Shown here: positions 1 through 36,714 of the stretch, piece after piece
How the letters are laid out: every line of letters begins with the position of its first letter
Position numbering within the stretch: the first letter of the stretch is position 1
Source of the DNA: a virus
Taxonomy: Duplodnaviria > Heunggongvirae > Uroviricota > Caudoviricetes
IMG/VR virus record: IMGVR_UViG_2547132418_000017
Direction: 5' to 3' (one strand)
Length of the DNA stretch: 36,714 bases
Program-made: the position numbers and the translations under genes
The notes under the pieces: generated by a model
What the model saw: the letters and a program-made list of their open reading frames with translations, nothing else
What the model was told of the DNA's origin: nothing
Database searches by the model: none

Positions 1-54
1 TTTTTTGCGCTCAAATCTGGACGGTTTTAATCATTAATGGCAGATAATTGATCG

Positions 55-76
55 CGTTTTAAATGCTTTTAAAACG
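55..76. repeat. AT-rich palindrome CGTTTTAAA-tgct-TTTAAAACG
   Basis: Perfect 9-bp inverted repeat with 4-bp spacer read directly; a longer version of the same palindrome recurs at 17795..17819. Confidence 0.5.
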
Positions 77-172
77 GGCTTTATCCAGTACCCGTTCCCT
101 CTTCTCATTTCTTAGTTTTGATGTGGTTGTTGCTGATTAGTTAGCAGTATGCGCCCCGCCAAAACGAGGCGC

Positions 173-850
173 TCATGCTAATTTTTTGCTTACAGGCTTC
201 GTTTCTTGCTCCGGCGTGGCAACGGTCTGACCACCAGGCGACCCAGCCCGTGCACGAGATTCGATGCGTCGCAAAATCTCTTTGTCAGTTTCTTCATTAC
301 CAGCCAATGCCATGCAAATAGCGTCTTTAAGCGATTCCCTGATGTTTAGGCTTCTGATGGCAGTCTCTTGTTCGTCCAGGTCGCTGTCGGCCTGCATAGC
401 TTGCCTGGTGGGTTGTTGTAAGCGTTCCAAGACTCCTTTGATACCGATGTTGTAAAAAACATCAAGCAAAACATCTAAATCTTGAGCATTCATGCGCTGT
501 AATAGGAGATTTAATTCTGTTCTTTCGGTCGGATTTTGTTGCGGATTATTGTTTTCTGTAGCGGATTTTCCTGAAATTAACCACTCTACGGGAACATTGC
601 ATGCATGAGCCACCAAAGCTGCGCTGTCTATACCTGGGTAGATCTTCCCCTGCACGTACTTTCGTATTGTGGCTTCAGATAACCCACTCAGTTTTGACAG
701 TGTCATGTAATTTAATCCGCTGCCTTCCATAGCTGATTTAAGGCGCTCGCCGAAGCGGATTATATCCATAGCCTCAATAATCCGTTCTTTCTCGGTTTGC
801 TTGCTTGCGGTTTTATCTGCGTAACCGTTTCTTTTTAAAGAGTTTTTCAT
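173..850 (-). CDS. Prophage repressor, N-terminal HTH (XRE/CI-like), 225 aa
   Basis: Leftward ORF divergent from the early operon; N-terminal helix-turn-helix-like segment LSKLSGLSEATIRKYVQGK; not similar to the Mu c repressor sequence as I recall it. Confidence 0.7.
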   Translation of the reverse strand: MKNSLKRNGYADKTASKQTEKERIIEAMDIIRFGERLKSAMEGSGLNYMTLSKLSGLSEATIRKYVQGKIYPGIDSAALVAHACNVPVEWLISGKSATENNNPQQNPTERTELNLLLQRMNAQDLDVLLDVFYNIGIKGVLERLQQPTRQAMQADSDLDEQETAIRSLNIRESLKDAICMALAGNEETDKEILRRIESRARAGSPGGQTVATPEQETKPVSKKLA

Positions 851-864
851 ATTGCACCTGTGGC

Positions 865-917
865 ATACAAAAATCCGTCAAGACAAATACAAAAATCCGT
901 TGACAGCGGATTTTTGT
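865..917 (+). promoter_or_regulatory. Candidate operator: three copies of ACAAAAATCCG (two direct, one inverted)
   Basis: ATACAAAAATCCGT at 865..878 and 887..900; inverted copy CGGATTTTTGT at 907..917; copies 889..899 and 907..917 form a perfect 11-bp inverted repeat with 7-bp spacer. Confidence 0.55.
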
Positions 918-928
918 TTCACTAGGAT
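900..928 (+). promoter_or_regulatory. Candidate early promoter (Pe-like): -35 TTGACA 900..905, 17-bp spacer, -10 TAGGAT 923..928
   Basis: Consensus -35 hexamer sits inside the operator inverted repeat, about 60 bp upstream of the ner start. Confidence 0.5.
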
Positions 929-988
929 TTATCACATCAGATAAATGGTTTTGATTATCTGAATCGATAAATTGGAGAGGATCACACA

Positions 989-1261
989 ATGCAGTTATCG
1001 AGACAAGATCTAACTGACTTGTTTGTTCGTCGCGGACAAGACTGGTCTAGCAAAGCAATTGCAGCCGCCCTTGATAATAAAGGGGTTGATATCACTACGA
1101 TGGAGCGTGTACGCGGCTTAAAACCTGGTGCAATGCGTAACGTGTTTTATCGCCGCGTACCTGCATATGAATCAGCAATTGCAGAAGCAATTGGTGTGGA
1201 ACCGGAAGTTATCTGGCCATCACGTTATCGGAATAAAAATCCGCATAGCAACGCTGCATAG
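989..1261 (+). CDS. ner: Ner-like DNA-binding protein (Mu Ner/Nlp family), 90 aa
   Basis: First gene of early operon; C-terminal PEVIWPSRY matches the conserved Ner motif; SD GGAGAGG 974..980. Confidence 0.85.
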   Translation: MQLSRQDLTDLFVRRGQDWSSKAIAAALDNKGVDITTMERVRGLKPGAMRNVFYRRVPAYESAIAEAIGVEPEVIWPSRYRNKNPHSNAA

Positions 1262-1269
1262 GTGATGTT

Positions 1270-3312
1270 ATGTGGATTACAGCAAAAGAGTGTGCTGGCA
1301 TTGGAGGGCTACCAACACGTGAACACAATGTCAGAGCACGTCTAGATCGTGTAATTGAGAATAAACCTGAATTAAGGCGCAAGCGTGAAGGCACAAAAGC
1401 ATTCGAGTATCACATCGACTGCCTGCCCGCTGAAGCGGAGAAAGTTTTACGTAAGCGCCTGACCCATCAGGTCCTGGAAGATACGCAACTGCCCGCCGTG
1501 GTTGAGCAGAAGGCAGTTAAAAACGTTACCGTTCGCGATGAACTGGAGGTGATGGTCAAATGCCCGGAACTGGCATTACGCGAAGTTCAGGCACTGACTG
1601 ACAAGCAAAAAGCCATCGCAGATGCGCGGATATTGCTGGCTACCGAAGTGCATAAACTGCGTGAATACGCAGGAATGTCCAGGACGGCGGCGATAAAACA
1701 CATCGTTGATGGTATCCGGCAGGAGGCTTTGCCCGAGCGTGTTATTGTGGCAGGTAATACCGCCAATGCCCGACAGGGTAAGCGAACTGGCGTCAGTACA
1801 GGGAGTTTACAGGAATGGTATTCCGCCTGGCTGATGGCGCGCGGTGATGCCAATCAGTTACTGGCGTTACTGGCTCCCGGTCATCATAAGGGGACACCGT
1901 GGGAGCAGGTCTGGTGGTTGAGCGATTTCTTAATGTTCTATCGCTCATGGAAGCGCCCGACCGTTGAATATGCGTATCGCGAGTTTTCAGCCTGGTGGCA
2001 TGAAAAACACGCGAATGATGCGGGAATGCTGGCAGCACTGCCTTCAGTTCATGCAGTAAGACGGGTGTTAAGCAGCGTCCCGGTGATTGTTAAAGAGCGT
2101 TTCCGCTCCACCGGTTCAGCCTGGCGTTCGCTCAATCCCTTTGTGCGGCGCGACTGGACATCATTACCGGTTAATGCGGTATGGGTCGGGGATGGTCACT
2201 GTATGAAAATGACCGCGTTTAACCCCCTGACCGGCAATATTTTCCGGCCAGAAGTAACGCTGGTTATGGATGCGGGACAACGCTTTGTTGTGGGCTGGTC
2301 ACTGTCCCTGTCGGAGAACGTGATAGCCGTTGCTGATGCGTTACGTTACGGCATGGCGCAGCACGGGATACCGCTGGTTTATTACTCCGATAACGGGGGC
2401 GGTGAAAAAAACCGGGTGCTTGATGCCGATATTACCGGGATTCTGCCCCGGCTGGGTGTGGAACATCACACGGGGATACCAGGTAACCCGCAGGGGCGCG
2501 GGGTGATTGAAAGGCTTAATAAGGAAATTCCCCGGGATGTGGCCCTGAGTTTCCAGACGTACTGCTCAAAGGGAGCAGACAAGGAAACCGTAATGATGCA
2601 GCAACGGATTATGCAGTCAGCCATTAAGGCCACCCACAAAGGGAAAGAACTGACAAAACGGCAGGTTAAGGCGAGGGATGAAATCCCCACCTTTGAGCAG
2701 CTGATGGCAGCTATAGAGCTGGAGGTCAGACGCTATAACAACCGACCACACAGCAGCCTTCCCCGCAAAGAGGATGGCGAATATTACAGCCCGGCAGCGT
2801 ATCGCCGGAAACTGATAAAAGAGCAGAATGTTGAAATTGATTTCCTGTCGCCGGAAGAACTGCATGAAATGTTCAGACCGGAAGTGACGCGCAAAACATT
2901 TCGCGGGGAAATTCAGTTATTCAACAATATTTATTACTCGTATGAGCTGGCCGCAGAGCACGGGAATGAAGTCAGGGTCAGTTACGATATTCATGATGCA
3001 AACAGCGTCATTGTCCGGCGGGCTGATGGCTCTTATATCTGCGATGCCATCTGGAACGGTAACAAGGTTGATGCCTTCGCTAAACCAGTTATCGAACAAA
3101 AACTGGAGAAACGCGTCAGAGGCCGCATTGCACGGGCCACGCAGAAAATCGAAGAGGCTAAACGCGAGCTTACCCCGGCTATTACGCAGAAACCTGACTT
3201 TAATTTTGGATTTGGTCTGGAGCGCCCGGAGAAAAAGGATAAAGAAGAACTTTATTTATTTGCATCTGAACGCGAACGCAATTTAAAGAAAAACGGCACA
3301 AACAACCGTTAA
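1270..3312 (+). CDS. Mu-type DDE transposase A, 680 aa
   Basis: Size and position after ner; catalytic-core-like motifs VWVGDGHCM and VYYSDNGGGE. Confidence 0.9.
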   Translation: MWITAKECAGIGGLPTREHNVRARLDRVIENKPELRRKREGTKAFEYHIDCLPAEAEKVLRKRLTHQVLEDTQLPAVVEQKAVKNVTVRDELEVMVKCPELALREVQALTDKQKAIADARILLATEVHKLREYAGMSRTAAIKHIVDGIRQEALPERVIVAGNTANARQGKRTGVSTGSLQEWYSAWLMARGDANQLLALLAPGHHKGTPWEQVWWLSDFLMFYRSWKRPTVEYAYREFSAWWHEKHANDAGMLAALPSVHAVRRVLSSVPVIVKERFRSTGSAWRSLNPFVRRDWTSLPVNAVWVGDGHCMKMTAFNPLTGNIFRPEVTLVMDAGQRFVVGWSLSLSENVIAVADALRYGMAQHGIPLVYYSDNGGGEKNRVLDADITGILPRLGVEHHTGIPGNPQGRGVIERLNKEIPRDVALSFQTYCSKGADKETVMMQQRIMQSAIKATHKGKELTKRQVKARDEIPTFEQLMAAIELEVRRYNNRPHSSLPRKEDGEYYSPAAYRRKLIKEQNVEIDFLSPEELHEMFRPEVTRKTFRGEIQLFNNIYYSYELAAEHGNEVRVSYDIHDANSVIVRRADGSYICDAIWNGNKVDAFAKPVIEQKLEKRVRGRIARATQKIEEAKRELTPAITQKPDFNFGFGLERPEKKDKEELYLFASERERNLKKNGTNNR

Positions 3313-3330
3313 TTTAAAAGGTATTTAATT

Positions 3331-4224
3331 ATGAGTTTAATTACGCAATTAAATGACGTAATGGCCCGTCGCGGCTATACGCAGACCCACGTCGCCCGTG
3401 CTATTGGTCGTAGCAGCGCCGTTATCAACCAGTATTTACAGGGTAAATATCAGGGCGATATGGCTGATATTGAAGAACGCATTTCTGCCTTCGTGACCCG
3501 TGAGCGGGAAAAGGAAAACAGCCGCCGTATTAAAGCAAAGTTTGTGACCACCGGTATGGCTGCCAAAGGACTGGAGGTGCTGGCCTACGCTCACCTGGAA
3601 TGTGAAATCTGTGTGCTGTATGGCGCGGCAGGTCTTGGCAAAACAATGATTCTGCGTGAATACGCCTCCAGAAACCGGGATGCGGTCCTGATTGAGGCTG
3701 ACCCGGGCTATACAGCCAGGACACTGCTTGAGGAGTTGTGCCGCCAGCTGGGGGTAAAGGTTCGCGGCAACATTCACGAACTGATTGATGCCTGTGTGCG
3801 CGAACTGCGTGATTCCGGTCGTCTGCTGATGGTGGACGAGGCTGAACTGCTCCCCTATCGCGCACTGGAGGTTCTGCGCCGTCTGCATGACAAAGCGGGT
3901 ATCGGGGTTGTCCTGGCGGGTATGCCTCGTCTTCTGATTAATCTCAAGGGGCGTCGTGGTGAATTTGCGCAGTTATACAGCCGCGTGGCGCTGGCGCTTA
4001 ACCTGGGCGACATGCTGGCGCAGGAAGATTTTAACCAGATAGCCACCGGGCTGATGCCGGAAGCAGCAGAACGGGAAATCAGCGAGGCGCTTTACGCACG
4101 CTCGCTGGGTAATGCCCGCCGCCTGTTCAAACTGGCGCGTGGTGTGTACCGGATTTGTGATATCAGCGATGCGCCGGTCAGTGTGCAGGCCATTGATAAA
4201 TTCGCAGAAATGTTAATTCACTGA
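3331..4224 (+). CDS. Mu-type transposition ATPase B, 297 aa
   Basis: Walker A GAAGLGKT, Walker B LLMVDEAE, N-terminal HTH-like segment; immediately downstream of transposase A. Confidence 0.9.
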   Translation: MSLITQLNDVMARRGYTQTHVARAIGRSSAVINQYLQGKYQGDMADIEERISAFVTREREKENSRRIKAKFVTTGMAAKGLEVLAYAHLECEICVLYGAAGLGKTMILREYASRNRDAVLIEADPGYTARTLLEELCRQLGVKVRGNIHELIDACVRELRDSGRLLMVDEAELLPYRALEVLRRLHDKAGIGVVLAGMPRLLINLKGRRGEFAQLYSRVALALNLGDMLAQEDFNQIATGLMPEAAEREISEALYARSLGNARRLFKLARGVYRICDISDAPVSVQAIDKFAEMLIH

Positions 4225-4463
4225 TGGAGAACAAGATGATGGACAAGCAGACCATTAACGCCGTCCGTTCCCGTGCCCGTGTGGCCATCCACACCACCGG
4301 CGGTCGCGTAACTGGGCAACATCACCGTTTACCTGTGGTTTATGCCTGCCCGCCCGTGGGCGGCCCTGTATGGCCGGTAACGGAAATCATCCAGACATTC
4401 AGCGGCCTGCGCCGCGTGGTGAAAACGTCCTGTATCGACGGCTGCACCGTCGTATGGCAATAA
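4224..4463 (+). CDS. Hypothetical protein, 79 aa
   Basis: ATG overlaps the transposase B stop (TGATGG), suggesting translational coupling; no recognisable family. Confidence 0.45.
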   Translation: MENKMMDKQTINAVRSRARVAIHTTGGRVTGQHHRLPVVYACPPVGGPVWPVTEIIQTFSGLRRVVKTSCIDGCTVVWQ

Positions 4464-4475
4464 GAGGAAATCAGA

Positions 4476-4691
4476 ATGGCGGTTAAGTTAGAAGTAATTA
4501 TCTATACCGATGAAAAAGGCTGTGTTTTAACCCAGACCACGGGGAGTTATTCGAAGGACGGAGCTTCCGAAAAGGAGTTTCAGGTGGCAACAAGATTACA
4601 TGATGCTATCAAGGAAACGCTCAGAAATGACTATAACGGCGTGAATCTTTTTTCTGAAAATGTTGCGCCTCGCGCACATAACACACATTAA
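4476..4691 (+). CDS. Hypothetical protein, 71 aa
   Basis: ORF with SD AGAGGAAA upstream; no recognisable family. Confidence 0.45.
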   Translation: MAVKLEVIIYTDEKGCVLTQTTGSYSKDGASEKEFQVATRLHDAIKETLRNDYNGVNLFSENVAPRAHNTH

Positions 4692-4720
4692 TCTGTAAAT
4701 ATCACTGAGGTAATTTAATT

Positions 4721-5365
4721 ATGACTACTGAAAATAAAGTTAAGCAATACACGAAAACTCAAGCGCCTGAAGGTTACTGGGTGGATGCCCGTGGCGTAAT
4801 GACACCTGAAAGCCTTATCAAAGATATTGACCGCGACCGCGAGCAGCTGGTCGGTGAGCTTGTGGAGATGGTGATTACTGCCTCCGCCTCACTGCGGGAA
4901 CTGAAACTGCGTGCGTTTGGTGATATCCAGGCATTTATTGACCTGTCGGCAGAGAAATACGGTGCTGTGAAAGGCGGCAAAAAAGGGAATATCACGCTTT
5001 ACAGCTTTGACGGGCGTTACAAGATTCAGCGCGCCATGCAGGACCGTATCGCGTTTGATGAACGCATTCAGACCGCGAAGGCGCTGATTGACGACTGTCT
5101 GGCTGACTGGACGGAAGGTGCGCGCCCTGAAATTAAAGCCATCATCAGTGAGGCATTCAGCACGGACAAGGAAGGCAACATCAACACCGGGCGCGTTCTG
5201 GCCCTGCGTCGCCTCGAAATTGAGGACGAACGCTGGAATAACGCCATGTCGCTGATTGGTGAAGCCGTCCAGGTGATTGGCAGCAAGAGCTATATTCGTG
5301 TGTATGAGCGCGTTGGTGATTCTGATGAATACCGCGCAATCCCTCTTGATATTGCAGGGGTTTAA
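4721..5365 (+). CDS. DUF3164-like protein, 214 aa
   Basis: Resembles the DUF3164 family common in Mu-like prophages (recalled, not searched); sits where Mu carries gam. Confidence 0.6.
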   Translation: MTTENKVKQYTKTQAPEGYWVDARGVMTPESLIKDIDRDREQLVGELVEMVITASASLRELKLRAFGDIQAFIDLSAEKYGAVKGGKKGNITLYSFDGRYKIQRAMQDRIAFDERIQTAKALIDDCLADWTEGARPEIKAIISEAFSTDKEGNINTGRVLALRRLEIEDERWNNAMSLIGEAVQVIGSKSYIRVYERVGDSDEYRAIPLDIAGV

Positions 5366-5366
5366 T

Positions 5367-5600
5367 ATGCATCAGAATATCAAAGAGTACAGAGCCGGAA
5401 ATAGTTGCGCGGCGTATTCGCTGGGCGCGTCCAGAGCAGAACAACGCGGCGATTATGACGAGGCAGAAAAACTGTGGCGCAAGGCAGCGCAAAGCCCGTG
5501 TAGCACCCTGCGCCGCACCTGGGCTGAACATCGTGCGGAGTTCTGCGCTAACGCTCACCTGAAGGGATGGAGGCCACGCCATGAATGCGAAGAACTTTAA
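5367..5600 (+). CDS. Hypothetical protein, 77 aa
   Basis: ATG at 5367 one nt after the upstream stop, SD AGGGG 5356..5360; the longer form from 5277 overlaps the previous gene and is less likely. Confidence 0.4.
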   Translation: MHQNIKEYRAGNSCAAYSLGASRAEQRGDYDEAEKLWRKAAQSPCSTLRRTWAEHRAEFCANAHLKGWRPRHECEEL

Positions 5601-5772
5601 TAAGTTATATCCGCTTGGTACTCGTTTCATGCACATTGCACATCAGGCGGTGCGTGGTGGGCGGGTGGTAAAAACTGTTGCACCGGCCAGAGATTTTAAA
5701 TGTGGTTGTGTGATTGAAATTAATGTCGAGCCTTATTTCGTAAAAGTCGAAACACTGAAAGCACCGCATTAA
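5581..5772 (+). CDS. Hypothetical protein, 63 aa
   Basis: ORF overlapping the end of the previous gene; followed by the AT-rich spacer and hairpin. Confidence 0.35.
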   Translation: MNAKNFNKLYPLGTRFMHIAHQAVRGGRVVKTVAPARDFKCGCVIEINVEPYFVKVETLKAPH

Positions 5773-5803
5773 TTTAATTTGTTTTTAATTGTTATTTAAA
5801 ACA

Positions 5804-5841
5804 GGCGTAACCCCGCCGGGGCTGGCTTACGCCTGAATCTG
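5804..5841 (+). repeat. Hairpin-plus-RBS cassette, copy 1
   Basis: GGCGTAA (5804..5810) / TTACGCC (5827..5833) stem around a 16-nt GC-rich loop, then TGAATCTG and SD GGAGG; 38 nt identical to 6429..6466. Confidence 0.7.
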
Positions 5842-5853
5842 GAGGATTTGTAT

Positions 5854-6399
5854 ATGAAAGATAAAGTCTGGGATTTTATTGTTGCTCCTGAAGGTTTTGC
5901 CACCCGTTCATCTGAGAAGTTAACCAATGTAACGTTATGGGCATCATCATTGCTGGGCCATCTGGGAGCACCTGCCGATTTTATGTATGTGGTACTTGAT
6001 GCGCAGATTGCCGGAAATGCTGTGGCCAGTAATGGGGCTTATATTCAGGGGGATTTGTTCGCCATGATGGCGAATGACACAGCAGCGCTGTATATCGCCA
6101 CACGGAACATACTGACAAGAATATCCATGCTGTCTGACTGTAAGGATATGGAAGACCTCGCATACATCCTTGAAGATGATTTGCTCACTATTTCAGGTGT
6201 GCAGGAATCCCTCTCGCGTCAGTTGCGGTTTATTGAACTGATGGAGTCATATAAAGATAAGCCTGATTTTTTTCAGATTCGATTCAGCGGGATGGAACTG
6301 CTGGATAAATATTATCCGCTGGATTCGATTGCCCGTGATGTGAAGGCGTTCGTTAAGTCTGTTGGCCGCCATTACTGGAAAGCTGAACGTCGTAGTTAA
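5854..6399 (+). CDS. Hypothetical protein, 181 aa
   Basis: ATG 5854 with SD GGAGG 5841..5845; no recognisable family. Confidence 0.55.
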   Translation: MKDKVWDFIVAPEGFATRSSEKLTNVTLWASSLLGHLGAPADFMYVVLDAQIAGNAVASNGAYIQGDLFAMMANDTAALYIATRNILTRISMLSDCKDMEDLAYILEDDLLTISGVQESLSRQLRFIELMESYKDKPDFFQIRFSGMELLDKYYPLDSIARDVKAFVKSVGRHYWKAERRS

Positions 6400-6428
6400 T
6401 AAGTCTGTTTTTAATTTTATTTGTATAT

Positions 6429-6466
6429 GGCGTAACCCCGCCGGGGCTGGCTTACGCCTGAATCTG
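6429..6466 (+). repeat. Hairpin-plus-RBS cassette, copy 2
   Basis: Identical 38-nt core to 5804..5841, again directly upstream of a start codon (6478). Confidence 0.7.
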
Positions 6467-6477
6467 AGGGATTCATT

Positions 6478-7194
6478 ATGGAAAATAAAAGCAAATACAT
6501 CGCCAAAATTAAAAAGCTGTTACGCCTTGCCAGAGGAACATCAAGCCCGGAAGAAGCCGCTAACGCTATTGCAAAAGCCCAGGCTTATATGCGCCAGCAT
6601 GGCATCAGCGAAAACGACGCTGAATTGTTCGACATTCAGGAAGCTGCCAGCGCGGGTGCGCCGAGTGATGCCAGTACACCGCCGCGTTATATGCACATCC
6701 TGTGTGACCTGGTCTGTAAAGCCTTCGGTGTCGAGTGTTACATCTCCGGCGAATACCGGGCTTCTGGTTCACTCAAACGTTACGTTCGTTTTTATGGTCC
6801 TGACAGCCGCCCGGAAATTGCGGCATATGCGTTTGATGTGCTTTCCCGTCAGATGATGGCAGAGCGCAAGAAATATCAGGATAAACACTGCAAACGTTGC
6901 GGCCCGTCCACGCGGGTGGCCCGTGGCGACCAGTTCTGCGAAGGCTGGGTCTTTGGTGCCCGTGATGTCATTGCGGTGTATGACGTCTCCCCGGAAGAAA
7001 AAAGCCGCCTTGAGCTTTACAGAAAGAACCTGCACAGCACTAAGGGACTGCGCGACGGGGATATGCGCACAGCTAAAGCGTGCCGGGGTGCAGAGTTTGC
7101 CGCTACTGCCGGTTTTATCGCCGGGAAAAACGCCAGACTGCATCAGGGGGTTAATGGTCAGAGCAACAAAACGCTGGCACTGGGGAGGGTGTAA
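6478..7194 (+). CDS. DUF2786-like protein with C-terminal Cys cluster, 238 aa
   Basis: N-terminal KIKKLLRLARGTSSPEEAANAIAKAQAYMRQHGI resembles the DUF2786 family as I recall it; C-terminal HCKRCG...FCEGW. Confidence 0.55.
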   Translation: MENKSKYIAKIKKLLRLARGTSSPEEAANAIAKAQAYMRQHGISENDAELFDIQEAASAGAPSDASTPPRYMHILCDLVCKAFGVECYISGEYRASGSLKRYVRFYGPDSRPEIAAYAFDVLSRQMMAERKKYQDKHCKRCGPSTRVARGDQFCEGWVFGARDVIAVYDVSPEEKSRLELYRKNLHSTKGLRDGDMRTAKACRGAEFAATAGFIAGKNARLHQGVNGQSNKTLALGRV

Positions 7195-7196
7195 CG

Positions 7197-7424
7197 ATGG
7201 CTTTTAAACTTCTCAGTGTTACCGAAGCAATATACCAGCCGCCCGGAGAACGCCACGAATACAGGATGAATGACGGTAGCGCGGCGGTTGAGTTCCCCGG
7301 ATATCCGGGGGCTTCCCGGTGGCGGTTCTATGACAGTGCGGGACGCCGGATTATTAAAAGAATCGTGCACAACGCCATGAAAGCCGCTGTAGAACGTCAC
7401 AAAAGGAGGTTTAACTGCAAATGA
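7197..7424 (+). CDS. Hypothetical protein, 75 aa
   Basis: ORF starting 2 nt after the upstream stop. Confidence 0.4.
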   Translation: MAFKLLSVTEAIYQPPGERHEYRMNDGSAAVEFPGYPGASRWRFYDSAGRRIIKRIVHNAMKAAVERHKRRFNCK

Positions 7425-7645
7425 ATATTGAATTTTATAACTATGGGACTAAAGCAAAAATCATTGTTACCTGCTGGCTCTGGGAGTTTCGCCGCTATAA
7501 CCGGGTTGTGGATGCGGCGCTTTTTGTGGCCCCTGAAGTGCACCATCAGAGCGGTGGCGGTCTTTTAATGAGAACCGTCATCTACGGTAAGACGGTCCCG
7601 ATGTTACGGGCGTTTAAAGTGGCAAAACAGGAGGCTGCACAATGA
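7421..7645 (+). CDS. Hypothetical protein, 74 aa
   Basis: ATGA start-stop overlap with the previous gene; AT-rich. Confidence 0.4.
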   Translation: MNIEFYNYGTKAKIIVTCWLWEFRRYNRVVDAALFVAPEVHHQSGGGLLMRTVIYGKTVPMLRAFKVAKQEAAQ

Positions 7646-7833
7646 GTAACGAGCACATCCATCATTATCAGCGTGATGGGTCAATTTTCATATGCCAGCG
7701 TTGCGGCACAGCAAAGCATCGTAATGGTAAATACTGGTGGGCCGGTCGCTATTCAGAATCTGAACCACCATGTGTTGATGATGTTGTGGGGCAGGATGCG
7801 TGGTTTGAAACTGCAAAAAGCGAGGAAGGATGA
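7642..7833 (+). CDS. Hypothetical Cys-containing small protein (possible Zn ribbon), 63 aa
   Basis: ATGA overlap with upstream gene; CQRCG motif plus a further Cys. Confidence 0.4.
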   Translation: MSNEHIHHYQRDGSIFICQRCGTAKHRNGKYWWAGRYSESEPPCVDDVVGQDAWFETAKSEEG

Positions 7834-7834
7834 G

Positions 7835-8023
7835 ATGAAAAACCGTAAGGCAAGACTGCTGATAGCAAAGCCCGGGCAGTGTATCCGTATCTCAAACAGG
7901 CTTGTTATTTACTATAGATATCTGGGTTTTAGGGGGGGTTCCTCTATTCGTTTTTACGGTGTCTGGCGGAGCAGAAGCGCGGCGCAAAACCGCTGGAGGA
8001 ATCACGGAGCAACAACACGATGA
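7835..8023 (+). CDS. Hypothetical small basic protein, 62 aa
   Basis: ATG 7835 with SD GAGGAAGGA immediately upstream; this is the 3' part of six-frame ORF 7673..8023. Confidence 0.35.
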   Translation: MKNRKARLLIAKPGQCIRISNRLVIYYRYLGFRGGSSIRFYGVWRSRSAAQNRWRNHGATTR

Positions 8024-8205
8024 AAACTATCACTGTAACGGTTGAAATCGACGTTCCTGATAACGCAACGGACAATGATATTGCTGATTTTGTCGATGTC
8101 GAGTATGGGGAGTGCGGAAAAATGGCACTTGATAACCCATGCCGGACAGATGGAACGGAAATACTCGATGCCAGATGGGAACACGGACCTGATTACGCGA
8201 GGTGA
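8020..8205 (+). CDS. Hypothetical acidic protein, 61 aa
   Basis: ATGA overlap with upstream ORF. Confidence 0.4.
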   Translation: MKTITVTVEIDVPDNATDNDIADFVDVEYGECGKMALDNPCRTDGTEILDARWEHGPDYAR

Positions 8206-8208
8206 AAT

Positions 8209-8466
8209 ATGAGATTGGTTGACCTTTTTATTATCGCTCTGATTATTACGGTTATTGCGCTTTGCGTTACAACGGGCAAGGAACCTGATGTTCCTGGTGA
8301 TACGGGTGGGCATTGCGTGGTAAGGAGAAGTTTCATCAAAACCATTACGCATTGTGATGATGGAAGCGCCACCATGACCAGCGGCGATAAGTTTATATAC
8401 TGCTCTGCCGGGAAAGATGGCACGCCATCCTGTCATGAAGTGACGCTCAGTGATGGTGATAAATAA
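8209..8466 (+). CDS. Hypothetical small membrane-anchored Cys-rich protein, 85 aa
   Basis: N-terminal hydrophobic segment LVDLFIIALIITVIALCV followed by a Cys-containing soluble part; AT-rich. Confidence 0.4.
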   Translation: MRLVDLFIIALIITVIALCVTTGKEPDVPGDTGGHCVVRRSFIKTITHCDDGSATMTSGDKFIYCSAGKDGTPSCHEVTLSDGDK

Positions 8467-8492
8467 TTCATCATGTTGAGCGGATAATAATC

Positions 8493-8825
8493 ATGCGCAG
8501 ACCAAAACATATGTTTTGGTCTTCCAAAAGTGATGTTTTGGTCATTATGAAAATTGAACAAATCGGAATAGCTGCCTTCAGGCAGCAGGCTGAAAGCGGT
8601 GGTGTGGATGAGTTCGTCGTGCAGCGGTTCGGTGGTGTGTATCACCTCTTCGCTGTGAATCGCCGCGCCGGGGTGTCCTATTTTCTACAGGAACGCCGTG
8701 GCGATTACAAGACGTGGCTGTCTCTTGACCGTGCCGCCGCGTTCCTGTCGGGGATTGGTGTTTCACGTTTTACCGTGCGTTTTGAGGATAACAAACATGC
8801 TGAAAAAGATGATCGGGGCCATTAA
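8493..8825 (+). CDS. Hypothetical protein (start ambiguous: 8493, 8511 or 8547)
   Basis: ORF upstream of and overlapping the GemA-like gene by 29 nt in another frame; no strong SD at any candidate start. Confidence 0.35.
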   Translation: MRRPKHMFWSSKSDVLVIMKIEQIGIAAFRQQAESGGVDEFVVQRFGGVYHLFAVNRRAGVSYFLQERRGDYKTWLSLDRAAAFLSGIGVSRFTVRFEDNKHAEKDDRGH

Positions 8826-9192
8826 AGCCGGTCAGGCGTATCTGGGGTGGGATGATGCCCTTTATCGCCAGACGCTGGCCCGCCTGACCGGTAAAACCAG
8901 CACCACACGCTGCAATCTCGATGAACTGCGCATCATCCGGGAATACATGCACGAACAGGGATTCCCGCGCAAGGCACCCGCTGGTAAAGGTCGCCGCCCT
9001 CGTGTTGCAATGAGCAGAAAATCAGTATTATCCAAAATTGAAGCGTTGCTGGCTGATGCCGGTCGTTCCTGGGCGTATGTAGAAGGACTGGCATCTCACA
9101 TGTATAAGCAACATGTGATCGAATGGCTGACGGATGAACAGCTTTTTGGAGTGATGGTGGCGCTGGTTAAAGATTCAAGGAGACGTAAATGA
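8797..9192 (+). CDS. gemA: GemA-like protein (Mu gp16 family), 131 aa
   Basis: ATG 8797 with SD GAGG upstream; sequence recalled as resembling the Mu gp16/GemA (DUF1018) family; position just before the Mor-like gene as in Mu. Confidence 0.55.
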   Translation: MLKKMIGAIKAGQAYLGWDDALYRQTLARLTGKTSTTRCNLDELRIIREYMHEQGFPRKAPAGKGRRPRVAMSRKSVLSKIEALLADAGRSWAYVEGLASHMYKQHVIEWLTDEQLFGVMVALVKDSRRRK

Positions 9193-9527
9193 AAAAACTG
9201 TTATTACTTATTCTGACTTTATGTTTTACAGGGATATCCCATGCTTCTGATTCAGAGGAAGATTTGATCAAAAAAACATTACAGGGCGATTATCAGGCAC
9301 AACGTAATCTGGCTTATTCATACATGAATGGCTGGGATGATATTTCAAAGGATACCATCAGAGGATGCGCTCTCAGGAAGGTTATTCTCTTAACACAAGC
9401 CCAAGCTGACATTGGCGATTATGGAAATGAAGCCATAGATTGTCGAAAAGTGCATCCAACAGATAACCAGAAAGTATGGGAGTATGTCAGAGGATACCTG
9501 GTGTTGATAAACGAGAATAAAAAATAA
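9189..9527 (+). CDS. Secreted or lipoprotein-like small protein, 112 aa (moron candidate)
   Basis: N-terminal signal-peptide-like MKKLLLLILTLCFTGISHA; strongly AT-rich relative to neighbours; followed by an intrinsic terminator. Confidence 0.6.
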   Translation: MKKLLLLILTLCFTGISHASDSEEDLIKKTLQGDYQAQRNLAYSYMNGWDDISKDTIRGCALRKVILLTQAQADIGDYGNEAIDCRKVHPTDNQKVWEYVRGYLVLINENKK

Positions 9528-9537
9528 TATGAATAAC

Positions 9538-9564
9538 AACCTTCGCAAACGCGGAGGTTTTTTA
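9538..9564 (+). terminator. Rho-independent terminator
   Basis: Stem CCTTCGC/GCGGAGG (one G-U pair), loop AAAC, then TTTTTTA. Confidence 0.6.
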
Positions 9565-9591
9565 TGGTCTGTACAGGCGATCATGTATGGC

Positions 9592-9597
9592 TATAAT
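9592..9597 (+). promoter_or_regulatory. Perfect -10 hexamer TATAAT with no recognisable -35 (candidate activator-dependent promoter)
   Basis: TATAAT 30 bp upstream of the Mor-like ATG; sequence 17-18 bp upstream (CTGTAC) is a poor -35. Confidence 0.4.
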
Positions 9598-9626
9598 AAC
9601 AGTAAGTTACTAACGGAGACGCCATC

Positions 9627-10094
9627 ATGCAGACCTTCAGTGAAACAGATCTTCGCGATGCACAGGCACTGCTACCCGATTCCGTACAGCAACTGATTAG
9701 CGTGATTGGCTTCCCCGCCCTGACCCGGTTGATTTGTTCTTTTGGTGGTGTGACGTTAAGTGGTAAAACCGGCGCACACGCCGAACGCACCGGCGGTGTC
9801 CATGCCCTGTTACATGACGTGCTGACCGAAGACGAAATCAACAAACTGATCCGCTTTCTTGGCGGTGCACCGTTTTACATTCCCCGTTGCGATCATGCGT
9901 TACGTGCCCTGCGTAACACCCGTTTTATGGCTGATTTACAGCAGCATGTAAAAGGCGGATGCTCACACCGGCAGGCGCTGGCACTGCTCTGTCCCCGTTA
10001 CGGCATTTCAGACCGGTACGCATGGCAGCTGATACACCGACGACAAAAACAGACTTCGCTGAAAAGCCCCACCCAGGTGGGGCTTTTTGATTAA
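9627..10094 (+). CDS. mor: Mor/C-family transcriptional activator, 155 aa
   Basis: FYIPRCDHALRALRNTRF and C-terminal HTH-like RYGISDRYAWQLI resemble Mu Mor/C; located before the lysis and late genes. Confidence 0.75.
   Translation: MQTFSETDLRDAQALLPDSVQQLISVIGFPALTRLICSFGGVTLSGKTGAHAERTGGVHALLHDVLTEDEINKLIRFLGGAPFYIPRCDHALRALRNTRFMADLQQHVKGGCSHRQALALLCPRYGISDRYAWQLIHRRQKQTSLKSPTQVGLFD
10065..10089 (+). terminator. Rho-independent terminator overlapping the 3' end of the Mor-like gene
   Basis: AGCCCCACC / GGTGGGGCT stem followed by TTTTT; lies within the last codons of the ORF. Confidence 0.65.
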
Positions 10095-10121
10095 TGGGCC
10101 TCAGAAAAAAGGAGACACGAA

Positions 10122-10409
10122 ATGATGCGTTCTGACACCGATATCGACTATGCAGTACTCGGTGAATATACCGCATTTTCAGACAAGGCCCGGGATGCAG
10201 CCCGTCGCCGACATGCTGAAATGTGTAATTTATCCAGTTACCTGGCGAAACAGGCCCAAAGCCCGGAATCAGTAACGAATCATGATGAAGTGCTGTCAGC
10301 CGTAAACAGAATGATTGACGCAGAACGGGAAATGCGTAATGCCGTGGAAAGAGCTAACCTGCTGGCGCGGGCATGTTATAAGCCACCATTAAAACTCGCT
10401 TCTCTTTAA
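10122..10409 (+). CDS. Hypothetical protein, 95 aa
   Basis: Strong SD AAGGAG 7 nt upstream of ATG; no recognisable family. Confidence 0.5.
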   Translation: MMRSDTDIDYAVLGEYTAFSDKARDAARRRHAEMCNLSSYLAKQAQSPESVTNHDEVLSAVNRMIDAEREMRNAVERANLLARACYKPPLKLASL

Positions 10410-10596
10410 CCCATCCAGATAATCAACCTGCCGGGGGTGCTGAACTCCCCCAGCAGTACCCACCACACCAGACCGTTTACCCTGTCCACTCAGACCACAA
10501 GGCACCTTAAGGGATAGCGCCCTGCAAAAGGCTTTTGTGCCTTTGACAGGGTGTTATTTACGGGCCGTCAGTGGCTCAGATTTACAGGAGAAACTC

Positions 10597-10989
10597 ATGT
10601 CTGAACCCTTATCAGGCGGCGGAGCTGTGGCAGTCACCATCGGTGGTGCCAGTGTGTTTGGCCTTCTCACCAATACTGATTTCGGGGTCGTGGTGGGCGC
10701 GTTTGCTGGGGCGCTTTTTGTTGTCACGCAGCAGAAAGAAATCCCGGCATGGCGAATGGCTATTCACCTGCTCGTCGCGTTTGTGGTTGGCGTTCTGGGG
10801 GCTGGCGTGGCTGCGTCACTGATGCAGTGGCTGACCCACTATAACGACAAACCGCTTGATGCATTGTGTGCGGTCGGTGTCTCGGCGTTATCCATCAAGA
10901 TACTGACCTTTCTTTATCAACAGGAAATTTCATCGCTGTTCGGCCTGTTTTCCAGACTGCGCGGCGGAGGGGGTGGAAATGGAAAGTAG
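10597..10989 (+). CDS. Putative holin-like membrane protein, 130 aa
   Basis: ATG 10597 with SD CAGGAG; several hydrophobic helices, Gly-rich C-terminus; first gene of the lysis cassette. Confidence 0.5.
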   Translation: MSEPLSGGGAVAVTIGGASVFGLLTNTDFGVVVGAFAGALFVVTQQKEIPAWRMAIHLLVAFVVGVLGAGVAASLMQWLTHYNDKPLDALCAVGVSALSIKILTFLYQQEISSLFGLFSRLRGGGGGNGK

Positions 10990-11275
10990 CCTTGCCGGTA
11001 TCGTGAACGTCTGGCTGTGTCTCGCCATTGTGCTGGGGTTGTTTGTATATCGCCGACACGGTGCGGCGCATAAACCGATGATTACCTGGCTGGCGTACTG
11101 GCTGATGCTCGGCTACATCATCATCCCGTTCCGCTGGCTGTCCGGTACATACACGCACTCCAGCTGGCTGGTTGTGGCGCTGAATCTGGTTTTCTGTGCG
11201 CTTATCGTGTGGGCGCACGGGAATTTGTCAAAAATCCTTTCGTTACTGAGGCATCCACATGAAATCAAAAGATGA
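10979..11275 (+). CDS. Second small membrane protein (holin/antiholin candidate), 98 aa
   Basis: ATG 10979 overlapping the previous stop, SD GGAGGGGG; two to three predicted hydrophobic segments. Confidence 0.45.
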   Translation: MESSLAGIVNVWLCLAIVLGLFVYRRHGAAHKPMITWLAYWLMLGYIIIPFRWLSGTYTHSSWLVVALNLVFCALIVWAHGNLSKILSLLRHPHEIKR

Positions 11276-11804
11276 CATTTTTGATGAAGTCCTGGGCAAA
11301 GAAGGCGGTTACGTCAATCACCCGGACGATAAGGGCGGTCCGACCAAATGGGGCATTACGGAAAAAGTTGCCCGCGCCCACGGATACCGTGGCGATATGC
11401 GCAATTTAACCCGCGAACAGGCGCTGGACATCCTTGAAGCTGATTACTGGTATGGCCCGCGATTTGACCAGGTTGCGGCATTATCCCCTGATATTGCCGC
11501 AGAGCTGTGTGATACCGGTGTGAATATGGGGCCATCTGTGGCGTCAAGAATGCTTCAGCGCTGGCTGAATGTGTTCAATCTGCGCGGCAGGATGTATCCC
11601 GATATGGATGCAGACGGACGCATCGGGCCTCGCACCATCAGTGCATTGCGCGCCTTCCTGAATAATCGCGGTCAGGACGGTGAACGGGTGATGCTGACGG
11701 CCCTGAACTGCACGCAGGGGGACTGCTATCTGGAACTGGCAGAGAAACGCGAGGCTAACGAATCGTTTGTTTATGGCTGGCTGAAGGAGCGCGTGGCGGT
11801 ATGA
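11259..11804 (+). CDS. Endolysin, GH108-type lysozyme with peptidoglycan-binding region, 181 aa
   Basis: N-terminal GGYVNHPDDKGGPTKWGIT matches the GH108 signature as I recall it. Confidence 0.8.
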   Translation: MKSKDDIFDEVLGKEGGYVNHPDDKGGPTKWGITEKVARAHGYRGDMRNLTREQALDILEADYWYGPRFDQVAALSPDIAAELCDTGVNMGPSVASRMLQRWLNVFNLRGRMYPDMDADGRIGPRTISALRAFLNNRGQDGERVMLTALNCTQGDCYLELAEKREANESFVYGWLKERVAV

Positions 11805-11983
11805 CGCGTCAGTACTGGACCCACAGAACGCCACGTAAAGCCGCGCGCTGTGTTCTGGCCCTGTTTCTGGTGATGTTGCTTCCGGTGGGATGCACAGACA
11901 TTAACAGAGCGGGCCAGCTGTTTGACGCGGCGGCGCAGGTCTGCCGGATTATTGACGGTATCCGGCAGTGTTCGCAGAACTGA
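11801..11983 (+). CDS. Small lipoprotein-like protein (possible outer-membrane spanin), 60 aa
   Basis: ATGA overlap with endolysin stop; hydrophobic N-terminus ending LLPVGC (imperfect lipobox); no partner inner-membrane spanin identified. Confidence 0.35.
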   Translation: MTRQYWTHRTPRKAARCVLALFLVMLLPVGCTDINRAGQLFDAAAQVCRIIDGIRQCSQN

Positions 11984-12002
11984 TTTTTTGAGGTCTGACA
12001 TA

Positions 12003-12209
12003 GTGAGCATTATCAGATTTACAGAATACAGAGGTTCAGGAGGTGCTGGCGCTGTCATGGTGCTCGCTGAACGCATCACCCATTTTTACCGTCAGTACGG
12101 TACACATGATGGCACGGTCATTGAACTGGATACCGGGAAAAACGTGTATGTTCTTGAAAATCCCGACGAAGTTAAATGTCTGATTGAACAGGATCAGAAG
12201 GACACTTAA
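12003..12209 (+). CDS. Hypothetical small protein (start uncertain: GTG 12003 or ATG 12055)
   Basis: ORF between the lysis genes and small terminase; SD-like GAGG before the GTG. Confidence 0.3.
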   Translation: MSIIRFTEYRGSGGAGAVMVLAERITHFYRQYGTHDGTVIELDTGKNVYVLENPDEVKCLIEQDQKDT

Positions 12210-12709
12210 TGGCGTGGTCACAGGATATCAGGGACAAAGTCCGTAACGGGTACATCTTTGACCAGCTTCCGCTGGATATCGTCGCCATGAAGTACGCCGT
12301 GCCGCACGACACCGCGCGGCGCTGGAAAACGCAGGCAATGAAGAACGGCGACGACTGGGACAAGCTGCGGGCCGCGCACGCGCTCGCCGGTGACGGGCTG
12401 GAAAGTGTCGCCCGCACCGTGCTTATCAGTCTGGTGGTGAAGTGTCAGACGACGCTTGAGCGGCTGAACCAGACCCCGGACATCCCGCCGCAGGAGTCCG
12501 TCGAACTGCTGGCGAGTCTGTCTGACAGTCTCAGTAAGGCGGTGGCCAGCAGCAAAAAAATCCTGCCGGAAACCGACCGGCTCGCCACGGCACTGGAAGT
12601 GGTGCAGCGGCTCGGCGCGTTCATCAAGGAGCGTCACCCGGCACAGTATGCCCCGTTTCTTGAGGTGCTCGAAGGCTTCGCTAAAGAGCTTGAGGATAAT
12701 TTCAGTTAA
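12209..12709 (+). CDS. Terminase small subunit (Mu gp27-like), 166 aa
   Basis: Position immediately upstream of large terminase; resembles the Mu-like small terminase (DUF1804) family as recalled. Confidence 0.6.
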   Translation: MAWSQDIRDKVRNGYIFDQLPLDIVAMKYAVPHDTARRWKTQAMKNGDDWDKLRAAHALAGDGLESVARTVLISLVVKCQTTLERLNQTPDIPPQESVELLASLSDSLSKAVASSKKILPETDRLATALEVVQRLGAFIKERHPAQYAPFLEVLEGFAKELEDNFS

Positions 12710-12716
12710 CCACAGC

Positions 12717-12734
12717 GGCCCGGTTTTCCGGGCC
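12717..12734 (+). other. Perfect hairpin GGCCCGG-TTTT-CCGGGCC between the two terminase genes
   Basis: 7-bp perfect stem and 4-nt loop, 8 nt after the small terminase stop; followed by a weakly T-rich tract. Confidence 0.5.
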
Positions 12735-12743
12735 GTCTGATAT

Positions 12744-14402
12744 TTGTATACCAGGTGTGACGTGGCAAAACGTAAACTTTCCATTAAAGAGTTTCAGAGA
12801 AGCTTACAGGAATATATCGCCAACCTCCGCCAGACCATTGAGGCTGAATGTCTGGGGTTCGATGTTAACCCGCAGGCCACACAGGCCCGCCGGGCGGCAG
12901 TCTGCGACCCGGTGACGGGCTACGATTATTTTGTCGAAAACTATTTCCCGCACTACGTCCGCAACCCGGCAAAAAGTGAGCTGCATAAATACCTGTTCAG
13001 CCGTCTGCCACAGGTTGTGGCAAGCCCTGACCCGGAGAACGACGCCATCGCCGCGCCCCGTGGTGAAGCAAAATCCACGCTGGTGACGCAGCTGTTTACC
13101 CTGTGGACCATTATCCGGGCCATTAAACATTACCCGGTCATCATTATGGACAGTATCGACCAGGCTTATCCGATGCTGGAAGCCATCAAGGCTGAACTGG
13201 AATTTAACCCCCGTTTAAAAAACGATTTCCCGGAAGTGTGCGGTCAGGGGCGCGTCTGGCGTATGGGGACCATTGTCACGGCTAACAATATCAAGGTGAC
13301 CGTTGCCGGTAGTGGTAAAAAGCTGCGTGGTCTGCGCCACGGTCCGTACCGTCCTGACCTGGTCATCCTCGACGACATCGAGAACGACGAGATGGTGCGT
13401 AACCCGGAGCAGCGCGACAAGCTGCATGACTGGCTCACTAAAGCCGTGATGCCGCTGGGTGAGGCTGGCGGTAAAACCGATATTATTTATATCGGGACCA
13501 TCCTGCATTACGACTCCGTACTGTCGCGCACGCTGAATAACCCGATGTGGAAAACGGCCCGCTTTAAGGCAGTTATTCAGTGGCCTGCCAATATGAAGCT
13601 GTGGGACGAGTGGGAAGAACTCATCCGCAACAAACAGCCGGAAGCAGCAGAGGCACTTTACCGACAGAACGAAGCTGACATGCTCGCCGGGTCGGTGGTG
13701 TCATGGGCGGCGCGTCCCCTGCTGGCACTGATGAAAATCCGTGTCCGTGACGGTCATGACACCTTTGATTCTGAATACCAGAACGACCCGGTCAGCGGTG
13801 AAGATGCGCTGTTTGCGGGCTGCATTAAGTTCTGGGTTAACCGTCTTGATGAATGGGTGTTTTATGGTGCGGTTGACCCCAGTCTCGGGAAGAAAAACAA
13901 AAACCGTGACCCGTCGGCCATTCTCGTGGGGGGCTTTAACCGCTTTACCGGCATTCTGGATGTGGTTGAAGCCGATATCCGCCGACGACTGCCAAACAAA
14001 CTTATCGAGGACGTGATTAAGTATCAGCGGGAATATCACTGCCTGTGCTGGTCGTTTGAGTCCGTTCAGTTTCAGGAGTTTCTGCGTACCGTGCTGGTTG
14101 AGCGTTCGGCGGCGCTGGGCGTTCCGGTTCCGGCGCTGCCGGTCATCCCGCTGGAGGATAAGGCGCTGCGTATCGAATCCCTTCAGCCGCATATGGCCAA
14201 CGGCCTGATTCGTATCAGTCACACACATCAGACACTGATTGACCAGCTGCGCCACTACCCCAAAGCCGACCACGATGATGGCCCGGACTGTCTGCACATG
14301 CTGTGGACGCTGGCGGTATCGCGTAGCGCAAAATTTCAGATACACACCCCACGCAGCACCGGGCGTGACCGTGGCGGGCGTTTTGGTTCAGGAGGATGGT
14401 AA
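12744..14402 (+). CDS. Terminase large subunit (Mu gp28-like)
   Basis: Large ORF with ATPase-like PRGEAKST segment and C-terminal nuclease-like region; start is non-ATG (TTG 12744 or GTG 12762). Confidence 0.8.
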   Translation: MYTRCDVAKRKLSIKEFQRSLQEYIANLRQTIEAECLGFDVNPQATQARRAAVCDPVTGYDYFVENYFPHYVRNPAKSELHKYLFSRLPQVVASPDPENDAIAAPRGEAKSTLVTQLFTLWTIIRAIKHYPVIIMDSIDQAYPMLEAIKAELEFNPRLKNDFPEVCGQGRVWRMGTIVTANNIKVTVAGSGKKLRGLRHGPYRPDLVILDDIENDEMVRNPEQRDKLHDWLTKAVMPLGEAGGKTDIIYIGTILHYDSVLSRTLNNPMWKTARFKAVIQWPANMKLWDEWEELIRNKQPEAAEALYRQNEADMLAGSVVSWAARPLLALMKIRVRDGHDTFDSEYQNDPVSGEDALFAGCIKFWVNRLDEWVFYGAVDPSLGKKNKNRDPSAILVGGFNRFTGILDVVEADIRRRLPNKLIEDVIKYQREYHCLCWSFESVQFQEFLRTVLVERSAALGVPVPALPVIPLEDKALRIESLQPHMANGLIRISHTHQTLIDQLRHYPKADHDDGPDCLHMLWTLAVSRSAKFQIHTPRSTGRDRGGRFGSGGW

Positions 14403-14405
14403 TTA

Positions 14406-16001
14406 ATGGCACAGCTTGTTGATATTTGCGGACGCCCGCTGAAACGTGAGGCACTCAAAACCACGCAGTCGGTCAGAGTGGCGGAACGGCTGCGCATTTA
14501 TCCAGACCACCCGTCGCGTGGTCTGAACATCAGAAAACTGCCGCGCATTCTGGAAGCTGCCGAACGCGGTTATCTTCCGGCGCAGGCGATGCTGTTTGCG
14601 GATATGGAAGAGCGTGATGGTCATCTGTTCGCCGAGATGGAAAAGCGCAAAAAAGCGTTGCTGACGCTGGACTGGTCGGTGGAGCCGCCCCGCAATGCCT
14701 CGAAGGCAGAAAAGGAGCTGACTGCCGCCGTGGATGAGTGGCTGCACGGCATCCCGGACATGGAGGACATCATCCTCAACGGGATGACCAGTGTCGGTTA
14801 TGGCTTCAGTTGTCAGGAAATCAGCTGGGCGTTCGTGGATAAAACGTGGTTACCGGATGCGGTGACGCTGCGCCCGCATAACTGGTTTATTACCCTGCCG
14901 GAACACAATGACGAACTCCGGCTGGATGACGGCAACCGTGGGGAAGATGGTAAGGACGGCTCTGCACTGTGGCCGTTCGGCTGGCTGGTTCATCGTTACA
15001 ACGCCAGGTCGGGATTTCTGGGTTCATCCGGCCTGTTCCGCGTACTGGTCTGGCCGTATCTGTTTAAAAACTTCGCGCTGCGTGATATGGCGGAGTTTCT
15101 GGAGATTTACGGCCTTCCGGCGCGCATTGCGTACTATGCACAGGGCACCAGTGACGAGGACCGGGACAACATTCTTGAGGCGCTGGTCAATCTGGGTCAT
15201 GAAGCGGTGGCAGCCCTGCCGCAGGGTAACGAAATTGAGTTCAAGGAGGCCGCGTCCGGCGGACCGGAGGCGTTCATGTCGATGGTGGAATGGGCAGAGC
15301 GCACCACCTCAAAAGTGATTCTGGGCAGTACGCTGACCAGCCAGGCCGACGGTAAAACCTCCACCAACGCACTGGGTAATGTCCATAACGAGGTCAGGCA
15401 CGACATTCTGGCCGCCGATGCGCGCCAGCTGTCCGGCATGTTCAGCAGCCTGATACAGATGATGTCCAGCCTCAACGGCTGGCAGGATATCCCGCCACGC
15501 CGTCTGCCGCGACTGGTGTTTGATGTGCAGCAGGAAGCCGACATTAAGGGCGTGGCGGAAGCCGTCAGCGTGCTGGTCAACAATGTGGGAATGAAGGATA
15601 TCCCGGTGTCGTGGGTACGCAAAAAAACCGGTATCCCCACCCCGAAAGACGGCGAAGAGGTACTGGTGCCGGTGGCACAGCGTCTCCCTGTGCAGGCGGG
15701 CCTCAGCCAGTTGCGTGAGCGGCTGAATGTCGTCGCACTCAGTCAGCAGGACAACGGGGAGGACGACCCGGCACAACGCGCCATCGACCGGGCAGAACTT
15801 CCGGCAGAGGCCATCGCGCAGGGGATGAACGAACTGGTGGCCCCGCTGGTGCAGGCCATACAGGAAGGCCGGGATGCAGACGAGGCTATGAACGTACTGG
15901 CGGAAGCATGGCCGGAACTGCCGGATGAAACGCTGCGGCAGTTGCTGACACAGGCATTCTTTGTGGCGGATATCTGGGGGCGACTGAATGCCGAAAGCTG
16001 A
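14406..16001 (+). CDS. Portal protein (Mu gp29-like), 531 aa
   Basis: Size and position after large terminase; resembles the Mu-like portal family (DUF935) as recalled. Confidence 0.8.
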   Translation: MAQLVDICGRPLKREALKTTQSVRVAERLRIYPDHPSRGLNIRKLPRILEAAERGYLPAQAMLFADMEERDGHLFAEMEKRKKALLTLDWSVEPPRNASKAEKELTAAVDEWLHGIPDMEDIILNGMTSVGYGFSCQEISWAFVDKTWLPDAVTLRPHNWFITLPEHNDELRLDDGNRGEDGKDGSALWPFGWLVHRYNARSGFLGSSGLFRVLVWPYLFKNFALRDMAEFLEIYGLPARIAYYAQGTSDEDRDNILEALVNLGHEAVAALPQGNEIEFKEAASGGPEAFMSMVEWAERTTSKVILGSTLTSQADGKTSTNALGNVHNEVRHDILAADARQLSGMFSSLIQMMSSLNGWQDIPPRRLPRLVFDVQQEADIKGVAEAVSVLVNNVGMKDIPVSWVRKKTGIPTPKDGEEVLVPVAQRLPVQAGLSQLRERLNVVALSQQDNGEDDPAQRAIDRAELPAEAIAQGMNELVAPLVQAIQEGRDADEAMNVLAEAWPELPDETLRQLLTQAFFVADIWGRLNAES

Positions 16002-17154
16002 CGATGTTGACCTGGGGTATGCGTACACCCTGAAACCGGAAGAAGCGATTAAGTATTTCGAAAGCAAGGGATACGTTATCGGCTTCCGCTGGCACGATGT
16101 GAAGGACATCGCCAGTGCCCGGGCGTTCACGGTGGCGGGCGTGCTGAAACTGGATGTGCTGAAGGATATCCGTGATGGACTGACGGCGGCACTGGCTGAC
16201 GGCGGGACGTTCCGGGAGTTTGCTGCACAACTGGAACCACTGCTGGAATCAAAAGGCTGGCTGGGTAAAAAACTGATTGTGGACGAGGACACCGGCGAAC
16301 TGCATGGCAGGCAGCTGACGCCGCGCCGGTTGCGTACGCTATTCGATACCAATATTCAGTCGTCATATAACGCCGGGCGTTATCAGCAACAGATGGCGAA
16401 CGTGGCTGACCGGCCTTATTTTGAGCGCGTGGCGGTGATGGACCTTCACACGCGCCCGAAACACGCCGCCCTGAACGGTTTTACCGCCCGGGCGGATGAC
16501 CCTGTCTGGGAGTATTTCTACGCGCCGGACGGATACGGATGCCGCTGCCGTATCCGTGCGCGTTCGGCGTCTGATGTGGAGAAATACGGCCTGACGGTGC
16601 AGAGCAGCGAGGGGCGACTGGTTGAGGTTGAACAGGAATATGGCCAGCCGGGCCAGACCATCAGAACGATGGGTCTGAAGATGCCGGATGGCTCCGTGTA
16701 TACCGCCGACCCGGGCTTCGGATTTAATCCCGGTCGGGTGGCATGGCAGCCGGAACTGGAAAAATATGATTACCGTAGCGCCCGCCAGTATGTCACCGGC
16801 ACCCTGACCGGGCCGGATTTTGCCCGGGGACTGGCGAACGTCAGCAAACTGGATGCGCGCCAGCGATATCCGCTGGCCATCCGTTCACCGGAACAGGTCG
16901 CTGCCACGGGCGCTGCACGGCAGACGGTAAACCTGACGGCTGACGTCATGAAGCGCCTCAGTGCAACAGACACGCCCCCGACCGCCGCCGACTATGTGCT
17001 GATGCAGCAGACCATCGAACGGGCGGAGCATGTCACGCAGGACGGCAACGCGTGGCGGTATGCGTTACAGTCAGGCGACCGCTGGTCGGTGGTGACGGTT
17101 GAGGATGACGTGCTGACAGACTGGGTTATGCAGGACACACCGGAGGCATCATGA
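15988..17154 (+). CDS. Head morphogenesis protein (Mu F / gp30-like), 388 aa
   Basis: Position after portal with overlapping start; similar to Mu F family as recalled. Confidence 0.75.
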   Translation: MPKADDVDLGYAYTLKPEEAIKYFESKGYVIGFRWHDVKDIASARAFTVAGVLKLDVLKDIRDGLTAALADGGTFREFAAQLEPLLESKGWLGKKLIVDEDTGELHGRQLTPRRLRTLFDTNIQSSYNAGRYQQQMANVADRPYFERVAVMDLHTRPKHAALNGFTARADDPVWEYFYAPDGYGCRCRIRARSASDVEKYGLTVQSSEGRLVEVEQEYGQPGQTIRTMGLKMPDGSVYTADPGFGFNPGRVAWQPELEKYDYRSARQYVTGTLTGPDFARGLANVSKLDARQRYPLAIRSPEQVAATGAARQTVNLTADVMKRLSATDTPPTAADYVLMQQTIERAEHVTQDGNAWRYALQSGDRWSVVTVEDDVLTDWVMQDTPEAS

Positions 17155-17702
17155 GCAGCGGTAAACTGGATATTAAGATTGATTTAAGCGCGTATAACAC
17201 CACGCTGGGGAAACTGATTCGTTCCGTGAAGGACCGGCGCGACCTGATGACAGCGCTTGCGGGTTCCATGCTGGATGCGGTTGAGACTAACCTGGAACAA
17301 CAGGGTCGCCCGAAATGGATGGGCTGGAGTCCCTCCTATGCGAAGCGACGCGGCCCCGGGCAAATCCTTCAGAAGTCCGGGCGACTGGCCGCCAGTATCC
17401 GCTCTGCGGTTAACAATAACGAGGCCACGGTCGGGACAAACGTCCGTTATGCCCGTATCCACAACGAAGGCGGCGAAATCCGCCATCAGGCACGGACGCA
17501 GAACCTGTATTTTAAACAGTACAAAAACGGCAGCGTCAGCACCCGCTTTGTGAAAAAGCGCAACAGTAATTTTGTACAGAGCGCAACGGTCGGAGCGTAT
17601 ACGGTCAACATGCCCGCGCGTCCCTTCCTTCAGCTTGTGCAGGACGACATCGACGAGCTGGAGAACACCGCAAACCGCTATTTTGCGCGTGTGATTGACT
17701 GA
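17151..17702 (+). CDS. Virion morphogenesis protein (Mu G-like), 183 aa
   Basis: ATGA overlap with F-like gene; size and position as Mu G. Confidence 0.65.
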   Translation: MSSGKLDIKIDLSAYNTTLGKLIRSVKDRRDLMTALAGSMLDAVETNLEQQGRPKWMGWSPSYAKRRGPGQILQKSGRLAASIRSAVNNNEATVGTNVRYARIHNEGGEIRHQARTQNLYFKQYKNGSVSTRFVKKRNSNFVQSATVGAYTVNMPARPFLQLVQDDIDELENTANRYFARVID

Positions 17703-17794
17703 ATGGCCAGAAACGCGCTGTAATCGTCTTTGACGACATAAACGCCTCACGGATGAGGCATTACAGCACCGCACCCCATAAATGTCGTCAGAAT

Positions 17795-17819
17795 CGTTTT
17801 TAAAAGGGTTTTAAAAACG
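17795..17819. repeat. AT-rich palindrome CGTTTTTAAAA-GGG-TTTTAAAAACG
   Basis: Perfect 11-bp inverted repeat with 3-bp spacer in the 155-bp gap upstream of the protease/scaffold gene; same motif as 55..76. Confidence 0.6.
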
Positions 17820-17857
17820 GTTTTATTTCCACTTTTATCCTTTCGCGTTATGGCAGG

Positions 17858-19027
17858 GTGCTGAACACCCTCCACAGTACCCCGTGTTCCCCTTCCGTCA
17901 TCATGCCGCGTATGAAGATGAACATTGCGGCGTTAAGCCTCGAAATTACTAAAGCAACCCACAGCGAAATCCAGCTGTTTCCGGCAGGCGAGTTCAGTGC
18001 GGTGGATGGTCGCCCACATACCGATGAAGTCGAAAGCGGTAAATGGGTGCTGACTGCTGAACTGGCCGCGCAGCTTGTCGCGCAGGTGGCCGCCCGCGCC
18101 ACGCCTTTTGTCATTGATTACGAACATCAGACGCTGCGCGCCGTAAACAACGGCAAACCCGCCCCGGCGGCGGGCTGGTTCAGCCAGGTGGAATGGCGTG
18201 AAGGTGTGGGCCTGTATGCCACCGGTGTGGAGTGGACGGAGAACGCGGCGGCCATGATTGCTGCCGGTGAGTACAAATTTATTTCCCCTGTTTTTGCCTA
18301 CAACAAGCGCGGCGAAGTGCTGGAGCTGTTACATGCTGCGCTGACCAATACCCCTGCGCTGGACGGTATGGACGCGGTCATGCTGGCTGCGGCCAGCCGT
18401 CTGGCGAGTCTGTCAACTGAAACGGAGACCAAAACCGTGAACCCGGAACAATTAGCAAATTTACTCGCGCAGTTACGCTGGCTGCTGACGCTGCCGGAAA
18501 CCTCAACCGCAGAGGAAGTCTGCGCAGAGCTGCAAAAAATTATTGATGCTGTCTCTGGTGGCGAAGGAACGGCGGCAGCGTCTGTCAATCTGCTGGACCT
18601 GCTGAACCAGAAAGACGAGCAAATCGCCAGCCTGTCAGCCAGTGCCTATGACCCGACGAAGCATATCCCTCTGACGGCATATGAAGAACTTCAGGGACGT
18701 TATGCCGCACTGGCGCAACAGTCCGGTGAGGCCGAAGCCGGGGCACTGATTCAGGCGGCGCTGTCTGACGGGCGACTGCTTCCGGTGCAGGAAGACTGGG
18801 CGAAAGATTACGCCGGTCGCGATATCAACGGCTTTAAGTCCTGGCTGGAGAACGCACCAAAACTTGTTGCGCTCAGTAAGACCCAGACCGGCGGCAAAGC
18901 CCCTAAAACGCCGTCGCCTGCCCCGGCGCAGATTAAAACCGGTGATGACATCGATGTCGATATCGCCATTTGTTCAATGATGGGCGTTGATCCAGAGGAT
19001 GTCGCCCGTTACGCAGGAGACGAGTAA
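17858..19027 (+). CDS. Head protease/scaffold protein (Mu I-like)
   Basis: Position between G and the major head gene; Ala-rich scaffold-like C-terminal region; start uncertain (GTG 17858 or ATG 17903/17912/17918). Confidence 0.7.
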   Translation: MLNTLHSTPCSPSVIMPRMKMNIAALSLEITKATHSEIQLFPAGEFSAVDGRPHTDEVESGKWVLTAELAAQLVAQVAARATPFVIDYEHQTLRAVNNGKPAPAAGWFSQVEWREGVGLYATGVEWTENAAAMIAAGEYKFISPVFAYNKRGEVLELLHAALTNTPALDGMDAVMLAAASRLASLSTETETKTVNPEQLANLLAQLRWLLTLPETSTAEEVCAELQKIIDAVSGGEGTAAASVNLLDLLNQKDEQIASLSASAYDPTKHIPLTAYEELQGRYAALAQQSGEAEAGALIQAALSDGRLLPVQEDWAKDYAGRDINGFKSWLENAPKLVALSKTQTGGKAPKTPSPAPAQIKTGDDIDVDIAICSMMGVDPEDVARYAGDE

Positions 19028-19423
19028 ATGGATCGCAATACCCCCTATCGTGACGGCGAGCTGAACCCGGTGCCGGTTGCCGCTGCGACCGAAATTTTTG
19101 GCGGTCATATGGTGGCCGTTAACGCATCCGGTTATGCCGTTCCGGCCAGTGCCACGGCCTCACAGATTACGCTGGGCGTGTCTGATGGCTGGGTGGATAA
19201 CAGCAAGGGCAGCGATGGCGACGCCACCGTTCTGGTGCGTTGCGGCAAAGACTTTCTGATGGCGAATAGCACCTCAGACCCGGTCACGCAATCGCAGGTT
19301 GGTAAAGAATGCTACGTGGAAGACAGCGTGACCGTGGCGAAAACCGACAACAGCAGCGCCCGCCCTGTCGCCGGGAAAGTGATCGGCATCGGTGACGATG
19401 GCGTCTGGGTTCATTTCAGTTAA
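19028..19423 (+). CDS. Small head-associated protein (Mu Z-like position), 131 aa
   Basis: Sits between the protease/scaffold and major head genes. Confidence 0.4.
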   Translation: MDRNTPYRDGELNPVPVAAATEIFGGHMVAVNASGYAVPASATASQITLGVSDGWVDNSKGSDGDATVLVRCGKDFLMANSTSDPVTQSQVGKECYVEDSVTVAKTDNSSARPVAGKVIGIGDDGVWVHFS

Positions 19424-19433
19424 GGAGCAAAAC

Positions 19434-20342
19434 GTGTTTGTCAACGTTAAAAACGTCAAACAGATTTTTATCAATCTGAAGGCCACCTTCCAGAAAGCCT
19501 TCGACCAGTCACCAACTGACTGGCAGAAGGTGGCAATGGAAGTGCCATCAAACGGCAAGGAGAACGACTACAGCTGGTTAAGTCGTTTCCCGAAAATGCG
19601 CGAGTGGATTGGTGACAAGGTCGTCAAATCACTGGCGGCATTTAACTACACCATCCGTAACAAGGACTGGGAAGCCACGGTTGAAGTCGATCGTAACGAC
19701 ATCGAGGACGACCAGATTATGGGCTATGCCCTTCAGGCGAAAGGGGCCGGACAGTCGGCGGCAGAGCTACCGGCAGATATTGTGGCGTCCCTTATCAGTA
19801 ACGGTTTTACCAATCCATGTTACGACGGTCAGATGTTCTTTGATACCGACCACCTGGTCGCCGGTAAATCGGTGTCCAACAAAGGCATCAAAAAACTCAA
19901 AGTTGGCTCGCTTGCCGAGGCGAAAGCCTCCTACGGTGCCGCCCGTACGGCCATGCGTAGTCTGAAAGATGACGAAGGCGCATCCCTCAAAATTCGCCCG
20001 AATCTGCTGGTTGTGCCACCGGCGCTGGAGGATGACGCGAACTACCTGATGACCGCCGAGAAGTTCCCGGACGGCACACCGAACCCGTACCGCAATACCG
20101 CCGAGGTACTGGTGATGCCGGAGCTGGCGTCGGATTCTGCGTGGTTCCTGTTTGACACCACCAAACCGGTGAAACCGCTGATTTATCAGCTGCGTAAAAA
20201 GCCTGTTTTTGTGGAGCAGACGGACTACAACAGCGACAACGTGTTCAAGCGTAAGAAGTTCCTGTTTGGTGCCGAAGCGCGCTGTAACGGCGGTTACGGC
20301 TTCTGGCAGATGGCATTTGGTTCTGATGGTACGACGGAGTAA
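19434..20342 (+). CDS. Major head subunit (Mu T-like), 302 aa
   Basis: GTG 19434 with strong SD AAGGAG 19422..19427; size and position of Mu major capsid protein. Confidence 0.8.
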   Translation: MFVNVKNVKQIFINLKATFQKAFDQSPTDWQKVAMEVPSNGKENDYSWLSRFPKMREWIGDKVVKSLAAFNYTIRNKDWEATVEVDRNDIEDDQIMGYALQAKGAGQSAAELPADIVASLISNGFTNPCYDGQMFFDTDHLVAGKSVSNKGIKKLKVGSLAEAKASYGAARTAMRSLKDDEGASLKIRPNLLVVPPALEDDANYLMTAEKFPDGTPNPYRNTAEVLVMPELASDSAWFLFDTTKPVKPLIYQLRKKPVFVEQTDYNSDNVFKRKKFLFGAEARCNGGYGFWQMAFGSDGTTE

Positions 20343-20345
20343 TGC

Positions 20346-20687
20346 ATGGAAAAGGTGATTGAAATTACCCCCCGCCGTGAGGGGTTTCGCCGCTGCGGTG
20401 TGGCACACAGCGCAACCACGAAGGAATGGCCTGCGGATGCGTTCACCCCGGAACAGCTGGCGGTGCTGAAGGCTGACCCCATGCTGATTGTGGTGGAGCG
20501 CGATAAAGCGTCCGGCCAGAACGACGCGGCCCGGGGTGATGAGCTGGCCGCACAGCTGGATGCCGAGCGTCAGAAAGTCAGCGAACTGACGGCGCAACTG
20601 GAAGAAGAACGCCAGAAAGTCAGTGAACTGACCGCACAGCTGAACGCCGCACAGAAAACACAAAAAGCGGACAAAAAGGAGAAGTAA
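20346..20687 (+). CDS. Mu gp35-position protein with internal tandem repeat, 113 aa
   Basis: Position after major head gene; contains RQKVSELTAQL twice (42-bp tandem DNA repeat 20568..20651). Confidence 0.45.
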   Translation: MEKVIEITPRREGFRRCGVAHSATTKEWPADAFTPEQLAVLKADPMLIVVERDKASGQNDAARGDELAAQLDAERQKVSELTAQLEEERQKVSELTAQLNAAQKTQKADKKEK

Positions 20688-20690
20688 CCC

Positions 20691-21122
20691 ATGTCTTACG
20701 CCACACCGGAACAGTTCATCAGGGCGTTCAGTGAACGCGAGGCGCGCACACTGACGGATGAAGACATGACGGGATTCATCGACGAAGAAAAGCTGGCCTC
20801 TGCGCTTGCACGTGCCAGTGCCCAGATTGATGGCTATCTGGTGGGGCGTTACCGGACCCCGTGGCCTGACAGCCCGGGGATACTGGTGGGTTACTGCTGC
20901 GATATCGCCCGTTATCACCTGGCGACCGATTACCGTATCTGCTCAGAAGAAATTCAGATGCGCTACCGGGATGCCATCCGCTTTCTGGAGAAAGTCGCGG
21001 CAGGACAAATCAACCTCGGACGGGATACGTCCGGCAGCGTGATCCAGTCATCGTCACAGGTGCGTATCCGCTCCGGCTCCCGTCAGTTCGGGCGTGAGTC
21101 CACGCGGGGAGGTGCATTCTGA
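20691..21122 (+). CDS. Mu gp36-like head completion/connector protein, 143 aa
   Basis: Position and size; resembles the Mu gp36 family as recalled. Confidence 0.5.
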   Translation: MSYATPEQFIRAFSEREARTLTDEDMTGFIDEEKLASALARASAQIDGYLVGRYRTPWPDSPGILVGYCCDIARYHLATDYRICSEEIQMRYRDAIRFLEKVAAGQINLGRDTSGSVIQSSSQVRIRSGSRQFGRESTRGGAF

Positions 21123-21175
21123 TTACTGACATTGAACGGGCGCTGGTTGAGCGTCTGCGCTGTGGTCTGGGGCAT

Positions 21176-21757
21176 ATGATGCAGGATGTCCGCACCTATG
21201 CCGGTGAACTGGATGAAGACCCGGGCCGGATTGTTCGCAGCCTTCCGGCAGCCTGGGTGACGTTCGGCGGCATCGTGAAAACCGAACGCTATTCCACGTC
21301 ACGCCGGAAATACATTGCCACCGGACGCTTTGTGGTTGTGGTGGGTGATTACAACACCCGCAGCGAACAGAGCGCCAGACAGGGAGGCACTGTCCGGGAT
21401 GAAGTCGGGACAAACCAGCTTGTTGAATCCGTCCGTCGCCTGCTGACCGGTCAGGATTTGGGGCTGGAGATTGATTATTTCGAACCCGGGCGGGTCAGGA
21501 CGCTGTTTAACACCGGCGTGGCAGAGCGGGCAATGTCCGTGTTTGCCTGTGAGTTCGATACCCGCTGGGTGGAGCACGCGCTGGAGAACGGCAAATGGCC
21601 GGAGCGCGGCGCAGAAGCGGACCGTCTCTTCAACCGCTACCACGGCAGGCTGTCAGACCCTGACCCGGATTTACTGCGAATTGGTACGCAATACGGCGCA
21701 GATATCTGTGGTCTGGATGAATTAAGAGAGCAACAGCATGAACAAAATGAAGGTTAA
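21176..21757 (+). CDS. Mu gp37-like protein (N-terminus may extend upstream to a non-canonical start)
   Basis: Reading frame is open back to about 21119 with no ATG; position as Mu gp37. Confidence 0.45.
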   Translation: MMQDVRTYAGELDEDPGRIVRSLPAAWVTFGGIVKTERYSTSRRKYIATGRFVVVVGDYNTRSEQSARQGGTVRDEVGTNQLVESVRRLLTGQDLGLEIDYFEPGRVRTLFNTGVAERAMSVFACEFDTRWVEHALENGKWPERGAEADRLFNRYHGRLSDPDPDLLRIGTQYGADICGLDELREQQHEQNEG

Positions 21758-21980
21758 GGCGGCTCCCGGGATGAAGTTCCCGATGGAGGATAACGCCCGG
21801 AAATACATCACCACGGAAGCGGTGACCGTTGAGAACACCGCTTATTACCGGCGCGCCGTTCAGGACGGTGACCTGATTCTGGTGAAGGATGAGCCTGAAA
21901 CCACCGTGACGGCTGAACAGGACGCCGTGCAGGTAAAAGCGAAGGCGAAGAGAGAGAAACAGGTGGATTCCGATGAGTGA
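21738..21980 (+). CDS. Mu gp38-like small protein, 80 aa
   Basis: Small ORF immediately upstream of the sheath gene, overlapping starts. Confidence 0.4.
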   Translation: MNKMKVKAAPGMKFPMEDNARKYITTEAVTVENTAYYRRAVQDGDLILVKDEPETTVTAEQDAVQVKAKAKREKQVDSDE

Positions 21981-23394
21981 AATTCAGTTTGACACCATTT
22001 CGGGCGGCATCCGTAAGCCCGGTGTGCATTTTGAGTTTAATACCCGGCTGGCCGTTAACACGCTGCCGGGTAATGAACAGCGTGTTCTGGTGATTGGCCC
22101 GATGCTGTCAGGCGGCACCGCCACGCCCCTGAATGCCGTTTCCGTGTATTCCGAAGACGAAGCGGATGTGTATTTCGGGGCCGGTTCGCTGGCCGCTGCA
22201 ATGGCGCGCGCGGCCATTAATGCCAACAGCTATCTGCAACTGGATGTTATCGGTATTGCAGACAGTGGCGCAGGAAAGGCGGCAACCGGCGCAGTTACCG
22301 TCAGTGGCACGGCAACCAGCAGCGGCACGCTGTCGGTATGGGTTGCCGGTGAGCAGGTCACGGTGGATGTGGAAACCGGTGATGAACCGTCGAAAATCAT
22401 TCCGGCACTGGTGGAAGCAATGAAGCAGACGCCCTCGCTTCTGGTGACGGGGGAATACAAATCAGAAACCTCTCAGCTGACGGTGACCTCCCGGACCAAA
22501 GGAGCATGGGGGAATGACATCACCCTGTCAGCGTCCACCACGGCAGGTGGTCTGACCGTGAGCGCCACGCCGATGGCGAACGGTGAAATGGACCCGGATA
22601 TTCAGCCCGCACTGGATGCGGTCTTTGCCGCCGGTCACAACATTCTGATTTGTCCGTTCAGTACCAAGCCAGCCCTTGCCGCCCTGAAGCAGCATCTGGA
22701 GAAAACCGGGAACGCGATGGAACAGCGCGGCGCGATTGGCTGTGCAGGCTGGACGGGCAGTCTCGGAAACGGGATCACCCTGGCCGCCGGTGTGAACAGC
22801 GGGCGCGTGTCCGTCCCCTGGTATCGCGGCTCCGTGAAGCTGCCAGCGGTGCTGGCTGCCATCTACGGCGCTGTGATGGCGGGCGAGGAAGACCCGGCGC
22901 GTCCGCTGAACTCGCTGGCGCTGTCCGGGCTGGATGTGGTCGCAATGTCACAGCGTGAAAGCCGTAACGAGCAGGAAAACGCCCTGCATAACGGCCTGAC
23001 GCCGGTTGAGGTTGGCCCGGGTAACACGGTGCAGATTGTGCGTGCGGTCAGTACGTACACGGTAAACGCACAGGGCGTGACTGACGTCTCGTTACTGGAT
23101 ATCACGTCCATCAGAACGCTGGACTACACCCGCAAGGCGTGCCGCGAACGCATCAGCCTTCGCTTCCCGCGCGAAAAACTCAGCACCCGCACTATCGCAA
23201 AAGTGGATAGCGAACTGTATGACGTGCTGATCAAGCTGGAGGAAGCGGAAATTCTGGAGAACGTGGAAGCGAACAAGGCAAAGCTGCGCGTTCAGCGAAA
23301 CGGGAAAGATGCAAACCGTCTCGACTGCGTGGTTCCGGCGGATGTGGTTAACGGCCTGCATGTGTTTGCCGGTCGCATCGACATGATTTTGTAA
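21973..23394 (+). CDS. Contractile tail sheath protein (Mu L-like), 473 aa
   Basis: Size and position upstream of tube gene; sequence resembles myovirus sheath proteins. Confidence 0.85.
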   Translation: MSEIQFDTISGGIRKPGVHFEFNTRLAVNTLPGNEQRVLVIGPMLSGGTATPLNAVSVYSEDEADVYFGAGSLAAAMARAAINANSYLQLDVIGIADSGAGKAATGAVTVSGTATSSGTLSVWVAGEQVTVDVETGDEPSKIIPALVEAMKQTPSLLVTGEYKSETSQLTVTSRTKGAWGNDITLSASTTAGGLTVSATPMANGEMDPDIQPALDAVFAAGHNILICPFSTKPALAALKQHLEKTGNAMEQRGAIGCAGWTGSLGNGITLAAGVNSGRVSVPWYRGSVKLPAVLAAIYGAVMAGEEDPARPLNSLALSGLDVVAMSQRESRNEQENALHNGLTPVEVGPGNTVQIVRAVSTYTVNAQGVTDVSLLDITSIRTLDYTRKACRERISLRFPREKLSTRTIAKVDSELYDVLIKLEEAEILENVEANKAKLRVQRNGKDANRLDCVVPADVVNGLHVFAGRIDMIL

Positions 23395-23406
23395 GGAGCG
23401 CGGTAA

Positions 23407-23781
23407 ATGTCCATTAAAGAATATGTCGGCTCGATTGTGCTGGAGGTGGACAGCCAGGAAATCGAGATCACCGACTTCGATGTTCAGATCAACACCGGCC
23501 GAAAGCTGGTCAAGACCATGAACAAAACCGGCAGGGCCAAAGGCTTTGCCCGTGGCATTGCCACCTATGATATTTCTGTTTCGGCGGTTATCCCTGATAC
23601 CAACGAGCCGGACTGGGAAAATCTGGAAGGTGTGAAAATCTCAATTTATCCGCTCAGTAACAGCGGTAAGCGCACCTCTTATCTGGACTGCTTCACCGTT
23701 GAAGTGGGTGAGAAATACACCGTCGACAGTGAAGCGAAAATTGATATCAAAATGGCTGCACTCAGGAAGGTGACAGGATGA
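23407..23781 (+). CDS. Tail tube protein (Mu M-like), 124 aa
   Basis: Small ORF directly after sheath gene. Confidence 0.75.
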   Translation: MSIKEYVGSIVLEVDSQEIEITDFDVQINTGRKLVKTMNKTGRAKGFARGIATYDISVSAVIPDTNEPDWENLEGVKISIYPLSNSGKRTSYLDCFTVEVGEKYTVDSEAKIDIKMAALRKVTG

Positions 23782-24161
23782 CTTTGATTAATACACAGAC
23801 CGGCGAGCTGTCTGATGGCGTGGTGTTTAACGGCACCGTTCATAAAAACTTTGAGCTGCGTCTGCCGGTCATGCGTGATAACGGGCAGGCACTGGAAGAA
23901 ACCGAAGAACGCTTTCAGACGGTGGATGGCTTCGCGGCGGATTATTACTACCGCTGTGCGGTGATGGCGGCAACGCTGGTCCGTCTGGGGGATATTCCGC
24001 AGGAAGAACTGACGGCGGAGCTGTTACACGACAACATGACGCCGGACGATTTTAATATTCTGCTGGCATCACGCAACGTCCTGAAGGTAAAGCGGAACGG
24101 CGGGAATCCCGGCTCGCCGGACTCCGGCTCGCAGTCCTCATCCTCGGGCGCTACGGAATAA
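23778..24161 (+). CDS. Tail assembly chaperone (Mu gp41-like), possible frameshift-extended product to 24334
   Basis: Between tube and tape measure genes; -1 frame is open from 24056 to 24334 and overlaps the 3' end of this ORF. Confidence 0.55.
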   Translation: MTLINTQTGELSDGVVFNGTVHKNFELRLPVMRDNGQALEETEERFQTVDGFAADYYYRCAVMAATLVRLGDIPQEELTAELLHDNMTPDDFNILLASRNVLKVKRNGGNPGSPDSGSQSSSSGATE

Positions 24162-24323
24162 CCGAAGAACAAATCATGACCATGAGCCGTCCAGAGCTGG
24201 ACGGCTGGCTTGCCGCCGTTGACAGGCTGAACGGCGGCGGCTCAGGAAGGAAGGACACCTCACAGACCACCCGCCAGTCATTTAAATCCCTCAGAAAGAA
24301 ACGCAGAAAAGGTAAGCAGAAAA

Positions 24324-26603
24324 ATGGCCGGTAATTTCAAAGTTGGCATGACCCTGACTGCGAAGGACGAAGCCTCGCAGGTTCTGGAAAAGGGGCAAAA
24401 ACAGGTTATCAAAGCCACCGAAGGTGTAACAAAGGCGACACGGAAGGCAGGCGCAGAGCAGAAGCGTACCGAGCAGGAAAGCATTAACAGCACGAAAAAG
24501 GCCGCAAAAGAGATACAGCGTGCCGCTCGTGCCCGGGAAACGCTCGGTATTCGTGCAGAGCGTGAGATCCAGCGTGAAATTTATCTGACGGTTGCCAGTT
24601 ATAACCGTCTGGCTCGTGCCGGTTTTGAATCTGCGCAGGAGCAGGAGCGCGCCATGCAGGCCACCCGGGAAAAAGCCCGGGCACTCAAGCGCGAACTGGA
24701 TGGCGTTACTCAGGCTCAGATGAAGATGGCGAAAACGCCTGTTATCCCTGAACCGGGTCGTTTTGCCCGTGCAGCTGCATTTGGCGGGAATGCCGTGACA
24801 ATAGGTGGTGGTATTGCAGCAGGTGCTGCCATTATGGCGCAGCCGGTCAAAAAGCAGATGAGCTACGAACGCCAGCTGGCAATGATGGCCAATACCGCCT
24901 TCAGTGATGGCGGGCTGGAGGGGCGCAGGGCTGGTCTTGAGCAGATGAAAAGCAGCATCCGTAACGCGGTGACCTATGGCGGCGGTACGAAAGAAGACGC
25001 AGCCGAAACGCTGGATGCCCTGCTGAAAGACGGCATTTCATTTGAAACAGCCAACAAGTGGCTGCCCGAACTGATGAAATACGCCACTGCTTCAGGCGCA
25101 TCTGCAACAGACCTGGCCAAGGTGATGATTAAGGGCAAAAAGACCTTTGGATTCAGGGATGAAGATATTTCCACCGTTCTGAATATGGCGATTGCAGCGG
25201 GCAAAGAAGGCAGCTTTGAACTGAACGACATGGCCCGCTGGTTATCCCAGCAAATGGGCGCTGCGTCAGCTGCGGGGATGAAAGGCAAGGATGATTTCGT
25301 CAAGATTCTGGCGCTGAATGAAGCTTCCGCCATCACGGCTGGCAGTAGTGATGAAGCTGGAAATAACGTGGTTAACCTGCTGGCAAAACTGACCAGTAAG
25401 GATATTGAAACAGCGGCTGCGGGGATAAAATACAACGGTAAGGGAATCGACTTTTCCGGCACGCTGACTGAAGCACGCGAGAATGGACTTAATCCGATAG
25501 ACGCGCTGTCCAGCCTGATAGACAAAATTGTTGCCAGTGATAAACGCTATCAGGAGCTGCAAAAGAAACTGGCATCCGCCCGGGACAAAGGCGAGCAGAC
25601 GGCTGTTTATGATTCGATGGCAAAACTCCTTGAAGGCTTTGGTGTCGGAAAGCTGGTTGCAGACCGTCAGGCGTTGATGGCGTTGTTAGCCTACCGTAAC
25701 AACCCGGAATACCGGAAAAAAGTTGAAGACGCGATTAATCAGCAGCGCACCCTGCCAGAAGGTCAGCGCGCCGGGGATGTGGATTTTAAATTCATATCAG
25801 ACACGAATGATTTTAAAACCGGGCAGGCTAAAAACACGCTTGAATTTTCACAAATGGATGGTGTGAAAAAACTGGCGGATGCATCCGGTACTGTGGCCGA
25901 TGCCATAAGCTGGGCGGGTGAAAAATTTCCGGGGCTGACCACAGCAGTGGTGGGTGCCACGACCGCCATTGAAGCGATGACCGCAGCGGCTCTGACATGG
26001 GCCGGGATCAAAATCCTGACCGGAGGTAAACCCGGTGGCAAGGCTGGCGAGGTTGTCGGTGATGTAATTGAAAACACGGTCAAAAAAGGCAAAGGATTTA
26101 AATTCCCCGGTATTGCCGGTGGCCTGCTTTCTTTAGGTGGCACTGTTACGGCACTGGCCACCGCAACCAGTCCGGAAGAAGATGCCGCCGTCGAAGGAAG
26201 CGAGGAGCGCTGGAAAAATATACGGGCTAAATATCCTCAGTGGCTGATTGATGCTGCCCGTGAAAAATATCAGCCGTGGTGGCAGTTTGGCGAAGGTTAC
26301 TCAACAGAAAACGAGAAATGGATCCAGCAGTATCTTGACGAACTGAAAAAAACTGGGGTTATCGCCGGTGATTCTCTGCCGACACCAGAACAAGTCCGAC
26401 AGCAAGCCGGAATGGCAGCGTCTGAAACGGCATCAAAGCAACCCGGACGCATCACCCAGCCGGAATACCTCACGCACTGGGGACCACCTGCCAGCCCCAT
26501 TAATTTCACCACACAACTGGTGCTCGATGGTCAGGTCGTGGCGGAAGCGGTGAATAAATACAACCTTCAGGACGGCAACAGAGGCACGGGAGGAACTTAC
26601 TGA
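24324..26603 (+). CDS. Tail tape measure protein, 759 aa
   Basis: Long Ala/Gly-rich ORF downstream of tube and chaperone genes. Confidence 0.85.
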   Translation: MAGNFKVGMTLTAKDEASQVLEKGQKQVIKATEGVTKATRKAGAEQKRTEQESINSTKKAAKEIQRAARARETLGIRAEREIQREIYLTVASYNRLARAGFESAQEQERAMQATREKARALKRELDGVTQAQMKMAKTPVIPEPGRFARAAAFGGNAVTIGGGIAAGAAIMAQPVKKQMSYERQLAMMANTAFSDGGLEGRRAGLEQMKSSIRNAVTYGGGTKEDAAETLDALLKDGISFETANKWLPELMKYATASGASATDLAKVMIKGKKTFGFRDEDISTVLNMAIAAGKEGSFELNDMARWLSQQMGAASAAGMKGKDDFVKILALNEASAITAGSSDEAGNNVVNLLAKLTSKDIETAAAGIKYNGKGIDFSGTLTEARENGLNPIDALSSLIDKIVASDKRYQELQKKLASARDKGEQTAVYDSMAKLLEGFGVGKLVADRQALMALLAYRNNPEYRKKVEDAINQQRTLPEGQRAGDVDFKFISDTNDFKTGQAKNTLEFSQMDGVKKLADASGTVADAISWAGEKFPGLTTAVVGATTAIEAMTAAALTWAGIKILTGGKPGGKAGEVVGDVIENTVKKGKGFKFPGIAGGLLSLGGTVTALATATSPEEDAAVEGSEERWKNIRAKYPQWLIDAAREKYQPWWQFGEGYSTENEKWIQQYLDELKKTGVIAGDSLPTPEQVRQQAGMAASETASKQPGRITQPEYLTHWGPPASPINFTTQLVLDGQVVAEAVNKYNLQDGNRGTGGTY

Positions 26604-27952
26604 TGGGCTGGGCTGAAAACCTGCAAAACGCCTCCTTTCGTGGCGTTCAGTTTGATGTACTGAACACGGATGAACAAATCAGCCGCGACCATGCGGTCTA
26701 TGAATACCCGTTTGTTGACGGGGCGGATTTGCACGACCTCGGGCGCAAGGCGCGACCGTTCCGCATGACGGCGTTCCTGTGGGGGGAGTATTACGAATAT
26801 AAACTCGAAAAGCTGATCGCCGCCCTGGACGAAGGCGGCGATGGTGAGCTGATTCACCCGGTTTATGGCTCCGTTCCGTCGGTGATTGTGACCGGCTACA
26901 GCATTCGCCATGACGCAGAAAGCCCGGACAGCTGCACCATCGACATGAGCTTTCTGGAGAATCGCACCGGCAGCGCGTTGTTCAGCACCCCGTTACCGGA
27001 GCTGTTTGCACAGCAGTTATTTGAAGAACTGGATAAGTTACTGGCACAGTTAAGCGAATTATTTGACGCTGTTACGGCCCCTTTAAAGACCATTAACAGC
27101 GTGATTAAAAAAATCCAGACGGTGCGTGCCACGCTGGTAAATACCCTGCTGACGTTCAAAAGTGATTCATTCTCCACAGTCGATAATGTTGTGTCACTGG
27201 CCAGCGAACCCGGAAAGTTTATCGGCGGGCTGGCAGAGGTGCTGGAAATCCACACGTCAGATGTCGGGCACGCGGTGCCGGTGCTGGAACGTACTGATTC
27301 CGCCACCACGACCGGGCTGACCGGAGAAGACAGCGTCGCCAGTTCTGCGACCGTGATGACCTGCTGGAATGAGGTGATGGCAGATATGGATGAGCTGGTC
27401 GCGCTGCCGGTCGCGCTGGTCAGCGGTGATAAAACGCCGTCTGTGGCACTTCCGCCGGATGCGTCCGTGGAAGACGTGCAGGATGTGAAAGCGGCTTATG
27501 CGGTTCTGGCGGCCTCAGAGCTGGCCAGCGTGGCGACGGCGATACTGTCCGATGAGGCCCAGTCAGAACAACTTATACCGGCGGATATCGGGCGACTGGT
27601 CGGGGATGTGCGCACCCGCTTACAGGCCGCCATCACGCTGTTCCGTGAACGCTATGAAGGCGAACGCGAACGGATAACCGAAACCGCATCACCACTGGGG
27701 CTGATGTACCCGGAAATCATTCAGAGCATGAAGAACGTGGCGGCATCCGTGCAGGATGTCGGCCTGCTGGTTCTGTCACGCCGCCCACCGCTGACGCAGA
27801 AACAGGTGCAGGCGGACAGCTGTCTGCTGTTGCTGGCGTGGCAGTGGTACGGTGATTACAGCCGTGCGGCAGAGCTGCAACGTCTGAACCCGCAGCTGCG
27901 TGCCCCGAACAACATAACCGCCGGGATGGTGATTAATGCCTACGCAAAATAA
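26603..27952 (+). CDS. DNA circularisation protein (Mu N-like), 449 aa
   Basis: Position directly after tape measure with ATG overlapping its stop. Confidence 0.65.
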   Translation: MGWAENLQNASFRGVQFDVLNTDEQISRDHAVYEYPFVDGADLHDLGRKARPFRMTAFLWGEYYEYKLEKLIAALDEGGDGELIHPVYGSVPSVIVTGYSIRHDAESPDSCTIDMSFLENRTGSALFSTPLPELFAQQLFEELDKLLAQLSELFDAVTAPLKTINSVIKKIQTVRATLVNTLLTFKSDSFSTVDNVVSLASEPGKFIGGLAEVLEIHTSDVGHAVPVLERTDSATTTGLTGEDSVASSATVMTCWNEVMADMDELVALPVALVSGDKTPSVALPPDASVEDVQDVKAAYAVLAASELASVATAILSDEAQSEQLIPADIGRLVGDVRTRLQAAITLFRERYEGERERITETASPLGLMYPEIIQSMKNVAASVQDVGLLVLSRRPPLTQKQVQADSCLLLLAWQWYGDYSRAAELQRLNPQLRAPNNITAGMVINAYAK

Positions 27953-29138
27953 CGACGACAAAATCAGACTGGTCATTGCCGGAAGGTCGCATTCTGACTG
28001 GAGCAGTTATCGTATTGACAGCGATTTCCTGAAAGCCGCCGACGGCTGGCAGCTTCAGCTGGGACTGCCTGAAAAGGTGTTCCCGGCGGATATCGTCCGG
28101 GGCGCGCCGGTCCGGTTGCAGGTGGGAGACGAGACGGTGCTCAGTGGTCGCGTGGACAGCGTGCGCCGCAGTGTATCCCGTCAGAGCTGCACGCTGACCC
28201 TGTCCGGGCGTGATGATGCCGCCATCCTGGTGGACTGTGCCGCACCGGTGTTCAGCGCCAACCAGCTGACACTTGATGAGGTCATCGACAGGATAGTCAG
28301 ACCGCTGGGGATACAGCGCATCCGTATTCAGGCGTCCGGTGTGTCACGTAATGACAAGGTCGTTATAGAGCCGGGGATGCGTGCGTGGGATGCACTGGCT
28401 AAAGCTGCCGCCGGTCGCGGCTTATGGCCGTGGTTTGAGCCTGACGGGACGCTGGTTGTGGGTGGCCCTGACTACACCACCACGCCGGTGGATACACTGA
28501 TTCTGAAGCTGGATGGCACCGGGAACAACGTGATGGAGCTGGACGATACCCGGTCCATTAACGGCTGTTTCTCCGAGCTGACGGTGCTGGCCCAGAGCCA
28601 CGCCCGCCGCGCAGACAGCAAGAAACAGGTGGCCGTGGTGCCGCTGGATATCTGGAACGAGGACGGCAGCGTGCGCACGTTATCCAGGCAGGGCAGCGGT
28701 AATACAGGCAGTGGTCAGACAGGCATTCATAACATGAAAGCCGTGGCCACCGACCCCACCGTGGATTATTACCGCCCGCAGATTATCACCCAGGGCGACA
28801 CCAGTAACATGGAGCAGGTGAACTGGCGCGCAAAAAAAATGATGAGTGATGCCCGCCTGTCGGGGCTGGATATCGTCGCACTGGTTGCAGGTCATCGCAC
28901 GGCGGATGGTGTTCTGTGGCAGCCCGGCCAGCGGGTGCGGATTGTCAGCGAACTCCACGGCATTGATGCCATCTTTTTCCTGATGGGGCGTGAGTTCAGC
29001 GGAGGCCGGAACGGGCAGACAACCCGGCTTCGCTTTAAGGAGGACGGCGTGTGGATACCTGACGCCTTCCCGCGCGAGAAGAAACGCCATCGCAAAAAGA
29101 AAAAAGAGGTCGCCATTGTTAAGGTCTGGGAGAAATGA
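27936..29138 (+). CDS. Tail/baseplate hub protein (Mu P-like), 400 aa
   Basis: Position and size; basic C-terminal tail KKRHRKKKKE. Confidence 0.65.
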   Translation: MPTQNNDDKIRLVIAGRSHSDWSSYRIDSDFLKAADGWQLQLGLPEKVFPADIVRGAPVRLQVGDETVLSGRVDSVRRSVSRQSCTLTLSGRDDAAILVDCAAPVFSANQLTLDEVIDRIVRPLGIQRIRIQASGVSRNDKVVIEPGMRAWDALAKAAAGRGLWPWFEPDGTLVVGGPDYTTTPVDTLILKLDGTGNNVMELDDTRSINGCFSELTVLAQSHARRADSKKQVAVVPLDIWNEDGSVRTLSRQGSGNTGSGQTGIHNMKAVATDPTVDYYRPQIITQGDTSNMEQVNWRAKKMMSDARLSGLDIVALVAGHRTADGVLWQPGQRVRIVSELHGIDAIFFLMGREFSGGRNGQTTRLRFKEDGVWIPDAFPREKKRHRKKKKEVAIVKVWEK

Positions 29139-29788
29139 TGTGGGACAAGGTTAATCAGCGCGTACAGCAGGCACTGGCCGCCGTTCGCCAGGCATTCAGG
29201 GTGGTGACCGGTACGGTGGATAGTTCGACCAAAGTACAGCTACTTCAGCTGAGCGGGCTGGCAGGCGAACAGCTGGACGGTGCGGAGTATTTTCAGCATT
29301 ACGGCCTCACCACATCCCCGCCGCCCGGCTCAATGGGTATTGCCGTTCCGCTGAACGGTAATACCTCCCATACCGTCGTCGTGGCCACCGAGCACGGCGC
29401 ATATCGCCTGACGGAACTGAAACCCGGCGAGGTGGCCCTGTATACCGACGAAGGCGCGAAAATTGTGCTGAAGCGCGGACGGGTTATTGAGCATGAATGT
29501 GATATTTTTCGCGTGAAATGCAAACGCTATGAGGTTGAGGCAGAGGAAAGCGCCGCATTCACGACACCGTTACTGACGGCCTGCGATAAGCTGACGGTGG
29601 AAGGTAAAATCACCGGCAACGGTGGCATGGCCATCAGTGGGGGCAAGAAATACGCCGCCACCTTTGAAGGCAACATCAACCATGTGGGTGGTGTGATTAC
29701 CTCCGTTGACGTCACCATTAATGGCGTTAAAATCGGAACGCACAAACACCCGACCCCACACGGCATGTCTGACACGCCGGTTAATTAA
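29135..29788 (+). CDS. Baseplate spike protein (gpV-like, Mu gp45 position), 217 aa
   Basis: Resembles P2 gpV-type baseplate spike proteins as recalled. Confidence 0.65.
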   Translation: MMWDKVNQRVQQALAAVRQAFRVVTGTVDSSTKVQLLQLSGLAGEQLDGAEYFQHYGLTTSPPPGSMGIAVPLNGNTSHTVVVATEHGAYRLTELKPGEVALYTDEGAKIVLKRGRVIEHECDIFRVKCKRYEVEAEESAAFTTPLLTACDKLTVEGKITGNGGMAISGGKKYAATFEGNINHVGGVITSVDVTINGVKIGTHKHPTPHGMSDTPVN

Positions 29789-29841
29789 GTGCTGAACACC
29801 CTCACCTGATTCTGACCTGTCCATGCTGCCAGACTGGCGGC

Positions 29842-30192
29842 ATGGACCAGACGATTTCACCTGCAACCGGCGACTACGAACGCCGCCGGATTTATACACT
29901 CCATAACTCGGTTTATCTGCGACTGGCGACACCGCTTGGCAGTTACTGGGCGGATACGTCGCTGGGGTCACGCCTGCACGAACTGAAGCGGGAAAAAGAC
30001 GTTTCCCGTGTTCACAGGCTGGCGGCGCAGTATGCCAGCCAGGCACTTCAGCCCCTGCTTGATGACGAGCGGGCAAAATCCATTACCGTTGACACGAAAG
30101 CGGGCCAGCGCGGCTGGCTGTTGCTGTTAATCACCGTCACGGATAACGCGGGCACACCGCAGACGTTTGAACACCCTGTGAGGATTATGTAA
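29842..30192 (+). CDS. Baseplate protein (Mu gp46-like), 116 aa
   Basis: Small ORF between spike and J-like baseplate gene. Confidence 0.55.
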   Translation: MDQTISPATGDYERRRIYTLHNSVYLRLATPLGSYWADTSLGSRLHELKREKDVSRVHRLAAQYASQALQPLLDDERAKSITVDTKAGQRGWLLLLITVTDNAGTPQTFEHPVRIM

Positions 30193-31271
30193 TGCCGTTT
30201 CCTGTTCCGGGCGTTGCTGAAAACACAGAACGCCAGCTACGTGATATCGCTAACGCTCTGCCGGGAGAAACCATAGATACCAGCGCAGACAGCGATTACC
30301 GCATTCGTGCCAATGCCGTATCCGGCGTGGCTGACGGGCTTTATATGCATCAGGGGTGGATACTCCGTCAGGTGTTTCCTGACACGGCAGACCCTGAATA
30401 TCTGGAGCTGCACTGCCGCACACGCAATGTTTTTCGTAAAAAAGCAACTGCCTCATCCGGTCAGGTGGTGATTACCGGCGCACCCGGTAAGACACTGCCA
30501 GCCGGTGCGGAAATTCGTGGTGAAGGTGTCAGCGTGGCCACCACAGCAGACTGCACCATCGGTGATGAAGGCAGCGCAGAGGTGACGGTAAAAAGCACCG
30601 CCACAGGTGCACAGACGAATGCATCCACGACGCAGACGGCAATGCTGGTCAGTCCGCCGGAAGGCATCAACAGCACGGTGACGATTAAATCCCTGACCGG
30701 CGGAACGGACAGGGAAAGCGACGCCGACCTGCTGGCGCGTTATCTGGATATTCTGCGCAGGCCGCCCGCTGGCGGTAACAAATATGATTACAAACGCTGG
30801 GCGCTGGAAGTGGATGGCGTTACGTCTGCGTATGTGGAGCCGTTGCGCCGTGGTCTGGGGACGGTTGATGTGGCCATTACGTCAGCCAATGACCTTCCCT
30901 CGCAGGAACTGATTAATGCCGTGCTGGCTCATATTGAGGAAGTCCGCCCGGTGACAGCGAAGGACATGATGGTACTGGCCCCGACGAAAAAAGCCGTTGA
31001 TTTCGTTGTCCGGGTAAAAACCAGCGGCCTGACCGTTGAGCAGATAAAACCGCAGATAACTGACGTTATCACGGATTTTATGAACCGACTGGAGCCGGGG
31101 CAGGAATTAATTATTTCACAACTGGAAACCCAGATTTCATTAATTTCCGGTGTCAGTGACCGGCGAATCATTACGCCAGCAGACAACGTAAAAGCCATTA
31201 TTAACGCGTCAACGTGGGAATGGCTGCGCCCCGGAAATATTGATATTCAGCCTTTTCCGCGTGAGGGGTGA
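30192..31271 (+). CDS. Baseplate J-like protein (Mu gp47-like), 359 aa
   Basis: Size and position; resembles baseplate J family. Confidence 0.75.
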   Translation: MPFPVPGVAENTERQLRDIANALPGETIDTSADSDYRIRANAVSGVADGLYMHQGWILRQVFPDTADPEYLELHCRTRNVFRKKATASSGQVVITGAPGKTLPAGAEIRGEGVSVATTADCTIGDEGSAEVTVKSTATGAQTNASTTQTAMLVSPPEGINSTVTIKSLTGGTDRESDADLLARYLDILRRPPAGGNKYDYKRWALEVDGVTSAYVEPLRRGLGTVDVAITSANDLPSQELINAVLAHIEEVRPVTAKDMMVLAPTKKAVDFVVRVKTSGLTVEQIKPQITDVITDFMNRLEPGQELIISQLETQISLISGVSDRRIITPADNVKAIINASTWEWLRPGNIDIQPFPREG

Positions 31272-31274
31272 TTC

Positions 31275-31847
31275 ATGAATATGGTCGATTTATTTCGCGC
31301 CATGCTGCCACCTGTCAGTTATGACCCGAACGGGAAATATATTTCCGCAGAACTGACCGCCGAGGCTGACGTCATGGAGGCCGTGAAGGCCTCAGCGGCG
31401 CGCGTTCTGGCACAAATCACCCCGTTGCAGGCATCGATGACGCTGTCCGACTGGGAGCGCGTGTACGGTGTTGTCCCCCGTGAAGGGGCAACACAACAGG
31501 AGCGGCGGCAGAATATTCTGGTAAAAATGGCAGCCACGGGCGGGCTGTCAATCCCTTACTTTAAGAGCCTTGCCGCCAGTCTGGGCTATACCATCACCAT
31601 TACGGAGCCGCGACCGTTCCGGGTGGGGATAAACCGCTGTGGTGACCATCTGCTGATACCGGAAATCCGCTGGGCGTGGCAGGTCAACGTTATCGGGACA
31701 AAAACACCGGTCTACCGGTTCAGAACGGGTGCATCGGCAACCGGTGAACCGCTGACGGCCTTCGGGGAATCCATTTTAGAAAACACGTTTAAAGACCTTA
31801 AACCGGCTTTTACAGACTGTTATTTCACGTATGAGGTGGAGGAATAA
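31275..31847 (+). CDS. Baseplate/tail protein (Mu gp48-like), 190 aa
   Basis: Position between J-like gene and tail fibre. Confidence 0.6.
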   Translation: MNMVDLFRAMLPPVSYDPNGKYISAELTAEADVMEAVKASAARVLAQITPLQASMTLSDWERVYGVVPREGATQQERRQNILVKMAATGGLSIPYFKSLAASLGYTITITEPRPFRVGINRCGDHLLIPEIRWAWQVNVIGTKTPVYRFRTGASATGEPLTAFGESILENTFKDLKPAFTDCYFTYEVEE

Positions 31848-32650
31848 TGCGGAATTTAATGCTCCCGGTGAATACGCCGGATAAGTTATTTCATGACGGT
31901 GACCCGACTCAGGGAATTGAGGGAACCATCGTTACTGCTGAATTTATGAATAATCATCAGGCGGCAACGCGTGATTTGCAGCAGGAGGTGATTAACGTCC
32001 TTAAAGAGGCCGGCGTCACCCCTGACCCGGAAAAACAAAACCAGCTGGTTGAGGCGCTGACCTCGTTTATTGGTCAGAAAGTCCCGGATGCATCACTGAC
32101 GCAAAAAGGCGTGGTGCAGCTTAACAGTGCTGTTAACAGTGAATCAGAAACAGAAGCAGCTACGCCAAAAGCGGTCAAGATTGCGATGGATAACGCAAAC
32201 GCCAGACTGGCAAAAGACCGTAACGGCGCAGACATCCCGAATAAACAATTGTTTCTGGATAACATCGGCGGTGCGCCGAAAACGCGCAAAATTAACAATA
32301 TGCCCCTGACGTCGGATATCACCATCAACAACATCGGCGGCAACGCCGGAACGGCAACCCGACTTCAGACGGCCCGCAGGATTAACAATGTGCTGTTTGA
32401 TGGCACCAGGGATATCACCATCAGTACCACCGATTCCGGCGCGGTGCGTAATTTTCAGTACACCAATGAGGTGTTTCACAACCCGGGTGGTAACGAAATC
32501 ACCTGGACGTTCCGCGCGCCTTCAGGCTGTCAGTTGTCGGGAATTTATGTCCAGGATACAGGAAGAGGTTCTGCGGATAACATCGGAGGTGTGTATTACA
32601 AACAAGCCCAGATTTATATCAATGGCGGATGGCGCGCGGTATCCGGCTAA
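31847..32650 (+). CDS. Tail fibre protein 1, 267 aa
   Basis: Contains the tail-fibre motif TQKGVVQLNSAVNSESETEAATPKAVK; followed by a tail fibre assembly gene. Confidence 0.75.
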   Translation: MRNLMLPVNTPDKLFHDGDPTQGIEGTIVTAEFMNNHQAATRDLQQEVINVLKEAGVTPDPEKQNQLVEALTSFIGQKVPDASLTQKGVVQLNSAVNSESETEAATPKAVKIAMDNANARLAKDRNGADIPNKQLFLDNIGGAPKTRKINNMPLTSDITINNIGGNAGTATRLQTARRINNVLFDGTRDITISTTDSGAVRNFQYTNEVFHNPGGNEITWTFRAPSGCQLSGIYVQDTGRGSADNIGGVYYKQAQIYINGGWRAVSG

Positions 32651-32664
32651 TTAAGGAGAAAATA

Positions 32665-33189
32665 ATGGAACTCAGAAACGTTTCGCGTTATTACCCGGAA
32701 GAGATGCCTTATGGTGAAAACATTCAGTATTTTCGCAGTGAAGACGGACAGGATTTTTATGAATCACTGGATAAATTCACGAAGAAATACAAATTGTGTA
32801 TTCACCCTGAAAGCGGCGTGATTTATTCAATGGCGGAAGACGTGTCCCGTCTTTATCCGGCTGGCTTCACCATTGTGGAAGTGGATGAACTGCCGGAAGA
32901 TTTTGGCATTGAAGCCAGCTGGTATTACAAAGACGGCGAAGTGCTGCCGGTTCCTGTTGATTACTCGCGACTGGCAGAAAAAAAACGCCAGAGCCTGCTG
33001 AATGAAGCGAAGGACATCACCTCAGACTGGAAAACCGAGCTGGAGCTGGGCACCATCAGCGACGATTACAAAGCCCGTCTTACGCAGTGGATGGCATATA
33101 TCAAAGCGGTAAAGGCGCTGGATTTAAGTCAGGTCAGTGACGAATCCTCCTTTTATTTAATTCAGTGGCCTGAAAAACCTGACGTGTAA
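32665..33189 (+). CDS. Tail fibre assembly chaperone 1 (Tfa/U-like), 174 aa
   Basis: ATG 32665 with SD AAGGAG; C-terminal LTQWMAYIKAVKALDLSQV...IQWPEKP typical of Tfa proteins. Confidence 0.8.
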   Translation: MELRNVSRYYPEEMPYGENIQYFRSEDGQDFYESLDKFTKKYKLCIHPESGVIYSMAEDVSRLYPAGFTIVEVDELPEDFGIEASWYYKDGEVLPVPVDYSRLAEKKRQSLLNEAKDITSDWKTELELGTISDDYKARLTQWMAYIKAVKALDLSQVSDESSFYLIQWPEKPDV

Positions 33190-33196
33190 AACAATA

Positions 33197-33222
33197 ACGG
33201 TCGCTGTCTGGCGACCGTTTTC
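33197..33222 (+). terminator. Rho-independent terminator between fibre module 1 and fibre module 2
   Basis: Stem ACGGTCGC / GCGACCGT (8 bp), loop TGTCTG, followed by TTTT. Confidence 0.6.
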
Positions 33223-33236
33223 AGTTCAGAGGCTTT

Positions 33237-36200
33237 ATGTCTGTATTAATTTCAGGTGCGCTGATTAATGGCGCTGGCGTTCCGATGGCGGAATGCAAAA
33301 TTTATTTAGATGCACTGGTTAATACCAGTGAAGTGGTTATTGAATCATTTGCGGTTATTGAAACCGATGCGGCGGGACAGTATGCCTTTGAAGCACAAAA
33401 AGGCAAATACACCGTACACATCAAGCAAAAGAACGGCCCTAAGTGCTGTGTGGGTGACATTTCGGTTTACGAAGATTCAAAGCCCGGCACGCTGAACGAC
33501 TTTCTGACTGCCCTTGATGAAGGCGATTTAAAGCCGGATGTAGTGAAACGCTTTGAGGAAATGGTGGCGCAGGCGCAGCAGAGCGCGGAAGCGGCAGCGA
33601 AAAGCGAACAACTGGCCGGGCAACACGTCGCTGATGCGCAGAAGATAAAGGCAGACTGTCAGACGCTGGCGGATAACGTAGCGCAGAACGCAGAAGACGT
33701 TGCTGAAGACAAAAAGCAGGTGGCGCTGCTGGCATCATCTGCCACACAGGATGCGGCCCGCGCAGAGCAGGCGGTCAAAGATGCCGACACGATAGTCCAG
33801 AAAGCGGTCGATAAACTCGGTGAAGCCGCAACGCTGAGCGGCGAGGCAAAGGCCAGTGCAGAAGCGGCAGCAAAAAGCGAGCAGGGCGCAAAACAGCACA
33901 GGGACGAGGCGCAACGGATAGTTGATGACCTGAAGGGAAGCAGTGCTTCCACGACAGAAAAAGGCCTGGTGCAACTCTGTAGTGATACGGACAACGACAG
34001 CGAAGAACTGGCAGCCACACCGAAGGCCGTCAAAACCGTCATGGACGAGACGAAAACAAAAGCGCCGCTGGACAGCCCGGCATTCACCGGCACGCCCACC
34101 ACACCAACCCCACCGGACGATGCTGCCGGTCTGGAAACAGCGAACGCGGCATTTGTCCGCAAACTGCTCGCTGCACTGGTTGACTCGTCACCGGAGGCCC
34201 TGGACACGCTGAACGAGCTGGCAGCGGCGCTGGGAAATGACCCGAATTTTGCGACGACAGTCACCAAAGCACTGGCAGGTAAACAGCCACTCAGTGACGT
34301 GTTAACCGCAATCAGTAATCTGGAAGAACGGGCAGATAATCTTCTGTGCTTTAATCAGGACGGAAATGCTTCACTGTCTCCACTGTCAGAAAAAGCCCGG
34401 TCACTGCTGGCACAGGCCACAGTGGAAGCTATGCGCAATGAGCTTGAGCTGAAAAGCGCAGCGGTAATGGATATTCAGACAGACATTCACGACAGCACGA
34501 AAGGCCGCATTGCGCTTCCCGGTGCGTATGGTTACGGAATGACGGACGCCGGAGCGCGTTCAATTATTGCCAGCGATATGGCGACTGTAGCCAGAACCGC
34601 TCACAACCTGCACCCGGGACGCTATTACACCTTTGCCACACGAACGGAAGAAACAACCGGGATAACAGAAATTATCTGGCTGGATAATGGCCGGGCCGAC
34701 AAAACCAGCCAGACAGCAACAAAGCTGGTTCTGTTTTTTGGAAAAGACGGACGGATTCTTATGACCGTTCGTGGCGATAATATCTCCGCCCCGGTCACCT
34801 GGACGAATCTGACGCCACAACTTGGCAATGCAGCACAGAAGGATGCGCAGGAGAATATTTACGACCGCACCGAAGGCCGTCTGGCGATTCCCGGCATGTT
34901 TGGATTCGGGAAAGTATTTTTCATCGGCGACAGGACCGAGTTTAAAACAGAGGCCGATTTTCTCCGCTGGGTAAAAACGGCAAATCCCGGACGCTATGCC
35001 GTTTATGCAGATACAAATGCGGTAATACAGGGCGTGCTGTTCAAGGGTACCGTTGAAATTATCTGGCCGGAACCTCAAATCAGCCATGATACGGCATATG
35101 TGGCCAAAATCATTATTTTTTACGGTATTAACGGCCATATTTATTACAATCGCTACTGGACTACCGGAGATGGTTATCTGGTTGGCTGGGAAAACCTGAA
35201 GGTTGATGAGGCTTCACTCCGGGCACTGATTGAAACCCGCGCGCCACTGAACAGCCCGGCACTGACCGGAACGCCGTCCACGCCAACACCACAGGATGAT
35301 GCAGCAGGCACTGAAATAGCCAATGCGGCGTTTGTCCGCAAACTGCTCGCCACGCTGGTTGGCTCATCACCGGAAGCCCTGGACACGCTGAACGAGCTGG
35401 CAGCGGCACTGGGCAATGACCCGAACTTTGCGACAACCGTCACTAATGCACTGGCAGGTAAACAGCCGCTTAATGACGTGTTAACGGCTGTCAGCAAGAT
35501 AACACCGGAAGAAAACACACTGCCCTATTTCAGTGCAGATGGCAGGATTTTACTGGCGCAGTTGTCAGAAAAAGCCCGCGCATTACTGGCACTGGACACA
35601 CCTGAAGCCATGCGCACGGAGCTTGAACTGAAAGCGGCTGCGACGATGGAACCCCAGAGCGATATCCGTGACCGCACACCGGGCAGACTGGCGCTGTCCG
35701 GCATGCATGGCTTTGGTCAGGCATTCAGCAGTGCCGACGCTCTGACATTTAACGGGCAGGCCGATTTTGTTGAATGGCTGAAAAAGGCCGCCCCGGGGCG
35801 TTATGCGGTCAGTATTGCGGACTCTTCCATGCTGCTGGTTGGCACCAAGAAATTTAACGGCACCATTGATGTGATGTGGTCGCCCTTTGATAACGATGAG
35901 TCGGACACAATACGAAAATTCAAAACACTGCTGTGTTTTAACCAGTATTACGAAGGTGAGCATAGTATTCATTTCCTGACTTACCGCTTTAGTGGAAACA
36001 ACTGGAATGCAACAGTAAGCCCTGTCATTTACGACGGCGATTCGCTGGCGTTCTTACTGTCCCGGACAGCAGGCTCAGGCTCATATTTCAAATACCCGGC
36101 AGTGGGTGTTCCAGTGCTGGCTGTTTATCGCGGAACAACTTTCGGGGATAAAGAAATCAATATTGGCCTGGGTGATGTGGTGCAGGGGTCACAACTGGGC

Positions 36201-36371
36201 GGAGTTAATCTTTCGTGCTTAATATCTTCTGCTGGGGTTGGCTCCTACAATTCCGCACCGAGTGCAGGAGCTACAGGGTACACTTTCCCGGGGCGTTATA
36301 TGGCGCTATCCGGGGTCAGGGACTCTAAAGGAATAACCGGTCGTATCTGCCTGTTTGTGCGCATCGAGTAA
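33237..36371 (+). CDS. Large side-tail-fibre-like protein with internally duplicated Stf-like module, 1044 aa
   Basis: Two copies of ...SPA(F/L)TGTP(T/S)TPTP.DDAAG.E.ANAAFVRKLLA...SPEALDTLNELAAALGNDPNFATTVT.ALAGKQP..., resembling the conserved region of lambda Stf; N-terminal Ala/Lys-rich region. Confidence 0.85.
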   Translation: MSVLISGALINGAGVPMAECKIYLDALVNTSEVVIESFAVIETDAAGQYAFEAQKGKYTVHIKQKNGPKCCVGDISVYEDSKPGTLNDFLTALDEGDLKPDVVKRFEEMVAQAQQSAEAAAKSEQLAGQHVADAQKIKADCQTLADNVAQNAEDVAEDKKQVALLASSATQDAARAEQAVKDADTIVQKAVDKLGEAATLSGEAKASAEAAAKSEQGAKQHRDEAQRIVDDLKGSSASTTEKGLVQLCSDTDNDSEELAATPKAVKTVMDETKTKAPLDSPAFTGTPTTPTPPDDAAGLETANAAFVRKLLAALVDSSPEALDTLNELAAALGNDPNFATTVTKALAGKQPLSDVLTAISNLEERADNLLCFNQDGNASLSPLSEKARSLLAQATVEAMRNELELKSAAVMDIQTDIHDSTKGRIALPGAYGYGMTDAGARSIIASDMATVARTAHNLHPGRYYTFATRTEETTGITEIIWLDNGRADKTSQTATKLVLFFGKDGRILMTVRGDNISAPVTWTNLTPQLGNAAQKDAQENIYDRTEGRLAIPGMFGFGKVFFIGDRTEFKTEADFLRWVKTANPGRYAVYADTNAVIQGVLFKGTVEIIWPEPQISHDTAYVAKIIIFYGINGHIYYNRYWTTGDGYLVGWENLKVDEASLRALIETRAPLNSPALTGTPSTPTPQDDAAGTEIANAAFVRKLLATLVGSSPEALDTLNELAAALGNDPNFATTVTNALAGKQPLNDVLTAVSKITPEENTLPYFSADGRILLAQLSEKARALLALDTPEAMRTELELKAAATMEPQSDIRDRTPGRLALSGMHGFGQAFSSADALTFNGQADFVEWLKKAAPGRYAVSIADSSMLLVGTKKFNGTIDVMWSPFDNDESDTIRKFKTLLCFNQYYEGEHSIHFLTYRFSGNNWNATVSPVIYDGDSLAFLLSRTAGSGSYFKYPAVGVPVLAVYRGTTFGDKEINIGLGDVVQGSQLGGVNLSCLISSAGVGSYNSAPSAGATGYTFPGRYMALSGVRDSKGITGRICLFVRIE

Positions 36372-36384
36372 CGGGGAATAAAAC

Positions 36385-36714
36385 ATGAAAATCAGAGCGG
36401 TAAAGGGCATCAGAAACGCCCATTATCTTGAAAATGGTGCGGTTGACTGCGAGGTGTTATTTGAAGGTGAAACGGAATTCGTCCCGTATACCGCCATGCA
36501 GGATGATACCGCACCGACAGGCCAGCGCATCTGGGAAGAGTTGCAGAACGGCAAATGGGGCGAAATCGCCCCTTTCACTGTCACGCCGGAACTTATCGCC
36601 GCGGCGAAGGATGCCAAAAAGCAGGAAATCGAGGCATGGCGCACAGAACAGGAAGCACTGCCGTTCACCTTTGAATGGAACGGTCGCACCTGGAACGCTG
36701 GCCCCGACTCAATG
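36385..36714 (+). CDS. Partial ORF downstream of fibre 2, probable fibre accessory/assembly protein (runs off window end)
   Basis: ATG 36385 after SD-like GGGG; open to the last base of the window (110 codons); not clearly lambda-Tfa-like. Confidence 0.4.
   Translation, partial: MKIRAVKGIRNAHYLENGAVDCEVLFEGETEFVPYTAMQDDTAPTGQRIWEELQNGKWGEIAPFTVTPELIAAAKDAKKQEIEAWRTEQEALPFTFEWNGRTWNAGPDSM

Follow-up and report, generated by a model that had tools for sequence, protein, structure and literature searches.

A Mu-type transposable prophage of Escherichia coli with two tandem tail-fibre modules at its right end

Gene content of the locus

The window analysed here, meaning the whole stretch of 36,714 nucleotides (IMG/VR record IMGVR_UViG_2547132418_000017), belongs to a Mu-type transposable prophage of Escherichia coli, and its last position is the exact end of the source contig. 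Its right end holds two intact pairs of a tail-fibre gene and a chaperone gene (presumed in the second pair), arranged in tandem and in the same direction (Table 1). The initial annotation had described two such modules, and all four open reading frames (ORFs) were found where it had placed them, the first three with family matches far above chance. The motif KG(V/L)VQL...AATPKAVK, which it had noted as common to the two fibres, is present in both and is the PF03406 repeat.

Table 1. Features of the window, with positions counted from its first nucleotide
Feature	Position	Strand	Basis
Left-end ORFs	173-850 (-), 989-1261, 1270-3312, 3331-4224		ORF list
gp48/YmfQ-family baseplate wedge protein	31275..31847	+	PF10076 E 5e-31; 28% identity to Mu gp48, E 9e-15
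Fibre 1, 267 aa	31847-32650	+	PF03406 E 4e-21
Tfa1, Caudo_TAP chaperone, 174 aa	32665-33189	+	PF02413 E 1e-20; PHROG 136 E 7e-56
Hairpin and short T run	33196..33223	+	stem 33196-33204/33211-33219, loop TGTCTG
Junction and ribosome-binding site, GTTCAGAGGCTTT	33224..33236	+	directly 5′ of fibre 2 start
Fibre 2, Stf-type side fibre, 1044 aa	33237-36371	+	PF08400 E 3e-48; PF03406 E 9e-16
Fibre 2 collar domain	residues 1-93, 33237-33515	+	PDB 9E7M lambda Stf N-domain E 1.4e-16
Fibre 2 presumed coiled coil, Ala/Gln/Glu-rich	up to ~residue 235	+	composition; homology to lambda Stf, XM1 gp40
Fibre 2 PF03406 motif	residues 238-277	+	family match
Fibre 2 duplicated shaft unit	34062-34318 and 35241-35497	+	internal repeat D1, 84% identity
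DUF4376 protein, 5′ part, 110/192 codons, cut by contig end	36385..36714	+	PHROG 1141 E 1e-51

The start codon of fibre 1 overlaps the stop codon of the gp48 gene (TAATG). Residues 1 to ~141 form the anchor or constant part of the protein, and residues ~142 to 267 form an exchangeable tip. In a BLASTP comparison with Mu S, residues 44 to 141 were 49% identical to Mu S residues 47 to 171 (E = 1e-31), with the alignment stopping at the boundary of the Mu G segment, and residues 1 to 43 had no BLAST similarity. Structural matches were obtained to PDB entries 5yvq/9ki1 (E = 1e-25), and residues 209 to 267 of the tip match the short tail fibre of phiTE (9cuy; E = 2e-13). A PF03406 constant part located straight after a gp48/gpI wedge gene and followed by a variable tip is the pattern of Mu S and P2 H-type fibres. 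In Mu, gp49 docks on residues 133 to 155 of gp48 (PMC11915804), and among more distant relatives of the window the first 66 to 86 residues of fibre 1 co-vary with gp48.

The downstream gene, preceded by a strong Shine-Dalgarno sequence (AAGGAG), is the classic Tfa-like chaperone gene that had been proposed for this position: it lies immediately after fibre 1, its product scores 74.6 bits against PF02413 (cut-off, 22.1), and it is homologous to Mu U (25% identity over a full-length alignment; E = 9e-22). Tfa1 is cognate to the fibre 1 tip. Other E. coli prophages contain the cassette that extends from residue ~144 of fibre 1 to the end of Tfa1, with 88 to 94% nucleotide identity.

Fibre 2 scores 163.7 bits against PF08400 (cut-off, 26.6). 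Its residues 2 to 191 also align with residues 2 to 182 of the collar spike of the Vibrio myophage XM1 (7kjk; E = 1.9e-5), and the parts listed in Table 1 are accompanied by three related nodules and then a distal domain. The N-terminal domain of lambda Stf forms a collar around the tail, carrying side fibres that are accessory and speed up adsorption (PMC12617516), and the N-terminal domain of XM1 gp40 attaches to the neck (PMC10457771). Assembly of such domains into rings on the virion has been shown for lambda and XM1 only.

The ORF after fibre 2 is a candidate chaperone gene of the DUF4376 type, not of the Tfa/Caudo_TAP type. As truncated in the window it scores 17.7 bits, below the PF14301 cut-off of 25; a full-length copy of 192 residues at a sister locus (L004), 100% identical across the 110 residues of the window, scores 62 bits (E = 8.5e-17). 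For the Alteromonas phages V22 and A5, such proteins have been listed among the tail-fibre chaperones (PMC10579305; PMC7289586). By analogy, the DUF4376 protein is the presumed chaperone of fibre 2. The documented role is confined to Alteromonas phages, and a structure search returned no solved structure of a DUF4376 protein.

The two pairs are separated by a hairpin (33196 to 33219) with a 9-bp stem, six GC pairs, and a 6-nt loop (folding energy, -16.5 kcal/mol; z = -3.25). Substitutions found in relatives preserve the pairing through G-U. The initial annotation had placed an intrinsic terminator here; a hairpin does occupy that place, but a terminator scan judged it terminator-like on the minus strand only, and on the plus strand the hairpin has a weak U-tract (UUUU, with two of these bases in the stem, followed by CAGUU). 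A sub-clade that carries another Tfa cassette has a different, canonical hairpin, AGCCGCCCGCAGGCGGCTTTTTATC, at the same position (z = -3.71 for the 54-nt stretch that holds it). The same inter-module position in two sub-clades is thus occupied by two unrelated hairpin-plus-T-run elements. From its sequence, the hairpin of the window is a putative leaky intrinsic terminator or attenuator. Upstream of the shared ...TTCAGAGGYTYTATGTCT, the sequences of the two sub-clades are unrelated, and the ribosome-binding-site junction is the sole intergenic sequence conserved across both. A promoter scan of the plus strand from position 29733 to the end of the window yielded no sigma-70-like candidate; such a scan would miss Mu-type late promoters, which are not sigma-70-like.

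Prophage ends and the search for an inversion system

Because the contig ends within the DUF4376 gene, the boundaries of the element were read from sister copies at other chromosomal sites. At the left end, precomputed Pfam annotations of sister copies include a 680-residue product with Mu-transpos_C and a weak HTH_Tnp_Mu_1 match, a ner-like HTH_35 protein, and a 225-residue repressor, so that a MuA-type transposase gene and a presumed MuB-type gene lie beside a repressor/ner region, as in Mu-type elements. At the right end, eight sister copies whose fibre 1 is identical were read, and in these the host flanks start right after ...CGCGAAGTTACA, 82 bp past the DUF4376 stop codon. In total, the sister copies have 13 different right-hand host flanks (the eight read at the sequence level and those of five annotated relatives), which come after the DUF4376 gene or, in one variant, after a different slot 2 gene. 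The element begins with TGTGGGG... and ends with ...GTTACA, a Mu-type terminus at which repeats resembling transposase sites are present. Ten different left flanks were seen, and three matched pairs of ends share a 4-bp target duplication (AATG, CAGT, and CGCT); the duplication made by Mu is 5 bp. The prophage thus combines many unrelated insertion sites with 5′-TG...CA-3′ termini and a short target-site duplication, as is typical of Mu-type insertion. Since sister copies at different sites end at a Mu-type terminus past the DUF4376 gene, both modules belong to one transposable prophage.

These data bear on two further readings that had been raised at the outset, namely that module 2 belongs to an adjacent, different prophage or that fibre 1 is a truncated remnant. 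Fibre 2 does resemble the fibres of other prophage types, and fibre 1 is about half as long as Mu S. The Mu-type right end nevertheless follows the DUF4376 gene at all eight sequence-verified sites, the five annotated relatives add further different flanks, and matched left and right ends carry the 4-bp duplication. Fibre 1, for its part, retains an anchor, a tip, and its own chaperone; the index of the assembly collection lists the identical 267-residue protein in 97 blocks, and the dN/dS of the gene is 0.14 to 0.16. Both readings were checked and found unsupported, given the shared Mu-type right end and an intact fibre 1 under selection, and the chance that either holds is negligible.

The locus invites comparison with the G segment of Mu (S-U/S′-U′, gin). 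Each holds two fibre/chaperone sets for host range at the same position after gp47-gp48, with fibre 1 resembling the constant part of S and Tfa1 resembling U. In Mu, the second set is inverted, alternation is carried out by Gin at gix sites, and a single anchor and a single docking site serve both variants. In the window, by contrast, the second set runs in the same direction as the first and brings an unrelated anchor domain of its own, and gin, gix, com, and mom are lacking. The prophage e14 of E. coli K-12 (ymfQ-stfP-tfaP/tfaE-stfE/pinE), which has a wedge protein of the YmfQ/gp48 family followed by a short fibre and Tfa, likewise possesses an invertible P segment and the Pin invertase, neither of which is found in the window.

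An either/or switch like that of Mu, P1, or e14, in which site-specific recombination would let each cell express one module, could be suspected from the homology of fibre 1 to Mu S up to the gix crossover position and from a 17-nt direct repeat, GGATAACATCGGNGGTG, of which one copy lies at the gix-equivalent position in fibre 1 and the other 318 nt farther downstream. However, the two modules are encoded on the plus strand, and the fibre genes have no inverted copy. Searches with Mu Gin as the query (tblastn) detected no Gin, Pin, or Hin homologue within the window, nor, where a sister locus extends as far as the prophage end, in the interval from the DUF4376 gene to that end. There were zero matches to the gix/hix-type consensus TTNTCNNAAACCNNGGTTTNNGANAA with up to 3 mismatches, the longest inverted repeat was 25 nt at 76% complementarity, which is compatible with chance, and mom and com are absent from the prophage. 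The absence of an invertase and of an inverted fibre copy, pointed out in the initial annotation as a difference from Mu, therefore withstood every search, and the rightward extension that it had suggested for finding gin met the prophage end with no gin gene. We consider such a switch very improbable.

Conservation and exchange among relatives and other phages

The order fibre 1, Tfa, hairpin, collar fibre, and DUF4376 is kept in nearly all relatives with a gp48 identity of at least 83% and sufficient downstream sequence. Within this clade, the anchors are conserved and the distal parts are mosaic: residues 1 to 111 of fibre 1 are conserved, while its distal parts and the chaperones differ, and the collar of fibre 2 is 87 to 100% conserved in proteins that range from 474 to 1,044 residues. 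The collar core (residues ~1 to 75) is specific to the clade, with roughly 56 to 58% identity to the version in phage phiP27 and prophage Rac-SA53, and near identity to theirs is found in the linker and the first part of the coiled coil. All genes are under purifying selection (dN/dS, 0.03 to 0.37). Recent exchange is limited to the distal parts; the suggestion that the second module as a whole is a recent acquisition is thus unsupported, since the layout and the clade-specific collar core are conserved.

The two-module layout is real and conserved, and annotations of other phage genomes already include comparable ones. In the Stx2e phage phiP27 (NC_003356), L53 to L57, located at the right genome end, have the same order, with a wedge, a fibre (332 aa), a Caudo_TAP Tfa, a PF08400 fibre (490 aa), and a DUF4376 protein, followed by the attachment site. 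The collar domain is 70% identical to that of the window and the DUF4376 protein 78%, although phiP27 is an integrase/cos phage rather than a transposable one and its tail proteins are 23 to 38% identical to those of the window. The gap between its Tfa and second fibre is 23 nt and lacks a hairpin. We know of no functional characterization of this second fibre. In Rac-SA53 and Rac-SA53-like prophages (E. coli W, LY180, and “DH5alpha” CP026085), the genes tail1 to tail4 form the tandem, which ends at attB/uspF. Similarity to the window is high across these genes (fibre 1 tip versus tail1, 86%; Tfa, 66%; fibre 2, 69% over the full length; DUF4376, 79%), yet the other virion genes have no detectable similarity to those of the window, the early region is lambdoid, integration is site specific, and the inter-module hairpin is again absent.

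Compared with each other, phiP27 and Rac-SA53 have head, neck, sheath, and baseplate proteins without detectable similarity, together with collars that are ~95% identical (alignment A1) and fibre 1 distal two-thirds that are 74% identical. Because nearly the same collar occurs on tails without detectable similarity, specific docking of the collar on a tail protein is only putative. This pattern would suit a branched arrangement in which fibre 2 docks on fibre 1 or another product of the cassette instead of the tail or neck, so that one collar type could work on unrelated tails; in all three lineages, the collar fibre follows a fibre 1 and Tfa pair. Nevertheless, the two relatives of the domain with solved structures attach to tail or neck rings and not to another fibre, lambda has the collar domain without an equivalent of fibre 1, and the fibre 1 of the window shares only its tip and PF03406 motif with that of the other lineages. 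A branched fibre is accordingly rather improbable in our estimation.

The same observation, a common collar type in phages with unrelated tails, might also be expected if module 2 were a passenger Stf/DUF4376 cassette acquired from other prophages and located beyond the original operon terminator, poorly expressed or silent, missing from the virion, and at most a reservoir for recombination. The upstream hairpin and the lack of a detectable promoter would fit this, as would the ~3.3 kb from position 33443 on, which are 88 to 89% identical at the nucleotide level to the fibre gene of Rac-SA53-like prophages (E. coli W and related strains). Furthermore, fibre 2 is frameshifted in RM9088, partial in TUM9812, and probably interrupted by a premature stop in L005; slot 2 holds a different protein of 351 residues in three relatives (L056, L059, and L145); and the sister clade with a gp48 identity of 78% has no collar fibre. 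Because fibre 2 is disrupted in several copies and replaced in three relatives, module 2 is dispensable for persistence of the prophage. Against a passenger role, purifying selection acts on the collar region (dN/dS, 0.15 to 0.24) and on DUF4376 (0.15 to 0.30), the ribosome-binding-site junction is conserved, and the intact 1,044-residue ORF is retained in recently transposed copies at eight sites. A conserved collar core particular to the clade, with swaps confined to distal parts, is also the pattern of a fibre that fits its own virion. On balance, we think a passenger cassette unlikely, though by no means far-fetched.

Possible display of two fibre types

The explanation that we favour as a whole, with moderate confidence, is a host-recognition locus with two co-displayed, separately docked fibres and a leaky-terminator hairpin. 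Most likely, both fibre sets are present on the same virion, each docked at a site of its own. In slot 1, the short fibre would dock on the gp48 baseplate wedge through its N-terminal part, by analogy with Mu S, and its tip would form an exchangeable cassette with the cognate Caudo_TAP chaperone. In slot 2, the long lambda-Stf-type fibre would be anchored at a different site by its own N-terminal collar domain and folded by the DUF4376 chaperone. A late baseplate operon would transcribe both pairs, and the hairpin may act as a leaky terminator or 3′ stabilizer that permits the read-through we infer; less module 2 product would therefore be made. With two slots, separate anchors, and transcription of both, the virion would present two receptor specificities simultaneously, in contrast to the alternation of Mu by DNA inversion.

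The anchor site of fibre 2 is probably the neck or the tail terminator, as proposed from the likeness to the XM1 collar spike. In Ur-lambda Stf, a collar like that of fibre 2 residues 1 to 93 likewise precedes a flexible linker and a long helical stretch, and Stf and fibre 2 have the PF03406 motif in common. Lambda is a siphophage, however, with its collar around the exposed gpV/gpM tube junction, and its chaperone is Tfa (Caudo_TAP) in place of DUF4376. In a contractile tail, the surface equivalent to that junction is covered by the sheath. XM1 gp40 has an Ig-like N-terminal domain, a long coiled coil, and a receptor-binding part, and there such a domain anchors six trimers on the neck of a contractile-tail phage; its distal part differs in being a tailspike rather than a fibre, and its sequence similarity to fibre 2 is weak.

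More tentatively, and with a good deal of doubt, the Stf-type collar fibre and DUF4376 may constitute a portable, self-docking accessory fibre for dissimilar contractile tails (Mu-like, phiP27-like, and Rac-SA53-like), probably forming a neck or tail collar. In this Mu-like lineage it may have replaced inversion by permanent dual display, and the amount of fibre 2 would be set by the leaky terminator.

That one phage can have several receptor-binding proteins is well known, and we therefore regard the locus as a helpful annotation and a modest lead, not as something unexpected. Among E. coli prophages that have baseplate-J-type tails, the four-gene order of fibre, Tfa, collar fibre, and DUF4376 is widespread and uncharacterized. 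For engineering, receptor-binding parts could be swapped at clear boundaries, which in fibre 1 follow the PF03406 motif/gix-equivalent position and in fibre 2 follow the collar and linker. For the Mu-type phages, the locus suggests that host range can be handled without a G-inversion switch, by two collinear modules with different anchor domains.

Layout of the fibre locus within a transposable element

The window, part of a draft assembly (GCA_000358145.2, contig APZN01000093.1) whose contig end is also the end of the window, reads as a nearly complete Mu-type transposable prophage. The repressor gene in the left region is followed by a ner-like gene and by a gene for a 680-aa transposase with Mu-transposase domains, past which the order is head, sheath, tube, tape-measure, and baseplate. 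At the right end, the initial annotation had described a fibre gene, a chaperone gene, a hairpin, a second fibre gene, and a further open reading frame (ORF), and all of these were recovered in the proposed places, behind the gene for a baseplate wedge protein. The last ORF falls below the threshold of the family scan because it is cut by the contig end; a 192-aa sister copy clearly belongs to the DUF4376 family.

Features of the prophage, with emphasis on its right-end fibre locus (window coordinates)
Feature	Position	Strand	Assignment
Repressor	173-850	minus	Left region of prophage
Mu gp48/YmfQ baseplate wedge protein	31275-31847	plus	PF10076, E 5e-31; 28% identity with Mu gp48
Fibre 1	31847-32650	plus	Strong family assignment
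Tfa1	32665-33189	plus	Strong family assignment
Hairpin	33196-33219	plus	Stem-loop between modules
Fibre 2	33237-36371	plus	Strong family assignment, PF08400
Last ORF (DUF4376 protein), incomplete	36385 to window end	plus	Sub-threshold by itself

Two other elements have this four-gene layout in their annotation, the Stx2e phage phiP27 at its right end (L54-L57) and the Escherichia coli prophage Rac-SA53 (tail1-tail4); so do Rac-SA53-like prophages from W-type strains of E. coli. Fibre 2-like sequence was found in 536/5426 complete E. coli genomes, and the full gp48-fibre 1-Tfa1 segment in 30 genomes of this survey. No close relative of the whole prophage was found among 50,697 phage records; a megablast search with window positions 1-24000 returned only a 167-bp match.

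Proteins identical to fibre 1 are indexed in 97 blocks of the assembly collection. Eight assemblies carry the prophage beside eight different host genes, and all eight copies agree up to ...AGAAAAAAACGCGAAGTTACA, 82 bp past the DUF4376 stop codon, and diverge directly afterwards (at about position 15199 in the sister loci L004-L011); five further relatives add five more right-hand flanks. Window position 1 is 128 nt inside the left end, TGTGGGGTAGTGATCAATTCTGG..., which adjoins ten different flanks (at about position 2478 in loci L134-L143). Taking the element as TG...CA, three matched left/right pairs have 4 bp in common at the junctions (AATG, CAGT, and CGCT), in contrast to the 5-bp target duplication of Mu. 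Given the right terminus shared at many sites and the 4-bp matches, both modules therefore lie inside a single, recently transposed element. The same evidence rules out an origin of module 2 in an adjacent, different prophage, a finding that the initial annotation had named as one that would refute its reading. A 4-bp duplication is also annotated for an inserted Mu-like phage in LC727881. One locus (L012; GCA_000357365.2, APYQ01000010.1) has an identical fibre 1, a near-identical fibre 2, and a 194-aa DUF4376 variant, and past position ~15125 its downstream sequence is wholly different and not a Mu-type end. No tRNA was found at this odd downstream end, which may result from recombination with the fibre genes of another prophage or from an assembly join.

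Anchors, tips, and chaperones of the two fibres

Residues 44-141 of fibre 1 align with residues 47-171 of Mu S (49% identity, E 1e-31), and the end of the alignment coincides with the annotated boundary of the Mu G segment at S residue ~170. This stop at the G-segment boundary marks fibre 1 as a counterpart of the S "constant part," extended by a short tip of ~126 residues. The tip resembles that of the phiTE short tail fibre (PDB 9cuy, E 2e-13), the C terminus of P2 gpH, and Rac-SA53 tail1 (86% identical), while Tfa1 is homologous to Mu U over its full length. In the cryo-EM structure of Mu, the N terminus of the fibre is docked onto a gp48 loop (PMC11915804). Among more distant relatives of the prophage, only fibre 1 residues 1 to 66-86 are conserved, along with gp48, which fits a role of the N terminus as an anchor. 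The cassette matched in other E. coli prophages begins at fibre 1 residue ~144, just past the position equivalent to the Mu gix site, and extends through Tfa1. A 17-nt direct repeat, GGATAACATCGG(C/A)GGTG, occurs within fibre 1 at 32257-32273 and 32575-32591; both copies code for DNIGG, and the first lies at the gix-equivalent position, the boundary where the cassette homology begins. The repeat may mark a site of frequent recombination, or it may simply reflect a motif of the protein.

The N terminus of fibre 2 is a PF08400 domain. Residues 1-93 match the structure of the lambda Stf N-terminal domain (9e7m, E 1.4e-16), and a longer stretch, residues 2-191, aligns with the "collar spike" protein gp40 from the Vibrio myophage XM1 (7kjk, E 1.9e-5). 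Around the gpV/gpM junction of Ur-lambda, twelve StfN domains build a collar bearing four accessory side fibres, which make adsorption faster (PMC12617516). The remainder of fibre 2 comprises a PF03406 motif, a duplicated shaft unit (34062-34318 and 35241-35497; 257 nt, 84% identical, 1179 nt apart), and three related nodules. The DUF4376 proteins of Alteromonas phages are listed as tail-fibre chaperones (PMC10579305; PMC7289586); a PDB sequence search with the DUF4376 protein gave no match and no solved relative.

In the alignment of collar regions (from which rows L058 and L064 were left out), the Mu-like clade, phiP27, and Rac-SA53 hardly differ in the linker or where the coiled coil begins. 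The collar core sets the Mu-like clade apart, at about 56 to 58% identity with the phiP27/Rac-SA53 version. The phiP27 and Rac-SA53 collars are near-identical to each other, although the other virion proteins of these two lineages have no detectable similarity, so the collar sequence does not explain docking specificity. Fibre 2 could dock as a generic ring around the tail or neck cylinder, or on fibre 1; both are possible. The homologue of the Mu tail terminator gp37 (21176-21757) has 193 aa, of which the Pfam model spans residues 2-131 only. The ~60 C-terminal residues thereby left unassigned could be the binding partner, should fibre 2 build a collar at the neck. A gp36 homologue lies close by, at 20691-21122.

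Conservation and exchange among relatives

Relatives were gathered via the gp48 protein and sorted by the genes downstream of it. Where gp48 was ≥83% identical and the available sequence extended far enough downstream, gp48 was followed by fibre 1, Tfa, the hairpin, the collar fibre, and the DUF4376 protein, with three exceptions (L056, L059, and L145). Within this clade, the anchors are kept (fibre 1 residues 1-111 at 73 to 100% and collar residues 1-133 at 87 to 100% identity). Fibre 1 ranges from 267 to 344 aa with two unrelated types of Tfa cassette, and fibre 2 from 474 to 1044 aa with DUF4376 proteins 64 to 100% identical; the fibre 2 lengths suggest that the shaft unit is gained and lost by unequal recombination. 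As to which module varies, a question left by the initial annotation, both do so in the same way, since distal parts and chaperones differ in each while the anchors are conserved. Conserved anchors with differing tips are the usual signature of working fibres, which have to stay compatible with their own virion as receptors change. Pairwise dN/dS was 0.03 to 0.37 for gp47, gp48, fibre 1, Tfa1, the collar region, and DUF4376. Together with the conservation of fibre 1, these values rule out that it is a truncated remnant, the other finding named in the initial annotation as one that would refute its reading.

The initial annotation had also considered a recent acquisition of module 2. The collar fibre is missing from a sister clade whose gp48 is 78% identical (Buttiauxella, Intestinirhabdus, and IMG/VR contigs), which places the gain of module 2 at the base of the ≥83% clade and not recently. 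Slot 2 is not fixed: the three exceptions hold, in place of the collar fibre and DUF4376 protein, a 351-aa protein of PHROG 8291 without a Pfam match. In the same three loci (L145 being E. coli 48956, NZ_CM135148.1), the gp48 frame runs on into ~145 codons of PLTIN-type repeats; in L145, the extended gp48 is annotated as a pseudogene, and the host gene rhsC lies within ~110 bp behind slot 2. In E. coli RSHH22 (L146, NZ_CP096902.1), the DUF4376 gene and host fadR are separated by an additional DUF1353 gene (11660-12043), which belongs to PHROG 1158 ("tail assembly chaperone").

Three copies have a broken fibre 2, through a frameshift (L001, RM9088), a partial gene (L144, TUM9812), or an apparent early end at 994 aa (L005); fibre 1 and Tfa1 are intact in all three. 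The RM9088 and TUM9812 prophages look degraded; the former has an IS66-family element just upstream of the tape-measure gene, and the latter has partial holin and lysis genes directly upstream of a sheath-domain gene. In L060 (IMGVR_UViG_2531839662_000040), a second set follows the collar fibre and DUF4376 genes at ~3.9 to 7.5 kb past gp48, comprising a fibre of 358 aa, a Tfa of 181 aa, an ORF of 491 aa, and one further ORF. Its fibre and Tfa resemble phiP27 L54/L55 and its ORF sizes fit L54-L57; the set may be what is left of a neighbouring phiP27-like prophage, or it may represent modules three and four.

Proposed expression of module 2 and probable display of two fibres

The hairpin between the modules had been taken for an intrinsic terminator. 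A stable plus-strand stem-loop is indeed present (-16.5 kcal/mol, z -3.25), but its U-tract is short, and a consensus terminator scan accepted it on the minus strand only. Stem substitutions in relatives are G-U-compatible. In the sub-clade with the other Tfa cassette, the same place holds a different, canonical terminator, AGCCGCCCGCAGGCGGCTTTTTATC (z -3.71 for the containing 54-nt stretch), which directly precedes the junction TTCAGAGGYTYTATG shared by both sub-clades. Two unrelated stem-loops at one position argue for a function. In phiP27 and Rac-SA53, by contrast, the gap between Tfa and fibre 2 is only 23 nt and lacks a hairpin.

No sigma-70-like promoter for module 2 was found on the plus strand, in a scan limited to sites of that type, and the coding sequences upstream of the hairpin are unrelated between the two sub-clades. 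Together these results argue against a sigma-70-type promoter of its own for module 2 and make a conserved one unlikely. In the simplest model, module 2 would be expressed by read-through from the late baseplate operon, and the hairpin would then attenuate transcription and/or stabilise the message upstream of it at its 3′ end.

The absence of an invertase, reported in the initial annotation, was borne out: no homologue of Mu Gin was found in the window or the sister loci. The gix/hix consensus search gave zero matches, and no inverted repeat was significant. Extension to the right had been proposed as a way to find gin or inverted repeats; sister copies reach the prophage end, and the stretch between it and the DUF4376 gene holds no invertase, com, or mom. 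Fibre switching by inversion is thus ruled out. Relative to Mu (35092-36602, L017), everything right of U is replaced here by fibre 2 and the DUF4376 gene, and gin and the com/mom DNA-modification genes are absent, whereas SfMu has a normal G segment.

Co-display, the docking site of fibre 2, and leakiness of the terminator are features predicted from sequence. The arrangement is not new, since phage genomes already published contain it, and it is common for phages to have several receptor-binding proteins. Most likely, this is a two-slot host-recognition locus, in which a baseplate fibre and a collar-anchored side fibre would be displayed simultaneously, whereas Mu relies on inversion-based alternation at the equivalent place.
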